Origin: Oligoflexus sp.
GTDB taxonomy: Bacteria; Bdellovibrionota_B; Oligoflexia; Oligoflexales; Oligoflexaceae
Reading direction: 5' to 3'
Assembly: GCA_041736305.1 (NCBI GenBank)
Contig: JBGSTX010000002.1
Location: 1-60,067, forward strand
Length of the DNA: 60,067 nucleotides
Positions 1 to 60,067 of this stretch are shown here, piece after piece. The notes under the pieces were generated by a model. That model had not been told where the DNA came from, ran no database searches, and saw nothing but the letters and a program-made list of their open reading frames with translations. How positions within the stretch are numbered: the stretch's first letter is position 1; the number at the start of each line of letters is the position of its first letter. Position numbers and translations under genes: made by a program.

Positions 1-200
1 GCAAGCAGCACTGGCCTAATCCCCTTACTCCTGTTTAACCACTTGCCTTAGAGCCCAGGACTGGTGAAGCATCCGGGGGTAACTATCTGATTCGCTCGTA
101 ACGTAGCTTGAGAGTTGCCTCTCTTGCTCGGGCGGGTCAACGTGAGACATGTTCAGAACCACTCTTCACATGCCTGCCTCTTTAGAGGCGGGTAGTTGAC
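1..200 (-). ncRNA. IscB/IsrB-type omega RNA (HEARO-like) scaffold, truncated at the window start
   Basis: Minus strand from 200 reads GTCAACTACCCGCCTCTAAAGAGGCAGGC...GTTGACCCGCCCGAG...CTACGTT...GATAGTTACCCCCGGATGCTTCACCAGTCCTGGGCTCTAAG...GTTAAACAGG...CAGTGCT. This follows the motif order known for HEARO/IscB omega RNAs: GTCAAC/GTTGAC closing stem, GCCTC-TAAA-GAGGC hairpin, CTACGTT, GGATGCTTCACCAGTCC, GTTAAACA. Confidence 0.88.
1..200 (-). mobile_element. End of an IS200/IS605-superfamily (IscB-type) element; the nuclease ORF is expected left of the window
   Basis: Inferred from the omega RNA scaffold. The boundary is placed at GTCAAC (200) with a subterminal hairpin at 176-189. Confidence 0.65.
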
Positions 201-391
201 CGGGGGCTCCTTGCCAGCAAATTTCATAAGTCTTTCTAACTTTTCTTGACTGGCTGGCCAAGTGAAATTTTAATTATTTAATAAATTTTTTGACGTATTT
301 CAAAATGTCCCATCGAGTAAGTCATAATAACTATATTTTCGGCATAAAGCCCTCCAATAGACGTGGCTGTCCTAGCAAGTCTAGTTTCGCT

Positions 392-1300
392 CTAAAAGCG
401 GTAGCCGGCTCGAGCGACGAGATAGTAGAGCTTGAGCTGTGCGGATATTTCATTACTGACTCGGCCTTCGATAGTCTCTCCACTCAAGAACTCACTGGTA
501 AGATCTGCGTCAGTCGTCGAATCGACTTCGATACTGCCCGTGATAGGAAGCGCAAAGCCAAACCAGTCAGCCCCAAGATAAAAGTCTTTAGCTATGTTCC
601 ATTGGCTACCTAGGAATATATCAGCGACGAATACGGAAGCTGTATAACTCGAACTCATAAAGCCGTCTTTTACGCCGGCTCCTTCCCAACCAAAGTCTCC
701 TGATATTTTAGCGTAAGACATACCAACGCCAAAATAAACCGGATCTAAGCCAATATAGCGAGTTTGAATTTTAAACTGGTCCATCTGGGCACTGAGGATT
801 TCATCGAGCTCGTCGCTGATACTTTGGGTCAAATCTGCCTGGGTGTGAGTGTAGTAAACACCGCCTGTGAGCCAGGACAGAGGACGATAGTTGTACTCGA
901 GTCCTCCTCCGCTTCCCAAATAGCTCAAGATACCTAGTCCCCCTATTTGATGATTCTGCTCCGTATCAATAGTCATCTGCGGACGACTTTCATAGGTGGG
1001 CGCGCTAGGCCTAGGACGGGCAGGGCGCGTAGGTCGAGCAGAAGGCACTGGAACTGGATTGGGATGGTGCTGCCTGTCTGCATTGAAGGACGGCAGTACG
1101 GTTGATGGGCGCGTATTCGAAGGTTTAGTTTTGGTGGCCTGGGCAATCCGTGTCGAGCTGCTCGCTTGCTTGAGAGGAACTCCAGTGTTATCAAGCAAAG
1201 ATATATTTTGACCATGTAGCTCGGGAGCCAAGGCGAAGGTAAAAGCAAAAGCTAAAAAGCTGCCAAGTGCAAGTGGCATGTAAAGCGTGCGGTTGAACAC
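392..1300 (-). CDS. Hypothetical outer-membrane beta-barrel protein with a Pro/Arg-rich N-terminal linker
   Basis: GTG start at 1300 with GGAG RBS (ORF track starts at 1348); signal peptide; amphipathic strands; C-terminal ARAGYRF. Confidence 0.7.
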   Translation of the reverse strand: MFNRTLYMPLALGSFLAFAFTFALAPELHGQNISLLDNTGVPLKQASSSTRIAQATKTKPSNTRPSTVLPSFNADRQHHPNPVPVPSARPTRPARPRPSAPTYESRPQMTIDTEQNHQIGGLGILSYLGSGGGLEYNYRPLSWLTGGVYYTHTQADLTQSISDELDEILSAQMDQFKIQTRYIGLDPVYFGVGMSYAKISGDFGWEGAGVKDGFMSSSYTASVFVADIFLGSQWNIAKDFYLGADWFGFALPITGSIEVDSTTDADLTSEFLSGETIEGRVSNEISAQLKLYYLVARAGYRF

Positions 1301-1384
1301 AGCTTGTCTCCATGGGGATCTTGAGAGATGTCCTCCTAGGATAAGCAAAAACGACCAAGCTCGTAAATCGACAATGGAGAGTGC

Positions 1385-2194
1385 ATGGAAAAAATCACGA
1401 TTGTAGGTTTGGGTAATATGGGGGGCGCCCTAGTTCGAGGGCTGGAGAAATCTCCTTTGAAAGATGCTCTTGCAATCGATGTTTTCGATGTCGATCCGAA
1501 GCGGACAGAAGCCGTCAGTATGGGCGAAAGGGTAAAAGGTCTTCGCTCGCTCATGGAAGTCCAGATCGAAAATAACATCATCATATTTTGCGTGAAGCCG
1601 CAGGATCTGCCGAACATAGCCGAAGTTCTTGGGGGGCGACTGCAAAAGTCCTGTCTAGTCGTCTCGATTCTGGCTGGCAAAAAAACTTCGACCATAGCTA
1701 AAGAGCTGCGCTTTGAGGGTCCAATCGTTCGGGCGATGCCCAATATTGCCGCCATTATCGGTTTCGCGGCAACTGCGATGTGCTCGAATGAGGTCTGCAC
1801 CAACGAACAGAAGCAGCATGCCGAAGCTATTTTTAAGGCGGTTGGTGAAGCCTATTGGACGAAAGAAGTCTTGATGGATGCGGTTACAGGCCTGTCCGGA
1901 AGTGGACCCGCTTACATCTATATGGTCATAGAAGCCTTATCCGACGGCGGGCTTAAGATGGGTATGCCACGTGATCTCGCGCTCAAACTTGCAACACAGA
2001 CTGTGCTTGGTGCGGCTGCGCTCGTGAAGCACAGCGGCCTGCACCCCGCTATTCTCAAAGATCAGGTGACGACTCCGGCCGGGACTACCATTTCTGCTCT
2101 TCATGAGTTGGAGGAGCGAGGGCTCCGCTCGATGTTTGTCAATGCCGTGGAAAAAGCCACCCTCAGATCGATCGAGCTCGGTAAAGCTCCCTGA
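1385..2194 (+). CDS. proC: Pyrroline-5-carboxylate reductase
   Basis: GLGNMG Rossmann motif, VKPQ, RAMPN, SGSGPAY, VTTPAGTT. Confidence 0.97.
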   Translation: MEKITIVGLGNMGGALVRGLEKSPLKDALAIDVFDVDPKRTEAVSMGERVKGLRSLMEVQIENNIIIFCVKPQDLPNIAEVLGGRLQKSCLVVSILAGKKTSTIAKELRFEGPIVRAMPNIAAIIGFAATAMCSNEVCTNEQKQHAEAIFKAVGEAYWTKEVLMDAVTGLSGSGPAYIYMVIEALSDGGLKMGMPRDLALKLATQTVLGAAALVKHSGLHPAILKDQVTTPAGTTISALHELEERGLRSMFVNAVEKATLRSIELGKAP

Positions 2195-2215
2195 TCAGTG
2201 GGCAGCTCAGGACTT

Positions 2216-3145
2216 TTAAAAAGACGTGGAGAGGCTCACATACCACTGTGTCGTGTAGATGTCGAATATGTAAGCTTCGGAGATTCCGCCCGTCTTTTCG
2301 ACCAAATCGCTCTGCGAATAGCCTCCACCTAAGACGAGTTCTTCTAAGATTTGGTAGGACGCGTTGAGGTCGATGGAATAATTCGTGTTGAGGAGAGCAG
2401 CAGAAGTCGCCGTCGAAACTCGATTTCGGTAGCCTAAATCGAAATATTTGATGCGCACGTAGCTGACAGCGGCTGTCGTCGTTAAATCTTCGAGGACAGT
2501 GTAGGCCAGAGTATTGTCAATCGACCAGGAGTACTCCCGGAGAGGGGAACCGCCACTTCCGCCTGGGGTGGTCTTGGTGGTTTTATACCGGCTGATGTTG
2601 TACTGGGCCCCTGCACCGAGCGTGTAGCTCAATCTCTCTTCGAAAAAATTCTGCGTGATACTTACTTCTGCTCGCGGTTTGCTTGTGACTTCTTGGCGTC
2701 GCGAAAACTCCGAAACGGGGAGCGTTAGCGAAAACGAGGCGGCAGTCTGAAATCCGTAGAAGGGTTTATCGAAAGCCCTGCTGACGCCGAGAACTGTATC
2801 TGCGGCCTGGATTTCGTCTTCTTCGGCATAAACGTAGTAGCTCTTGTTCAAGCGCTGGCCGAGACTGAAGTTGTATTTGTTGAAACGCCAAAGACCACTC
2901 AGGTCAATCGCCGTGAAAGGATCTACTTCCTTCCGAAAGCCGAGATAATGAGTGAGACCAAGTCCAAAGCCATAAACTTTTTCATCGGTAGAAGCTTTCT
3001 GCGCCTCCTGCGACAAAGGCTGATTCGCCGTTTGCGGAGACGCTGGAGCAGCCGCCTCGTCGGCCCTGGCTCCTGCTGAGGTCCAGCTGAGGGCAACGAC
3101 TAGCAGCGAACGCGGCGATAAGAGCCTCGAGCGAGAGATGCGCAT
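2216..3145 (-). CDS. Hypothetical outer-membrane beta-barrel protein
   Basis: ATG at 3145 with AGGAG RBS; signal peptide ending ARA; alternating beta-strands; C-terminal WYVSLSTSF. Confidence 0.72.
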   Translation of the reverse strand: MRISRSRLLSPRSLLVVALSWTSAGARADEAAAPASPQTANQPLSQEAQKASTDEKVYGFGLGLTHYLGFRKEVDPFTAIDLSGLWRFNKYNFSLGQRLNKSYYVYAEEDEIQAADTVLGVSRAFDKPFYGFQTAASFSLTLPVSEFSRRQEVTSKPRAEVSITQNFFEERLSYTLGAGAQYNISRYKTTKTTPGGSGGSPLREYSWSIDNTLAYTVLEDLTTTAAVSYVRIKYFDLGYRNRVSTATSAALLNTNYSIDLNASYQILEELVLGGGYSQSDLVEKTGGISEAYIFDIYTTQWYVSLSTSF

Positions 3146-3182
3146 GGGATATTGCTCCTGCTTCTTGCTTTTAGTTGCTATC

Positions 3183-3205
3183 AAAAGGGCCCCTTGCGGA
3201 GCCCT
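3183..3205 (-). terminator. Intrinsic terminator after the metalloprotease gene
   Basis: Minus strand AGGGCTCC-GCAA-GGGGCCCT-TTT. Confidence 0.7.
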
Positions 3206-3217
3206 CTGATTTTGCTT

Positions 3218-6200
3218 TTAGAGGCCTTCCTGGTAGTCAATGCACGGCTGTTCTTTGCCGTATTTGGTCAGGTCGTAGAGGGCCTTCGACTGGGTGATGT
3301 ACTGCTGAGCGACAGTCGAAACGGCACTGTTGCTCCGGAAGAAGTTCTTCACAAACTCGAAGGAGAATCCGGAAGCACTGTCTAGCTCAGGTGCCGCGTA
3401 GTAGTTGGCACCGATTTTGACAATGGCGACTCGGGTAGCTGTGATGCGATCGGCCGCTCCGAAGACACTTGGGTTTTTGACTGGATAGCGAGCCGTTCCA
3501 ACTCTTGCGGAACTCACGCCACCAACCGTCACAAGGCCCGTGTAGAGAGGCTTGAGCTCAAGAGCCGGGATTTGACTGTCGTTTGCGTAGGAGGTGAAGA
3601 TCACATCCGTATTGTCGAAGTAGTAGAAGCGATCTGGATTGATATCGAAGGCCTGCTTAAGTCCCGCCTTAGTAAAGCACTGGATCTGCATGCGTTCGAT
3701 GAAGCCGTTGCTGAGCATCTGAGGATCAGCGGTTGCCGTGTCGACGAAGAGACTGCGGCCAAAGCTTTCGTAACCGCGAACTGCGAGCTCTACACTGTCG
3801 GTAGCCAAGTTCAGCAGCTGACGGCGTACGACGGCTCCGAGTTCGCCCTCGTCGTTCAAGTGGCGAAGGAAGTTCACTGAATCGGCTTGCTGCTGATTGT
3901 CTATAGAGAGATTCTGCGAGCCCCCGAGGCCTACCATCGCGTAGATCTTGTCACGCAGAATGCCGATGCGAACCATCTCGCCGCTGAAGTCATCGACCTC
4001 GTCGGTAATTTGGCGCTCCGTTGCCGTGAACTGAGTAACGCCCGCATAGAAGGCAGCTAGTAGAGTCGAAGCGCGTCTAGCGTCATCGGTAATTTCGCGC
4101 CTGATCCGGATGAACTGATTGGGATCAGCAAACTCATTGTAAGGAGTCATCTGTCCAGTCCAGCTATCGATCTGCTCGTAGAGGGCCAGGAACTTCACAG
4201 GAGTAAGGAGCTTGTTGGCGACGTTTGACTCGTATCCGCTGAGGTCCCAGTAAGGCGACTGATAGGCCGAGTTGCGCATCTTATAGCCGCGGGCGTAGGA
4301 CTTGATCATGCTCATAACGACTTCTGATGGCGTAGAACCCGAGTCGAAGGTGTTGCAGAAAGGATTGGCCCAAGCCCGATGTTCATCAGTGCAGAAGAGG
4401 TACTGACGAGGTTCTTCGCGCTTCTTGAACTCAATCTTACCGTTGCTTGCGACAGGAGCCACATCAGCGAGGTCAATAGCTCCACCGCTATAGGCAAAAG
4501 TCAGTGCGGCTTCATCGTAAGCTTCCCAGTTATGCTCCAGGTGATACTCCTCGACGAGGTCGAGGTAATCCATAACGCTGGATGAAATCGGTTTAGACAT
4601 CAGAGGAACGTCATTGCCTGCCTCATCCTTGACTGTAAGCTGGCGATTGTCCCGATCGACTTGAGGCTTCGCTTCAGGGAAGTTTTGATAGTCGACAGAG
4701 CCGTAGAAATTGTGACGAAGATTCAGGTTATGGCCGAATTCATGAACAGCGACTCGGTACATGATTGTATCGATAGCTTGCTGCTCGGTTTTGCCAGAGG
4801 CTAGCATATCAGGGATCATCGCCAGATACGGATCAACTTCGTGATATGTAGTCGGATTTTGGATCTTCGCCCTGAAGACCCGATTGCGCTGCTCTACTAC
4901 ACCGTAGTTGTTCTCGAAGACTTTAAGTTGATTTTGTACACCTGCCAGCACATTTCTCGTGTCAGCGGGCATACGGAAACCGGTTTTGTCCATGAGGGTA
5001 ACGGCGCGTGAAATACTATCCTGTCCCAGAAATGGGGTCATGGGCTCGGCAGCGAAGTCACTGATGTTGGTAGCACTGAACTGCTCAGAGTATTGCCGCG
5101 TGAAACGTCCAGCAGAAGGATTCGAATAGAGGTTTGCCGCAATGATCTTCTGCAGTTCGGCACGCGCGACGCGTTTGGCTTCAGGGTCGCTTTCGTCGGC
5201 ACCATAATTTGAGCCGCGAGAGTCGAAAGGTCGAGCGGTGGAAAGCCACTCGCTTGCAACGTCAGAATTCGGAGAGAAACCGACTTTGGCATCTTCCAAC
5301 ACCGAACGCATTTTCTGGAAGAGCAAATTCTCGCTCTCGAGGGCGGGCTCGTCATTTTCAAAGTCTTTGATCCGACGGATGTACTCTTTGAGACCAGCGG
5401 TCCAGATTACGGAGTCAGCGCGAAGAATTTCGCCGGTCACCGGATTGACATCGCTGGGGCCGTAACCGAGAGGAGCCTGGTCATCAGTTTTTTCGACGAT
5501 TTTGATAAATGAGTAACGAACGTCGCCGTATTTAGCTTTGGGATCGTCGACGAACTTAACTCGCATCTTAATGCCATTGCGTTCGAAAAGATCGTTGGTC
5601 GCTTTGCCGATACCGAGATCAGGGTGGTTATAGATCCACTTGTATTCAGCGGGGAAGTCTTCGGCGAAGTAGAACGTGTGTTCTTTGTTCGGATCCCAAC
5701 GGTTGACAACGAGAGCGCGTTCGAAGCGTTGACGCTCATCGCTGAACTTGTCGACGACGGTTTCAAAGAAACCGTATTTCGCACGGCGCTTGTCGAATTC
5801 ACTGCTGAGGGTCATCGGCTGATAATCACTCTTCGGCAGAGGCGCAAATGAGTGCTTCACAAAGATAGAGTAGGCCAGGTTGTTAGAATTGAGGCGGCGC
5901 TGAATATTGCTAAAGGAGTTACATACTGCAGTAATCTGGTAGCTCTGCTCTACCATGAATGAGAAGTGTTCACCGCTGACTTCTTGGCTGCCCTCGACCA
6001 GGCGATCGCCAACTTTCTTAAAGCAAGGGTTCTCCCCACCTAGGAAATCAATGGCCTGCGAGGTCCAATTGATTTTGAAGAAGCTCTTGCGATCCCAAGA
6101 GATTTTATTGTTTTCTTCTTCAGTGTTCAGAACTTTACCGTCAGCTTCCGCCAGTCGGTATTCTGAGTGCTCAACTTCCCAAGAATTTATGAGATCAGGG

Positions 6201-6496
6201 TTTAAGCCTTCGCCTTTGTCGGCGTAGGGTGAAACATTACTGTTGAAAAACAGCTTATCCCGGCCGAATTCGAAGCGGCCGATATGCATAGGAGAGGCTG
6301 TGCCCACCATGGCGAAGCCACCTTCGCCGCTGGTCTTAACAACCGTTGCTTTGTACATCCATTTATCATCCGAGAGCAGAGCGCTCTTCGGATAGCGATT
6401 GCCGTCAAAGTCCAGTACCCGTTCCGTCGGTCGCTTCTTTGCGCAGCCGGTGAGGGCCAAAAGCCCTAGGGTCGATGCTAAGATATATTTTTTCAT
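3218..6496 (-). CDS. Large zinc-dependent metalloprotease lipoprotein (metzincin, EcxA-like zinc-binding domain)
   Basis: Lipobox LTGC; LGYGPS..NPVTGEILRAD; HEFGHNLNLRHNF zinc motif; SSVMDY Met-turn. Confidence 0.88.
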   Translation of the reverse strand: MKKYILASTLGLLALTGCAKKRPTERVLDFDGNRYPKSALLSDDKWMYKATVVKTSGEGGFAMVGTASPMHIGRFEFGRDKLFFNSNVSPYADKGEGLNPDLINSWEVEHSEYRLAEADGKVLNTEEENNKISWDRKSFFKINWTSQAIDFLGGENPCFKKVGDRLVEGSQEVSGEHFSFMVEQSYQITAVCNSFSNIQRRLNSNNLAYSIFVKHSFAPLPKSDYQPMTLSSEFDKRRAKYGFFETVVDKFSDERQRFERALVVNRWDPNKEHTFYFAEDFPAEYKWIYNHPDLGIGKATNDLFERNGIKMRVKFVDDPKAKYGDVRYSFIKIVEKTDDQAPLGYGPSDVNPVTGEILRADSVIWTAGLKEYIRRIKDFENDEPALESENLLFQKMRSVLEDAKVGFSPNSDVASEWLSTARPFDSRGSNYGADESDPEAKRVARAELQKIIAANLYSNPSAGRFTRQYSEQFSATNISDFAAEPMTPFLGQDSISRAVTLMDKTGFRMPADTRNVLAGVQNQLKVFENNYGVVEQRNRVFRAKIQNPTTYHEVDPYLAMIPDMLASGKTEQQAIDTIMYRVAVHEFGHNLNLRHNFYGSVDYQNFPEAKPQVDRDNRQLTVKDEAGNDVPLMSKPISSSVMDYLDLVEEYHLEHNWEAYDEAALTFAYSGGAIDLADVAPVASNGKIEFKKREEPRQYLFCTDEHRAWANPFCNTFDSGSTPSEVVMSMIKSYARGYKMRNSAYQSPYWDLSGYESNVANKLLTPVKFLALYEQIDSWTGQMTPYNEFADPNQFIRIRREITDDARRASTLLAAFYAGVTQFTATERQITDEVDDFSGEMVRIGILRDKIYAMVGLGGSQNLSIDNQQQADSVNFLRHLNDEGELGAVVRRQLLNLATDSVELAVRGYESFGRSLFVDTATADPQMLSNGFIERMQIQCFTKAGLKQAFDINPDRFYYFDNTDVIFTSYANDSQIPALELKPLYTGLVTVGGVSSARVGTARYPVKNPSVFGAADRITATRVAIVKIGANYYAAPELDSASGFSFEFVKNFFRSNSAVSTVAQQYITQSKALYDLTKYGKEQPCIDYQEGL

Positions 6497-6520
6497 AAAA
6501 ATACCACCCTTGAGAGCTGT

Positions 6521-8602
6521 TTAATAAAAAGTGAAAGAAGAGAGCGTGTTGTTGTTATCACCTGTAAAATACACAGCTAGATTGGCTTTCGGCAGATAGT
6601 AAACGAGCTTATCAAGGTTGTTCGCTTGTGACTCTAGCGAGGCTACCGGGCAATTTTCCTGATCAACAAAGGCGGCCTGGAACGCGGCGCGAGTCATACC
6701 ATACTTTAATGTTTTGCCGCAGACTTGCAGCTGTCCACGCAAATCCCCAGCTCGAGCCGCATCGACGGTAGCATAGGATGCTACGGAGTTCCTGTCAGCG
6801 AAGGAGAAGGCTGTAATACCGACAACGCAGTACTGATCAGGCGACACAAGAGGCTCGGGTCCACAAGTCGAAGAACGACGGAAATAAACTGCCAGATTAT
6901 TGATGTAGAAGCTCGAGACCGTTAAGTCTTCGGTCGAGATTACACCGTTGGCATTGATTAGCTTTTTGTAAAAGGTCTCGTATGGATTAAACGAGATCTT
7001 GTACTTCTCACCGTTTGAGAAATTTAAGTTCGCTTCATTACGAACATTGTCTAGTTCGCTCAGGACGATAGGACGGTCGATGGCAAACTCACCAAAGGCT
7101 ACGTTTAGATCGGAACTATTGGGAGCACTTTGAGGTAGCTTTTTCAGAAAATTGAGACTCTCTTCAGCTGCCGATTGCGTGCTGTAAGAGACGAATACTG
7201 CGGGTTCTTCAAGTCGATTTGAGATCACCACTTCACGGATCGAGCTATTCAGTTTAAAAAACGTTACGAGGGAATAGGTCGCATTCGTACGCTCGCCATC
7301 GCGGATGGTGAACTTTCTCGTGTCAAAACGATTAGCAATATAGCTCTCCAGGATTTCGCCAGAAGAATCTTTAATAGCCTTGTTCAGCTTGACCTTTACC
7401 GTCTGAAGCTCCGCAAGAAGCTCTTTTTTGCTCAGACCGACTCGATCTTTTCGGAAGAAGTTAAAGGTTTCAGATCCGATTTTCAAAGCACGCTGGCGTT
7501 TTTCTTGATGGAGGTAGTTTTTGTCGAAGTCGATTTCTGTAAGAGGGTCACTAGCTTCGGCGACGGTATAGTTGAGATCATCGAGGCGCTCGGCAGCGTC
7601 CTTGCGGAAGCCGAGACTAATGCCAACAAAGTCTTGGAAGTTGATGCGAGCAGCCGGTAACCAAGCCGCTTCGTCTGCTTCGATGGCTTTGAACTCCGCA
7701 TAGGAGCTGCCTACACCGAGTACCGCCATGTTAGCGTTGAGGAATTTGCCTTCGACTAGATCGAAAGTAGCTTCAGGTGCCGATAGTTCGTTGACAAACT
7801 TGAATTCAGGTTTAGCAAAGAGAGCTTGGACCAGAATATTGTTCTTAGCCGAAATCCAGATTTCGCCCGTCTCTTTACGAGGTGATTCGTATTTCAGAAT
7901 GAAGTAATCGCGTTCCTTCTGGTATTTACAGATTTTTTCAGCGAAGCAATCGAAATCAGCTCCGCCTTCATCGCCTTTGACGAACGTATTGTAGAGGTTC
8001 TTGAAGAAAGTCTTACCGCGTGTCGCATTCGCCTCGTTTTCGATATCTTTAAGATCGGCTGAAGCTTTGAAAAAGCCTTTGAGAACGAAGCTCTCGCCCA
8101 TCCGAATGGCCTGCATTTCGCCTTTTTCGGTTGGTAGCGAAATTTCACCTTCATAAACTCTGGTGATCAGAAGTTCCTTGACGGTAGTTGGGACCGGAAC
8201 TCCCTGAACATTGCGACTGTTCGCAGAGTTAGGAAAGATGCCCGTCTGGAAATTTGCAGCTTTTTGCATTTCTACGAAACGGTTTACCCAAGTGGTATAG
8301 TCTGTCGTTCCGAGCTCAATATCGCCAGCTGACTTGTTCCAGACTACGGGAGCTTTATGCCAATCATTGATGAGGCGCTGCACGTCTGAGGGAGAAAAGC
8401 TCGAGCTTACTTCGGCGACTGAGGTATCGGCCGTTGCTTCCGTGGGTGGGTCTAGAGGTATAGGCGAAACCAGAGCTGCATTTTCCCGCCCTGGATTGGC
8501 TGGGGGATTGTCGCGCCCGTACTGTTTACGGCTGCCGCAGCTTGCAGCAGCGAGGATCACTACTGATCCGACGAGGACATGATGAAGTCGAATTTTGGTC
8601 AT
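6521..8602 (-). CDS. Hypothetical lipoprotein, 693 aa
   Basis: AGGAG RBS; lipobox AASC; long ORF ending 24 bp upstream of the protease gene. Confidence 0.8.
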   Translation of the reverse strand: MTKIRLHHVLVGSVVILAAASCGSRKQYGRDNPPANPGRENAALVSPIPLDPPTEATADTSVAEVSSSFSPSDVQRLINDWHKAPVVWNKSAGDIELGTTDYTTWVNRFVEMQKAANFQTGIFPNSANSRNVQGVPVPTTVKELLITRVYEGEISLPTEKGEMQAIRMGESFVLKGFFKASADLKDIENEANATRGKTFFKNLYNTFVKGDEGGADFDCFAEKICKYQKERDYFILKYESPRKETGEIWISAKNNILVQALFAKPEFKFVNELSAPEATFDLVEGKFLNANMAVLGVGSSYAEFKAIEADEAAWLPAARINFQDFVGISLGFRKDAAERLDDLNYTVAEASDPLTEIDFDKNYLHQEKRQRALKIGSETFNFFRKDRVGLSKKELLAELQTVKVKLNKAIKDSSGEILESYIANRFDTRKFTIRDGERTNATYSLVTFFKLNSSIREVVISNRLEEPAVFVSYSTQSAAEESLNFLKKLPQSAPNSSDLNVAFGEFAIDRPIVLSELDNVRNEANLNFSNGEKYKISFNPYETFYKKLINANGVISTEDLTVSSFYINNLAVYFRRSSTCGPEPLVSPDQYCVVGITAFSFADRNSVASYATVDAARAGDLRGQLQVCGKTLKYGMTRAAFQAAFVDQENCPVASLESQANNLDKLVYYLPKANLAVYFTGDNNNTLSSFTFY

Positions 8603-8907
8603 CGTCTAGCTCCTGTTAGAGTAACAGCCTGGTCAAAGTCTTGATTACGAAGGGCTGCCACAGCCTTAAGTCCGGAATTGGTCGATCAGCCAATGTGTAA
8701 CAGAGACGCCGTGGATTTTCATTAATTTTTTATCTTCTGCTTATTCCGGCTTCTCAAGATGACCAAAAAAATTGTTCTAAGTGACCAAAGAGTCATTGGA
8801 ATTCCGTGAAAGCAGGGGACATTTTGGCAAGACTTCGGAACTTTGGCGCTGTAATTGCGGCTGGTTTTTGAGGTCCAAGTCGGGTATCAGCGCCCGGGGG
8901 ATCTTTT

Positions 8908-10446
8908 ATGAACCTTTGCCAGCATCTTGGATTAAATATTTCACTGAGCTTCCTTATCTTCGGCATGGCTGCCTGCGGGCCCAGCTCGAATTCCCAGCTC
9001 CGCATCGTCGGGGGAGAGAGTTTTCCAGCGAGCGATAAGTTGCAGAGTTACCTGGCCAATGTTAAGAGCGGTGAAAATCTTAGCTGTACAGGAGTCTTAG
9101 CCTCTCCGATGCTTATTCTCACTGCAGCCCATTGCCTACCCGCTGACCCTTCTGAGCCGCTGAGTATCGAGCTTCCTTATTTTCCAGACGCCGCTCCCAA
9201 AGTGAAGAAATCCCTGAAGTTTTGGGATGAAGCAGGTGCATTTTTTCCCAATTTTGATCTGGCTTGGATTCGCCTAGAAGAGCCGGCAGCAGCAGGGCTT
9301 GAACCTTTGCCCATCCTTCGCGATCCTAATCTTTTAGTTCCTGGGAGTACCTTAGCTCTAGCTGGATTTGGGCCAGATTCAAGGCCCACACTTGCAGTCA
9401 GCGAATTTGAGCGCTACGCAGATTCTCCTCATCTCATGAGCGTGCTGACGCTGAGAGGTCAGGGGAAAACGGTGACAAGTAGAGGCGATTCTGGTTCGCC
9501 GTCATTCCTCTGGAGAGACGGTGAATGGCTGCTCGTTGGGACAACTAGCGGCAAGCATCCCATCCTCACTCCTGAAGCCTATGAAAATGGGGCTCTAAAA
9601 GCCTCAAGTCCGGCGACTCTGCAGAGCTTTATTGGCGACTATGCCTCCTGGATAGAATCTACGAGCGGCGTGCAAATTGCCCAACGTTTTGAAAGGAGCG
9701 AGCCGTCACACATTGAAATGCAAAAGGACGTCAGCGAACTTTCCCCGCCAGCTTCCTGGTCGCAATGGATGAACCAAGCCAATTTTCGCGCAGCTTCATG
9801 GGCAACTGTTCATAAACTACTCGAGCAAATGTTCATCGTCGGCTCGCAGAAGGGGATAAAAGCGTCTTGGCCGGATCTCTTCACTGATACTGACGTCAGC
9901 ACCGAGCTTTTACCCTTATTAGAAAACTTGCCTGGAACTACGATAGGTCTTGGTTCGCAACGGATTGCTATCGTGGATTTGAGCCCTTTGGCCAGTTTAC
10001 CTACTCTCAAAAATTTAAGCCTCGACGATAGACCCTACCGGGGCCTCGAATTTCTCAGCCAGATACCCAGCTTGGAAAAGCTCGAGGTAAAGGCCCGTTT
10101 CAGTGGCCGCCCAGCGGCTTCGGGTTTAGGGCTCGAGCGCATTGCGGGAGCTAAGCTCCAAGAGTTGAACTTACAAGGCCTGGCGCTCAGCGATCTCCAG
10201 TCCGTACGCTGGGACAAGTTGCAAGCTCTGCGCAAGCTTGGTCTCAAGGGACAAAAGGGAGAAGGACTGCCAAGTTCAGCCCTGGGATTTTTGCCAGCAC
10301 TTTCGTCACAGCTGGAGAGTTTACGTCTAGAGAACTGGTACTGCGACGGTCGCACTCTGACGATTGATGCGCGCAGCTTCCTCGATCTCGGTCAGGAAAG
10401 AAGTAAAGTCGCTAATGACTGCGTTCTTTTGTCGGGAACGCCATAG
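8908..10446 (+). CDS. S1 (trypsin-fold) serine protease lipoprotein with a C-terminal leucine-rich-repeat region
   Basis: Lipobox AAC; R-IVGG; TAAHC; FDLAWI; GDSGSP; LxxLxxLxL repeats. Confidence 0.88.
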   Translation: MNLCQHLGLNISLSFLIFGMAACGPSSNSQLRIVGGESFPASDKLQSYLANVKSGENLSCTGVLASPMLILTAAHCLPADPSEPLSIELPYFPDAAPKVKKSLKFWDEAGAFFPNFDLAWIRLEEPAAAGLEPLPILRDPNLLVPGSTLALAGFGPDSRPTLAVSEFERYADSPHLMSVLTLRGQGKTVTSRGDSGSPSFLWRDGEWLLVGTTSGKHPILTPEAYENGALKASSPATLQSFIGDYASWIESTSGVQIAQRFERSEPSHIEMQKDVSELSPPASWSQWMNQANFRAASWATVHKLLEQMFIVGSQKGIKASWPDLFTDTDVSTELLPLLENLPGTTIGLGSQRIAIVDLSPLASLPTLKNLSLDDRPYRGLEFLSQIPSLEKLEVKARFSGRPAASGLGLERIAGAKLQELNLQGLALSDLQSVRWDKLQALRKLGLKGQKGEGLPSSALGFLPALSSQLESLRLENWYCDGRTLTIDARSFLDLGQERSKVANDCVLLSGTP

Positions 10447-10518
10447 TGATTAAACCTCTCGTCGCCCAGAAGAATAACATGCCGTCGTGGCCTGGTCTCT
10501 TTGCGCGGCGGAAAAATA

Positions 10519-11037
10519 ATGAAACGCTTTACCCAATTCTTCATGCTTATTTCTTTCCTCTATCTACTTTTCATCGTCATTGATCTCAATACACGTCAAG
10601 TTGATCAAAAATTGGATCACGATCGCTCTATCACTGCCAACAGTGGAGGAGCGCCTGGGTTAGCTAAGAACCGCGTCCAGCCAGCCAAGCTATTGGCGGC
10701 CAAGCTTTCTCAGAAGCCGAAGGCTCTCAAACCCAAGCCTGTTCCACAGGAAAGTGAGCCGGAAGCATTAGGCGAAGAAGCACCTTCACACTTTGCTGAA
10801 AATTTGAGCTCATCGGCTCGGATTCGGCCGGAACGCAGGCCTGCACACTGGGAACGGCAAGAGCTAAGAAAGGCTGAAGACAATTGTTCGCGGGATCGAG
10901 ACTGTACTCCGCGGGGACGCGACGGAGTCTTGATGCTAGGCGGCAGCTTTGCTGCAAACCAGCCTTTAGCTTCTTGGCAGGGTGTCTGGGGCTTTGGCAA
11001 CAATGTCGAGCGGAGCCCTCTGCTTAATATGAGATGA
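10519..11037 (+). CDS. Hypothetical membrane-anchored protein
   Basis: ATG at 10519; N-terminal TM helix followed by a low-complexity region. Confidence 0.55.
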   Translation: MKRFTQFFMLISFLYLLFIVIDLNTRQVDQKLDHDRSITANSGGAPGLAKNRVQPAKLLAAKLSQKPKALKPKPVPQESEPEALGEEAPSHFAENLSSSARIRPERRPAHWERQELRKAEDNCSRDRDCTPRGRDGVLMLGGSFAANQPLASWQGVWGFGNNVERSPLLNMR

Positions 11038-11141
11038 TCGAAGCTTGATCGCAGCATACTCGCACAGCTTTGCAGAGACCGGACGATTTGTTATCTTTGT
11101 TGATTGATGTCCATGCGAGACGCAATCAAGGAAGATGAAAC

Positions 11142-12074
11142 ATGATTGAAGTTCGGTCGATCAGCAAGTTCTATGGGAACAAAAAAGCTGTTGATGCCTT
11201 GAGCTTTGGGATTCGCGAGGGAGAAATTGTTGGCCTCTTGGGCCTCAATGGGGCAGGCAAAAGCACCATCCTCAAGATGCTCGGATGCTTCTTGGTCCCT
11301 TCACAGGGTGATGCCTTAATAGGCGGCCATTCAGTTCTAGAAGACCCAGATTCAGTTCGGCGTATGATTGGCTATCTTCCGGATACGCCCCCTCTCTATA
11401 ACGAGATGAAGGTCAAGTCTTATCTCGAATTCGTGGCCCAACTCAAGAATGTTGCCCGGAGTGACGTGCAGAAGTTGGTTGGTTTAGCCATTGGAAAAAC
11501 CAACCTGGGCGAAGTCGCCAGCTCCCGGATCAGTGAACTCTCGCATGGTTTTAGGCAGCGGGTCGGCATCGCTCAAGCCCTCGTCCATCAGCCGAAAGTC
11601 CTGATCCTTGACGAACCGATCAACGGTCTTGACCCTATCCAAATCGTTGAAATGCGCGACCTCGTACTGTCGCTCAAAGGCCAGCACACCCTCATTCTTT
11701 CCAGCCACATCCTTTCTGAAATCACCAAGACCTGCGATCGTATTCTCGTGATCGATCGCGGACACCTTGTCGCCGAGGGCACCGAAGCCCAATTGCGGGG
11801 TAAAGGTGGCCAAAGTTTCGAAGTGACCCTTGAGGTTCAAGGCATCCAGCCAGATCTCCTCGCCGCAGTGAGGAATATACCGGGCGTCATCAAAATTCAT
11901 GAAAAGAGCGGTAGCGGGATGCTGACGGTGCAGTGCTCAGTCGATATCCGCTCTGAGATCGCGCGTGTGGTGGTCGAAGGCGGTGGCCGTCTTCTCACCC
12001 TGAACAAGAAAGAAGCCGAGCTCGAAACTCTGTTCCTGAAGCTAGTCAAAGGTGAAGGAGGGAATCATGTCTAA
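11142..12074 (+). CDS. ABC transporter ATP-binding protein (GldA-like)
   Basis: GLNGAGKS Walker A, LSHGFRQR signature, ILDEP, SSHILSE. Confidence 0.93.
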   Translation: MIEVRSISKFYGNKKAVDALSFGIREGEIVGLLGLNGAGKSTILKMLGCFLVPSQGDALIGGHSVLEDPDSVRRMIGYLPDTPPLYNEMKVKSYLEFVAQLKNVARSDVQKLVGLAIGKTNLGEVASSRISELSHGFRQRVGIAQALVHQPKVLILDEPINGLDPIQIVEMRDLVLSLKGQHTLILSSHILSEITKTCDRILVIDRGHLVAEGTEAQLRGKGGQSFEVTLEVQGIQPDLLAAVRNIPGVIKIHEKSGSGMLTVQCSVDIRSEIARVVVEGGGRLLTLNKKEAELETLFLKLVKGEGGNHV

Positions 12075-12795
12075 AGTTTGGCTGATCGCGAGACGAGAAA
12101 TTGCGTCTTATTTCACAACCTGGATGGGCTACATTATTTTAGCGGCAGCTCTCCTTATCGAAGGGCTGCTCTTCAATGCCTTCGCGATCGGGGACTCTAT
12201 GAAGTTCTCGGCCGACGTTCTCCGCGACTTCTTCTACTTCAGCAGCGGTATCGGAATGGTGGCCGCGGTGCTCCTGTCCATCCGCCTTTTAGCCGAAGAG
12301 AAGCAGTCGGGAACTGTAGTTCTCTACTATACTTCGCCTATCACGGAGCGGCAGCTCGTGTATGGCAAATTTCTCTCTGCCTGGCTCATGTACGGCATCC
12401 TTCAGCTCATCAGCATTTATCTCCCGAGTCTTATCTTTCTCGAGGGCAAAATCTCAATAGGGCACATGGCGGCAGGTTATCTAGGTCTCATGCTACTGGG
12501 AGGTGGTGTCATAGCTATTTCTCTCTTTTCTTCGGTCCTCGCTTCAAATCAACTCATGGCAGGGGTATTGGCGACAGGTATTACGGTCATTTTCCTGGTC
12601 TTCTGGCTCATTTCCTACAAAGTGGATGCGCCTTTCCAAGCCGTATTCAGCTACATATCCATACATAATGAACGGTTTAGGCCCTTTTCAATTGGCGTGG
12701 TTCACATCAAAGACTGCGTTTTTTACCTAAGCCTTTGCTTCTTCTTTCTTGAAGCTTCAACGAAAATTATTGAGACACGGAGGTTGCAGGGATAA
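12067..12795 (+). CDS. ABC-2 permease (GldF-like)
   Basis: IARREIASYF, LAEEKQSGT, GKFL, about 6 TM helices. Confidence 0.9.
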   Translation: MSKVWLIARREIASYFTTWMGYIILAAALLIEGLLFNAFAIGDSMKFSADVLRDFFYFSSGIGMVAAVLLSIRLLAEEKQSGTVVLYYTSPITERQLVYGKFLSAWLMYGILQLISIYLPSLIFLEGKISIGHMAAGYLGLMLLGGGVIAISLFSSVLASNQLMAGVLATGITVIFLVFWLISYKVDAPFQAVFSYISIHNERFRPFSIGVVHIKDCVFYLSLCFFFLEASTKIIETRRLQG

Positions 12796-14639
12796 TGGAA
12801 GCAATCAAAGGCTTACGAGTGCCCATTTTTCTCTTAGGATTGGCTCTGATTTTCGCCAGCGAGCGCTATCTCACGCTTTACCCGAGCTATAGGTACATTA
12901 CGCTGGGTGCTTGGATCATCAGCATTTTGCCAGTTCTGACCTGTATTCTTTTCTATCGAAAGGCTAAGGCGCGCGGTACCTCCAATGAGGCCAGATCTTG
13001 GCTCTACCTGTGTCTTTGGCAAAGCGTTGTTCTCGCTGGAGCAGCCCTATACTATCCCTATAAGTGGCAGCTGGAAAAGCTAGCGGATAGCAACTCTCTC
13101 ATACTCAAGGTTTTGATAGTCATATGGCTTAGCTTGGTGGTCATTGGGCTTTTCACCGGTCTCGGTCTTGAGCTTGCCCATCGCACCAACGGAGAAGGAG
13201 AAACGGCTGAACCGAATCGCCTCAAGTGGAGTGGTGCCGGCTGGCTCGGCATTGGCCTGCTTTTCTCAGGACTCTTCGCGCTTAACTACGGTACCGCTCA
13301 CAAAGACCAGGTGTTTGACCTTTCCTATTTCAAGACGACCCGTCCCGGGGATTCGACCTTAAAAATAGCTGAAGGTCTCACCGATCCTATCAAAATAGGC
13401 CTCTTCTTCGCCAAAGACAGCGAGGTTCTGCCGTTTGTTCGTCCCTACATCGATACGATTGCGCAAAAGAATTCTAAAATTGAAGTTGGCGTCTACGATA
13501 AAGATTATTTTCCTCTGCAAGCTGAGGAGTTTCGGGCCTCACGCAACGGGGTTATTATCATCCAAAAGGGTGACCAACGTCAGAAAGTAGACCTAGGTGA
13601 TCAGCTCGAAGGCGCTCGTAAAAAGTTGCGGAAGCTTGACGTCGACTTTCAAAAAGCTTTGGTATCACTGATAGAACCGCCGCGTGTGGCTTATTTCACC
13701 CGGACTCACGGGGAGATGTCCTGGCTTGAAGTAGCGAACCGCTCTCCCTTTCGCGCTATAAGAGGCTTTGAGGGCCTGCTTCGTTCCCAGAATATCAGCT
13801 CACGGTCTATCACAAATGTATTTGCTGCAGCTCCTGTTGATGCGGCAATGGTCGCTATAGTGGGCCCAGTTGGGACTCTCGGTATCGAAGAAGTCAAAGT
13901 CTTACGTGAGTACGTCGATAAAGGGGGCAAAGTTCTCATAGCTCTCGATATCGAGTCGGCTGGCGAAAGTCCGGAGGGAATACAGACAGGTGATCAGCAG
14001 CCGCTGCTTGATTGGCTTGAGGAAATGGGGATCAGCTATCAAAAAACCCCACTGGTCAATGATAAAGAATATGTGAGTATGGGACGCGATAACGAGCTGA
14101 CTCGCATGTTTCTCTTCAGCAACGTCTTTGGTTCTCACGAGTCAGTGACGACCCTGACGCGAAACGACGACAAGCTCAACGTACTCTACTTTCAGTCTGG
14201 GTACTTTGACATCAAGGCACCTCAGAACGAGTGGAAGACAGTTGCGACGATGATGAGTACGAAGAACACCTTCGCTGACAAGAACAAGAACCTGAAATTC
14301 GACGAGAGCGAGGCGCGATCTTCCTATCCAGTCGCAGCAGCCGCTGAGAAGACTCTCGCTGACGGCAAGAAAGCTCAGGTAGTGGCGTTTGCCGATGCTA
14401 CCCTCCTGTCAGACGCTCTCATGACTTACAACGGCAACCAATTCATTGCTCTCGATACGATTCGCTGGTTGAACGGCCGCTCCGAAACCGCCGGTGAAGT
14501 TGAGTCTGAAGAGGATGTGAAGATTCAGCATTCGCGTGGCCGCGAGCTTTTCGTATTTCATGGCTCCATCTACCTCATACCCGTCATTATTATTGGATTA
14601 GGCTTTATCACCAATCGCCGTAAGAGGGTACGCTCATGA
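12795..14639 (+). CDS. GldG-like ABC transporter auxiliary membrane protein
   Basis: N-terminal TMs; FDLS, YFTRTHGE, IVGP, YVDKGGKVLIALD; C-terminal TM; translationally coupled. Confidence 0.85.
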   Translation: MEAIKGLRVPIFLLGLALIFASERYLTLYPSYRYITLGAWIISILPVLTCILFYRKAKARGTSNEARSWLYLCLWQSVVLAGAALYYPYKWQLEKLADSNSLILKVLIVIWLSLVVIGLFTGLGLELAHRTNGEGETAEPNRLKWSGAGWLGIGLLFSGLFALNYGTAHKDQVFDLSYFKTTRPGDSTLKIAEGLTDPIKIGLFFAKDSEVLPFVRPYIDTIAQKNSKIEVGVYDKDYFPLQAEEFRASRNGVIIIQKGDQRQKVDLGDQLEGARKKLRKLDVDFQKALVSLIEPPRVAYFTRTHGEMSWLEVANRSPFRAIRGFEGLLRSQNISSRSITNVFAAAPVDAAMVAIVGPVGTLGIEEVKVLREYVDKGGKVLIALDIESAGESPEGIQTGDQQPLLDWLEEMGISYQKTPLVNDKEYVSMGRDNELTRMFLFSNVFGSHESVTTLTRNDDKLNVLYFQSGYFDIKAPQNEWKTVATMMSTKNTFADKNKNLKFDESEARSSYPVAAAAEKTLADGKKAQVVAFADATLLSDALMTYNGNQFIALDTIRWLNGRSETAGEVESEEDVKIQHSRGRELFVFHGSIYLIPVIIIGLGFITNRRKRVRS

Positions 14640-15601
14640 AAGTTAAGGTCCTACCCTACTTTGTATTTTTCCTGGCCTGCCTGGGCTTTGCCTATTACGC
14701 CTCAGGGCCTACAGTCGAGAAGAAGCGTTCTAGCCAGGAATGGACTAGCGTGCCCAGAGATAGCGTCGACGCAATTCACTATGACTACGAAGGAGTCGTG
14801 GCGGATGTGAAGCGGGTTTCTGGTACGCAGAGCTACTGGGTAGACTACACCAGAGTTGCAGAAGGGCCGAAAGGAACCAAAGAGGAGGCCGGGCGCATCC
14901 TCGCTGGCGAGCGGATGAAAGAAGTTCTAGACCTGCTGCAGAGCCTGCAAGTTGAAAAAGTTATTGGCCCAGTAAAAGACGTTAAAATCGAAGAATTTGG
15001 TCTCGATAAGCCTAGCGGCAGCTTCGAAGTAAAGTATGGAGGCGATAAGTCCTTCAAGCTAGCCATCGGCAAGAGGAGCTTTCAATCTCAAGGTGTTTTT
15101 GTTCTCGATGAAGGCAAGCAAACCATACTCATGGTCAACAGGAAACTTTTCAGTGCTTTTGAGAGACCGAAGGGTCGCCTCGGGCTTGATCACCCCTTTC
15201 TCTTCGAGGGTGATCAAGTGACTTCGGTCAGCATAAGTGCGGAAAATGAGCAAAGGGAATTCGTTCGGCAGAATAAGGGCGAAAGCAAGCTTTGGTTCGC
15301 GCGCAGCAAGTCGGATGCTCCTCACGAGTCGTTTCGCAGCTGGCTTGAGAAGTTTCTGCGTTTAAAAGTGGAGACCTATCCCGAAGAGGGCCAGATTCAA
15401 GCCATCGAGCAGCTACCGAGAAAATTTACGCTCCAGTTTGGTGGAGATAAGGGTGAACTGGACGTGCTGGCGATCTTTGAAGACAAGTCTGCGACCCCGG
15501 CCCGCTACTGGGTCAAGAGCAAGGCACTACCAGTCCCGCTTGGGGTTGACGCCAGTGCGATCGCCGTTCTTATTTCCGATCTGCCTAATATCCTCAAATA
15601 G
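14636..15601 (+). CDS. DUF4340-like periplasmic protein
   Basis: N-terminal TM; EFGLDKP motif; usual fourth gene of GldAFG-like loci; ATGA overlap. Confidence 0.75.
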   Translation: MKVKVLPYFVFFLACLGFAYYASGPTVEKKRSSQEWTSVPRDSVDAIHYDYEGVVADVKRVSGTQSYWVDYTRVAEGPKGTKEEAGRILAGERMKEVLDLLQSLQVEKVIGPVKDVKIEEFGLDKPSGSFEVKYGGDKSFKLAIGKRSFQSQGVFVLDEGKQTILMVNRKLFSAFERPKGRLGLDHPFLFEGDQVTSVSISAENEQREFVRQNKGESKLWFARSKSDAPHESFRSWLEKFLRLKVETYPEEGQIQAIEQLPRKFTLQFGGDKGELDVLAIFEDKSATPARYWVKSKALPVPLGVDASAIAVLISDLPNILK

Positions 15602-15848
15602 ATCGAGAGATATAGCTAGGGGTGCTCCGCCTGCCCCCTAGCCTCCAGCTTCCCATCCGAGACGAACCCAAGTAGGCAATATATGCCATAATAGACAGGA
15701 CTTGCCTGCCTTGTAAGGCCAGATTTCAGTGTGCTAGAATGATATAGAGTCATCAGCTTGCATCGTTCCGGGGCCGTTCTACACCGAGGGATACGGTTAA
15801 CTAGACCTGTACGATGCCATTTTCTTCGGCGTGTTTCGGAGGATCCCC

Positions 15849-16691
15849 ATGGGATTGCGGATAGCGACCAACGTATCTTCGCTTACAGCTCAAAGACATT
15901 TGATCAATACGCGAAGACTGTTAGACCGTTCTTTAGAGCGCTTGTCTAGCGGATATCGAATCAACAAAGCCGGTGACGATGCCGCAGGTCTCGCGATCTC
16001 AGAGAAACTGCGAGCGAAGACCCGAGGCCTTATCCAAGCCCAGAGGAACGCTTCCGATGGTATATCTCTGATCCAGGTTGCGGAAGGTGGACTCGAGGAA
16101 ATTCAGAACATCCTGATTCGTTTGCGCGAACTTGGTGTCCAAGCCGCCAGTGATACGATCGGGCCTCAGGAACGCCGCTATCTCAACGAGGAATATCAGG
16201 CGCTCAAGGAAGAAATTGACCGTATCGCCAACGTTACCGAATTCAACGGTACAGTTCTATTGGATGGTACGGGCGGAAGTCTGGATTTCCAGGTCAGTAC
16301 AGGGGGCCAGAACCTTCTTGGTGTTGACCGCATTTCCTTTGATGCTTTTAAGTCGGATGTTAACGCCGATAAGCTTGGTCTCGAAGAACTTTCTATCGAC
16401 ACTAAGGTCAATGCCCAGCGGAGCCTCAGCATTCTCGACAATGCTATCGAAGATGTGTCTTCGATCCGCGGCGAGCTCGGTGCGATTGATAATCGGCTCT
16501 CGAGTACAATTAGAAACCTCTCGGTTTCTATCGAAAACCTCTCTGCAGCCAATTCACGCATTAAAGATGTCGATATCGCGGTGGAAACCTCTGAACTCAC
16601 GCGGAACAATATCATGATGCAAGCAGGAACCTCGGTCCTGCAGCAGGCGAATTCAATTCCAAAAATGGCCTTGACGCTCCTTCAGCAGTAA
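15849..16691 (+). CDS. fliC: Flagellin (short, ~280 aa)
   Basis: MGLRIATN, LSSGYRINKAGDDAAGLAIS, SRIKDVD, QANSIP. Confidence 0.97.
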   Translation: MGLRIATNVSSLTAQRHLINTRRLLDRSLERLSSGYRINKAGDDAAGLAISEKLRAKTRGLIQAQRNASDGISLIQVAEGGLEEIQNILIRLRELGVQAASDTIGPQERRYLNEEYQALKEEIDRIANVTEFNGTVLLDGTGGSLDFQVSTGGQNLLGVDRISFDAFKSDVNADKLGLEELSIDTKVNAQRSLSILDNAIEDVSSIRGELGAIDNRLSSTIRNLSVSIENLSAANSRIKDVDIAVETSELTRNNIMMQAGTSVLQQANSIPKMALTLLQQ

Positions 16692-16704
16692 TATTCAGGC
16701 CTAT

Positions 16705-17628
16705 TTAAATTGAATCAAGACCCCAGATAAAGAGCTCATCGAGCTCTTTTTCTATTTGAGGGTCCAGCACTTTCGCTAAAGCCATTGGCACCTCCTCCTT
16801 CCCTTTCGCTAAGCCTCTGAGACACTTGAGCCAAGCCGCATCCAACGAGCCAGGTGCCAAGAGCAGAGTGTCCTCGACTTCATTGAGCCGTGCAATAGAA
16901 GCGATGAGAGATTCGAGCTCTTGCGGGGACTGAGCGCCCCATTCATGGATAACCCCGAGCATGTCGTATCCCTTACCCACCAAAGCATATGCCCTTACAA
17001 TTCCCTGCCGTTGGATAATGAAAACATCGAGCCAGGGAATTTCTAGAAGCCGACGAAAGTCTCGCGTTGTGCGTTCGAGGCTCAGAGGAGTCCGGAGTCT
17101 CAAATCGATCAGCTTTTGCAGAGTCAAATCATCGAGTTCTCGATGAGCTTCTCGGTAGCAAAGAACCTCGTCGCCGGCAGTTCTCCGTCCGGTGCCCCGG
17201 CTAAACGAGAAGCGGAATTCCCTGCCCAGTGTCTTGTAGCCGACCTTGTGATAGAATGTGGATAGGTCGCTCCACAGCACCAGAGCCTTGAGGCCTTTTC
17301 CTTTGGCCTCCTCTTCCATCTTCGCCAGCAAGCTGCGCATGTGTCCGTTGCCACGGAGATCCGGATCGGTGGCCACGTTACCGACGAGGCCGATGCCGAA
17401 AATTGGCGTCCCTCTCTTGTCAAAGACAAGGCGCGGCCAAAGATTAGCATGAGAGCAGAGGCGCCCCTCATGATCATGGCAGTAGCTAAAGTCCCGCCCT
17501 TCGGTGGCGAGGACTATCGGATATTCCTCTTCTATCGCAAAAGGCAGCTCATCGGGGCGTAAGCACTTCTGTAAAAGTGAGTTGCGCTGACTGAAATGCT
17601 CAGGGATAGACGGATGATAGACTAGCAT
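16705..17628 (-). CDS. GNAT family N-acetyltransferase (Eis-like N-domain)
   Basis: GNVATDPDLRGNGHM acetyl-CoA motif, LWSD...FYHKVGY; GAGGAG RBS before ATG 17628. Confidence 0.85.
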   Translation of the reverse strand: MLVYHPSIPEHFSQRNSLLQKCLRPDELPFAIEEEYPIVLATEGRDFSYCHDHEGRLCSHANLWPRLVFDKRGTPIFGIGLVGNVATDPDLRGNGHMRSLLAKMEEEAKGKGLKALVLWSDLSTFYHKVGYKTLGREFRFSFSRGTGRRTAGDEVLCYREAHRELDDLTLQKLIDLRLRTPLSLERTTRDFRRLLEIPWLDVFIIQRQGIVRAYALVGKGYDMLGVIHEWGAQSPQELESLIASIARLNEVEDTLLLAPGSLDAAWLKCLRGLAKGKEEVPMALAKVLDPQIEKELDELFIWGLDSI

Positions 17629-17670
17629 AATGGATAGAACTCCTCTCAAAGTTCAAAGCAGGGGGCGCTG

Positions 17671-19011
17671 ATGGCTGTCAGAGGACCAGGTGCAACGTCA
17701 GGTTTATTCGATCCTAAGATCGTCGAAGGTCTGATCGAAGTCGAAAAAATTCCCATAGAAAGCGCAAAAAAGCGCAAAGAAAAGGTTCAAACCGAACGCG
17801 ATGAGTTCGGCAAACTGGTCGACCTCGTGGCCAAGCTGGACACTTCACTCAATAAGCTTAAGACCAAAACCGATTTCTACAAAATGAAAGTGGAGTCATC
17901 CCACCCCGACATCATTGACGGCACCATTGACGGAGCTGCCCTTATCGGCAACTACGAGTTTGAGGTGCGAGGAATGGCCAAATCCGAAAAGGAGCTGGCC
18001 TATGGTTTCCCTGATAAAGACAAGACCGGCGTCGGTTTCGGTTATATGGTGATCGAGAGAGAGGATGAAGACGACCTAGAAGTCACAGTAGAACCGGGAG
18101 CCACCCTCCAGGACGTTGCCAATTCTATCAACGATCTTGATGCCGGCATCAAGGCTATGGTCGTCAACACTAAATATGAGCCAGATCCCTATCGCCTCCT
18201 CGTGATAAGTGAGAAGAGTGGCAAGGAATCAAAAATCTTCATCGACGAAGATACGACCTTTCTCGAATTCAAAGAGCAGGTTTCTGGACGCAATCTCGAT
18301 GTTCTCTTCGAAGATGTTCCGGTCACCGACGAAGATAACAACCTCGAAGAGCTAATCGATGGGGTCGTCTTCAACGTCAAACGCTCGGAGCCCGGGACGC
18401 GAGTCCAGATCAACATTGCCCATGATATCGATGCGACTGTAGAAAACATATCGGGACTTATCACCGGCTACAATGAAGTTGCAAAGTTCATCAATAGTCA
18501 GTTCCAGGTCGACGCCAAGACCGGTCGCGCCGGGATACTTGCGGCGGACGCTACCATCAAGACAGTCATGCGAACTCTGCAAAGCAATCTCAGTACGCCT
18601 CTAAGCTCCAGCGGTAAATATAGGACTCTGGCCGATATTGGCATTACGACCAACCCCAAGACGGGTGAGTTCGACTTTGCTGAGAACAAGGTGCGAGCTG
18701 CTCTCGCTGAGGACTATGATGGGGTGGCCTCACTCTTCATCCGCAGCAAGGATTCGCTCGGTATCGCTGCGAGACTTGCCGATCAAGTCAAGGGTTTACG
18801 AGATTCTGGAAACGGAATACTAAAGAGTAGGACGCGATCGCTCGATAATGTTATTAAGGGTCAAGACGAGCAAATCGCACGCAAAGAAGCACAGATGGGC
18901 CGCAAGGAAGAATCGATCAAGCGGCGCTTCACTTCTCTAGAAAGTCAGCTCTCCGGTATGAAAGCCCAGGGCGATTTTCTTAAGCAAAGATTTGCCGCCG
19001 AACAAAACTAG
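17671..19011 (+). CDS. fliD: Flagellar filament cap protein
   Basis: SGLFD..IVEGLI N-terminus, LADIGIT, C-terminal RRFTSLE coiled coil. Confidence 0.93.
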   Translation: MAVRGPGATSGLFDPKIVEGLIEVEKIPIESAKKRKEKVQTERDEFGKLVDLVAKLDTSLNKLKTKTDFYKMKVESSHPDIIDGTIDGAALIGNYEFEVRGMAKSEKELAYGFPDKDKTGVGFGYMVIEREDEDDLEVTVEPGATLQDVANSINDLDAGIKAMVVNTKYEPDPYRLLVISEKSGKESKIFIDEDTTFLEFKEQVSGRNLDVLFEDVPVTDEDNNLEELIDGVVFNVKRSEPGTRVQINIAHDIDATVENISGLITGYNEVAKFINSQFQVDAKTGRAGILAADATIKTVMRTLQSNLSTPLSSSGKYRTLADIGITTNPKTGEFDFAENKVRAALAEDYDGVASLFIRSKDSLGIAARLADQVKGLRDSGNGILKSRTRSLDNVIKGQDEQIARKEAQMGRKEESIKRRFTSLESQLSGMKAQGDFLKQRFAAEQN

Positions 19012-19028
19012 GGCGGAGAAGTTTCCAA

Positions 19029-19520
19029 ATGAACAATCCCTACAAGAACTATCAGAAAACACAGGTGACGACTGCGAGCAAAGAGAAGATACTTCTCATG
19101 CTTTACGAAGGAGCCATTCGCTTTACCAAGCACGCCATCGTCGCGATGGAAGAAAAGAAAATAGCCGAAAAAGGCAAGTACATCAGCAAGGCTACGGCTA
19201 TCCTTTCCGAGCTGATGGCCACCTTGGATTTCAAAGTCGGTGGGCAACTCGCAGCCGAGCTCGAAAACCTCTACGTTTTCATGATCGACAAGCTTATCGA
19301 AGGTAACATTCGCAATGATGTAGAGTGTCTGAGGTCAGTAGAAAACATCCTCCGCACTCTCTACGTGGCTTGGCAGGATGTCGTAGAAAATCCTCGTCCA
19401 GACGGTGTTCCTTCACCTAAGCTGCAGCCTGAAGAATACCAGAAGTGGATCGAGGCGAACGGTAGTCAGGAAGCTGAAAATAACGGAATAAATCCTAGTA
19501 AACAAAGAAATATGGCCTAA
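19029..19520 (+). CDS. fliS: Flagellin export chaperone
   Basis: YQKTQVTTAS..ILLMLYEGAI, LDFKVGG, LENLY. Confidence 0.95.
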   Translation: MNNPYKNYQKTQVTTASKEKILLMLYEGAIRFTKHAIVAMEEKKIAEKGKYISKATAILSELMATLDFKVGGQLAAELENLYVFMIDKLIEGNIRNDVECLRSVENILRTLYVAWQDVVENPRPDGVPSPKLQPEEYQKWIEANGSQEAENNGINPSKQRNMA

Positions 19521-19527
19521 AAAGACC

Positions 19528-19557
19528 GAGAGCGAAGCTAAGCTTCGCTCTCACTTT
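19528..19557 (+). terminator. Hairpin terminator after fliS
   Basis: GAGAGCGAAGC-TAA-GCTTCGCTCTC perfect 11-bp stem, then ACTTT. Confidence 0.7.
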
Positions 19558-19693
19558 CTACCCACGTAATTCTGCCTAGTATCCTCCGATGTCTGTATTT
19601 TCGCAACAATCTGCTTCCACTCATCCTCAGTGCTAATCTGGAAAAGTACCGATTACCGAGACTTTTGTATCTGGGATTTTCACAGGGGGATCT

Positions 19694-21013
19694 ATGGCTA
19701 TATCTCAGGCTCTTTACACCGGTGTCACCGGTTTGTCCGTCATGTCCGACAGCATGGCTGTCGTGGCGAACAACTTGGCAAACGCCAATGCTAAGGGCTT
19801 CAAGTACGATAGGGTCGAGTTCGACGATCTCCTCTCCCTCGACATGGGTTCATCGGCAGGTTCAGCCCAGCTAGGCCGCGGTGCTCGCCTCAGCGACGTC
19901 CGAACGATTCACACCCAAGGTGGTCTCTCAGTCACCGACCGACTCTCCGACTTGGCAGTCCAGGGCAACGGATTTTTCGTTGTAAACAATCCTAAGGGAG
20001 AAAAGCAGGAAGCGGGAGGCCAGTTCTTTACCCGGGTTGGTGCGTTTCACTTCGATAAAGATGGATACCTTTCGGATCCCACCGGAGGTCACCTTCAGGG
20101 ATATGCGGCTGATGATAAGGGTATCCTTTCCCCTCAACTGACAGACATTCACTTGGCTACGAACAACGTTCCACCCAAGTCGACCAACACGCTCAACATC
20201 AACGTTAACCTCGATGCGCGAACTGCAGTTAAAGAAGGCGAATTCAATATTGCCAATCCGGTCGAAACATCCGATTTCGTATCGACTGTCAACGTCTTCG
20301 ATAGCATGGGTAACAAACATGCTATGACCACCTACTTTAAACGCGTGGAAGACAATGAAGGGATTTCCTGGAAGTGGTATGCGACAGCCGACGGGAAAGA
20401 AGTGGTCGACGGCGATGGTGCTCCGATCAAGCAGATCGGATCTGGTACAGTCAAGTTCGATTCCAAAGGTAATCTCCTGAGCGAAGAGACCGAAGAATTC
20501 AGCGCTAACTTTATCGGTGGGGCCGCCCAGGATCAGAAGATCGACATGGATTTCGGTAAGAACATCCTGACTGAAGGTGGCAACGGAGTCGGAGCTTCTA
20601 CCGCTACGGCTGCACAGTCAATCACAGTGTTCCATAGTCAGAACGGGTACGAAGCAGGCAATATCAAGTCGCTCAAGATCGGGCTCGATGGCAAGATTGC
20701 AGGGCTCTACACGAACGGCATCGAACGCTTGCTCGGCGGAATTGCGATGGCAACTTTCGAAAACACCGATGGTCTGATGAAGGCGGGTAGAAACCAGTTC
20801 TTCGCGACCATGGACTCGGGTGCCCCGCGCATCGGTCAAGCTCAGACGGGAGTCCGCGGCTCGATCTACGCTTCAACCCTTGAAGAATCGAACGTCGACA
20901 TGGCCCAGCAATTTGTGGAAATGATACGGAGTCAGAGGGGTTTCCAGGCTAACTCCCGTACCATCACTACTACCGACAGCATGATTGAAGAAGTTGTTAA
21001 CATGAAGCGCTAA
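19694..21013 (+). CDS. flgE: Flagellar hook protein
   Basis: VANNLANAN..GFK, DLAVQGNGFF, FDSMGNKH, LEESNVD, QRGFQAN; 439 aa. Confidence 0.95.
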   Translation: MAISQALYTGVTGLSVMSDSMAVVANNLANANAKGFKYDRVEFDDLLSLDMGSSAGSAQLGRGARLSDVRTIHTQGGLSVTDRLSDLAVQGNGFFVVNNPKGEKQEAGGQFFTRVGAFHFDKDGYLSDPTGGHLQGYAADDKGILSPQLTDIHLATNNVPPKSTNTLNINVNLDARTAVKEGEFNIANPVETSDFVSTVNVFDSMGNKHAMTTYFKRVEDNEGISWKWYATADGKEVVDGDGAPIKQIGSGTVKFDSKGNLLSEETEEFSANFIGGAAQDQKIDMDFGKNILTEGGNGVGASTATAAQSITVFHSQNGYEAGNIKSLKIGLDGKIAGLYTNGIERLLGGIAMATFENTDGLMKAGRNQFFATMDSGAPRIGQAQTGVRGSIYASTLEESNVDMAQQFVEMIRSQRGFQANSRTITTTDSMIEEVVNMKR

Positions 21014-21027
21014 GATACGGTTTAGTT

Positions 21028-21055
21028 AGGGCCTCCTCTAGCAGGGGGCCCTTTT
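21028..21055 (+). terminator. Intrinsic terminator after flgE
   Basis: AGGGCCTCCT-CTAGC-AGGGGGCCCT-TTT. Confidence 0.75.
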
Positions 21056-21060
21056 CTTAA

Positions 21061-21852
21061 TTATATGCGCTGGCGGTCGAGTCCATTGGGACTTCGCGCA
21101 GAAACCTTGCTTTGGCTTCTCGGACTAGATTCGAGACGCTGGCCTATCAGATTTTGGACCCGAAGTGCATAGTTGTCCAAAGACTCATTGGGAAGGTGGG
21201 CTACCGGAGGCAGTACTTCAATTTCCAGTCGCGCCGGGCAGGGGATCCCCGATTTTTTTTGAACCATATCCCGTGTGCCGCGTAGCACCAGGGGTAAAAT
21301 ATCGACGCCGCTCTCCACCGCTAAGCGGAACGCGCCCAGCTTGAAATCCTTCAAACGCCCATTCTCACTGCGTGTGCCTTCCGGAAAGAAAACCATGCTT
21401 ACGCCTTCACGCAGCCACTTAGCGCTCGCCTGCATCGCGCTCCCGTGGCTACCGCGATCTTCGCGCCTGATGGGGACGTACCCAGCCCAACGCATAGCTG
21501 TGCCAATTATAGGAACTTTAAAGACTGCAGCTTTAGAGAGCCAACGAAACTGGGCTCCCGTGAGATATAGGGCCCAGATGTCGGCCGCACTCTGATGATT
21601 CGCAACCATAACCACCGGCTTAGAACCGGGTTTAGGCAAATTCTCACGTCCGAAAACTTCGTAGTGCCAACCGGGGGTGAAAAGGACGATGGCCCGCCCC
21701 CAGACCGTAGCTACCCAATGGGCGCCATGAGAAAGCTCACTGGGGCGAAAGAGCTTATAAGCACTGACCACCAGCACGAGCCAGACGAAGAGGATCAGCG
21801 TTAAGCTGACGAAGCTCAACCAGAAAATTGCAGCTCTAAAATAATTAACCAT
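21061..21852 (-). CDS. plsC: 1-acyl-sn-glycerol-3-phosphate acyltransferase
   Basis: NHQSAAD, FFPEGTRS, FKLGAF. Confidence 0.93.
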   Translation of the reverse strand: MVNYFRAAIFWLSFVSLTLILFVWLVLVVSAYKLFRPSELSHGAHWVATVWGRAIVLFTPGWHYEVFGRENLPKPGSKPVVMVANHQSAADIWALYLTGAQFRWLSKAAVFKVPIIGTAMRWAGYVPIRREDRGSHGSAMQASAKWLREGVSMVFFPEGTRSENGRLKDFKLGAFRLAVESGVDILPLVLRGTRDMVQKKSGIPCPARLEIEVLPPVAHLPNESLDNYALRVQNLIGQRLESSPRSQSKVSARSPNGLDRQRI

Positions 21853-21864
21853 GAGAATAGTCCT

Positions 21865-23076
21865 TCAGTTCGATCCGAGGAGAATACGGCTGGCTTCGCG
21901 AGCCAGGAAGCGTGCTATGGCTTCTTTACTATCCAGAGTCTCGGGTGCATCTTTCGCATTTTGATATATGAAAGCGCGATGGCGCTTTTCATCGACATCG
22001 TCTTTGACATTCATAATGAGATGGGAAAGCCGGTAGCGATCGATATAGGCAGCGGCTAAGGCCGCGCTCTTCTCGTTCCTTTCTGCTTCCAGCTTAAAGC
22101 CAACTTTCATCGGAATATTTTGTGAAAGCTGAGCGATAATTTTGGGTGTCTTGACGAATGTTACTTTCAGCTCCTCATCGGAGCGTATCTTCCCAGCGTG
22201 TTTCGACTCAGGAATGAAGTCGAGGACAGAGGCGGCAAAAATGGCAGCCCCCAGGTCTGCTGAAGCTTCAGCGGTGACCGCGGCGCTCATCTCGGCATTT
22301 GTTTCGACCCGAGTGAGGGAGCTATAGGAGCGTGGCAGGATCGCGCTTGGGCCGGCGATCGTGTGGACGCGGAAGCCTTGCCGGTAGAATTCGTGGGTGA
22401 TCTCGGTGCCTAGACCGCCTGAGGAATAATTGGAGATGTAACGCACGCTATCGATATAACCGCGCGTGGTTCCCATCGTAAGCAGAACTTTAGGGGCATT
22501 CGCGCTAGCGGTTTTCAGCCAGCGCTGCTTACGAAAGAAATGCGAAATTTCATCGGCGAGAGCTTGAGGCTCAGGGAATTTCTGCTTCCCTTCTTCCTGT
22601 CTCGCATTGAGAATCGTGCAGTAGGAAGCGAGAGTCTTAAGATTCTGAGCCACAAATGGGGAATCGAGGAGGCTGTCGTGCATGTTGGCGACGAGGAGTA
22701 CCGGCTTTTTCTGGCCTAGATATGACGCTACCAAGGCACTGGCAGGCGAGTCCGTCATGCCTTGAGCTATCTTTGCTAAAATGCTTGCGGAAGCAGGAGC
22801 GACAATGCAGCCGTCGCGAAGGGCAATATGCGACGCGCTTCCTTCGAAACGTTCGATAGTCGGGCGAGCCGCTGCCCATGAGAGGGCTGTCTCTGTTGCA
22901 AACTGAGAGCCTCCTCGGGTCAGCCAGGGATAGATCTCAGCTCCAAGGCGCCGCAGAGCTCGTACTAGCCTCACGCTTTCAACAGCGCCGATAGACCCCG
23001 ATACGACGAGATCCAAGTTAAAACCATCGAGAGCATCTGATAGAGGGCGGACCGCGAGGTCTTGAGACGACGTCAT
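21865..23076 (-). CDS. coaBC: Bifunctional phosphopantothenoylcysteine decarboxylase/synthase (archaeal-type N-domain)
   Basis: SGSIGAVE, APASAS..AKIAQG, T.GTTRGYIDSVRYISNYSSG, GKIRS, VGFKLE. Confidence 0.9.
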   Translation of the reverse strand: MTSSQDLAVRPLSDALDGFNLDLVVSGSIGAVESVRLVRALRRLGAEIYPWLTRGGSQFATETALSWAAARPTIERFEGSASHIALRDGCIVAPASASILAKIAQGMTDSPASALVASYLGQKKPVLLVANMHDSLLDSPFVAQNLKTLASYCTILNARQEEGKQKFPEPQALADEISHFFRKQRWLKTASANAPKVLLTMGTTRGYIDSVRYISNYSSGGLGTEITHEFYRQGFRVHTIAGPSAILPRSYSSLTRVETNAEMSAAVTAEASADLGAAIFAASVLDFIPESKHAGKIRSDEELKVTFVKTPKIIAQLSQNIPMKVGFKLEAERNEKSAALAAAYIDRYRLSHLIMNVKDDVDEKRHRAFIYQNAKDAPETLDSKEAIARFLAREASRILLGSN

Positions 23077-23105
23077 AAGTGACCTACAAAGTGAAGCGCG
23101 CAGTT

Positions 23106-23390
23106 AGGTACTCAATATACGGCCCTTAAACCTCTCCTTCCAAGTCTAAGACTATGGATGGAGATTCCTGGCCTTCGGGCGTTCAGCGTTTCCCTGGTCT
23201 TGTGGGCTCCAGGGCTCTTGCTGAGGCTTACTCGGCCTTTTTTCCGATCCCTCCAGGGAAGACGTCACTTCCCGGCTCCCGCTCATGCGTTCACCTTTGA
23301 GATTCTCTGAGGACGTTCCCGCTATAGGGCTGCCGGAAAAGGACAAGGTTTGATGTCCTTTCGCAGCCGACCTGGCAGCTGCCAGATCTA
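23106..23390 (-). ncRNA. Putative TnpB omega (re)RNA overlapping the tnpB 3' end; guide ~23125-23106
   Basis: Series of stems within the low-complexity C-terminal codons (23372-23385; 23328-23368 GGCTGC/GCAGCC plus AAAGGACA/TGTCCTTT; CCCTGG/CCAGGG) followed by the right-end hairpin. Confidence 0.7.
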
Positions 23391-24815
23391 GCGAGGATTT
23401 TATGATTTCCTTGCGGCCTTCTTTCACAACACTGTTTTCCGTAAAGCAGCCAAGAAAGGCTGAAAGTGTGTCGCGACCGATCACAAGGCCGCAGGACATG
23501 CACGAATGGGTGCGTTCACTCAGGGCTTTCTTCTTTGCTTCTCCACAAAGACAGGTTTGAGACAAACGCGTATGGAAAGTGTTGATCAGTTCCCCACGAC
23601 CTCCGAGCTTTTCAGCTGTTCGGAAAAGTGATGCCTTCAGGCTGGCCGGGGCCGATTCTCCAACGGATTTCCCGTAACGCTTTTGTAGAGCCTTGTAACT
23701 GATATCTTCAAGCTTGACCACTCGGCCTAGCTGCATAATCTCGTGGGCACGATGGCCCAAGATGCATTTTCTATGGCACGCCATCCGGCGGTCGCGTTCT
23801 TTTTTCTGCAAGGCGAGCTTTTGGTAATTTCTTGTCCGATTAAGGCGGACGCCTTTCCTCAAGGATCCCGTCTTAAAAGCCTCCTTGTTATTCAGACGCA
23901 AAGAGCGGGACATTTTGCGTTGCAGGGCTTTGCATTCACCCATCAATCCTTTGAGGCTCTGTGGAACGATGCAATCTTCGAAGGAGATGAGCTCGTTGGA
24001 TACAGCAATCCTTTTGGGTCCAAAATCAACCGATACACTTTGTCCTTGAAAGGCCTCACCAAAGCGGGAAACTAGACGGGCCCTGTGTCTTCTCTCCTTC
24101 TCCGTATCACGGTAGGCTTCTCCTTCCAGACAGATCTGAACAAACCAGCCTTCCCGCCCAGCGAGGCTTCTTTTGAAGATCTGGCTGCTTTTGATTCTAT
24201 GCCCAAGGGCATGACGGTGATAGGGATCTTGAACGTCGATTTTGAGTTGATACTCTTTTTTTCTGAAGATCAGACGGGCGGTCTCACCCGTGATTTTGAT
24301 CTGAGGACTCTCCTTGTTCGACGTGCCCTTCAGTGAGAAATCAGATCCCTTCCTTTTAAAGCGGCAGCGTTTGGCCTTGCCGAACATTTTTCTTTCTACC
24401 GCTCTGAAGGCTCTTTTTCCTATTTCCTGAGCAACCTTGGATGGGACAAAAAGATCAAAATCCACGCTGCCAATTCTCAGTTTGGAAGCCAGGGAAATCG
24501 CCGAAAACTCGCTCATACCATAGTCCAAGCGAAGTTGAGCGAAGTCCGCCTTCCGTTTCGGATCCGATTTAGGCAGAAGAACTGTGTTTTTGTATGCTAG
24601 GCTCGCCTTCATACGCGATAGATTTTTGAGCAAATTTCCCAGCACGGCATTATAGAGCTTTCGGCCAAACTCTTCGGACTGCCGAAGCGAGCCAAAGTCA
24701 TCCGGAGATGAAAGAATCTCGGTCTCGAATACAAAGGTTTTGGTCTTGGATCTTGCCAACATATCCTCCATCCATTCAAACACATGTATGGATATCGGAG
24801 CTATCTGGCAAGAGA
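23126..24815 (-). mobile_element. IS200/IS605-family tnpB-only element or domesticated tnpB locus; left boundary uncertain
   Basis: tnpB ORF; right-end hairpin GAATCTCCATCCATAGTCTTAGACTTGGAAGGAGAGG ending GTTTAA at 23126; no adjacent tnpA. Confidence 0.65.
23152..24762 (-). CDS. tnpB: RNA-guided endonuclease TnpB, ~536 aa
   Basis: RKLYN N-terminal motif; RuvC-I VDFG; RuvC-II LEDISY; zinc finger SQTCLCG...CMSCG; RuvC-III RD; GGAGG RBS before ATG 24762. Confidence 0.92.
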   Translation of the reverse strand: MLARSKTKTFVFETEILSSPDDFGSLRQSEEFGRKLYNAVLGNLLKNLSRMKASLAYKNTVLLPKSDPKRKADFAQLRLDYGMSEFSAISLASKLRIGSVDFDLFVPSKVAQEIGKRAFRAVERKMFGKAKRCRFKRKGSDFSLKGTSNKESPQIKITGETARLIFRKKEYQLKIDVQDPYHRHALGHRIKSSQIFKRSLAGREGWFVQICLEGEAYRDTEKERRHRARLVSRFGEAFQGQSVSVDFGPKRIAVSNELISFEDCIVPQSLKGLMGECKALQRKMSRSLRLNNKEAFKTGSLRKGVRLNRTRNYQKLALQKKERDRRMACHRKCILGHRAHEIMQLGRVVKLEDISYKALQKRYGKSVGESAPASLKASLFRTAEKLGGRGELINTFHTRLSQTCLCGEAKKKALSERTHSCMSCGLVIGRDTLSAFLGCFTENSVVKEGRKEIIKSSLDLAAARSAAKGHQTLSFSGSPIAGTSSENLKGERMSGSREVTSSLEGSEKRPSKPQQEPWSPQDQGNAERPKARNLHP

Positions 24816-24819
24816 TAAA
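24792..24819 (-). promoter_or_regulatory. Sigma28 (FliA)-like promoter upstream of tnpB
   Basis: TTTA-N16-TCCGATAT, about 30 bp upstream of the start codon. Confidence 0.4.
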
Positions 24820-24848
24820 AAAGCTAATCTCCGATGATGGGAGATAGC
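24817..24848 (-). terminator. Intrinsic terminator upstream of tnpB
   Basis: GCTATCTCC-CATCATC-GGAGATTAGC-TTTTTT on the minus strand. Confidence 0.7.
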
Positions 24849-25048
24849 GGGGTCCTCTGACCTCCAGCCAAAGATTTCTGCTCCTTCGCCCGCTTGGGAA
24901 ACCTTATGGCTGGAATACGTCGGACGACTGATCGAAAGCTCGTCGAATCTTAAATGAGAAGAAAGAGAAGTGGGGAGGATGTGGGAAGAAAAGAGAAGAG
25001 GTGTCGCGACGTCAAAGAATCCGCCGCGCGACCTAGATTCATTTTGGC

Positions 25049-25234
25049 TCAGGCCTTAGCGGCGGCTGTCTGGCCTTGGGCTTTAGCTTGAGCACGCTCG
25101 TTAGCGTTTGGCACGTTCAGCGGCAAGCTTGCGGGAGTAGAACCGTAAATACGAGTCCTATTTTTACGCTTTTTGCCGGCTCGAGCCTTGTTCATAGCGC
25201 GTCTAATTTTCGATTTCTTGGTTGGAGAAGCCAT
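25049..25234 (-). CDS. Small, very basic protein (61 aa)
   Basis: GAGAGGTAAGG RBS; MASPTKKSKIRRAMNKARAGKKRKNR. Confidence 0.8.
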   Translation of the reverse strand: MASPTKKSKIRRAMNKARAGKKRKNRTRIYGSTPASLPLNVPNANERAQAKAQGQTAAAKA

Positions 25235-25412
25235 GGTCCTTACCTCTCGACTGGGCTGCCTGTGCATGTAAGACGACGGAGCTTAGAGTAAATCTTGGAC
25301 CAACGCAAGACCTAAACAAGGAGAAAAGCTTCATAGAAGCCGCTCGAAAAAGCTGCGTCCATGATGGTAGAAGAAAGAAGGACGTTCAATTTCCAGTTCT
25401 ACGAGGATTGAT

Positions 25413-26045
25413 ATGCATATTCGCTCGGTCCTGATCCTTTCAACTAGCTTGTCGACGTTCTTGATTTGTTCGGCCGCCTCGGCGCAGGTCGATCCCGTAG
25501 ACAAGAATTTTGGCGGACCTTACGCAGGTGGGCAGGTAATTTTTGGCCAGGCCTATAAGGCAGGAAATGGTTCGCCTGGTGCGGCATTTTTAGGGGCTGC
25601 AGATATTGGATTCGGTTTGAAAAGAGATACCTGGAATCGGGTCGAATTAGGTTTGGAACTTGCGACAGGTACGGCGTCTTTTAAGGATGAAGGCGCGTTG
25701 GATATCGACGTCGATATTGATTTGAATATGCTCGTGATGCTTAAGGCAGGCTATGGCTACAGTTTGGGGGGCCCTGCCTTTGGATTCTTCCGCGCGGGTG
25801 TCGGAATGGTTCAGTCTGAGTACGAGGGTTCATCCTCGGGAGTAGATATTGATGGCGGGTCGTCGACAGGAGTCGCTTCCATGATAGCTTGGGATGCCGT
25901 CTATATGGCAAGTGATAAACTTGACCTGATAGGTGGGGCGAGTTTCCGTATCGTTAATTTTAATTTCAAAGATATCAGTGATGATCGGGGAACCTTCCAG
26001 ATGAATATACCCTCCGTTTATGGTGGGATTCGCTGGCGCCTTTAA
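25413..26045 (+). CDS. Small outer-membrane beta-barrel protein (8-strand OMP-like)
   Basis: GAGGA RBS; signal peptide ASA-Q; GPYAGG, RAGVG; C-terminal GGIRWRL. Confidence 0.8.
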   Translation: MHIRSVLILSTSLSTFLICSAASAQVDPVDKNFGGPYAGGQVIFGQAYKAGNGSPGAAFLGAADIGFGLKRDTWNRVELGLELATGTASFKDEGALDIDVDIDLNMLVMLKAGYGYSLGGPAFGFFRAGVGMVQSEYEGSSSGVDIDGGSSTGVASMIAWDAVYMASDKLDLIGGASFRIVNFNFKDISDDRGTFQMNIPSVYGGIRWRL

Positions 26046-26102
26046 GGCGGGCTTCGGGGTCCGTCTTAGCGAATTGGCCTTGACTTCAGGTCCCTATGCA
26101 TC

Positions 26103-26336
26103 TTAATTTCGGCAGCTCTTCTTTTTTCTAGCACCGATACACTCGGAGAGACCGTCATGGCCATAGTTCGCAAAAATAGACCTGCTCGCAAACGCAACAA
26201 AACGGCGCGTTACCGCGCTCAAAAGAAGCTCCGCGTCATGCGTCGTAGGAAAGCAAATTCTCACGGTAAGCGCGGCGGCGTCGTTCGCTCCTGATTCTAG
26301 TTTCTTGGTGCGGTAAGGATGAACGCTTGAGTTCAT
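26103..26336 (-). CDS. Possible small hypothetical protein (77 aa)
   Basis: Strong GAGGAGG RBS 6 nt before ATG 26336; no recognisable domain. Confidence 0.4.
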   Translation of the reverse strand: MNSSVHPYRTKKLESGANDAAALTVRICFPTTHDAELLLSAVTRRFVAFASRSIFANYGHDGLSECIGARKKKSCRN

Positions 26337-26411
26337 CCGTGTCCTCCTCATTCTTTCCTGTGTAGCCTCTGATACTATGCAAAATTCTCTCCGAAATCTT
26401 TGCCTTCAAGC

Positions 26412-27482
26412 TCAGCGGCCTAGGCAAATGCCAATGGCCTCGGCCGCCTGCAGGTACATATCATCAAGCGGCACGCGTCTAAATTTCTCAGCCACCTCTG
26501 AATAAGCGACTGTTTTGAGCTGGCTTCCTTGCATGACGACGACTTTTCCAAAATCTTTCTTAACAGCCAAATCAACCGCTTTAACCCCATACACCGTTCC
26601 TAGAACGCGATCCCTAGGACTGGGTTGGCCACCTCTCTGCACATGCCCCAGCACCGTGATACGCGTATCAGTCCCCGTCAGCTGGTAGAGCTTCTCGGCA
26701 ACATGGTGGCCGATGCCTCCCAGGTTTTTGCGACCCGAGGCAGTCGTCTGAAACGTCGGCTCAGCCCCTTTTTCCATAGCTCCCTCCGCCACGACCACGA
26801 CACTATAATTCTGTCCCTGCTGCTGGCGCTCGTGGAACTTCCGAATGATAGCCTCGTAGCTAAACGGAATTTCGGGTAAGAGAATCACATGAGCACCACT
26901 CGCGAGCCCACTGTGGAGAGCGAGGTGCCCTGCATGCCGACCCATCACCTCGAGCACCATAATCCTTTCGTGGGATTCAGCCGTTGACTGCAGGCGAAGA
27001 ATTCCATCACTTGCTACTTCTACTGCCGTTTCAAATCCAACGGTAATATCAGCCTGCATTAAATCATTATCGATGGTCTTCGGGATCCCGATAATATTCA
27101 GCCCCAAGGCGGAGAACTGGGCAGCAATGCTTTGGGTGCCATCACCCCCAATGACTATCACACAGTCGAGCCCGAGGTCCTTATAAGCATCGATCACCAG
27201 CTTGCTCTTGTCCCCTGCCTCCTTAGTTTTACCAGGATTGACTTTAAAGGGATTTCCTGAATTTGTTGTGCCGAGGATGGTGCCGCCGCGATTGAGAATG
27301 CCCGAAACATCCCTGAGATCCAAGGAACGCACGCGATAAGGCCGCTCAAGGAGGCCCGTGAAGCTGTCTTCGATCCCTATGACTTCGTGTCCCAAGGTGC
27401 CGACCGCATAGCGGACTATGGCGCGAATCACGCTGTTCAATCCCGGGCAGTCGCCGCCACCTGTACTCAAACCTATCTTCAA
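26412..27482 (-). CDS. pfkA: 6-phosphofructokinase (group III type, probably ATP-dependent)
   Basis: GGGDCPGLN, GGDGT, PKTIDND, EVMGRHAG, LGHVQRGG; TTG start. Confidence 0.95.
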   Translation of the reverse strand: MKIGLSTGGGDCPGLNSVIRAIVRYAVGTLGHEVIGIEDSFTGLLERPYRVRSLDLRDVSGILNRGGTILGTTNSGNPFKVNPGKTKEAGDKSKLVIDAYKDLGLDCVIVIGGDGTQSIAAQFSALGLNIIGIPKTIDNDLMQADITVGFETAVEVASDGILRLQSTAESHERIMVLEVMGRHAGHLALHSGLASGAHVILLPEIPFSYEAIIRKFHERQQQGQNYSVVVVAEGAMEKGAEPTFQTTASGRKNLGGIGHHVAEKLYQLTGTDTRITVLGHVQRGGQPSPRDRVLGTVYGVKAVDLAVKKDFGKVVVMQGSQLKTVAYSEVAEKFRRVPLDDMYLQAAEAIGICLGR

Positions 27483-27663
27483 AACGCCATCTCCTCATCC
27501 CACGAACCAAGCTCAGACTTCCGAGCCTGGGCCAACTACCATCCCCGAAGCTTCCATGTTAGACTTAATGGAGTACCATTCTTGAGAGTGCAAATCTGTC
27601 TCGCATGCACTTTTGGTGATACACCAGCTTCCTGTCCTTGGCGACGAAAATTGGAGCAGCCGG

Positions 27664-28872
27664 GTGAACGATAATAACCTTCCGTCAAAAATTCTGATAA
27701 TTGACGGCGATAAGTCGGTAGGCCAAGGGCTTAAGCCGCAGCTGGAAAAACATAATATCAAGGTGGATACCGCGGGCGATCTCAGCTCCGGCCTCTACCT
27801 CTATAGCCAGAACATTTATCCCGTTGTACTCGTCGAAATAGCCTTCGAAGAACTCCCTGGTCTCGTCCTCATCCAACGTTGGCGCCAGCACGAGAACCCG
27901 GAAAAACGCAACGCCGGCTTCATTCTCATCGCCGGTAATCGCAACAACGAAAACTCAGGTGAGAAAAAACTGATCGACGAGCTCGAGGATCTCGAACTCC
28001 TCTATAAACCCCTGAGCGTGATTCAACTCTTGCCCTATCTCGGCAGAGCCATGCAGACCCGATCTAGGCGTCTGCGCTACGGTGAGATCTCAGGCAAAGC
28101 CCTCCAATTGGCAGCTAAGGCAGAAACGGCCCCTGCCGCCGTCGAGTTGGTGAAATCTAATGCTAAGGATCTTGGGGCCCGCGCGCCTGATCTCATGCGC
28201 GAAGTTCATGAAGTCCAACTCCAATATCAGAAAGCTCTCGATATCGTCGACGGCGTCCTCGGACAAAAGCCCGACAACCTCAGTGCGATGAATCACAAGG
28301 GTCGCCTGCTGCTGAAGCTCGGACGCTCAGAAGAAGCTCTCAAAGCGATGGAATTAGCCGACAAGCAGGCACCTCAGAACGTGCAGCGGATCAATGAGTT
28401 GGCTATGGCCTATCTCCGAGCTAACCACCCTGATCTCTCCGTCGAAAAAATGAAAGAAGTTATTAAGTATCATCCCGATCAGCCAGATATCAAATTCGAT
28501 ATGTTCGCCAAGTTACAGGAATTCGGCTACGACCATCATGCGATTAGTCTCTGTAAAGATACTACAGCTCCTCTCGAAGTCGTCCGACACTACAATAACA
28601 AAGGGGTCGCTCTCGCGAAAAGCTCCAATGTTGAAGGTGCCATAATGGAATATGAGCGTGCATTGCGCTTCTATCCCAATTACAAAGAAAACTACCGAAT
28701 TCTCTACAACATTGCCCTCGCCCACCTCTCGTACAAGACCCGCAGTCATTACGAAATCGCCTCGGACTACGTTGATAAATGTCTGCAGCTGAACCCTAAG
28801 TTCGAGAAAGCTCTCAAGACTCGCGAGCAGATCAGCGAGCAGCTGAACAAGAAAGCCAAGACAGCTTCGTAG
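27664..28872 (+). CDS. Atypical receiver domain plus TPR repeat protein
   Basis: KILIIDGD...VVLVEI...PGL...KP receiver fold; TPR helices including YNNKGVAL; GTG start with GGAG RBS. Confidence 0.85.
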   Translation: MNDNNLPSKILIIDGDKSVGQGLKPQLEKHNIKVDTAGDLSSGLYLYSQNIYPVVLVEIAFEELPGLVLIQRWRQHENPEKRNAGFILIAGNRNNENSGEKKLIDELEDLELLYKPLSVIQLLPYLGRAMQTRSRRLRYGEISGKALQLAAKAETAPAAVELVKSNAKDLGARAPDLMREVHEVQLQYQKALDIVDGVLGQKPDNLSAMNHKGRLLLKLGRSEEALKAMELADKQAPQNVQRINELAMAYLRANHPDLSVEKMKEVIKYHPDQPDIKFDMFAKLQEFGYDHHAISLCKDTTAPLEVVRHYNNKGVALAKSSNVEGAIMEYERALRFYPNYKENYRILYNIALAHLSYKTRSHYEIASDYVDKCLQLNPKFEKALKTREQISEQLNKKAKTAS

Positions 28873-28968
28873 GCCTGGCGGAAAAAGACTTAAACAAAGA
28901 CCAGCGACTGGTGTAATCTCGGCCTCATTACGGCCGCGTTGCCGCCTATTTCGAAGAGGCAGTCGCAA

Positions 28969-29961
28969 ATGGAAAGCAAAATAAAGCAGGCACTGGAGCA
29001 GTTTGAAGCGCTGTGCGAGCCATGGGTCCTGGCACCAGGTCATATGGAAAAGTTGGCCCCCTATGCCTACGTTTGGCACCCTTCAGAAGTCGTAGATTCC
29101 GACCATACGAAGCCCCTTGGTCTCACAGTGCAAGCCATTACCCACGGGAACGAAGTAGGTGGCATTGAAGTCCTCCTTTCTTGTCTCGAACTTCTGAAGA
29201 GCGGACTCCTCCAGCCGTCATTTGCAGTAGGATTTGCTTTAGGTAACCCGGCAGCTGCTCTAGCTAACAAACGCTTTCTAGAGCGCGATCTCAATCGATC
29301 TTTTGGCCAGCAGGGCTCGTCCTTGCTCGAAGAAGGGCGGGCGAGAGCCCTGGAGCCTCTGCTTAAAAAGTCGCGCTTTTTCCTCGATATCCATCAGACG
29401 ATAGAGCCATCGCTCAGTCCTTTTTTCATTTTCCCTTACACCCCCACTTCATACGCGTTCGCTGAAGCTATTGCGCAGGGCATTCCCATCGTCACCCACT
29501 GGGGGAATTCCTTCTCGAAAGATGGGATGTGCAGCGATGAATTTGTGAATGAGTGCGGTGGGACCGGCATCACGATAGAGCTTGGGCAGAAAGGCTTTCA
29601 TCCCTACCACCAGGGAGTCGGTCTCCTGGCAGCTCTCGCAGCTTTGTCCTACGCGAGCCGCCTATCTAAAGGCTCGCGGCTCGCGGCTCCAGCCCAAGCC
29701 GAGATTTATACCTGGAAGACGGTGGTCCCCTATGCAGATGGGATGAGTCTGGATGAAGGCCTTTATAATTTTCAGGCCCTCAAACGTGGTCAGAAGATTG
29801 GGAAGACGCGTCAAGGTCCTTTGGAAGTCGAAGCCGATGGCTTCTTGCTTTTTCCTAAATATCGACGCGATCCTCAGGCTCCGCAAGCTAAAGAGCTCTA
29901 TCGCATCGCCCAACGCATCAGTCGAGAGCAGTTGGGAATGCCTGATGTCTTCAGGCAGTAG
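28969..29961 (+). CDS. Succinylglutamate desuccinylase/aspartoacylase (AstE/AspA, M14) family protein
   Basis: THGNE, GNP.A..ANKRFLERDLNRSF, LDIHQT, TIELG. Confidence 0.9.
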   Translation: MESKIKQALEQFEALCEPWVLAPGHMEKLAPYAYVWHPSEVVDSDHTKPLGLTVQAITHGNEVGGIEVLLSCLELLKSGLLQPSFAVGFALGNPAAALANKRFLERDLNRSFGQQGSSLLEEGRARALEPLLKKSRFFLDIHQTIEPSLSPFFIFPYTPTSYAFAEAIAQGIPIVTHWGNSFSKDGMCSDEFVNECGGTGITIELGQKGFHPYHQGVGLLAALAALSYASRLSKGSRLAAPAQAEIYTWKTVVPYADGMSLDEGLYNFQALKRGQKIGKTRQGPLEVEADGFLLFPKYRRDPQAPQAKELYRIAQRISREQLGMPDVFRQ

Positions 29962-29974
29962 AGAGGGAGAACTT

Positions 29975-30442
29975 TCAGCGACTCTGGTTCTTCATGACCC
30001 GAGAAATCTCGCGCTTCGCATCTTTTTCTCGGGCAGTATCGCGCTTATCGTAGCTCTTCTTGCCCTTACCTAGACCGATTTCCAGCTTGATATAGCGACC
30101 GCTGAAATACATCTTGAGCGGCAAGAGGCTATAGCCTTTTTCCTGCACGGCTCGCGCGAGCCTGGTGAGCTCTTGGCGATGCAAGAGCAGGCGGCGAGGT
30201 CGGCGCTCGAGGTGATTCATGATATTGCCGTGTGAATAATGTCCGATATGCACTTCATGAAGGAAAGCTTCGAGATCATCGGTAATCTCAACCCAACCAT
30301 CGGAGAGATTGATTTTACCGTCGCGGAGAGCTTTGACTTCCGTTCCCTGCAGAGCAATCCCTGCCTCCCATTTATCGCTGATCGCGTATTCATGGAAGGC
30401 CTTGCGATTGGAGCTGATTACTTTGATTCCTTTTGCTTCCAT
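29975..30442 (-). CDS. smpB: SsrA-binding protein
   Basis: NRKAFHEY, EAGIALQGTEVKALR, GKGKKSYDKR. Confidence 0.98.
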   Translation of the reverse strand: MEAKGIKVISSNRKAFHEYAISDKWEAGIALQGTEVKALRDGKINLSDGWVEITDDLEAFLHEVHIGHYSHGNIMNHLERRPRRLLLHRQELTRLARAVQEKGYSLLPLKMYFSGRYIKLEIGLGKGKKSYDKRDTAREKDAKREISRVMKNQSR

Positions 30443-30502
30443 TTTGTGTTATCAGCTTTCTCGTCCAATGGTGTTTAAACAGCAGTCTCAATCTAAAGCC
30501 AA

Positions 30503-31477
30503 ATGCATAAAAGTCTAGCCGAAAATCCAGAAAATATTGGAGACTTCCGTCCTCTCGGACGGCCGATCGCTGCGCCTGACGCGGGCATGCGAATCGATGC
30601 CTATCTGGCCAAGAACTTCCGCTTTCTCTCGCGGGCCGCTTGGCAAAAGCGCCTTGATTCCGGGACTGTGCGCCTCGATGGAAGACCTGCGAACACTGCC
30701 CAGCGTCTGCAAGAAGGGCAGAATATCGACTATTTTTATCCCCTCGAAGTCGAGCCCGAAGTCGATCGCGGAATTTATCCGATTTGGCGCAAAGGAGCCG
30801 TCATGGCGGTGTTCAAGCCGGCTCCCCTACCCATGCACGAAAATGGCCCCTATCGGAAGAACACCTTCGCGACTCTCCTTCAGGAAGAGCTTGGTCCAGA
30901 ATGGGCTGCTGTTCATCGCCTCGATCGAGAGACTTCGGGCATAGTGCTGTGCGGAGCGACCTATGAAGTGAGGCGTGATCTGGCCCAGTCCCTCGCCAGC
31001 CGCAGTCTTCAAAAAGAATATCTGGCGATCGCACACGGCATCAGTAAGGAGCCCTTCTGGATCGCTGAAGGACCTATCGGTGATCTCAGTTCGAGTGAGA
31101 TCAGGATAAAAAAATGGGTGGTTTCCGGCGGACTTCCTTCCGAAACACATTTCCAGGTTCTTGAGCAAAAGCGGCAGCACATCCTCTTTCGGGCCTTCCC
31201 CAAGACGGGCCGTACCAATCAGATCAGAATTCACGCCGCCCACGCAGGTCATCATCTGGTCGGCGATCGGCTTTTCTACCCAGACGAGCAGGTTTTCTTA
31301 GAGTGGTATGTCGACGGTCTCAGCGAGCAGGTCATAGCTAAGACAGGTCACCGTCGCTGCCTCCTGCATGCTCACGCGCTGCATTTCGAGCATCCCGAAG
31401 ACGGGCGCAACTATGAAGTCCGCTGTCCCTTGCCTGAGGATATGGACACTTTCTGGGCCGGTCTGGATATAATTTAA
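30503..31477 (+). CDS. RluA-family pseudouridine synthase with S4 domain (RluC/RluD-like)
   Basis: GMRIDAYL S4 motif; HRLDRETSG; TGRTNQIRIH; LHA..L.F.HP. Confidence 0.93.
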   Translation: MHKSLAENPENIGDFRPLGRPIAAPDAGMRIDAYLAKNFRFLSRAAWQKRLDSGTVRLDGRPANTAQRLQEGQNIDYFYPLEVEPEVDRGIYPIWRKGAVMAVFKPAPLPMHENGPYRKNTFATLLQEELGPEWAAVHRLDRETSGIVLCGATYEVRRDLAQSLASRSLQKEYLAIAHGISKEPFWIAEGPIGDLSSSEIRIKKWVVSGGLPSETHFQVLEQKRQHILFRAFPKTGRTNQIRIHAAHAGHHLVGDRLFYPDEQVFLEWYVDGLSEQVIAKTGHRRCLLHAHALHFEHPEDGRNYEVRCPLPEDMDTFWAGLDII

Positions 31478-32895
31478 TATGAAGTCTGCCGTTGCCAGGC
31501 AGACTGGGCTTTCTGATAGATCTCGTCGAAACTAAGTTGATTCTGCCCTAATAGGACATCTGCTTCGAGACTCCTGAGTTGCGGCAGGCCCTCGATAATT
31601 TGCCGAATTCCCAGCAAACCATTGATGCGGTAAAGTACCTGAAAGAGATAGAAGCTTTGCTTGTAAGCTACCTGGGCTTCTGAACTCTGCAGCTGCAGAA
31701 AGCTTGCAGCAAACATCTCTGCTTTTAAAAAGGGCTGCTGCGTGGCAGCAAAGCTATAATTCCAGCAAAAATTCGGGCATTCAGCGACCTGAGCCAGGCC
31801 TTCTTGAAACCAAGTCGGCAGTGTGCGGCGATTGACCTGTTCGCTTAGCAAGGCGTGAGCCAGCTCGTGCCGAAGGACGCGGGCGAAACTATCATTCAAC
31901 TCCTGACCTTCGGGTACCGGAATGCGAATGCGGCCGTCGTAAATACCAGAAGCCCAAGTTGGACTGTGAGCTGCCTGTGCAAAATTCTCCACGCGGTGAA
32001 AAATGACTTCAATCGGATGTTCGGGTGAGTTGAAGCCAAGGTTCTGGACGAGCTGCTGCTCGCTGTTCTGTAGCAGTTCGAGCGCGCCTTCGACCAGTCC
32101 GATATGATCGCGAGGCTGATAGCGGATAATAAAATTACCCCCCTGAATCTCGCTCTGACTTTGACCTTCATCAGCCCGCGCAATGAGCCCACGTTCTCTC
32201 GTCTCAAGATCTTTGCCTTGGTCCGGGCTGAGGGAAGTGATCTCTCTCGCTTTCTGCGTTAAACTCAGAGCCTCATCTAAGGCACCCAATGATTCTTTGG
32301 CTTCAGCTAGCAGTATGTAAGCTTCAGGATCAGCAGACTTCTGCTCGGCATAACTCTCGAGATAGGTCAAAGCCGTCCACCAATCGCGTTTTTGAAGATA
32401 GCAAAAGCCGAGGCCTTTCAGCACGAGAGGGTCGGAATTCGTTTTCAAAAGCTCATCAAAAAGCGCTAATGCGTCTGGGCAGTTCTGCCGCCGAACCTGA
32501 GCCCAGGCAGCGCCAAGTTTGAGGGTGGGAAGCTGGCGGGCAAGCCATGCCTTGTAGCGTGGCGCCAAAAGCTCATCTTGTAGTTGCTTTTCAGCTAGAT
32601 TGAAAGCCTGGCCAAAATTCTCATCCGTAAAAAGCTTTCTAAGAAGGCGTTCAGCCTGGGCATCTTTCTCCTCGAGCTTGAGCTCATCGACCTTTTCTAT
32701 GGCAAGCTCGGGCGCGGCCAGAGAGAGGGGCTTGGCTTCCAAGGGCTCAGGTAGAAGCGAAAGGGGCAAATCCCCGGGTGTAGACTCCGAGAATGAGCTA
32801 TGCAATAAGGGGTTGCGATCTTGACTCGCAAAAAGGACGGCGGCGATAAAAAGTACCCACCGCAATCGACGAGATTTTCTGAGTTTAGGTTTCAA
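31474..32895 (-). CDS. TPR plus peptidase MA-like (gluzincin) metallopeptidase
   Basis: N-terminal TM; TPR helices; WASGIYDGRIR; HELAH...PTWFQEGLA; TTG start overlapping the grxC stop. Confidence 0.85.
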   Translation of the reverse strand: MKPKLRKSRRLRWVLFIAAVLFASQDRNPLLHSSFSESTPGDLPLSLLPEPLEAKPLSLAAPELAIEKVDELKLEEKDAQAERLLRKLFTDENFGQAFNLAEKQLQDELLAPRYKAWLARQLPTLKLGAAWAQVRRQNCPDALALFDELLKTNSDPLVLKGLGFCYLQKRDWWTALTYLESYAEQKSADPEAYILLAEAKESLGALDEALSLTQKAREITSLSPDQGKDLETRERGLIARADEGQSQSEIQGGNFIIRYQPRDHIGLVEGALELLQNSEQQLVQNLGFNSPEHPIEVIFHRVENFAQAAHSPTWASGIYDGRIRIPVPEGQELNDSFARVLRHELAHALLSEQVNRRTLPTWFQEGLAQVAECPNFCWNYSFAATQQPFLKAEMFAASFLQLQSSEAQVAYKQSFYLFQVLYRINGLLGIRQIIEGLPQLRSLEADVLLGQNQLSFDEIYQKAQSAWQRQTSY

Positions 32896-33133
32896 TAAGT
32901 TCCCCTTTTTTATGAAGAGTCTGCAACTCGTTGAATCCACCGATGAATTTGCCATCGATAAAAATCATGGGAACGGTACGGTAGTTGCCATTTTCTTCGG
33001 AAAGTTTTTGGCGTAAGTCGGGCTTGTCATCGAGACCTATTTCATCATATTTGAGGCCGACCTGACTGAGAAGACGCTTGGCTGAAGAGCAATAGGCGCA
33101 GACTCGGGTCGTATAAACTTTTATTTCTCGCAT
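32885..33133 (-). CDS. grxC: Glutaredoxin 3-like protein
   Basis: CAYC active site; TVPMIFIDGKFIGG. Confidence 0.93.
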   Translation of the reverse strand: MREIKVYTTRVCAYCSSAKRLLSQVGLKYDEIGLDDKPDLRQKLSEENGNYRTVPMIFIDGKFIGGFNELQTLHKKGELIET

Positions 33134-33224
33134 AGCGTTTTATCCTGTTTTCAAGTAGGGAATGAAAATCTGGCCACAAAGGGGTTTGGCGATCAAAAGC
33201 TCCCCATTTCTAGGGGGAATTCTA

Positions 33225-34373
33225 ATGAGCTCCGAAACGAACCGCAAGGACTTGTACGAGCTAGTTCGTCAGCTTCTGCAGACTGCACGCAGGCTCGAAG
33301 GCTTGGAGGTCCTGGGTCCCGACGACTCTACGGCAGCGGAACGCCTGCTCGAAATCGACGAGCGCGAGGGCCCGGTATACACCGCGCACTTGGCTTCCGA
33401 CGAGATGAATCTCGATCAAAAAATGCAGCTGGAACAAGTCGTCAAAACTCGCGGCCAGGAAGAGGGCCTTAAGCTCGCCGTTAACTTCAAGCGCCGCCGT
33501 TCCCTGGGAACCCGACTGGGAACGAGTCCAGCAACGCCGGCAGCTAGCCAATCTCCCGCAAACAACCCCTTTGGAGTAAAGCGCCGGATCAAACCAATCC
33601 CAGGCGTGAAGAAGATTATCGCGGTCTCCTCAGGCAAAGGCGGGGTCGGCAAATCCACAGTCTCGGTAAATCTGGCCGCCGGCCTAGCTATGCGTGGAGA
33701 ACGGGTTGGTTTGCTGGATGCCGATCTTTACGGTCCCTCTGCTCCCATGCTTTTCGGTGTTGAAGGGCCGATGCCTATTTCCGCCGATCAGAAAATGATC
33801 CCCCTAGAGCGTTTTGGAGTTAAGATTGTTTCCTTCGGATTTATGACAGATCCCTATCATCCCGTCATCTGGCGAGGACCGATGGTAACGAAGGCACTTG
33901 AGCAACTCTTCTACCAGGTGGAATGGGGGCAGCTCGATTATCTGGTGATCGACCTACCGCCAGGGACGGGGGACGTTCAGCTGACCATCATCGAAAATCT
34001 GCCGATCTTCGGCAGCATCATTGTCTCGACCCCGCAAGCTGTGGCGCTGCTCGACGCCCATAAGGGGCTTTCTATGTTTGAAAAATTGCGTGTGCCCGTG
34101 CTTGGCCTGGTCGAGAACATGTCGCACTTTCAATGCAGCGCTTGCTCCTATACCGACGATGTTTTCGGACAGGCTCAGATAGAAGAATTTGCGCGCCAGC
34201 GGCGGGTTTCGATTTTGGCGCGGATTCCGCTCCATCGCGTTATCCGTGAAGCATCGGACGGCGGCATTCCGCTGGTTCATGCCTCCCCTTCACACGCCCA
34301 CCCGTTTCTAGCTTTGGTCGATGCAGTCTTAGAACGAGGGATGTCAGAAATTCAGACATATGACCAAAAGTAA
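33225..34373 (+). CDS. mrp: Mrp/NBP35 (ApbC) Fe-S cluster carrier ATPase
   Basis: SGKGGVGKST, DADLYGPS, WRGPM, DLPPGTGD, ENMS..CSAC. Confidence 0.95.
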   Translation: MSSETNRKDLYELVRQLLQTARRLEGLEVLGPDDSTAAERLLEIDEREGPVYTAHLASDEMNLDQKMQLEQVVKTRGQEEGLKLAVNFKRRRSLGTRLGTSPATPAASQSPANNPFGVKRRIKPIPGVKKIIAVSSGKGGVGKSTVSVNLAAGLAMRGERVGLLDADLYGPSAPMLFGVEGPMPISADQKMIPLERFGVKIVSFGFMTDPYHPVIWRGPMVTKALEQLFYQVEWGQLDYLVIDLPPGTGDVQLTIIENLPIFGSIIVSTPQAVALLDAHKGLSMFEKLRVPVLGLVENMSHFQCSACSYTDDVFGQAQIEEFARQRRVSILARIPLHRVIREASDGGIPLVHASPSHAHPFLALVDAVLERGMSEIQTYDQK

Positions 34374-34463
34374 GAATCACATTCTCAAGAAATCATTGGG
34401 GAATACAGCCTTAGGAGCTTGCGCAATTCTGAGTGCCCGAAAGATTTTGAGCGCTTAAGCTCG

Positions 34464-34479
34464 TGGCACAATCGCTGCA
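34464..34479 (+). promoter_or_regulatory. Sigma54 (-24/-12) promoter
   Basis: TGGCAC-AATCG-CTGCA has exact GG-N10-GC spacing; no convincing gene follows on +. Confidence 0.7.
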
Positions 34480-34490
34480 AAAGGTAATAT

Positions 34491-34627
34491 GTCCGGACAT
34501 CGTCTGGACTGAAAGTTGGCTGAGCTGTCCCCGGATTTGAAATTATATTCAAATCATCCCCGTTGCTGCTGGTACCGCTCTTCCTCTCGCTGCTGTTTGA
34601 CTAACCAATCAGTTCAGCCAACTTTCA
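34491..34627 (+). ncRNA. Candidate sigma54-dependent structured small RNA (~137 nt)
   Basis: Predicted +1 coincides with hairpin GTCCGGAC/GTCTGGAC; 17-bp stem 34510-34526/34611-34627; internal 8-bp hairpin 34534-34555. Confidence 0.6.
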
Positions 34628-36659
34628 ACCCCCCGAGTTCTATTCGCGCTACGAGCTGCCCTACTAAACTCTCCAGAGCCTCTACAAAAGCCCTATCATT
34701 CAGATCATGCTGCCCCAACCAAAAGCATCCTGGCTGGCCTGCTGCGACTTTTTTCCAAAAGATGGAAAAGCTTTGCTCAGCTGCTGTGAAGCCAATACTG
34801 GGTACTTCGCTCAGAGACTGCCAGTTCTCTTCTCCAAATTTATCCATCATCCTTTGGATATGCCCTAGATTTTCAGCACTTGGAAACGTAGGGGATAAAA
34901 GCTTATGGTCTTCCCATATCATTCCTAGAGGGTTTTTCCCGTTGTATATCGTGAGGCAACCCGCCGGGCTCAGGAGCGGTACATGCTCCTGCAAAAGTGT
35001 GAGCAGCGCATCCTGGCTGAAGCACAGACTGATCCGCAGCAGCATTTCGTTGACGAGGGCGGTCTGGGTTACTGTTCGCTGGACTAATAGAGCTTCACGA
35101 CTGAGTAGCTCAAGGCTTTCAGCAGGTGGAGCTTCAGCAAAATCTGGATCGTCTAAATCTAAGTCAGTATCCTCGATAAGCTCTGAGTTGCCATCAGCTA
35201 ACGATGCCTCAAGGGGCTCCAGTCGGTCGTGACTCTCTGCAGCGAAGTCCAGGGCTGGCTCGGCTTGAAAATCTTCGAGCTCCGGCTCATCGAGAGTCTC
35301 GGACAGGTCGGCATCGAGTGAGGCCAGCAAAACATCGGAGGGAAGTGGCTCAGGATCTACGGCGGGGCCTTCGTCATCATCCAAGCTTTCCGCAAAAGCT
35401 TCGAGAGGGTCGTCTTCCGCCGCGATTTCAAAGGCGTCGGACATGCTTTCGTCTTCGAGGGATAGAGTAGGTTCTGGGGCTTTTGCGCTTTCAGCTTCGA
35501 TATCGGTATCGGTATCGGTATCGAGATCCCCAAATAGGTCGTCGCTACTGCTGTTTGCCAAATCCGCTGCAAAATCGGGTTCTGGCGCACTTGCTTCTAT
35601 CTCAGCTCCGCTCTCTGCAAACTCGCTACCGATAGGTTCAGATTCTGCATCAAGATCTGGCAAAGAATTATCAGCATCGCTATTCAAACTGTCGAAGGCA
35701 TCGAGCTCGTCGAGTTCGCCAATGCCTAGAGTCGAGTCGAGATCCAAATCATCCAGAGCTTGAGCGGCTTTCGAAGCTCCTTGAGAAGCCCTGGGTGCAG
35801 CATCCAGATCAGGGTCATCCAAAGCGCTATCCCAGATATCCTCGTCATTTCCATGTTTCAAAGCCTTGCCTGCGTCCTTTGTGGGCTGCTTGGCGTCCAA
35901 ACTATCCCCAAAATCGTCACCTATTTCAGCGCCACCGCCTTGATCAAGATCGAGTTCACCCCCGCTGCTGGCGTCGGTGAAATCTCCGGAATCAAAATCA
36001 TCCTCCGGGCCATTCTCGTCGAGAACATCGAGATCAGCTGAGGACGAGGAAAATTCATCCTCGTCTTCAAATGGAGACGAATTCTCGGAGCGAGCAGCGT
36101 TTCTCGAACTCTTCTTGCTACTGCGATCTTCGTCGAGCTCCTCGACCTCTTCGCCGAGCTTTTGTTTGACCCAGGCGCCTCCTGCGTGATTCTGCAGAAA
36201 CTTGGATAGATCTGAGTAGCGCGGTACAAACTCGGAATCGAGCCGCGTAAGACCTTCGTAAATCTGCGAGAGTGGGGCAATAATAGGCACTATTTCGAGG
36301 CCGGTAAAAAACTCGAGCTGCGCGATAGTCGCCCGATCGAGCGGATCTGCGACGGCTACCGTGAGCTTTTTTTCACTGAGGTGTAAGGGCAGAATTTCTA
36401 GTCGCGAACACATGCGGCGATCGATCTTTGGGGAGATATCAAGATCGAGTTTATGCAAAAAGTTTTTGGCTGCGACGCGATAGCGAGTACGCTCACCGAC
36501 AAAAGCAGCTAGTTCCTCCTCGTCGAGGAGCCCCATCGTCAGGATACTTTTGGCAAATGCCCAGCTGCCTTGACCGCAAGTTTTGTTGATGGTTAGCCGA
36601 TCCTGCTCGGTCAGCAGGCCTTCATTGACGAGCAGGGTTCCGAGGCCCGATGCTCCCAT
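34614..36659 (-). CDS. GspE/PilB N-terminal (MshEN-like) domain protein with a long Asp/Glu-rich disordered region
   Basis: LGTLLVNEGLL, ILPL...LTVAVADPLD...LEFFTG; very acidic central ~300 aa; no Walker motifs seen. Confidence 0.8.
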   Translation of the reverse strand: MGASGLGTLLVNEGLLTEQDRLTINKTCGQGSWAFAKSILTMGLLDEEELAAFVGERTRYRVAAKNFLHKLDLDISPKIDRRMCSRLEILPLHLSEKKLTVAVADPLDRATIAQLEFFTGLEIVPIIAPLSQIYEGLTRLDSEFVPRYSDLSKFLQNHAGGAWVKQKLGEEVEELDEDRSSKKSSRNAARSENSSPFEDEDEFSSSSADLDVLDENGPEDDFDSGDFTDASSGGELDLDQGGGAEIGDDFGDSLDAKQPTKDAGKALKHGNDEDIWDSALDDPDLDAAPRASQGASKAAQALDDLDLDSTLGIGELDELDAFDSLNSDADNSLPDLDAESEPIGSEFAESGAEIEASAPEPDFAADLANSSSDDLFGDLDTDTDTDIEAESAKAPEPTLSLEDESMSDAFEIAAEDDPLEAFAESLDDDEGPAVDPEPLPSDVLLASLDADLSETLDEPELEDFQAEPALDFAAESHDRLEPLEASLADGNSELIEDTDLDLDDPDFAEAPPAESLELLSREALLVQRTVTQTALVNEMLLRISLCFSQDALLTLLQEHVPLLSPAGCLTIYNGKNPLGMIWEDHKLLSPTFPSAENLGHIQRMMDKFGEENWQSLSEVPSIGFTAAEQSFSIFWKKVAAGQPGCFWLGQHDLNDRAFVEALESLVGQLVARIELGGLKVG

Positions 36660-36846
36660 CTTATTTCCTTTCCGAGACTTAGCTCGCAGCAATAAGCGCC
36701 CCATCCGTCTCGGCAGGCAAGAAGGTGGGCGCAGCAGGTACTAAGTTCACTTGGATTATGCTAGGCAAATGGCTGTAAGACCTATACTATCACAGTTTAC
36801 CGTCTAGCGGTTTTATGCGCTATTTTGGCCGAAATCAGGGGAGCTT

Positions 36847-37689
36847 ATGTCCAGCGACGTAACGACGAAGATCAAAGGTCTGGATGCATTCCAGGCAAAG
36901 TTCATAGAGTTTTTGTCGAAGGTCTCGCAGAATCCCAAACCCATCTTCGCTGGACTGGGACTTCTACTAGCAGCTCTTGCAATTGCTTATGGAGTATCGA
37001 CCTTTGTTTCAAAAAAGCAGGAAAACCGTCGCGTAGAACTGTCGAAAATCGATTTGGTTTTTGATGAGGAAATAAAGAACCTCAGCCAGCAGCGCGAAGC
37101 TCTCGAGAAGAAGAGGGCCGCACTCCAGGCTACCCCCATCAATCCCGAAGCTAAGCAAGCAGAAGCAGAAGCAGTACCCGCCGCTGAAACGCCCGAAGTC
37201 AAAGCTCTCGGTGAGCAGATTCAGGCCCTGAAGCCAGATCACAAAAAATCCTCGGGACTCTATCAAGAATTCTACAATAAATACCCGACCAGCGCCGAAG
37301 GCATGTTGGCAGGGATCCGCTATGCGGCTTACGTAGCAACGGAAGAAAAGAAACTTGATGAGGCCCAGAAGGTCCTGGAGCAAGTCGTTGGTAATGCGCA
37401 GAAGCAGAACCTGACGATACTCGAAGTGCAAAGCTCCCTCCTGCTGATCTCTATCCTCGAAGACAAAGGCGAGTTCGACAAGGCTCTAGCCCAGACCGAC
37501 AGTCTGATGAAGAACTCGTTTTCCGAATTGAAACCGACTGTGCTTCTCAGCCAGGCACAGATTCACTTTATGAAAAAAGACTATGCAAAAACGCAAGAAA
37601 CTCTGAATAAACTTCTGAGCGAGTATGCGAATAGCATGGAAGCGGAACGCGCCAAAAACCTCTTGGCACTAGTCCCGCAGCAAGGATAG
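36847..37689 (+). CDS. YfgM-like TPR membrane protein
   Basis: Single N-terminal TM, coiled coil, YP...EG and TPR helices; directly upstream of a bamB-like gene. Confidence 0.75.
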   Translation: MSSDVTTKIKGLDAFQAKFIEFLSKVSQNPKPIFAGLGLLLAALAIAYGVSTFVSKKQENRRVELSKIDLVFDEEIKNLSQQREALEKKRAALQATPINPEAKQAEAEAVPAAETPEVKALGEQIQALKPDHKKSSGLYQEFYNKYPTSAEGMLAGIRYAAYVATEEKKLDEAQKVLEQVVGNAQKQNLTILEVQSSLLLISILEDKGEFDKALAQTDSLMKNSFSELKPTVLLSQAQIHFMKKDYAKTQETLNKLLSEYANSMEAERAKNLLALVPQQG

Positions 37690-37692
37690 ATC

Positions 37693-38859
37693 GTGATATT
37701 TAGGTTCATAGCTCTCGTTTCCGTCTTATGTGCCCCTATTGCTTCCCTGCGAGCCGCAGAGAAGAATCCCTGCGAACCAGCAGGGGCTAAAGCCGAAGCG
37801 GGGACAGATAAGGTCACCAGCGAGGCCGGTTGCCGCCCTTTTAGAACGGGCTTTCTCAAGCTGGCGCCTGAACTCGATATGACCAAACCTCTGGGGATGA
37901 TCGACGAAGCCGGCTGGAGCGTCGCCTCGAATCTACTGATTGGTTCTATCGATCCTTCGTGGGTGGTTGGCTATGAGCTGAGCAAGAAGAAAGTAGCCTG
38001 GTGGCTGAAGACCGATACGGATCTTACAGCGCCCATAGAAATACTAGGTAGCTGGGCCCTGCTCGCCCTCCGCGATGGCCGTATTCTCAAAGTCGAGACA
38101 AAAACAGGCAAGGTCGTGTGGGAGGCCAGGCTCAACCGCTTTGTTTCATCTCGTATGGCCCTATCCGGGACCACCTTGCTGGCTTACACGGTCGACCAGA
38201 AGCTATTCGGTCTGGATTTTCAGTCAGGTCAGAATCTCTGGGTCTATGATGGAGGATTGCCTAGCGCGTTGCTCCTGCGAAGCGCAGCCGGTCCGGTCGT
38301 TTCGGGCAACGACGTTTACATCGGAACCTCAGAAGGTGAGGTCCATGCCGTGGCTTTGGCTACAGGCAAAGAACTCTGGCGCATGGACGCCGGAGGTGAG
38401 GACGCTCGTTTTCGCGATGTGGTAGGCGATATAGGCATTGGTCAACATCAGATCTACGTAACGCGTAACGATGGGACTGTTTTTGCTCTCGATACTTTAT
38501 CCCGACCTTCGGAGCCACTCTGGAAGGAAAAGTTTCCGAGCATCACAAGTTCAGCCTATAGAGATGGAACCCTCTACGTCGGCTGCTTAAATGGTGACCT
38601 CATCGCTCTTCAAGCCGTTTCTGGTCGACAGCTTTGGAAGGTCAATCTCGGGCAGTCCGTAAAGTCTCTGACTATCGGTGAAAGTGCTATTTTCGTCGGT
38701 GGGAGCCAGGGGAGGGTCACAGCCCTCTCGAATGCAAGCGGCGGCCTACTCTGGCACGACGATCTGCGAGGAATCCTCACCCGTCAACCGGTGGTAGTCG
38801 ACGAGCAGATCTACTTTGCAACAGGTCTTAAGGTTCTCTACGGTTACAAAATTCTATAA
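37693..38859 (+). CDS. bamB: BamB-like PQQ-repeat beta-propeller
   Basis: Repeats of the A(L/V)...(T/S)G...W type; RFRDVVG motif; yfgM synteny. Confidence 0.78.
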   Translation: MIFRFIALVSVLCAPIASLRAAEKNPCEPAGAKAEAGTDKVTSEAGCRPFRTGFLKLAPELDMTKPLGMIDEAGWSVASNLLIGSIDPSWVVGYELSKKKVAWWLKTDTDLTAPIEILGSWALLALRDGRILKVETKTGKVVWEARLNRFVSSRMALSGTTLLAYTVDQKLFGLDFQSGQNLWVYDGGLPSALLLRSAAGPVVSGNDVYIGTSEGEVHAVALATGKELWRMDAGGEDARFRDVVGDIGIGQHQIYVTRNDGTVFALDTLSRPSEPLWKEKFPSITSSAYRDGTLYVGCLNGDLIALQAVSGRQLWKVNLGQSVKSLTIGESAIFVGGSQGRVTALSNASGGLLWHDDLRGILTRQPVVVDEQIYFATGLKVLYGYKIL

Positions 38860-38866
38860 AAGTCGC

Positions 38867-39985
38867 CTAGGTTAGATCCGCGCGACCTTGAGCCTTCAGC
38901 TGCTCTACTATCTTCTTTACATCCTGTGCCCGATCTTTCGGGCACACGAGGATGGCTCCTTCCGAGCAAACCACAACAATATCTTTGACACCTAGACAGG
39001 CTACCAGGGGAGCATCGCTGTCGACAGTGACTCCTTCGCAGTCTATCGCGGTCACCTTTCCAAAGAATAAGTTGCCCTGGGCATCAGGAGTAAACGAGTC
39101 GTCCAAGGCATCCCAGCTGCCCACATCTTTCCAACCTATGTCTGCTTCGAGGACAACCACACGCTGACTCTTCTCCAGTACCGCCGGATCAATGGCGATG
39201 CTGGGGAGCTTGGCATAAGCGGCGGCGAACTTTGCCGCTGGAATCGCTCCGAAGCTAGCAGCATTATCCGCGCCCTCGAGTTCATAGAGAGGCTTCAAGG
39301 CTTCAGGAAGAAAGGTCTCGAGCTCTTCCCTGATCACGTCGGTGCGCCAAGCAAATATGCCCGAGTTCCAAAGAAAGCGTCCGCTTTTTACATACTGATC
39401 GGCCAGGTCCTTAGCTGGTTTTTCTCTAAAGCTCTTTACCTTGAAAGTCGAACCTAGGTGGGCTAGATGAGTCGATTTCTCTATATAGCCGTAGCCTGTT
39501 TCTGGGTAGGAGGGCGTTATACCTAAGAGACCAAGAAAATTTTCTTGAGCTGCTGCTACCATAGAGTGGACCGCCTGGTGAAAAGCGCTGAGGTTTTTCA
39601 CCAGCGCATCGGCATGTAGGGAGATTATGATGGGTTTTGCGATCTTTTTTGCATGTGCGAGCTTATCGATTTCTAAAGCCGCCAAGGCCAAGGCCGGAGC
39701 CGTATTCTTCGCCATAGGTTCAGCGATGAAGTTGGCGCAAAGCGTTCCCGCCAGCTCCCGAGTCTTCTGCATCTGATCCTTGTGGGTCACGATCAAACGG
39801 CGTTCAGCGGGTACGAGCCCATCTAAACGATTTAAGGTCAGCTCGAGCATCGTGAGTTCGCTATCACCAATTTTACATAGCTGTTTTGGCTGAAGATGAC
39901 GGGATTTTGGCCAAAAACGAGTGCCGCTGCCACCGGCCAATATAACGGCATAAACATTTGCTGGTAAGAGGGTGGGGTGCTGCAT
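38867..39985 (-). CDS. manC: Mannose-1-phosphate guanylyltransferase
   Basis: LAGGSGTRFWPKSR..PKQ, EP..KNTAPA, ETGYGYI, FREKP, WNSG, W.DVGSW. Confidence 0.95.
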   Translation of the reverse strand: MQHPTLLPANVYAVILAGGSGTRFWPKSRHLQPKQLCKIGDSELTMLELTLNRLDGLVPAERRLIVTHKDQMQKTRELAGTLCANFIAEPMAKNTAPALALAALEIDKLAHAKKIAKPIIISLHADALVKNLSAFHQAVHSMVAAAQENFLGLLGITPSYPETGYGYIEKSTHLAHLGSTFKVKSFREKPAKDLADQYVKSGRFLWNSGIFAWRTDVIREELETFLPEALKPLYELEGADNAASFGAIPAAKFAAAYAKLPSIAIDPAVLEKSQRVVVLEADIGWKDVGSWDALDDSFTPDAQGNLFFGKVTAIDCEGVTVDSDAPLVACLGVKDIVVVCSEGAILVCPKDRAQDVKKIVEQLKAQGRADLT

Positions 39986-40081
39986 TCGTTCCTCCTCGTT
40001 CGGCTGCTACTCTTATTTTGGACGAACCCGCCTCTCGCCTTGAGCTCCTGTTTTTGAGACAGCTTCTAGTTCGAGCAGCTT

Positions 40082-41452
40082 CTAGCGCTCAGCAGGAAGT
40101 TCAAGGGGCCTTAAAGAGCAGACATTGTAATCCGCTACCTGCGAAAGGAGAAGGTTCTTTTTCAGGAACTCAGCCATAGCTCGCAGATGAAGAGGCGCAG
40201 TGGGGAAGGCCGTCAGTGCATCAGCTATTTCGATGCCAAAATTCCGAATGACCTGTGCTTCATCAGGTCCAGTCTCTTGCAGCTGACGGAAAGTATCGTT
40301 GTATATCGAAACCAACCACCAGAGGCTATAGGGCAGCAAGGGACTTTGAGCCTGCTTCGAACTATACTCCTGCCACTGATCGATGAGCTTCTCGGCCTCG
40401 CCACTCAGCTCGAGATCGCGCCAGGATTCTTGGGCTGCGTCCCCTGGATGTCTCTCGTCGATGAGAGCCAGATGACTTACCGGATAATCGAACGCGTTGT
40501 AATCCACCTCTGAATTTATCTGCTGAAAATTAGGATTTTGCATGTGCTCGGCGTCTAGGCTGATGGCGTAGAGATTGGAAAAGCGGTAGAAATCTTTAGG
40601 ATTTAGTCCCTTTTTCTGCGTGGCTTGAGCAGCCAGAACGTAGAGCAGCTGCGGGTCTTCACTGATGTGGGAAATCGATAAATAAAAGCTAGCGTCAGGA
40701 GCTGCATTGGGCCAGATCTTATCTTTCAGCTTTGGAAAGATGTTGTGGATGGTCCCATCTTTCAGGTTCCAATAGTAGATACCATCCTCGTAGCGTTCCG
40801 AACCCTGAGCCGTATAAACCACTTCGGTTCCGCTCGGAAGCCAGAGGAATTCTTCAACCCCATCGTGAAACGAGATCAGCGAAAATCGCGGATCCTTGGG
40901 ATCACGAATCAGGAGAAAGCGGGTGCGCAGCTGAACATTGACTTCGAGGCGAGCGATGAGGCCGGTCGAAGCTGCCTGCAATCCTCCAAGAAATGCCCCT
41001 TGGTATATCATCGGCTGACTCAGATTGGGGAAGAGGGTTTGGAGACCTTGCGTCGCGGGTTCTAAACCGAAAAGAATCTGCTCGTCCGGAGGCGAAGTGA
41101 GAGTGTTTTCCATCGCATCAGAACTGAAGGACTTCAAGAGATAGGCGTTTTCGCGCAGCGGAAGATACTGAAGCCGCAGACCGTAGCTGTCGTAGGGGGT
41201 ATAGGGCTGCTGGTGCGAGTGGGCGTACAGCCTGATCTCCGCTAGAGAACCGGGCAGCCGATTGTTTTCTTTTTGGAAGGAGGCAATCCAATCTGCAGTC
41301 GTTTGCAGGTTGGCACCGACACTTGCCAGATGTAAGGGGCCGCCTGCTTCCGTGAGCGCTAAGCTCAGCAACCATAGAAGTGGAAGGAGGTGAACGAGCG
41401 AAGACTTGGGAAATCGCTGAATCGGCAAGGACGTTTGGGTATCTGTCGACAC
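40082..41452 (-). CDS. Hypothetical protein with an N-terminal GspG-like pseudopilin domain
   Basis: TM, then F.KENNRLPGSL...DSYG..LQY...YLLKSFSSD; later FLWLPSGTEVVY propeller-like segment; GTG start at 41452. Confidence 0.6.
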   Translation of the reverse strand: MSTDTQTSLPIQRFPKSSLVHLLPLLWLLSLALTEAGGPLHLASVGANLQTTADWIASFQKENNRLPGSLAEIRLYAHSHQQPYTPYDSYGLRLQYLPLRENAYLLKSFSSDAMENTLTSPPDEQILFGLEPATQGLQTLFPNLSQPMIYQGAFLGGLQAASTGLIARLEVNVQLRTRFLLIRDPKDPRFSLISFHDGVEEFLWLPSGTEVVYTAQGSERYEDGIYYWNLKDGTIHNIFPKLKDKIWPNAAPDASFYLSISHISEDPQLLYVLAAQATQKKGLNPKDFYRFSNLYAISLDAEHMQNPNFQQINSEVDYNAFDYPVSHLALIDERHPGDAAQESWRDLELSGEAEKLIDQWQEYSSKQAQSPLLPYSLWWLVSIYNDTFRQLQETGPDEAQVIRNFGIEIADALTAFPTAPLHLRAMAEFLKKNLLLSQVADYNVCSLRPLELPAER

Positions 41453-41622
41453 GTCGCCTCTTGGGACTTTTCTAAAGTCTATGCAATATAAGTGGTTGCA
41501 GCGAAGCGGACCATTTTTAGGGGTGCCTCGATCAGCTGCGACCACGGTCGTGTATAATGATAGGAGGACTCTTGTTCAAGGGTAGCATAAAACTGTCCAA
41601 AGACAATGATAAAGGCAATGAT

Positions 41623-42228
41623 ATGAGGCACTCGTCGCTCTCGCTCGCATTTTTGAGCAGTTTTCTCTTCAGCGCAAGCCTGTGGGCGGTTGAACTGGGC
41701 AACCTTTCGACCTTTCGCATGGGCGAAGATCCCTTGGGACCCGTCAGCGAACCAGCTGAAGTTGCCCGTGTCCGAGTGCCTATCAAGCTGACCAGCTATG
41801 AACAGGTGCTGGTCCAGAACCAGCATGGGGTCAGGCGTATCGAGGCCAAGGCGCTGGCTCCTGCAGATTATAATCTGCGAGCCACTATTAATCGGACCAA
41901 TCACTTCTATCTATCCGACTGGCACATCGAATCAGTTCCCATGCAGTGGGAAAAAGATCAGAAAATGTGGAAGGCCGAACTAAAGTTCTATAAGCGCTAT
42001 GGCCAAGAGCAAGAGCTTGAAGAATATGTCGGAACCTTGCCGATATCGGGACGCTTGCTCGGTGAGCCAAAAGACAAGGTCTACAAGTTCAGTGCCCAGT
42101 CGCGGCAGCAGTTCAATAACAAGCGAGGAAGTCCCTTGCTCATTATCGAAGTGGGCCGCAATCTGAGCGAGCCTAAGGGCAATGTTGCGAAGGGTAATAA
42201 GAATTCTAATTCACGCGGTGAATTCTAA
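41623..42228 (+). CDS. Hypothetical secreted protein
   Basis: Signal peptide ending LWA; beta-rich sequence. Confidence 0.7.
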   Translation: MRHSSLSLAFLSSFLFSASLWAVELGNLSTFRMGEDPLGPVSEPAEVARVRVPIKLTSYEQVLVQNQHGVRRIEAKALAPADYNLRATINRTNHFYLSDWHIESVPMQWEKDQKMWKAELKFYKRYGQEQELEEYVGTLPISGRLLGEPKDKVYKFSAQSRQQFNNKRGSPLLIIEVGRNLSEPKGNVAKGNKNSNSRGEF

Positions 42229-42593
42229 TCGCGGCAAGCAGCTTGGTCGTGCAGGATAAGAGGGCGGAGGCGGGTCTCGAGTTCAAGCCAAGCAGTCGCC
42301 ATATCCTGAGCAAGGCCCTCCTCAATCATAGTCTCTTGCAGTATCCTCTGACGCCTTAGGAAGTGCGGTGGTCTGATCCTCAGACTCTCGTGAACCTGTG
42401 TCAGAGGCCGCCCCTCATAAGTTTTAGGACCACCCAGAAGACCGCTGACAAATCCTAGCTGCATTTCGACGAGCTGGCTGTGATCACTATTCCAAAAGAA
42501 ATGCGCCAGCATAGGATCGACCAAACATCTCTCATAGAAAACTTCAACAATGCGTCTGATCTTCTGGGGACCGATCTCGTCGTAGAGGGACAT
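42225..42593 (-). CDS. Group I truncated hemoglobin (GlbN-like)
   Basis: SLYDEIG, FYER...DPMLAHFF, LGGP..YEGR.L..VH, HF. Confidence 0.9.
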   Translation of the reverse strand: MSLYDEIGPQKIRRIVEVFYERCLVDPMLAHFFWNSDHSQLVEMQLGFVSGLLGGPKTYEGRPLTQVHESLRIRPPHFLRRQRILQETMIEEGLAQDMATAWLELETRLRPLILHDQAACRD

Positions 42594-42611
42594 GAGCCAA
42601 CTCCTAGCGGA

Positions 42612-43997
42612 TCAAGAAGCTCCAAATTCACGCTGCTCCTGCTCCTCGGCTTTGTCGCGGAAGAAGACGCGAAGAGGAATGTTCCCGAAATTAAGGTCCT
42701 GCCTGAATCGTTTGACGAGATAGCGCTTGTAAGATTCCTGAATCTCATCAGCGACATTGCACTTGATGATAATCGTCGGCGGTCGACTGCTGACCTGCGT
42801 CGCAAAGTAGAATTTTACGCGCTTGTTGTATCGCTTAACGAGCGCGGGGGTATGCTCCCTGATAGCCTGCTGCAAGGTCTCGTTGAGTTTCGCAGTTGGT
42901 ATACGCCGGCTGTAAGCCGTGCTCAGCTCTTCAACCATGGCCATGATTTTATGAATGCGCTGATTTTCGGTACAGGATGTGAATAGTACCGGCGTAAACG
43001 AGATGTCTTTGAGCCGCTCATGGATCGCCCGCTCGTAGTCACGGGCCGAGTTGGTTTCCTTATTGGGGATAAGGTCCCACTTATTGACGACGATGAGTAT
43101 CGGCTTATATTTTTCTGCAGCTAGCGCTGCGAGACGGCAGTCCTGATCAGAAAGGCCTTCATCGGCGGCTAGTACCAGAATAACGATGTCGGAGTCTTCG
43201 ATCGCCCGAAGAGCTCGCATGACACTAAGGCCTTCGATGCGGTCGAAGATCTTCTTGCGTCGGCGAATGCCGGCGGTGTCGAGAAGCACATAAGGCTTTT
43301 TGTTGAAGCTAATGGCGGTATCGATGGGATCCCGCGTTGTCCCAGCCACTTCGCTGACCAGAGAGCGCTCTTCACCAACCAGGCGGTTGAGAATCGATGA
43401 CTTGCCGGCATTCGGTCGGCCGATCAAGGCGATTTTGGTCGCGTCTTTATCGTGAATCCTGACCTTTTGCAAACCGTTGATGTGGCGAAGACGGCTTTCG
43501 ATATGCTCGGACAGTTCCCAGATGCCTCGGCTGTGCGCCGAGCTGCAAAGGAAGAATTTTTCGATCCCGAGTTCATAGAAATCCCAGGATAAGACTTCAT
43601 GTTCCGGGCTATCGACTTTGTTCACTACATAGACCACGGGCTTTTGCAACTCTTTCAGAAACTGCACCAGCTCGCGGTCGTGGGGATGCAGACCGGCTTT
43701 CGCATCAAAGACCATCATGACGACGTCGGCTTCACGAATCGCCATCTCCGTCTGTTCCCAAACGATGTTCTTGGCGAAGGGCTGATAGTAGAGTTCTTTA
43801 GTCTCAAAACCGCCAGTATCGATGAGCCCATAGCCGCCTTCATCGTCAAATACCGATTCGACAGTTCCGTAGAGCCTATCGCGCGTGACACCAGGGCGGT
43901 CATCGATCAAAGCCTGAGTGCTTCGCGTCATTTTATTAAAGAGGGTCGATTTGCCGACATTGGGCCGACCGACTATGGCAACGATCCCTTCGAGCAT
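42612..43997 (-). CDS. der: Ribosome biogenesis GTPase Der (EngA)
   Basis: Two G domains (GRPNVGKS, GRPNAGKS), GVTRD/GTTRD, C-terminal KH-like domain. Confidence 0.98.
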   Translation of the reverse strand: MLEGIVAIVGRPNVGKSTLFNKMTRSTQALIDDRPGVTRDRLYGTVESVFDDEGGYGLIDTGGFETKELYYQPFAKNIVWEQTEMAIREADVVMMVFDAKAGLHPHDRELVQFLKELQKPVVYVVNKVDSPEHEVLSWDFYELGIEKFFLCSSAHSRGIWELSEHIESRLRHINGLQKVRIHDKDATKIALIGRPNAGKSSILNRLVGEERSLVSEVAGTTRDPIDTAISFNKKPYVLLDTAGIRRRKKIFDRIEGLSVMRALRAIEDSDIVILVLAADEGLSDQDCRLAALAAEKYKPILIVVNKWDLIPNKETNSARDYERAIHERLKDISFTPVLFTSCTENQRIHKIMAMVEELSTAYSRRIPTAKLNETLQQAIREHTPALVKRYNKRVKFYFATQVSSRPPTIIIKCNVADEIQESYKRYLVKRFRQDLNFGNIPLRVFFRDKAEEQEQREFGAS

Positions 43998-44097
43998 GGT
44001 TGTATCCTTGTCTTTCTTTCGCTATCGCTTTAGGTGCCGAAGAGCATTTGCTGGGTCCTTGCAGTTTGCCCGGGTCTGGGGGACGGCTGCTGACGAC

Positions 44098-44883
44098 TTA
44101 GCTCATACTCTCAAATCCAAGTTGTAAGGCATCTTTCCAAATTTGAAGTGCTGCCCTGGCAGCTTCCTGAGAGGCCGATTTTTTTGAGGGGCCGTGGCCC
44201 ATGCCGAGGCTGCGCCCACGGAACAGGACCTCAACAGAAAAGTCCAGTTGATGGTCTGGCCCGTCCCGTTTGATGACCTTATACACCGGAGCTTCCTTGA
44301 ATGCACCTTGAGTCAGCTCTTGCAAGCGGCTCTTGTAATCCTGTTGCGTCAACTCCGTGAGAGATGAGGCGAGTAGCTCATGATAAAGATCCAAAATGAC
44401 GCGACGAACAGAATCGAAACCAGAATCTAGATATATTGCGCCAAAAAATGCTTCTAAAGCGTCGGCAAGTACCGAGTCTTTGGCACGACCTCCGGCTCGC
44501 TCTTCTCCCGGACCAAGCAGAAGACAGTCACCGATCTGGAGCAAGCGACTGATCCGCGCCAGAGTGCTTTCATTGACAAGTGAGGCTCTAATTTTAGAGA
44601 GTTGCCCTTCGGGAAAACCTTCAGGCCTTTGCAGAAGCTCTGAACTAAGAACCAAAGATAAGACAGAATCCCCAAGGAATTCAAGGCGTTCATTCCAGGG
44701 AATTTCAAAGTCGCGGGGTAAACGTTTCTGAATATAGCGGGCAGCGGAACTATGAGTCATAGACTCAAGGAGAAGTTGAGGTGTCCGAAAGGTGAAGTGA
44801 AGCCGCTCACAAAGCTGCTGCATCATTGTCACCTGGCTTGGGAATAAACCGAGCGCAAGCTCGAAAAGGTCTGAACTATTCAA
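44098..44883 (-). CDS. rnc: Ribonuclease III
   Basis: NERLEFLGDSVL, ADALEA, DYKSRLQE dsRBD. Confidence 0.97.
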   Translation of the reverse strand: MNSSDLFELALGLFPSQVTMMQQLCERLHFTFRTPQLLLESMTHSSAARYIQKRLPRDFEIPWNERLEFLGDSVLSLVLSSELLQRPEGFPEGQLSKIRASLVNESTLARISRLLQIGDCLLLGPGEERAGGRAKDSVLADALEAFFGAIYLDSGFDSVRRVILDLYHELLASSLTELTQQDYKSRLQELTQGAFKEAPVYKVIKRDGPDHQLDFSVEVLFRGRSLGMGHGPSKKSASQEAARAALQIWKDALQLGFESMS

Positions 44884-44937
44884 AGCTTAAGACTCCCCGC
44901 AGGTAGACAAAAATTCGAATTCTGGTTCGAATGCGCC

Positions 44938-44965
44938 ATTATAGGTAGGAAATGAAAAGATTCAA
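44938..44965 (-). promoter_or_regulatory. Sigma70-type promoter for rnc-der-globin
   Basis: TTGAAT-N16-TATAAT on the minus strand. Confidence 0.55.
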
Positions 44966-45064
44966 GGGTTTCTTCTTAGTTTCATAGAGTCAGCTGCTAC
45001 TCGTGAATGTAGGGTGGCGGAGAGCGTATGCTATGCTTAAAATGACGTGGATATGAAATGAGGT

Positions 45065-46099
45065 GTGGGTGTGCAAGCTTTGAAGAAGTGCGCCATTTTA
45101 ATTTTTTTCTTGGCTGCCGCTGCAGGGGTCGGGATTTTTTATTTATTGCCCCGTTGGGCTGAGCGTCCATTTCTAGTATCAGAGCCTCATGTCGTTCACC
45201 TCGATCGCGGGATGAAGCTGGCTGAATTTGCGGCTCAACTGGAAAGCGAAGGGCTCATCGACCACGCACTCACCTTTCGACTCTGGGTCAAGTTTCACAA
45301 GAACTACAATCGATTTCAAGCAGGAACCTATCGTTTCGAACGCTCCTTAAGTCCTCTTGAACTCACTGCGACAATTGAAGAAGGCAAGACTTGGGCACCC
45401 TTTGTTCTCCAGTTTGTTATTCCCGAAGGCTTTACCCTTAAGCAGGTGATTGAGCGACTCGAGGCGCGCAAGGTAGGGAGTCGCGCTGAACTTGAAAGGG
45501 CGGCGCGTAGTCCTGAGCTTCGCTCTCGCTATGGTATCAAAGGGAGCAATCTCGAAGGTTACCTCTATCCGGCCACCTACAGTTTCATCAGCATGCCTTC
45601 ACCGGCGGAGGCATTTGAGAAGATGCTGCAAACTTTTTTCGCAGCTCTACCACCCGGCTTTAAGGAACAGCTCCAAGCGAAGAGCTTGAGTCTGCACGAG
45701 GCCATTATCTTTGCCTCCCTGGTCGAGCGAGAGACACAAGTTGATGAAGAACGCCCCATGGTTTCAGAAGTTATTTGGAATCGATTGAAGAAAGGTGAGC
45801 CTCTCGGCATCGATGCGGGCTTGATCTATGGTATTAGTAACTATCAAGGAGACATTACTTGGCAGCACTTGCGCGACCGGAGCAATCCCTACAATAGCCG
45901 CATCCATAAAGGTTTACCGCCAACTCCTATAGGCGCCATATCGATGGAGTCGCTCTTGGCGGTGCTTACACCAACTCAGCTCGGCTATAATTTTTATGTT
46001 CTACGTAACGACGGCAGCCGTCGTCACCATTTTACAAAAACCCTCGCTGAACATAATGTCTTTGTAAAGCAGTTGATCGAGTCTTCGCGAAAAAACTAG
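45065..46099 (+). CDS. mltG: Endolytic transglycosylase MltG
   Basis: IPEG, EGYLYPATY, ASLVERE, SNPYNS...GLPPTPI; start may be GTG 45071. Confidence 0.95.
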   Translation: MGVQALKKCAILIFFLAAAAGVGIFYLLPRWAERPFLVSEPHVVHLDRGMKLAEFAAQLESEGLIDHALTFRLWVKFHKNYNRFQAGTYRFERSLSPLELTATIEEGKTWAPFVLQFVIPEGFTLKQVIERLEARKVGSRAELERAARSPELRSRYGIKGSNLEGYLYPATYSFISMPSPAEAFEKMLQTFFAALPPGFKEQLQAKSLSLHEAIIFASLVERETQVDEERPMVSEVIWNRLKKGEPLGIDAGLIYGISNYQGDITWQHLRDRSNPYNSRIHKGLPPTPIGAISMESLLAVLTPTQLGYNFYVLRNDGSRRHHFTKTLAEHNVFVKQLIESSRKN

Positions 46100-46134
46100 A
46101 ATGTCTCAAGACCACCGTACTATGAGGTGAACCC

Positions 46135-46569
46135 ATGGCAAGCAAAACGAAGACAGAGAAGAAGGGCACAGCAGCCCCCAAGCCTACTACTGAAGGGGCT
46201 TTGACCGAGGAACAGCAGAAGCAGGGTCGCGTGCATCATCGCGTTCCTGTCCAGCTTCTCGTCGACTACCGAGCCGACGGTCACTACCTCTTTGATTTTT
46301 GTCGCGATCTTGGAACCGGAGGGGTTTTTATCGAAACCCATAGTCCTTTAAGCCATGGTAGCGTGGTTGAACTGACTTTTACGCTTCCTGACTCCAAAGA
46401 AACTCTCGAAGCGCGCGGGCGAGTTATCTGGGTTCAGCAAGAAGTACCGGATAAGAATCCAGCTGGAATGGGCGTACAGTTTGAAGACTTTACTCCGGAA
46501 CAGCGGCGTCTTCTGCAAAACTTTGTAAATCGATATACAGGCCATGGCGGTTCGGACAAGTCGGCCTGA
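46135..46569 (+). CDS. PilZ-domain protein (TIGR02266-like)
   Basis: RxxxR (RVHHR), DLGTGGVFI, GMGVQF. Confidence 0.88.
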   Translation: MASKTKTEKKGTAAPKPTTEGALTEEQQKQGRVHHRVPVQLLVDYRADGHYLFDFCRDLGTGGVFIETHSPLSHGSVVELTFTLPDSKETLEARGRVIWVQQEVPDKNPAGMGVQFEDFTPEQRRLLQNFVNRYTGHGGSDKSA

Positions 46570-46799
46570 ATAGAGACTGAAGGTCTTTTATTCAAATAGG
46601 ATATAAGGCCGTAGGTGGGAAAAGCCGGACTTATTTGAGACAGCTTATGAGCCTACGAGCTTTTATCCGCTTTCATCCAGACGCTGCTCTGGACCCTCCA
46701 TTACTCTCAAAAACTGAAGCAAAGGCCACTCACGCCTGGCATTGAGCCAATCGTTCTGTTAGGATATCCCACGCTATTGAGTGTAAAGGGGGGACTAGC

Positions 46800-47213
46800 A
46801 TGCATCTCATTTGGAAGAGGCCCGATGGTTTTCATGGTGCCTCGCCATCAGACTTTTCCGTCCTAGAACTCGGGGGGCACTCACGCCTCTGGCTCCATAA
46901 AACAGACCGCGATCAATACCCTTTTCGCATCGCAGGCGGTTGGGAAGAAAATGACGGAACGGTACTATTGAACAATCTCGTCAACCTTCTGCCTTTTGGC
47001 CAGCCTGATTGGCTAGATTTTTTGAATCGCAGCTTCGATCATTCTATGAAAGACGACAGGAAGGCTTTCGTAAGCGAAATCAGCGACTGGCTCCAGGATC
47101 TGAAAAGCCATGTCAAAGGCGATACCTGGGAAACAGAAATCTTGCGTGAAGCCCTTGACCTGACCGGAGATCGGATCAAGGCGGTCAAGGATCAATTCAT
47201 ACGCGCTGGTTAA
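46800..47213 (+). CDS. Hypothetical cytoplasmic protein
   Basis: GGGGGA RBS; 137-aa globular-looking ORF followed by hairpin CGAGCCC/GGGCTCG. Confidence 0.75.
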   Translation: MHLIWKRPDGFHGASPSDFSVLELGGHSRLWLHKTDRDQYPFRIAGGWEENDGTVLLNNLVNLLPFGQPDWLDFLNRSFDHSMKDDRKAFVSEISDWLQDLKSHVKGDTWETEILREALDLTGDRIKAVKDQFIRAG

Positions 47214-47332
47214 TAACAGCTCCCGAGCCCAGCCAGGGCTCGTTGAAAAAGCGATATAGAACGAGTTCTCTTCGTGATTCTACCGGCCTAGTAATTCCTT
47301 TTTTTGACTGGATATTTCCCGCTTAACTTTCC

Positions 47333-47360
47333 TAAAGAATTTAGCTCATTCAACCGATTT
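47333..47360 (+). promoter_or_regulatory. Sigma28-like promoter upstream of the secreted metallopeptidase
   Basis: TAAA-N16-ACCGATTT. Confidence 0.4.
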
Positions 47361-47416
47361 GGATTTGTTGGCAGTGGCGAGCCTTACCCAGGTTCGGGAC
47401 CCTACTATGGTGAGCT

Positions 47417-49225
47417 ATGAAACGAATCCAAGTTACAGCTATTCTTTGCCTTTCTTTTCAAGCAGGCCGCCTTCAGGCTGAAGGGCGCGGAGCGGAATCT
47501 GTTTTGGTACATCCTTTCAAGGCTAACCAGCACTCTGATTCGGCTGTGGACTCGCTCAGTCTTACGCGAGCAAAAACCTTGAGCTTTCGCTCCCAAACTC
47601 TAGAAATGCGTAAGAAATGGGGCCTTAATTCGCGCATTCAAATGCTCGAAAAGGGCTTTAAGGGTTTCAACCTCTATCAGAATAATAAACTACAGACTGT
47701 CGAAGTTGCTTTCTCTGTAGATGGCTTTCCCCTTTGCCAGTTTCAGGTGAAATTTGTGGAAAGTCTTCAAGGGCAGGTGGCAGCTATGGGGACCATTCCC
47801 CGAATAGATGACTCTCCTTCTTTTCAGGCGAATGATTGGCCAGCCCAAGAAGTCGCCGGCCAGCGCATCGTCGAGACTCTACTTGTTAAAGGCCTCAATC
47901 CTGATTTTACTATCGATCACAGCTCGCGCTGCCTTTGGGAAAATGAGGGAGTTCTGCAGCCGGTATGGGAACTCGATGTGGTGAGCGGTGATCTGCTCTA
48001 CAACATAGTAGCTGATGGACAGGATGTTTACCGTTTCGAGCCCAAGCACTTTCATGCCGTAGGCACCGCTAATATATATCCAAATAATATTTTGGATGGA
48101 GCGAGGGAAAAGTTTAGTCTGCGAGATATGAAGGACCCAGGCTACCTAGAAAACCCCTACTTCATTACCTGCGTGCCGTCGGGAACCGGCACGTCTTTGT
48201 GCCCGCCTTCGAGCACAACTGGGCTGCCTTATCCTATGGTTAAGGACGCAGGTTTCAACTATGACTACGATCCGATTGCCGATCAGAATTCCTTCGTTCA
48301 GACTTCAGTGTTTACGAACGTCAACCGTGCTTTGGAATGGTACGAGCAGCAGGGCTATACCAACTTTGGTACTGTTCCCATTCGTTTGGCTGTTCACGCA
48401 GCTTTTCAAGGGGATACGAATAATGCTCTCTATGAGCCTCGCAGTACTTATTCCGTCATCTATGTGGGCGATGGAGATGGTACCTTGCTGCAAAATCTCG
48501 GTACCGACTCCGATGTAGTCAGCCATGAGTTAGGTCACCACGTTATTTACAACACCTTGAAGAGAATTGAAGGCGAATCCTTGGTAATTCATGAAGGTAT
48601 AGCCGACTTCTTCACATTCGCGAGGACCGGCAACGCCTGCCTTGGTGAAAGCATCTGTACTGATACCAATGTCGGTGCTCGCATCTGCTCGATGCCGCGT
48701 CAATGTCTCCGCAGCGCAGCCAATGATTTTGCTTTTGGTTCGAAATCCTTGCCTTCAGAGCCCCATCAGCGCAGCCAATTTATTTCAGGTATGCTTTGGG
48801 ATCTTTCGGTGAAAGACGGTATACCTATTAACGATGTCACTCGCTTGGTTCTGAAAACAATCGATCTCTTCGTCATCGATTCAGGTTATCAGCATTTAAT
48901 TGTCGGTTTGCTCCTCGCAGATGATGCAATCTTTCAAGGTGCGCATTGTCAGCCTATCATCGATCGTGCAATAGCTCGCGGACTCTCTGCTGTCGTCGAA
49001 GGAGTGAGCTGCAAAATTGTCCAAGATCCGGCTCGGCCTCGCGTAAATGTTCAAACTTTCTTGGACGGCAAGCTGCCTGATCCGCCGACTACATCTTCGA
49101 AAAAATCTGCGAAAAAGTCTTGCGGAGCCATTGGTTCCTCGGCTGCTGGTGGACAGGATTTGTCCCAGTTGTTACTATGGTGTCTACCATTCATTGTTGG
49201 CTTAGTGAGACGCTCTCGCAAATAA
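47417..49225 (+). CDS. Secreted M4/M36-like zinc metallopeptidase with propeptide and C-terminal sorting tail
   Basis: Signal peptide; PepSY-like PVWE; NNALY; HELGH...HEGIADFF; EPH; tail SCGAIG-hydrophobic-RRSRK. Confidence 0.87.
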   Translation: MKRIQVTAILCLSFQAGRLQAEGRGAESVLVHPFKANQHSDSAVDSLSLTRAKTLSFRSQTLEMRKKWGLNSRIQMLEKGFKGFNLYQNNKLQTVEVAFSVDGFPLCQFQVKFVESLQGQVAAMGTIPRIDDSPSFQANDWPAQEVAGQRIVETLLVKGLNPDFTIDHSSRCLWENEGVLQPVWELDVVSGDLLYNIVADGQDVYRFEPKHFHAVGTANIYPNNILDGAREKFSLRDMKDPGYLENPYFITCVPSGTGTSLCPPSSTTGLPYPMVKDAGFNYDYDPIADQNSFVQTSVFTNVNRALEWYEQQGYTNFGTVPIRLAVHAAFQGDTNNALYEPRSTYSVIYVGDGDGTLLQNLGTDSDVVSHELGHHVIYNTLKRIEGESLVIHEGIADFFTFARTGNACLGESICTDTNVGARICSMPRQCLRSAANDFAFGSKSLPSEPHQRSQFISGMLWDLSVKDGIPINDVTRLVLKTIDLFVIDSGYQHLIVGLLLADDAIFQGAHCQPIIDRAIARGLSAVVEGVSCKIVQDPARPRVNVQTFLDGKLPDPPTTSSKKSAKKSCGAIGSSAAGGQDLSQLLLWCLPFIVGLVRRSRK

Positions 49226-49248
49226 AAGCAAAAGCGAAGAATGGGTGC

Positions 49249-49279
49249 AAAAAAGAGCGTGATAAAGCGCTCTTTTTTT
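49249..49279. terminator. Bidirectional-type intrinsic terminator
   Basis: AAAAAAGAGCG-TGATAAAG-CGCTCTTTTTTT. Confidence 0.8.
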
Positions 49280-49299
49280 ATCATTGATAAGGCACAGGG

Positions 49300-50298
49300 A
49301 TGGGCATGACTCTCGACCGAAACCTGACCCGCTCGCTTCTGGTTCTCTTGCTCCTCATCTTCGCAGCCGTGCCGCTGAAAGCCGCTTCACCGCAGCCTGT
49401 TCAAATCACGCTCTATTGGGAAGGCCGTCAGCTGCAAGAGCCAAATATTGATGCTCTTGAAAAGCTGCGTATCGCTTATCCCCAAGTTCCCCTGCTACAT
49501 CTCATCAATCCAAGCTATTTCCTCGGAACCGAATCGGCCGAAGAAAACCTTCAGATCATGCTCAGGGTTTTGCAAGCAGAGGACGAAGTCGGGCTCTATC
49601 TCAGCTCGATAGAGAGTCTCATCAAAGCAGCTCAAGTGCCCGTTCGGTCTAAGCTTAATTTTTGGGGTTCTGTTGACAATCACAAAATCTGCGAGTCAGA
49701 TTGTGGGCTTGACGTGCCCCTGAGCGGGCGCAGTCGCGAAGAGATGCTGCAAATATTTCTTGCAGCCGATAAAACTCTCCGCAAAGTCGGCTTTGAGGGA
49801 ATGAAGAGTTACAGCCTGCGAGGCTGGCTTTTCAGCCCTTTTATGCCATCTCTGGCGGCATCATTCGCTTATCGATACGATCACACACCCCTCGCACCGT
49901 CTTTGATTTCTTCGCGCCTCAGAAAATATCCATTTGTGTCCTGGGTCAAAGACCTCTGGACTCAAGCCCAAACTTTTGCGCAGACGAAGCCAGGGTCTGA
50001 AGGGATACTTCCCGTCAATGGCAGCGTCATCGAACTGAGTGAGCCGCAGGTCGTCACCAAGTCCTTCGAGAGATTTCTAGCTGAGGCTTTAAAAGAACCC
50101 GAAGAAACGCAGCCAGCCTTTCAGATAGTGTTTTCCCAGGAGGCAGCGTATTTTGGCGCGCTGAGATTGAGAGGTCTATTAAAAGATCTCGATAGCAAGA
50201 GTCGAGAAAAAAATCTCAATCTCGTCTATATCACTCCCTCGCAAGCGAAAAACGGTCGACCAAAGCAAGAGAATATGCGTATATCGAAGGAATTTTGA
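49300..50298 (+). CDS. Secreted polysaccharide-deacetylase-like protein, probably degenerate
   Basis: Signal peptide; TLYWEG, DEVGLYL, LRGW, YRYD resemble NodB/DUF2334-type barrel motifs. Confidence 0.5.
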   Translation: MGMTLDRNLTRSLLVLLLLIFAAVPLKAASPQPVQITLYWEGRQLQEPNIDALEKLRIAYPQVPLLHLINPSYFLGTESAEENLQIMLRVLQAEDEVGLYLSSIESLIKAAQVPVRSKLNFWGSVDNHKICESDCGLDVPLSGRSREEMLQIFLAADKTLRKVGFEGMKSYSLRGWLFSPFMPSLAASFAYRYDHTPLAPSLISSRLRKYPFVSWVKDLWTQAQTFAQTKPGSEGILPVNGSVIELSEPQVVTKSFERFLAEALKEPEETQPAFQIVFSQEAAYFGALRLRGLLKDLDSKSREKNLNLVYITPSQAKNGRPKQENMRISKEF

Positions 50299-50308
50299 GG
50301 AAGCACTC

Positions 50309-51100
50309 GTGTACGTCGACGTTCATTGCCATTTAACCCATAAAGACTTTGCGGATGACCTGCCGGCCGTTGTGCAGAGAGCTATGGATGCGGGTCTCGA
50401 AGCTGTTATTGTCAATGGCCTAGAGCCGAATTCAAATCGCCGCATTCTCGAACTAGCCAAGACTTATACCCTTATCAAGCCAGCCCTGGGCATCTATCCC
50501 CTTGAAGCGATCAATGCTCTGGCGAGTGAACTGCCCTATCCCATCGCGAGTTTCGATGTGATGGAAGAGGTGGCTTTTATTGAAGCCCAGGCTAAGTCGG
50601 GCGCAATACTCGCTGTCGGCGAGTGCGGGCTCGATGGCTACTATGTCGGCGAATCGACTTTTGCCAAGCAGGAAGAGGTTTTTCTCAAGCTTATCGAAAT
50701 AGCTATGCGCTATGAGCTTCCTCTCATCATCCACACCCGTAAGCGCGAAGAGCGGGCTATGGAAATCCTCAGCCATCACGGGGTGAAACAAGTGGATTTC
50801 CATTGTTACGGCGGCAAGGTGAAAGCTGCTGTACGAGCTGCGGAACAGCATGGCTGGTATTTTTCGATACCAGCTAATGCTAAGAATAATGAAGCTTTTC
50901 AGAAGATGTTGCGGGAGCTGCCGCCTGAAAGAATCCTGACTGAGACCGACTGTCCCTACTTATCTCCCCTTCGAGGGAACCGAAATGAACCGATGAACGT
51001 GGTTGGGACCGTTGAGTTGCTCGCTACGCTGCGGGCTTGGACGCCTGAAGAAGCCAAATCCCGCGTTTGGGATAACTACCGAGCCCTATTCCTCGATTGA
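50309..51100 (+). CDS. tatD: TatD family nuclease
   Basis: DVHCHL, VGECGLD, IIHTR, FHCY, ETDCPYL. Confidence 0.95.
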   Translation: MYVDVHCHLTHKDFADDLPAVVQRAMDAGLEAVIVNGLEPNSNRRILELAKTYTLIKPALGIYPLEAINALASELPYPIASFDVMEEVAFIEAQAKSGAILAVGECGLDGYYVGESTFAKQEEVFLKLIEIAMRYELPLIIHTRKREERAMEILSHHGVKQVDFHCYGGKVKAAVRAAEQHGWYFSIPANAKNNEAFQKMLRELPPERILTETDCPYLSPLRGNRNEPMNVVGTVELLATLRAWTPEEAKSRVWDNYRALFLD

Positions 51101-51102
51101 TC

Positions 51103-51711
51103 TCACATCCAGATCGAAATTCCAAAGCTGATATTATCGGTGGTTGAATCCAACGAGCTGAGTTCAGATCCTGAGTTGCCCGTATTTTGCGACGTGAGGC
51201 GCTTACCGAGCAGTAGACAGGAAATACTGGGACTCACGAAATAATTGAAGCCCATGCTTTGATAATACCCAGAACCCAGAAGAGAAGCACTGTATTCGCG
51301 ATCTTGGTAATCGAGCTGAGAGGCGAGTACCCCTAGCCCAAACTGAATGTTAGTGATAGGCGCGCTGAAGCTGAAGGTCATATCCGCGGCAAGGCGCGAG
51401 CCTCGGGCATTTTCCAAGCTGCTGCTGTTAGAGCGCAGGCTCAGCATTGTATGGGAAAGAGAGAATTGGGCGAATTTCAAAACTTCTACGCCTACTCCGT
51501 TGCGAACTCCATATCCTCGCCAGCCACTCCGCTCGACGGGTAGATCTTCACCCCGCGACTTTGAGAATTTGCCATATTCACCTTCGATGGCCGAGCTAAC
51601 GAAAACATTGCTACCTGAGGGACGCATTCTATCGATCAAAGCATGTTGGGCCAACGCATTTGTACTGATAGAGATCATAAATAGCGAAAGTATAAGTTTT
51701 TTAAACGACAT
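51103..51711 (-). CDS. Hypothetical outer-membrane beta-barrel protein
   Basis: Signal peptide ALA-Q; alternating strands; C-terminal FGISIWM; GGAG RBS. Confidence 0.7.
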   Translation of the reverse strand: MSFKKLILSLFMISISTNALAQHALIDRMRPSGSNVFVSSAIEGEYGKFSKSRGEDLPVERSGWRGYGVRNGVGVEVLKFAQFSLSHTMLSLRSNSSSLENARGSRLAADMTFSFSAPITNIQFGLGVLASQLDYQDREYSASLLGSGYYQSMGFNYFVSPSISCLLLGKRLTSQNTGNSGSELSSLDSTTDNISFGISIWM

Positions 51712-51766
51712 CGGACAACTCCAGCTCAATAGACCCACTCGTAAAAAAGTTTCTTGAGTCATAGTG

Positions 51767-51782
51767 AGCAAGGGTTGTGCCG
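51767..51782 (-). promoter_or_regulatory. Sigma54-type promoter for the OMP gene
   Basis: CGGCAC-AACCC-TTGCT on the minus strand with correct -24/-12 spacing. Confidence 0.6.
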
Positions 51783-52058
51783 CTAGATAGGCTTAGTTAA
51801 ACTCCGGTAGTTCTGCTGCTTTCGAGTCTTAGTAGGGACCGAACCGTGTCTGGAATCGAGACGAAGTCGTGCTTGCTGCACTTTCTTTACACAAAGTATA
51901 AAAAGAAGCCGATTTGTCTGGACATTATCTAAGCGAAACCTAAATATGCCGGTAAATCCTTGCTTTTGCTGGCGGTTAGCGAGGTCAAAAAGTAAGGTTT
52001 GAAAATTTTGGTAAAGCTATGTTTCTAGCGGCTCTGCCAAGTTTTAGCAATGGCCACT

Positions 52059-52081
52059 TTATCCACAGCCCTTGTGAATAA
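52059..52081. promoter_or_regulatory. Inverted pair of consensus DnaA boxes
   Basis: TTATCCACA (52059-52067) and TGTGAATAA (52073-52081, reverse complement TTATTCACA), 5 bp apart. Confidence 0.65.
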
Positions 52082-52245
52082 TGAAGTAAAATCGAGGCTG
52101 GATGCCCTACTGCGTAAGGCATCTATGGGATCGATCATTTTTTGTGCAGCCAAGTTGAATTAGCTGAAACCCTTTGTCAGAGCCACTTCGCGCCTGTTCA
52201 CAAAAATGAAACAGCGGTATATTTTCCTATTTGCGTAGGCATTCC

Positions 52246-53133
52246 ATGACACAAAGACCAAATATTCAGATTTCGTCGCTCGAAGGCAATCATCAGCTCC
52301 TCGACGGAGGGGCCATGTTTGGCAACGCTCCTCGCCCTTTGTGGGAACGGTGGGCTAAACCCGACTCCATGGGGCGTATAGCTTTATCTTGTCGTAGTAT
52401 GCTGGTTGAAATTGATGGCAAACGTCTCCTTTGTGAGACGGGAATCGGTGCTTACATGGAGCCATCCCTCGCCGAACGCTATGGCGTGCAGGAGAAGGAA
52501 CACGTTCTACTCGAGAGTCTCCAAGAGCTTAACTTAAGCCACGAAGATATTGATTACGTAATTCTCTCGCATCTGCACTTTGATCATGCGGGAGGGCTAC
52601 TGCCGTCCTATGAAATGCAGCAAAAAGGCCAGACCTCACTTCTCTTTCCTAAGGCCCGTTACGTCGTTGGTCGCGAAGCCTGGGAACGAGCTCAAAATCC
52701 GCATCCCCGCGACAGAGCCTCATTTATACCGGGGCTGAGCCAGAGCCTTAGTGCCTCAGGGCGTTTGCTGATCATCGATCAAGCCGAGCTGCCTGGTTTC
52801 CCAGCAGAAGTCATCTCTTTTCGCTTCAGTTCAGGGCATACTCCCGGTCATATGCATACTCTGGTGCATGGGGCGCAGGAAACGATGATATTCGCTGGCG
52901 ATCTTATTCCTGGAAAAGCCTGGGTCCATCTGCCGATTACGATGGGATATGATCGCTATGCGGAGCAGGTTATCGATGAAAAGGCAGCTCTTTATCAAGA
53001 AGCGGTACCCGCTCGCTGGCTTCTCTTTTTTACCCACGATCCGCAAATAGCTGCGGCTCAGGTTGAAAGAGATCCCAAGGATCGTTTCGTCACCACAGCT
53101 GAAAAAGCCAAGCTCGAACACTACCGACTTTAA
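52246..53133 (+). CDS. MBL-fold metallo-hydrolase (YtnP-like)
   Basis: LDGGAMFG..P..LW, SHLHFDHAGG, GHTPGH, GDLIP. Confidence 0.92.
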   Translation: MTQRPNIQISSLEGNHQLLDGGAMFGNAPRPLWERWAKPDSMGRIALSCRSMLVEIDGKRLLCETGIGAYMEPSLAERYGVQEKEHVLLESLQELNLSHEDIDYVILSHLHFDHAGGLLPSYEMQQKGQTSLLFPKARYVVGREAWERAQNPHPRDRASFIPGLSQSLSASGRLLIIDQAELPGFPAEVISFRFSSGHTPGHMHTLVHGAQETMIFAGDLIPGKAWVHLPITMGYDRYAEQVIDEKAALYQEAVPARWLLFFTHDPQIAAAQVERDPKDRFVTTAEKAKLEHYRL

Positions 53134-53232
53134 ATTAGACTGAAAAGATAAGCAGGGCCTGCCCATGCTTCCAGAAATTTGCGACAATGTTTCCATGTAC
53201 TTTGCTAAGAGAATCATGCAAGGACGGGCAAC

Positions 53233-53490
53233 ATGGAAATCGGAAGTTTTGTGCGCCACGAGCGCAAGCGTCTAGGCTTGACCCAGCAACAGTTGGCCGA
53301 TCAGTCCGGAGTCGGTCTAAATTTTGTCTATCAACTTGAAAAAAATAAACCCTCGGTGCAGCTCGATTCCCTAAATTTGGTCCTGAAATCTCTCGGCTAC
53401 CGAGTCGGCGTCATGCGGGATTTCAGACCTTGGGATGAAGAGCCTATACTCCCGCCAAGTGCACCTCGTCCCGGTGCGTCGGCGCGCTAG
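53233..53490 (+). CDS. XRE-family HTH regulator (y4mF/HipB-like)
   Basis: RKRLGLTQQQLADQSGVGLNFVYQLEKNKPSVQLD..N.VL..LG. Confidence 0.88.
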   Translation: MEIGSFVRHERKRLGLTQQQLADQSGVGLNFVYQLEKNKPSVQLDSLNLVLKSLGYRVGVMRDFRPWDEEPILPPSAPRPGASAR

Positions 53491-53497
53491 GGGCTTC

Positions 53498-55546
53498 TCA
53501 AAAGGCTTGGGTACCTGGCTTCGATTTGAGACCGATATTAAAGCTGCCGTCGCAGTTCCGCTGAGAGCTGCCCGACTGAAATCGGAACTGCCCCAGACTA
53601 TACTGAAACTCCCGCTGCCACTGAGCTTGGCCTATCAGAGAACTAACTCCCTCGGCGGTCTTTTGCATGCGCTTCACAATGCCCTCATCGAGCTGTCCGC
53701 TGCAGTAGTGAGTGGCAAAGGCTTTGTGAGGGTTCGGTAGAATAGAAGCTAAATAAATCGCTTCTGCGACGCTGAGATCGCGCGGCGATTTACCGAAGTA
53801 GGCTCGACTCGCCTTCGCAATGCCCCGCATTCCTGGTCCGAATTCGACGATGTTGGCATAAAGCTCTAGAATGTCTTCCTTGCTCAGAACTTGTTCTAGG
53901 GTCCAAGCCAGATAGAGTTCCTGAATCTTGCGACTCAAAACGCGCTCGCGACTCAGGTAAAGATTTTTCACTAGCTGCATGGTGAGAGTTGATCCACCGT
54001 AGATCACCCGGCCAGCCTTAAGATTAGCTTGAAGAGCCGCTTGTAATGAGCCCCAGCGAAATCCGTCATGCTTCCAGAACCCACCGTCTTCGGCGCTGAT
54101 GATGCCCTGGAGGAAGGCTTCGCTGATCTGTTTGAGGGGTACGTAATCCGGATCGCTGAGCGCCGCGAGACCCGGCAGATCGGGATTTTCGGCTGAGGCG
54201 CTCAATGAGCCCCGCTGATCGAGCAGCCACTTCTTGCTGAAGCGCTCAGGAATAGACTGTAGCTGGCAGGTGAAGGAATGCTCTCCGAGCTTAATGAGCT
54301 GCTCATCTGTGCGCATGAGCTGGACTGAAGCAGTGGAGGCAACCGTGCCCTGCAAGGCAAAACCGTTGATGAGAGGAAAGGCATGCTCTGGTAGGGCTTC
54401 GAGAAAGATCTGGCAGGGAGTTTCAGGGAGTTTGACGCTTAACTGGAGAGGCTCCTCGGCTAGCGGCGCGAGCAAATCTTTTTTCTCCCCTTGGAAAAAA
54501 ACCCTGATAGGTGATCTGTCCTTGTGAGCAATGAGATGAGCCAGGCCTGAGCCGAACTTGAAGCTTCCTGTTTCTAAACTAAAGTCGCCTTTTGCTCGAA
54601 GACTAAAAGGAAACGGACCCCAAGGTATGTTGCCGAGCAGATTGTGCTTTAGCTCAAGATTGTTGCTGACCAGATGCACATCGAAATTTATCGTGTCCTG
54701 ACGTCTCAGGCCCTGCAGGCTGAGTTTGAAGAGCAACTGTAGCTTATCGTGCGGTCCGATCCAGCGCAAAGGGCGCTGCCAAGGATCTGGTATACCCTGT
54801 CGCTTGTGCCTCATTTCCAAACTATCGAAATCGCGGCTCATCGAGCCTTGCAGCTGCCAGGGAACATCGCCTGTATCGCGGGCTGTCATCAGAAAGGGAT
54901 AGCGAGCCTTTTCCCTCTGGAGAAGCAATTGGCCCTCTATTTCCCCCAGTACTTGACGCTTTCGGTAAAGAAGCTTTTTAGCTTTGATGTGCATGGACTG
55001 ATCCTGCGCCGCGAAAGTCAAATCGAAGGCAGGCAAAGTCAAAAGCTCCTGACGGTGAGCGTCGAGCATTTTTAGCCTTGAATTGCGTAGCTCGAGGGTT
55101 ATATCCCGCTGAAAGAGGAGGTCGAGAGTCTTCTCGACCCGCGAGAGCGATTCGAGAGGAAGGCGGGCTGGCGGCTTTGCGCTTGGGTTTCTCGCTCCGC
55201 TGGCACGTGGCGCTTGTGAACGCTGCCAAAGAACATTCCAATCATCGAGGACGATGTGATTAGGCCTCAGGAAGCTTCGATCTGGTCTCAGACTCAGCTT
55301 GATTTCGGCCTCCCCTTCAGCTTGCAGGTCATGAGCGCTGAGGCGGATGCCTTCTATACGAACACCGAGCCAACTGAGGCGCAGATTTTCGTAATGCAAG
55401 GCGACAGACATGTGACCGATCCAGGTCTGCAACCGTCGATCTATTTCTTTTTTTATAAAGGGCAATAGACAGAGATTAGCCAGTGTCAGTATAGTTCCGA
55501 GGCCGAGGCCGAGGCCAATTCCGAGGCGGGCAGGCGATAGGTTCAT
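53498..55546 (-). CDS. Monofunctional peptidoglycan glycosyltransferase (GT51) with a long N-terminal extension
   Basis: EDGGFWKHDG, GGSTLTMQLVKNL, RKIQE, LELYAN..EFG; no transpeptidase domain. Confidence 0.9.
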   Translation of the reverse strand: MNLSPARLGIGLGLGLGTILTLANLCLLPFIKKEIDRRLQTWIGHMSVALHYENLRLSWLGVRIEGIRLSAHDLQAEGEAEIKLSLRPDRSFLRPNHIVLDDWNVLWQRSQAPRASGARNPSAKPPARLPLESLSRVEKTLDLLFQRDITLELRNSRLKMLDAHRQELLTLPAFDLTFAAQDQSMHIKAKKLLYRKRQVLGEIEGQLLLQREKARYPFLMTARDTGDVPWQLQGSMSRDFDSLEMRHKRQGIPDPWQRPLRWIGPHDKLQLLFKLSLQGLRRQDTINFDVHLVSNNLELKHNLLGNIPWGPFPFSLRAKGDFSLETGSFKFGSGLAHLIAHKDRSPIRVFFQGEKKDLLAPLAEEPLQLSVKLPETPCQIFLEALPEHAFPLINGFALQGTVASTASVQLMRTDEQLIKLGEHSFTCQLQSIPERFSKKWLLDQRGSLSASAENPDLPGLAALSDPDYVPLKQISEAFLQGIISAEDGGFWKHDGFRWGSLQAALQANLKAGRVIYGGSTLTMQLVKNLYLSRERVLSRKIQELYLAWTLEQVLSKEDILELYANIVEFGPGMRGIAKASRAYFGKSPRDLSVAEAIYLASILPNPHKAFATHYCSGQLDEGIVKRMQKTAEGVSSLIGQAQWQREFQYSLGQFRFQSGSSQRNCDGSFNIGLKSKPGTQAF

Positions 55547-55606
55547 GAGGGGCGCTCTCGCTTTTTCCCCTCATTATAACAGGCTCAACCCAGTCTTGAG
55601 AGCCGA

Positions 55607-58024
55607 TTATTTGACCACAAAATTGACGATTTTCCCTGGAACGTAGATTTCCTTAAGCAAAGTCTTGCCCTCCATGTGACGGCTCACGAGTTCCATGGAG
55701 CGGGCGGCTTCAATAACCGTGCTCTGCGCTGCGGTCTTCTCAACCTCGAGGGTGGCGCGGAGTTTGCCATTGACCTGAATGGAAACAGTCACGGTATCGT
55801 CAATTATTTTCCCTGGGTCAAATTTTGGCCAGGGTTCATAGCTAAGGGAAGGGCGTCCGCCGTAGCGCTCCCAAAGTTCCTCAGCAACGTGAGGTGCATA
55901 AGGTCCAAGAAGGAGAATCATAGCCTTGGCCGCGTCAGCGCTAATAGAGGTTTCCTTCAGCCCCGCATTGACCAGCTCCATCATCGAGGAGATAGCCGTA
56001 TTGAAGCGCATGTGCTCGGTGTCTTCGGTGACCTTTTTAATCGTTTTGTGCAGCTGCTTTTCAAAAGCTTCGCTGCTCTTGCCGTCCTGATGGAGGGCCT
56101 CTCCTTTCGCATCGAGCAGGAGACGCCACATCCTGGACAGAAAGCGATGGGTTCCGACGATTCCATCCGACTTCCAAGGCTTGACAGCCTCGAGTGGGCC
56201 CATGAACATTTCATAAAGGCGGAAGGCGTCAGCACCCCAGGCCTCAATTACTTCATCAGGATTTACGACGTTGCCCCGGCTCTTCGACATTTTTTCGCCG
56301 TTTTCACCGAGTATCATTCCCTGATTAACTAGCTTTTGGAAAGGTTCCGTGGTGCTCACACAACCGCAATCATAGAGCACTTTGTGCCAAAAGCGTGCAT
56401 AGAGCAGGTGGAGTACCGCGTGCTCGACACCGCCCACATAGAGATCCACAGGCATCCAGTAGCGCTCTTTGGAGCGGTCCCAGGCTTCTTTGTCGTTCTT
56501 AGGATCGATGTAGCGTAGATAGTACCAGCAAGATCCCGCCCACTGCGGCATGGTGTTGGTTTCGCGCTGATACTCGACTCCATCGCGCTTATAGACGAGC
56601 CAATCTTTGACTTTGGCGAGGGGTGATTCCCCAGTCTTGCTCGGTTTAAAATCATCGAGATCAGGCAAAAGAAGCGGTAGCTCGCTTTCCTTGATCACGA
56701 TCTCATTGCCGTCCTTATCGCGCGCTAAAGGAATCGGCTCGCCCCAGTAGCGTTGACGCGAAAAGAGCCAGTCGCGCAGCTTATAGGTGATGGTTCGTTT
56801 ACCTATCTTATTTTTTTCTAGCCAAGATATCATGGCGTCGATCGCTGCAGCTTTCTCTAGTCCATTTAGAAAGCCCGAGTTGATGAGTCGTCCATTACCG
56901 GTGTGCGGAGCTTCTTCGATAGGCGTCTCTGAGCCATCCAAAACGCGACGAATCGGTAATTTATAGCTAAGGGCAAATTCATGGTCGCGCTCGTCGTGTC
57001 CAGGAACGGCCATGATCGCGCCGTGTCCGTAGCTGATCAAAACGTAGTCGGCGATATAAATGGGCAAGAGTTCGTCATTCAGGGGATTGATCGCAAAGGC
57101 CCCGGTGAAAACGCCACTTTTCTCGGTCGTAGCGAGTCGCTCACGATCAGCGCGCATGGCTACGCTAGCGACGTAATCCCTAACAGCAGTTGCTTGCTCT
57201 CGACTCGTTATTTTCTCGACCAGAGGATGCTCTGGAGCGATCACCATAAAGGTAGCGCCATAGAGCGTGTCGGGTCGGGTCGTGAAGACTTCCAGAGTTT
57301 CCCCGTGCCCCTTCAGCTTAAAGCTGAGTTCGGCACCGACGCTTTTCCCTATCCAATTTCTTTGCATCTCTTTGATGGATTCAGGCCAATCGAGGCCATC
57401 GAGATCTTCTAGTAGACGCTCGGCGTAGGCGGTAATCTTTAAAATCCATTGCCGCATCGGCTTTTTAATAACCGGAAATCCGCCAACCTCCGATTTGCCA
57501 TCGATGACTTCTTCGTTGGCGAGCACGGTACCGAGTTCCTCGCACCAATTCACTGGCTGCTCAGCTTGATACGCAAGTCCACGCTCGTAAAGTTTCAGAA
57601 ATATCCACTGCGTCCACTTGTAATAATTCGGATCGGTTGTATCGATTTCCCTATCCCAGTCGTAGGAGAGGCCAATCGACTGTATCTGCCGGCGGAATAC
57701 ATCGACATTCTTCTTGGTCGTATTGCGAGGATGGGTGCCGGTCTTCACCGCGTGTTGCTCCGCGGGCAAACCGAAGGCGTCCCAACCCATCGGATGGAGG
57801 ACGTTGAATCCTTGGGCGCGCTTATAACGAGCTAGGATATCGGTAGCGGTGTAGCCTTCCGGGTGGCCCACGTGGAGACCAGCCCCAGAGGGATAGGGGA
57901 ACATGTCGAGCACATAGAACTTCGGCTTGTCTGATTGTTCCGGGGTCTTAAAAGTCTTATTGCTGAGCCAAAAATCCTGCCATTTTTTTTCCATGGATTT
58001 TGGATCGTATTCCATATGCTCCAT
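55607..58024 (-). CDS. leuS: Leucine--tRNA ligase
   Basis: [38 protein letters not shown]. Confidence 0.99.
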
Positions 58025-58117
58025 TGGGATTCCCGCCTCCTTGATCGATCGTGCACGAAGGGCACACCATAACACAGAAACGAGGGAGCCCTCAACGAGC
58101 CATGCGGAGCCAAAGTC

Positions 58118-58873
58118 TCAGAAAAACTTGAACTGGATATAGGTGATAAAAAAGTCCAGGATCAGAATCGCCACGTAAGAAGACACTACGGCGCGCGTCG
58201 TCGATTGGCCTACTCCCTTAGCTCCTCCCTGTGCATGGTAGCCTTGATAGCAGCCAATAGAAGAGAAAACAAAGCCAAAAAGTGCTGCCTTTTGCATCCC
58301 CATAAGGAGGTCTTCGAGATCGACGATCCATTCTATTTTTGCAAAAAAATCAGCTAGATCGACCTGAAAGAAAAGCGTTCCGACGAGAAAGGCAGTGATG
58401 ACCCCCGAGAACACCATGATGGAGGAGATAAGCGGCATCATGAGGACCGATGCAAGGATGCGAGGCGAAATCAGATAGGCTATAGGATCGACGGCCATAA
58501 CCCGCATCGCGTCGATTTGTTCATTCACCTTCATGGAGGCTATCTCCGCAGCCATCGCCGAACCGGCGCGTGCGGTGACGAGAAAGGAACCGACCAAGGG
58601 GGCCAGTTCGCGGGCAAGAGCAAATCCTGTGGAAGCGCCGATGAGAGAGGTGGTGCCGAAGATGCGAAAAATATCGCCGAGCTGAAAGCCGAAGATGCCC
58701 CCCACCATCATGCCGGCTAAGCTCGTAATGACGAGACTGCGGTTGCCGACGAACTCCATCTGGGCGAACAGCAGTTTGCCGCTGATAGGCGGGTGAAAGC
58801 ACCGCTTGATGCTAACTGCCACGAAAACGAGGTAGCTACCCAGGACCTGAATGATGCTCTGCACGAAGGACAA
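58118..58873 (-). CDS. mlaE: MlaE-family ABC permease
   Basis: RELAPL, ARAGSAMAAEIASMKVNEQIDAM, GGAKGVG.STT.AVV; start either TTG 58873 or ATG 58903. Confidence 0.93.
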   Translation of the reverse strand: MSFVQSIIQVLGSYLVFVAVSIKRCFHPPISGKLLFAQMEFVGNRSLVITSLAGMMVGGIFGFQLGDIFRIFGTTSLIGASTGFALARELAPLVGSFLVTARAGSAMAAEIASMKVNEQIDAMRVMAVDPIAYLISPRILASVLMMPLISSIMVFSGVITAFLVGTLFFQVDLADFFAKIEWIVDLEDLLMGMQKAALFGFVFSSIGCYQGYHAQGGAKGVGQSTTRAVVSSYVAILILDFFITYIQFKFF

Positions 58874-59011
58874 GATAAATCCCTTCCGGCTTTTGAATGC
58901 CATTCCTGGGAAGGATTTGGCATCAAGATTGGCTTTCAGTTTGCACAAGGCATATAATGCTTGAAGCTCTCTCAATAATTCGAGCTCTTCGTCCTAATGG
59001 AGGCTCCTTCG

Positions 59012-59965
59012 GTGAAATCGATATTTCTCTATCTTGCTTTTCTCACTTGCTTTTACCAGCCTAAACTTTTGGCAGTATGTGCGACCCTCATTAAGGGACC
59101 TTTGGCCATTGATGTCCAGCAGTGCAAGGCCATACAGCCAGAACAGACTTTTACTAGGACCGACAGCAAGTATAACTTCATCCAGGATTTACCACCAGCC
59201 AATCGTACTGCGTTTCTGGACACTTACCGAGGCCTCCTGATAAGAGGCAAAGTCGCCCGCTCTAGCGCTGTCAGGACCGGTCTTACCAGAGAGAAAGGGG
59301 CTCTCAATGGCGAACGAATTCTGGCCTATGTGCAGCCGTCTTCGGCTCCACTGAATTGCCAGGCTATACTCTCACGCCGCATTCAGGCCACCATCGATGA
59401 GGTTTGCTGCGAAGGTGGCGGCGAAGCCCCCTGTCTCCTAGGATCTAGCTACATGCTGAAGCAAATTCAAGTTGTGGCGGAGGCGGCCGGAAATGGTGGG
59501 CCTGGGCAGAAGGGAGGTGGTGTGGCACAAACAGCTATGACCCTCATGGGTAAGGAGGATTATAAGGGAGCCATCGTAGTTCTCGAGAAGGCTCGTTCGC
59601 AAAAAACGATCGATCTGCAGGGCCTCTATCTACTCGCCTCAGCTTATCGCGAAACCGACCGTTGTTCTACGGCCCTACCTTTACTCGAAATCATCTACAG
59701 TAAAATGGAATCCAACAAGAGCGCGAGTGAGGACGAAGAATACGTTAGAAATGGCACCTTGCTCTACGCGCGTTGCCATTCGATGCTCAATCAGCCGGGT
59801 GAAGCGGTCATGGCTCTGCAGGCTTTTCTCATTGAGCCTAAAAAATTCAAAAAAGAAATCAACGCCTCGCTCCATCATCCCGACTTCGGTTGGATTAGAA
59901 CCGACAAGCAATACATCAGGTATGTAGAGTCCGCAAAGCGAGCTCTCGAGAAAGATGTTCCCTAG
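59012..59965 (+). CDS. Secreted Cys-rich protein with C-terminal TPR repeats
   Basis: GGAGG RBS before GTG 59012 (ATG 58997 alternative); signal peptide; Cys-rich N-domain; TPR helices ending in an HPDF motif. Confidence 0.75.
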   Translation: MKSIFLYLAFLTCFYQPKLLAVCATLIKGPLAIDVQQCKAIQPEQTFTRTDSKYNFIQDLPPANRTAFLDTYRGLLIRGKVARSSAVRTGLTREKGALNGERILAYVQPSSAPLNCQAILSRRIQATIDEVCCEGGGEAPCLLGSSYMLKQIQVVAEAAGNGGPGQKGGGVAQTAMTLMGKEDYKGAIVVLEKARSQKTIDLQGLYLLASAYRETDRCSTALPLLEIIYSKMESNKSASEDEEYVRNGTLLYARCHSMLNQPGEAVMALQAFLIEPKKFKKEINASLHHPDFGWIRTDKQYIRYVESAKRALEKDVP

Positions 59966-59968
59966 TTT

Positions 59969-60067
59969 TCAAAGCAAATGGCGCTGAGTTTCCAGGTGTC
60001 GGCGAAGGCCAGCAAGCGCCTGAGCTCGATGACTGATCTGGTTCTTGATGTCTTCTCCAAGTTCAGC
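59969..60067 (-). CDS. rdgB: RdgB/HAM1 non-canonical purine NTP pyrophosphatase, C-terminal fragment (runs off the window)
   Basis: Manual translation of the minus strand gives AELGEDIKNQISHRAQALAGLRRHLETQRHLL*, containing the HAM1 KNxISHR signature. Not in the ORF track. Confidence 0.88.
   Translation of the reverse strand, partial: AELGEDIKNQISHRAQALAGLRRHLETQRHLL

Follow-up and report, generated by a model that had tools for sequence, protein, structure and literature searches.

The first 220 nucleotides of the window (i.e., the whole stretch of 60,067 nucleotides analysed here, corresponding to contig C79 from base 1) harbor, on the minus strand, a guide and most of the scaffold of a genuine IscB-type omega (HEARO) RNA, whose identity is confirmed far beyond chance. 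The analysis of the contigs that may continue this sequence makes it highly probable that the object is an omega RNA borne on a mini element devoid of iscB. The features of the window and of the related contigs are reported in Table 1.

Table 1. Features of the omega RNA, of the element carrying it and of related genes (window positions, unless a contig is named).
Feature	Position	Strand or placement	Basis or remark
Upstream host ORF, 318 aa, co-oriented with the omega RNA	392..1348	minus	ORF track; context
A+T-rich spacer between upstream ORF and guide	221..391	minus	sequence
Guide TTGCTGGCAAGGAGCCCCCG, ~16-20 nt	220-201	minus	flank adjoining the scaffold on its 5' side
First 200 nt of the scaffold (HEARO 1-173) and 5' end of the mini element	1..200	minus	covariance-model match, copy comparison
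GTCAAC	200-195	minus	outer stem with GTTGAC
Subterminal hairpin CCGCCTCTAAAGAGGCAGG at the element 5' end	191-173	minus	read from sequence
Hairpin GCCTC (189-185)-TAAA-GAGGC (180-176)	189-176	minus	direct reading of letters
GTTGAC	141-136	minus	outer stem with GTCAAC
CTACGTT	106-100	minus	conserved motif
GGATGCTTCACCAGTCC	74-58	minus	conserved motif
GTTAAACA	39-32	minus	conserved motif
Remaining ~39 nt of the HEARO model	off-window, C178 or C179	continuation of the RNA	contig overlap
Terminator-like hairpin GCCGGGAAAGACCGGC and T-run	C179:235-260	after the scaffold	sequence
Right-end hairpin CCCACCGATGAATCGGTGGG	C178/C179	~25 nt from the element 3' end	read from sequence
Junction ORF, 272 aa, trypsin family (Pfam Trypsin), lipoprotein-like N-terminus	C179:341-1156	from the junction ATG	Pfam
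Junction ORF, 327 aa, class IV aminotransferase (Aminotran_4), IlvE-like	C178	from the junction ATG	Pfam
Second IscB subtype, intact genes	C219:25612-27033, C254:3247-4721		78% identical to each other
Y1_Tnp (PF01797) fragments	C337:2942-3130, C300:8-112, C53:11289-11372, C165:10755-10937		four matches; three at contig ends, one with five stop codons

Identity and Structure of the Scaffold

A preliminary description of this DNA, made from its letters, had proposed an IscB-type omega RNA at the window edge and had advised a check with the Rfam HEARO model. When positions 1-3000 were compared by cmscan with 4227 Rfam families, the sole match was HEARO (RF02033), at positions 200..1 of the minus strand; the match is significant, and its score (90.5 bits vs. 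a gathering score of 83, E 2.2e-18) bears out the proposal. It covers positions 1-173 of the 211 of the model and carries a mark of truncation on the 3' side of the RNA (38 positions missing), because the window starts at a contig end. Complete sister copies score 113.9 and 103.6 bits. Fourteen HEARO matches, many of them at contig ends, were found in the own genome, and none of the 14 control genomes contains one.

The motifs named in the preliminary description all lie on the minus strand where it had placed them. In the HEARO alignment, the outer stem corresponds to GUCAAC:GUUGAC, and CTACGTT, GGATGCTTCACCAGTCC and GTTAAACA fall on the most conserved stretches of the consensus. The folding of 14 related scaffolds with RNAalifold gave 57 pairs, 20 of which show at least one compensatory double change, which, given the relatedness of the sequences, represents support and not proof. 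The scaffold pairs are also retained in the iscB-less copies L007, L004, L027 and L031. As a separate observation, an RNA-library (metatranscriptome) contig from another habitat (X4 record 22; 183 nt, one mismatch) covers window positions 19-200 and stops at the first base of the scaffold; it is a weak hint that scaffolds of this type are abundant as RNA, the contig itself being no demonstration of transcription.

The Element beyond the Contig End

The assembly consists of 392 contigs and is rated 92.7% complete. The terminal 141 bases of C79 are common to contig C80, and 140 bases overlap with the starts of C178 and C179, which are the only overlap partners of the C79 end among the 392 contigs. 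Judging from these shared ends, two entries (C79 and C80) meet two exits (C178 and C179), the pattern left by a repeat of two copies that was collapsed where the k-mer paths branch. On both exits, the HEARO model reaches its 3' end at position 179 and is followed by ~100 nt more, containing three small hairpins and the terminator-like hairpin; the element then ends with ...GAGGCGGTTT, which adjoins an ATGAA, and beyond that motif C178 and C179 differ. The right terminus of the mini element reads ...GTGAGGCGGTTT, and the ATGAA that follows it is the start codon of a host ORF.

Concerning what lies to the left of the window, the preliminary description had left two possibilities, i.e., an iscB/isrB gene or, in the case of an orphan RNA, nothing. 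An adjacent iscB/isrB was looked for in both possible continuations and is absent from them; the examination of stop-to-stop frames, of tblastn matches with the own IscB and of the Pfam families of the junction ORFs disclosed no iscB on C178, C179, C342 or C371. The orphan alternative is thus favoured, since neither continuation carries the gene. The two contiguous sister copies (C342 and C371) span ~405 bp from GTCAAC to the ATGAA junction, with no similarity to iscB and no protein gene, and ten right ends and seven left ends of the window subtype, with different flanks, attest to a multi-copy state. It is therefore likely that the window RNA sits on a non-autonomous derivative, ~405 bp long and without iscB, of an ISC element (IS200/IS605 superfamily), a judgement that we pass jointly on this element and on the mechanism proposed below.

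The link between C79 and C178/C179 rests on a k-mer overlap in a two-copy repeat, and a third path through an unbinned contig is conceivable. The window copy might accordingly be full-length, with its iscB on an unbinned or unassembled contig; the window does end inside a repeat, the interiors of other IscB elements are indeed absent from the assembly, and the completeness of the bin is that given above. However, the C79 end has no more than two overlap partners, neither of them with iscB, the two entries balance the two exits, and the first 200 nt of the window scaffold are 97.5% identical to the iscB-less C371 and C342 and only ~81% identical to the scaffold ends of full-length elements, which makes a full-length window copy very unlikely.

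The upstream genes on C80 are ilvB- and leuA-like; because these match the ilvE-like ORF on C178, operon logic suggests that C80 pairs with C178 and the window with C179, even though the contigs of the public runs did not separate the pairs. The sister copy on C80 (C80:1-260, minus strand) sits after ...TAAGGAGCAGACATGTCT, directly downstream of the leuA-like gene. If C80 joins C178, one may speculate that the ilvE-like ORF has lost two codons (ATG TCT) to the left flank and now starts at the junction ATG. The trypsin-like junction ORF of C179 belongs to a large paralog family, with 15 matches in the own genome and 6-30 in each same-genus genome.

The search for relatives with an empty site, also advised in the preliminary description, did not yield an empty allele. 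The comparison of window positions 201-1400, as DNA, with 40 relatives gave only a 63-nt unrelated match; the protein encoded by the C179 junction ORF, searched in 13 same-genus genomes, retrieved the large paralog family, with the neighbours of the window at 0/11 loci; and the exact 30-mer of the guide flank occurs neither in the metagenome contigs nor in the genome contigs searched (0 in each). The exact ends of the element and the absence of a target duplication are suggested by the comparison among copies only. A contig of a ~4%-diverged strain (X2 record 16, from a public run) spans the 200/201 junction, so that the insertion in the window is older than this strain divergence.

Relationship with Full-Length IscB Elements

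The search in relatives comprised 40 genomes (13 of the same genus and 27 others) in addition to the own genome. HEARO was found, usually in a single copy, in 8/13 same-genus genomes and in 1/27 of the others (G015, same family). Six of the same-genus genomes (loci L018, L020, L019, L017, L025 and L022) carry a scaffold with 76-87% identity to the window type, after which come a frame of 430-445 aa and, about 1.3 kb beyond the scaffold, a right end (...GGTGGGTATCCTTGTGAGGAANNATT, then ATGA) that matches that of the mini element. The L018 ORF contains the Pfam domains RRXRR (237 bits) and HNH, and the PLMP motif is present. Since the same scaffold and the same right end flank IscB in these six relatives, the mini element is a derivative of a full-length IscB element, in which the RNA end and the right end have been kept and the iscB ORF is absent. 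It is not the outcome of a plain deletion, because ~68 nt around the terminator-like hairpin have no counterpart in the full-length relatives. Copies of the same iscB-less build exist in another species of the genus, i.e., L027 (86% over 394 nt) and L031 (70%). The latter (L031:1501-1782, in G009) shows a 43-nt insertion in the 3' part of the scaffold (columns 215-257 of alignment A1) and still scores 108 bits with HEARO.

Nucleases and Transposases Elsewhere in the Genome

The tblastn search with the own IscB retrieved only C219 and C254, i.e., two intact genes of 377 and 394 aa with RRXRR and HNH domains, which adjoin a different scaffold subtype, 55-58% identical to that of the window. The scaffold of this second subtype starts with GTCAATCACCCC and is found on C219 and C254, and also on C59, C310 and C216; the copies on C59 and C216 (the latter at 29.6 bits) are iscB-less or degraded. 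The terminator/right-end module of C59 is the one of the window-type mini element (84% over 58 nt).

When the IscB proteins of the relatives were used as queries, C109 (positions 2-724) was found to encode residues 187-429, i.e., the C-terminal 243, of an IscB 67% identical to that of L018, starting at the contig edge. C109, C255, C217, C31 and C30 all begin inside the 3' end of that iscB, and their right ends lead into different flanks starting with ATGAA. A contiguous copy in G006 connects right ends of the C109 type with the contig ends that carry a scaffold (C12, C65, C363 and C217); compared with the scaffolds of the full-length elements on C12 and C65, that of the window shows 81% identity. 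So, as read from these contig ends, the genome contains at least five copies of the full-length IscB element, of which only both ends are seen, the interior being missing from the bin. On C109, the end of one such copy lies at the start of the contig (positions 1-815). The circumstances that would have refuted the preliminary identification, namely the lack both of a covariance-model match and of any iscB in the genome, do not apply here, as the genome has 14 HEARO matches, two intact iscB genes of another subtype and, from a closer iscB, five or more 3' ends.

The multi-copy full-length element (C109 type) would be the most plausible supplier of IscB in trans, with a scaffold differing by ~19% and with only the C-terminal part of its protein known; the chances that an IscB actually uses the window RNA in trans may be regarded as evenly balanced. 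As for transposases, all Y1_Tnp matches in the genome are fragments (Table 1) and the assembly has no complete tnpA; the IS200/IS605 tnpA is probably multi-copy and unassembled as well.

The RNA might also be a passenger or a relic, the mini element being moved by a Y1 transposase through its end hairpins while no IscB loads the RNA, which would be of no use to the element. This is compatible with the fact that the assembly contains no intact cognate iscB, that degraded HEARO copies exist in the genome (such as that on C216) and that the scaffold overlaps the end hairpin, a part needed for transposition anyway. However, the whole ~240-nt scaffold has been kept in iscB-less copies of two species (C342, C371, L027 and L031, with 103-115 bits), and its pairings have been maintained by compensatory changes, even though only the ends are needed for transposition. 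Moreover, the iscB ORF has been replaced by a segment placing a terminator-like hairpin after the scaffold, which looks like a dedicated RNA unit, and standalone omega RNAs working with IscB are in print (in the available part of PMC9581776). A relic thus appears unlikely, and an RNA served in trans remains the preferred reading.

Guide, Upstream Flank and Host Gene

The 5' limit of the scaffold lies between positions 200 and 201, where seven copies of the own genome lose similarity, exactly upstream of GTCAAC; several contigs from three public runs match up to 200 or 201 and then continue into unrelated sequence. Because similarity among the copies stops at GTCAAC and the contigs diverge at 200/201, the guide is the left flank of the element, and the preliminary description had located it correctly, in the flank 5' of the scaffold. 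To our knowledge, the guide is taken from the flank in all IscB systems.

The guide contains a Shine-Dalgarno-like motif (AAGGAG) that ends 6 nt before the 200/201 junction, and if the guide AAGGAG is joined to the ATGAA beyond the element, the normal layout of a ribosome-binding site and a start codon results. The same layout is found at the left flanks of C342 (GAGG, then 6 nt) and C80 (AAGGAG); C371 has no such ribosome-binding layout and no ORF at the junction. On the basis of this arrangement, the guide appears to be the host gene's own translation-initiation leader.

The search of the guide against the genome and phages, advised in the preliminary description, revealed nothing above chance besides its own site. 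The 5.02-Mb assembly contains no second match with at most one mismatch in 16 or at most three in 20 (elsewhere, the closest sequences differ from it at 2 positions of 16 or at 4 of 20), and the matches with phages (E 0.6) and plasmids (E 0.1) are at chance level and cover window positions 240-219, not the guide. A host-directed or phage-directed guide was rejected, the genome, phages and plasmids giving only such chance matches. The guide would find a counterpart solely in its own site without the insertion, in agreement with the homing model demonstrated experimentally for TnpB and IscB in the available passages of Meers et al. (10.1101/2023.03.14.532601).

As regards transcription, a promoter scan found no sigma-70 consensus upstream of the guide on the minus strand, and one on the plus strand only; other promoter types or read-through remain compatible with this result. 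Transcription of the guide would have to start in the spacer or read through from the upstream gene. In the available part of the same work (Meers et al., 10.1101/2023.03.14.532601), the synthesis of the IscB omega RNA must start outside the element, and iscB tends to have the same orientation as the gene upstream of it; the window fits this bias, its upstream ORF being on the same strand as the omega RNA. This 318-aa ORF has no Pfam family at E <= 0.001; it shows a hydrophobic N-terminal stretch and a proline-rich middle.

Target Site and Possible Docking at ATGA Start Codons

The right ends abut ATGAA in 15/15 cases in the own genome (two related subtypes) and ATGA in 8/8 cases in the genus relatives, and the left flanks of the copies share no common motif. 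By these junctions, the target fits the N/ATGA known for ISC transposons with a 5'-GTCA terminus.

A side observation concerns the frames that open at these junctions. In the own genome, the junction ATG is itself the first codon of a frame of 130 codons or more at 6 of the 15 right ends (C342, C178, C179, C161, C84 and C217), and five of the eight junctions in the genus relatives open a frame of at least 100 codons; from our own reading of the N-termini, these five look like IleS, TrxB, endonuclease V, Fic and a pentapeptide-repeat protein. In all eight ends of the genus relatives, the ATG is preceded, at 7-12 nt, by GAGG or AAGG.

The survey was extended to 68 IscB loci (L058-L125) from many phyla; 44 of them reach the C-terminus, and in 41 the sequence continues for 500 nt or more beyond the stop. 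In 35/41 loci, a frame of 100 codons or more in the same direction has its first ATG between -10 and +260 nt relative to the stop of the iscB frame; 31 of these 35 frames start with ATGA (i.e., 31/41 usable loci), vs. 36% of long frames in the own genome with an A next to their first ATG (p = 1.9e-10). In 16/41 loci, the iscB frame has no stop inside the element and terminates within the junction, 11 times as ATGA and 5 times as TGATG. In multi-copy sets from Nitrospirae, Cupriavidus, Actinomycetes and Vreelandella, similarity ends exactly before ATGA, where different ORFs begin.

Among the ATGA sites of the own genome, 4.9% start a long frame, a value that rises to 27.8% among the sites where an insertion interrupts no long frame; as another raw baseline, 17% of the ATGAA sites are open for at least 130 codons. 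Compared with 27.8%, 31/41 gives p = 2.7e-10 and the 5/8 of the genus relatives p = 0.04, these values being subject to a baseline from a single genome and to ORFs called mechanically. The 6/15 of the own genome is above the raw 17% and 4.9% and is not significant vs. the non-disruptive baseline (p = 0.22). A start-codon bias from the own genome alone is not claimed, in view of this last value. In reading the counts, it should be considered that L058, L060 and L077 seem to coincide with three of the eight genus-relative ends and that copies within one genome share the element, not the insertion sites.

A tentative reading, to which we give slightly less than an even chance, is that the IscB elements of this clade are parasites of 5' leaders. 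The N/ATGA target, together with selection, would place them between the ribosome-binding site and the ATG(A) of a host gene, co-oriented with it, so that the host promoter would transcribe guide, omega RNA and iscB. The host might be paid back either by a built-in Shine-Dalgarno-like motif ~7 nt before the right end (Oligoflexus type, including the mini element of the window) or by an iscB frame that stops in the target TGA, i.e., by translational coupling. Among the papers listed by full-text searches, which covered the main texts of freely accessible papers, none combined IscB with Shine-Dalgarno or translational coupling, and the terms "start codon", "initiation codon" and "intergenic" are absent from the available passages of PMC4810608; the docking of IscB at ATGA start codons may be new.

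The same layout raises the possibility that the insertion in the window has been co-opted to control the downstream gene, the terminator lowering read-through and the ribosome-binding site of the element replacing the native one, perhaps with an RNA-guided repressor. Indeed, the native AAGGAG is separated from the start codon by the element, which has a GAGG of its own about 6-7 nt ahead of the junction ATG, and the insertion is common to the ~4%-diverged strain. Yet nothing points to a nuclease-dead IscB, the sequence next to the site of the guide itself is GTCAAC and not ATGAA, so that the occupied locus should escape recognition, and the same layout at many unrelated genes fits a transposon habit over a dedicated regulator. 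Co-option is, consequently, extremely improbable.

Proposed Mechanism and Significance

Considered as a whole, the data are probably best explained by an iscB-less mini element with an omega RNA served in trans. From the anatomy of the element and the published work on the family, we infer a mechanism based on host-driven transcription, IscB provided in trans and cutting of the empty site. Host transcription from upstream would yield guide and scaffold and end at the terminator of the element; an IscB from the multi-copy full-length elements might then load the window RNA in trans. A Y1 transposase would excise the element, and the complex would cut the restored empty site (the guide sequence followed by ATGAA as TAM), after which recombination with the sister chromosome might return the element, according to the homing model in the available part of Meers et al.

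These results imply that a HEARO match at a contig edge need not mean an adjoining nuclease gene. The IscB family breaks the assembly of the own genome at more than 20 contig ends, and the nuclease-coding interiors are largely missing from the bin, so that iscB counts in such assemblies are underestimates. In the window copy, an element without iscB retains its guide RNA in full, together with a terminator of its own; this clean natural example is what would be expected if guide RNAs are selected for service in trans. The docking, if true, would link the transcription of the guide, the tolerance of the element next to genes (e.g., ileS- and trxB-like ORFs) and the use of ATGA as target motif.

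Comparison with Known Systems

The RNA of the window is like HEARO (RF02033) in its outer stem, first hairpin, single-stranded motifs and 5'-flank guide, and in the relatives the scaffold lies directly upstream of an IscB with RRXRR and HNH. It differs in that no iscB follows the scaffold and in the ~100 nt extra with hairpins. The latter may be no real difference, as RF02033 lacks additional structural elements according to the available passages of Meers et al. (10.1101/2023.03.14.532601). The missing iscB bears on the type of element and not on the identity of the RNA, orphan copies being accepted HEARO members.

In the part of Kapitonov, Makarova, Koonin 2016 (PMC4810608) available to us, ISC families with a 5'-GTCA terminus insert at N/ATGA without duplication and are mobilised in trans by Y1 transposases. 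The window element shares with these transposons the 5'-GTCAAC start, the ATGA right junction, the subterminal hairpins and the lack of a transposase of its own; unlike them, described in those passages as protein-coding, it has no iscB ORF.

Protein-less PATE-like elements, which encode omega RNAs served by a nuclease in trans, are reported in the available passages of Meers et al. (10.1101/2023.03.14.532601), and standalone omega RNAs can function with IscB according to those of Hirano et al. (PMC9581776, citing Altae-Tran et al. 2021). With both, as far as these passages describe them, the window element shares its shortness, the lack of a protein, the multi-copy state, transposon ends and the need for a nuclease from elsewhere. 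The PATE-like elements in the Meers passage are TnpB-served, whereas the window element is IscB-type and carries its own terminator (10.1101/2023.03.14.532601). Such a mini element of the IscB type, found in Oligoflexus-like bacteria and equipped with a terminator, is, thus, a new instance and not a new principle.

Follow-up and report, generated by a model that had tools for sequence, protein, structure and literature searches.

Locus layout

The window, by which we mean the whole stretch of 60,067 nucleotides of Oligoflexus sp. DNA that was analysed, contains a 240-bp intergenic gap (34374-34613) between a gene on the + strand (33162-34373) and a converging gene on the - strand (34614-36704). 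A sequence-only reading of this DNA had proposed that an orphan sigma-54 promoter in the gap drives a structured regulatory RNA. The gap itself is as that reading described it, and so are the promoter, the 5' hairpin near the predicted +1, the inner hairpin flanked by TCCCCG, the two copies of GCTGCTG and the pyrimidine-rich loop, all of which were found where it had placed them. The features of the locus are listed below, with the evidence for each in brackets.

33162..34373, + strand: Mrp/NUBPL-type P-loop ATPase, the upstream neighbour (Pfam PF10609, 3e-92)
34342..34358, no strand assigned: candidate enhancer (UAS), palindrome TGTC-N9-GACA (fixed distance in homologous loci)
34464..34479, + strand: sigma-54 (-24/-12) promoter TGGCAC-N5-CTGCA (motif, homologue logo)
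34490..34627, + strand: predicted small RNA of at least 138 nt, with a putative +1 at ~34490 (fold, covariance matches, covariation)
34491..34509, + strand: predicted 5' terminal hairpin of 8 bp with loop AUC, ~1 base after the putative +1 (fold)
34510..34527, + strand: 5' arm of the closing helix, core GUUGGCUG (fold)
34534..34555, + strand: inner hairpin GAUUUGAA / UUCAAAUC, arms 34534-41 and 34548-55 (fold)
34556..34609, + strand: pyrimidine-rich, G-poor single-stranded region with CCCC, GYUGYUG and CUCUUCCUCUC motifs (composition, centroid fold)
34610..34627, + strand: 3' arm of the closing helix, core CAGCCAAC, overlapping the end of the - strand gene, from its last four codons through the stop (fold)
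34614..36704, - strand: MshEN-domain protein of 696 aa, the converging neighbour, MshEN at residues 87-156 (Pfam PF05157, 1.9e-14)

The Mrp/NUBPL gene runs in the same direction as the predicted RNA and holds the candidate enhancer inside its 3' end. MshEN is the sole Pfam domain of the converging protein, which also has NCBIfam matches to the PilB N-terminus and to the c-di-GMP region of NfrB.

A conserved sigma-54 promoter precedes the predicted RNA

The promoter consists of TGGCAC (34464-34469) and CTGCA (34475-34479), and the positions of its GG (34465-66) and GC (34477-78) give the canonical -24/-12 spacing of the consensus TGGCAC-N5-TTGCW. The 60-kb window has a single occurrence of the pattern TGGCAYNNNNNYTGCA, where 0.07 would be expected, and one or more occurrences were seen in 7 of 100 shuffles. 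Simple scans of the 240-bp gap found no sigma-70-like promoter.

Homologous places in other genomes were found with covariance models that describe the RNA part only and begin after the promoter. Because the promoter lies outside these models, its presence upstream of their matches is an independent check. TGGCAY-N5-NTGCW immediately precedes the RNA in 31 of the 33 homologous places that were inspected, which come from several families; this count leaves out eight further weak places from the class-wide R3 search. In successive searches the promoter preceded 4/4, 15/17 and 5/5 of the newly found places, and the two promoter-less places are the weakest matches (E 0.0035 and 0.018). The logo from the 31 loci reads T31 G31 G31 C31 A31 (C25/T6) N5 (C17 G9 A4 T1) T30 G31 C31 A28, with part of the positions set beforehand by the search expression.

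Genome-wide, TGGCAY-N5-NTGCW has 62 sites, of which 41 are intergenic on a crude ORF map (86% coding), and 34 of these 41 lie 31-225 nt before a same-direction gene. This shows that the motif marks real promoters in the genome. The genome also has one Sigma54_DBD gene, rpoN, and 15 strong Sigma54_activat genes, which encode enhancer-binding ATPases. The best reading of the element is a predicted sigma-54-dependent small RNA gene.

The RNA structure covaries and favours the + strand

Directly after the promoter, the 5' hairpin at 34491-34509 reads GTCCGGAC-ATC-GTCTGGAC in DNA and GTCCGGAC-AUC-GUCUGGAC in RNA. A hairpin of varying sequence follows the promoter in ~27 of 31 homologues, as judged from folds read by eye. 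The long stem that the sequence-only reading had put at 17 bp is an 18-bp closing helix in the predicted fold (34510-34527 with 34610-34627). It encloses the inner hairpin, which has TCCCCG flanks on both sides in the window and the family consensus GGUUUGN...NCAAACU. The + strand folds at -51.2 kcal/mol, compared with -30.8 +/- 3.4 for shuffled sequences (z -6.0), and 0/200 shuffles are as good; for the - strand, z is -2.57 (2/200 shuffles as good).

When 11 sequences were aligned with MAFFT, pairing held in 94.5% of cells and compensatory change was seen at 10 of 20 pairs, a result matched by 0/500 shuffles; slid controls pair at 26-51%. These changes fall on 6 of the 12 pairs counted in the closing-helix core and on 4 of the 8 pairs of the inner hairpin. 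A model-fitted alignment of 26 sequences gave compensatory change at 19/20 pairs (12/12 in the core and 7/8 in the inner hairpin), and is biased towards the model to which it was fitted. Within the genus, the alignment shows an invariant promoter and compensatory changes in both helices; conservation of the 3' arm at this level is partly a coding constraint of the overlapping gene.

The covariance model scores the forward strand at 173 bits and the reverse strand at 28 bits. Furthermore, several G-U pairs of the + strand would read C-A on the opposite strand. Both the pairs and the model scores favour + as the predicted RNA strand.

The element is kept within one order and matches no Rfam family

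The element is single-copy, with no further copies in its own genome. BLASTN against 60 relatives found the region in six genomes, all of the same genus. The covariance models reached further: R1 matched 11 of 22 genomes of the family, R2 26 of 95 genomes of the order, and R3 38 of 131 genomes of the class. Every one of the 38 belongs to the window's order (95 genomes), with no R3 match in 36 genomes of three other families. Among the named Oligoflexus/Oligoflexaceae records, R3 matched six of seven, including Oligoflexus tunisiensis Shr3, where the RNA sits ~170 nt downstream of the Mrp gene (locus L040, 4284-4434). One genome carries two tandem copies, each with its own promoter.

In three genomes (G003, G005 and G010), a divergent version was found after Mrp, with the promoter variant TGGTAC-N5-TCGCA, the closing helix, the inner hairpin and the pyrimidine loop. 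The apparent absence from six Oligoflexus genomes is therefore partly a sensitivity artefact, and absences in general are soft since most of the genomes are incomplete metagenome bins. Retention of the element in many genomes of one order indicates that it is very probably a real regulatory RNA. The central proposal of the sequence-only reading, an orphan sigma-54 promoter driving a structured regulatory RNA from the + strand, is strongly supported as a prediction by the promoter in 31/33 places, the covariation, the strand scores and the terminators in relatives described below.

That reading had also taken the RNA to be undescribed. A search with all Rfam families gave no match at the RNA, either in the window region (E up to 10) or in nine relatives (E up to 1). 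6S RNA was considered and rejected, as the genome's 6S RNA lies elsewhere (C367). Text searches of the literature turned up no publication about small RNAs, or about RNAs dependent on sigma-54, in Oligoflexia. As neither the literature nor Rfam yielded a description of a small regulatory RNA for this class, we regard the element as a new family, suitable for Rfam as a new entry.

A pyrimidine-rich loop is the presumed effector region

From the inner hairpin to the 3' arm, all 26 of 26 homologues have a stretch of 55-63 nt that is 62-80% pyrimidine. G and A make up 15% each, compared with 25% in the flanks, and the region is mostly unpaired in the centroid fold. In the window, the two GCTGCTG copies lie on either side of CTCTTCCTCTC. 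We presume that this loop is the effector region, acting as a seed or as a binding site. Loops rich in pyrimidines are characteristic of RNAs that mask ribosome-binding sites by base-pairing, and Hfq-independent base-pairing through the loop is the most likely mechanism, with a protein decoy and cis-antisense action as its main rivals.

Of the global RNA binders, Hfq was not found in 6/6 genomes, one of which is represented by a single contig; ProQ was not found in the one genome searched, and Oligoflexia appear to lack both. CsrA is present, the one known global RNA binder that was found. A role as a CsrA sponge was rejected because the loop has no conserved GGA motifs.

The loop had been put forward for a target search. 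By crude duplex energy against 4220 crudely called start regions, the loop gave a broad distribution without an outlier and no outstanding mRNA target. This weak method gave ranks of 0.21 for the glmS start and 0.22 for the MshEN gene start among the 4220, and the starts of glmS, MshEN, Mrp and the kinase operon described below ranged from 0.19 to 0.69. Duplexfold with the whole RNA was uninformative for targets. Perfect 12-nt matches were found at two ribosome-binding sites, those of a MazG-like and a ScpB-like gene (named by eye from their translations); the loop segment involved is not conserved in relatives.

The RNA could instead be a protein decoy or sponge, a sigma-54 transcript whose invariant helix cores and GYUG/YUG repeats would sequester or attract an RNA-binding protein. 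The cores GUUGGCUG/CAGCCAAC, CAC and ACUGUC-GYUGYUGCUG are near-invariant across families, and the helix cores GGCUG/CAGCC and the YUG repeats show more sequence conservation than pairing alone needs, which fits a protein-binding RNA equally well. Each loop holds 3 to 8 YUG triplets, and in one weak homologue the (YTG)n run is expanded. The gene immediately downstream of rpoN is RapZ-like, decoy action has been described for CrcZ and GlmY in other bacteria, and the lack of a convincing mRNA target in the crude searches points in the same direction. However, no candidate binding protein was identified, the loop is without the GGA motifs expected for CsrA, neither Hfq nor ProQ was found, and the loop's composition is typical of base-pairing RNAs. 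We consider the decoy unlikely, while giving it some weight.

Neighbouring genes and the 3' end

The earlier reading had described the 3' arm as antisense to the last codons of the MshEN gene. This is real in the window and is not universal in the family. The next gene converges in the window and at most loci, where a converging stop codon is generally found between -21 and +36 nt from the RNA end. By neighbour homology, the converging neighbour is related to the MshEN protein at 15 of 31 loci, which are spread over three families (11 in f1, three in f14 and one in f6). This pairing across loci is notable, and the MshEN-domain gene is a possible cis partner of the RNA. At the other 16 loci the neighbour is unrelated (GH48, aldehyde dehydrogenase, same-direction C39-like peptidase, an unknown protein and others), and the promoter and the structure are retained there as well. 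Since the neighbours differ among loci, the RNA is not bound to one gene.

Intrinsic terminators on the RNA strand were found just after the closing helix in six relatives (G014, G015, G074, G010, G071 and G055), and in G014 the terminator lies between the RNA and the neighbouring gene. In the window's own genome, simple scans found none beyond the closing helix and none in the 240-bp gap, and on both strands of the window the helix lacks a following T-run. A transcript from the promoter could thus read through, antisense, into the neighbour.

These arrangements bear on whether the RNA works by cis-antisense action or convergent transcription, in which its complementarity to the 3' end or 3' UTR of the MshEN gene would lead to a duplex (for RNase III cleavage) or to transcriptional interference. 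Such action would suit the overlap of the 3' arm with the last codons, the closeness of the converging stop codons, the recurrence of MshEN relatives in three families and the lack of a terminator between RNA and gene in the window. It fits poorly with the unrelated neighbours at 16/31 loci, where structure and promoter are still kept, and with the G014 terminator that separates RNA from gene. In addition, simple antisense would require neither an elaborate conserved fold nor a loop of conserved composition. We judge this explanation improbable, more so than the decoy.

A further reading is that the element serves a same-direction gene downstream as its 5' leader or cis element, or belongs to the 3' UTR of Mrp. 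In 10 of the 11 first loci, Mrp is the upstream gene and shares the direction of the RNA. In one genus of family f13, the neighbour is a same-direction C39-like peptidase gene together with a RimK-like gene; in six g20 genomes of f13 the peptidase gene starts 83-95 nt downstream in the direction of the RNA, so a leader role is possible there. Different same-direction genes start 74 and 124 nt downstream in G073 (g20) and G031 (f11), respectively. Taken over the whole RNA family, no common downstream gene was found across loci, and the downstream genes vary between families. Moreover, the facing gene converges in most cases, six relatives have terminators after the RNA, and the element carries its own promoter. 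As a general account, a leader or UTR element is very unlikely.

It might also be asked whether there is a gene here at all, or whether the helices are a terminator or 3' structure of two converging mRNAs beside a sigma-54 motif that arose by chance. The location between converging stop codons would allow this, the - strand also folds better than its shuffles, and the promoter pattern turned up in seven of the 100 window shuffles. Yet the motif is kept in homologous places of several families together with an upstream palindrome, a T-run is lacking after the helix on both strands, and the G-U pairs and model scores single out one strand. The conservation already contradicts this reading, which we regard as scarcely credible. 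Just as remote is a small Leu- or Cys-rich peptide from a (YTG)n-rich loop: the YTG triplet periodicity, the few stop codons and a frame ...RCCCS... in several members might suggest one, but it was rejected as unlikely because the RNA homologues have no conserved reading frame, ATG or ribosome-binding site, frames, starts and lengths vary even among close relatives, 1-2 nt indels occur within the genus, and the region is enclosed by conserved RNA helices.

An upstream palindrome and a candidate activator

The palindrome TGTC-N9-GACA lies in the last codons of the Mrp/NUBPL gene, 123 bp upstream of the -24 GG and at ~-147 from the predicted +1. In 15 of 26 loci, drawn from several families, a palindrome with at least 7/8 bases matching stands 122-125 bp upstream of the GG, compared with 0 to 2 of 26 in controls. 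The perfect palindrome is present in 11/26 loci and in 0/26 in each of two control windows. In the whole genome, TGTC-N9-GACA co-occurs with the sigma-54 motif only at the RNA locus; for TGTC-N10-GACA, only one unrelated genome site pairs with a relaxed sigma-54 promoter. The distance of this candidate site from the promoter falls within the ~80-150 bp range asked of sigma-54 activator sites.

Among the genome's regulators, one is GlrR-like, scoring 613 bits over the full length of the GlrR model NF011695 (next-best family 415), below the model's cut-off of 763. Its gene belongs to a module of histidine kinase, 184-aa putative lipoprotein and regulator. PMC8745638 gives the gene order qseE-qseG-qseF, which is of the same kinase-lipoprotein-regulator type. 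Strong GlrR-like genes occur in Oligoflexus, in four other genomes of its family and in family f3. The RNA is present in the absence of a strong GlrR-like gene in f13, f6, f7, f8 and f11 and in G015, G016 and G020; conversely, f3 and G017 have a strong GlrR-like gene, and the RNA was not found in them. With the DNA-binding end of the GlrR-like regulator as query, other families gave only matches of 46-51% identity, and the best match in G031 lies in a different kind of operon. As its phylogenetic profile mismatches that of the RNA, the GlrR-like regulator is kept as a lead only, and we hold it doubtful that a GlrR/QseF-like regulator is the activator of the RNA.

Proposed mode of action

Taken together, the element is probably an independently transcribed small regulatory RNA gene of at least ~140 nt, belonging to a new family confined to the window's order and acting as follows. 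An enhancer-binding ATPase would bind TGTC-N9-GACA ~147 bp upstream of the start and activate sigma-54 RNA polymerase at TGGCAC-N5-CTGCA, with a start near 34490. The RNA would form a protective 5' hairpin and the long closing helix, which would present the inner hairpin and a pyrimidine-rich, G-poor single strand of 55-63 nt. This strand, with its CCCC, CUCC and GYUG motifs, would most likely pair with purine-rich ribosome-binding regions of target mRNAs independently of Hfq, altering the translation or stability of those targets. Where the converging gene abuts the RNA, action in cis on the 3' end of the MshEN mRNA may be added. Processing of the RNA by RNase III, a possibility raised by the sequence-only reading, is speculative.

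A broader and decidedly speculative view would make the RNA the dedicated output of a conserved pathway by which Oligoflexia sense the envelope or lifestyle. The Oligoflexus version of this pathway would comprise the QseE-QseG-QseF/GlrK-GlrR-like kinase, lipoprotein and sigma-54 activator, working through a single enhancer and a single Hfq-independent riboregulator, as a counterpart, evolved independently in a different phylum, of the GlmY/GlmZ or Qrr circuits. The pathway would have a link to the c-di-GMP-receptor-like MshEN gene that the RNA faces in three families, and its RNA could also be a protein decoy acting via the invariant helix and YUG repeats.

The family offers a candidate regulatory circuit made up of a sigma-54 promoter, an enhancer-like site at fixed distance, a conserved fold and a pyrimidine-rich putative effector loop. 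Its presence in a cultured type strain, Oligoflexus tunisiensis Shr3, provides an entry point to RNA-based regulation in the phylum.

Comparison with known systems

The RNA is best read as a new family within a known kind, the sigma-54-dependent small RNAs. Outside this kind, a likeness in one respect is seen in the C/U-rich unpaired loops of RsaE/RoxS of Firmicutes and RepG of Helicobacter, which pair with G-rich ribosome-binding regions independently of Hfq. In sequence, promoter type and phylogeny these RNAs have no relation to the one described here, and their Rfam families gave no match.

CrcZ and CrcY of Pseudomonas, which depend on CbrB and sigma-54, are enhancer-dependent, carry repeated short A-rich single-stranded motifs and bind Hfq/Crc. 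The repeats here are instead pyrimidine-rich (GYUG/YUG), Hfq was not found, and there is no Rfam match. Pxr of Myxococcus is a multi-stem-loop small RNA with a sigma-54-type promoter from a non-enteric lineage with a social or predatory way of life. Its stem-loops are serial, whereas here a closing helix surrounds a multiloop; it also comes from another phylum, and its Rfam family has no match at E up to 10.

The Qrr RNAs of Vibrio are shorter and Hfq-dependent, and the LuxO enhancer site differs in sequence from TGTC-N9-GACA. In contrast, Hfq was not found in the genomes searched here, and no Qrr match was obtained with Rfam. These RNAs, controlled by LuxO and sigma-54, are described as sigma-54- and activator-dependent (10.1101/2021.07.01.450815). 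A further likeness is that multiple copies are possible, as in the relative with two tandem copies.

GlmY and GlmZ of Enterobacteriaceae (RF00128 and RF00083) are likewise small RNA genes under sigma-54 promoters, and the half-sites TGTC/GACA of their enhancers are identical to those of the palindrome here. The GlrK-GlrR (QseE-QseF) system also has its likeness in the window's genome, in the GlrR-like regulator and its kinase-lipoprotein-regulator module. According to PMC3045617, GlmY and GlmZ have sigma-54 promoters at which GlrR binds upstream palindromes TGTCN10GACA at three sites, with IHF sites between. Here, in contrast, there is one palindrome with a 9-nt spacer in place of three with 10-nt spacers, the RNA gene lies apart from the kinase operon, the GlmY and GlmZ Rfam models find no match, and complementarity to glmS does not stand out in the crude search. 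The new family enables a comparison of how sigma-54 and small-RNA circuits have originated repeatedly, alongside Qrr, GlmY/Z, Pxr and CrcZ.

Variant forms of the RNA in relatives

A divergent version of the predicted sigma-54-driven small RNA lies immediately 3' of the gene for the Mrp/NUBPL-type P-loop ATPase at three loci in relatives' genomes (L145 in G010, L146 in G003 and L147 in G005), where the covariance models overlooked it. This version carries the promoter variant TGGTAC-N5-TCGCA, its 5' end itself starts the closing helix, and it has the inner hairpin GGTTCGA/TCGAACC and the loop CCCTTTCCAAGCTGC; the G010 copy also has a strong terminator. In another relative, G075, the RNA occurs as two tandem copies ~400 bp apart (L080, 1104-1239 and 1501-1646), each with a separate promoter, TGGCAC-N5-GTGCA. 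A weak match to R2, a covariance model of the RNA part only, was found in G072 (L087, 666-832; E 0.0035), with no recognisable promoter and with a loop consisting of an expanded (YTG)n run of ~60 nt. Decay or expansion of a copy of the RNA may explain this locus.

Upstream of the promoter, a conserved motif, ~cTTAACyCnyGAw, was found ~20-45 nt before the -24 element, between it and the palindrome TGTC-N9-GACA, the candidate enhancer. It occurs in families f13, f11 and f7 of relatives (e.g. loci L073, L079, L083 and L085) and is absent from Oligoflexus itself. Read as the reverse complement, the motif bears a loose resemblance to WATCARNNNNTTR, the consensus for IHF.

Gene neighbourhood

The genes around the RNA in the window are housekeeping or envelope genes:

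31474-33133 and 36847-38859: TPR/peptidase_MA-like protein, glutaredoxin 3, TPR_21 (YfgM-like) protein and BamB

The TPR protein and glutaredoxin genes also adjoin the RNA in the relative G016, where Mrp is missing at that place.

Other elements in the same genome

The genome has a second orphan sigma-54 motif, TGGCATTCGGATTGCA, on contig C128, outside the window (from 4264, + strand). After this motif comes a structured, pyrimidine-rich stretch of ~150 nt (z -3.2 against mononucleotide shuffles) that ends in a clear hairpin and T-run; the element may represent a further small RNA dependent on sigma-54. The genome contains five more orphan motifs, two of them apparently upstream of small ORFs absent from the crude gene map.

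On contig C266 (~90-180), a ~24-nt unit (…GATAGCAAACAGCAGCCATCACG…) in two to three tandem copies includes an 11-nt complement to the loop of the RNA. The units lie upstream of a small gene whose translation looks MazG-like by eye.

Sigma-54 and a candidate activator

In the window's own genome, a RapZ-like gene lies immediately downstream of rpoN (contig C114, 11260-12264). The RapZ gene also follows rpoN in the enterobacterial rpoN operon, which this arrangement resembles. In the same genome, the GlrR-like regulator, a tentative lead for the activator, belongs to a three-gene module:

C96 8543-12038 (= L114 5544-9039): histidine kinase (475 aa), putative lipoprotein (184 aa) and GlrR-like sigma-54 activator (452 aa)

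The putative lipoprotein matched no family and has a coiled coil. The relative G018 also has this module, including a homologue of the small protein. In its order of kinase, lipoprotein and activator, the C96 module is like qseE-qseG-qseF.
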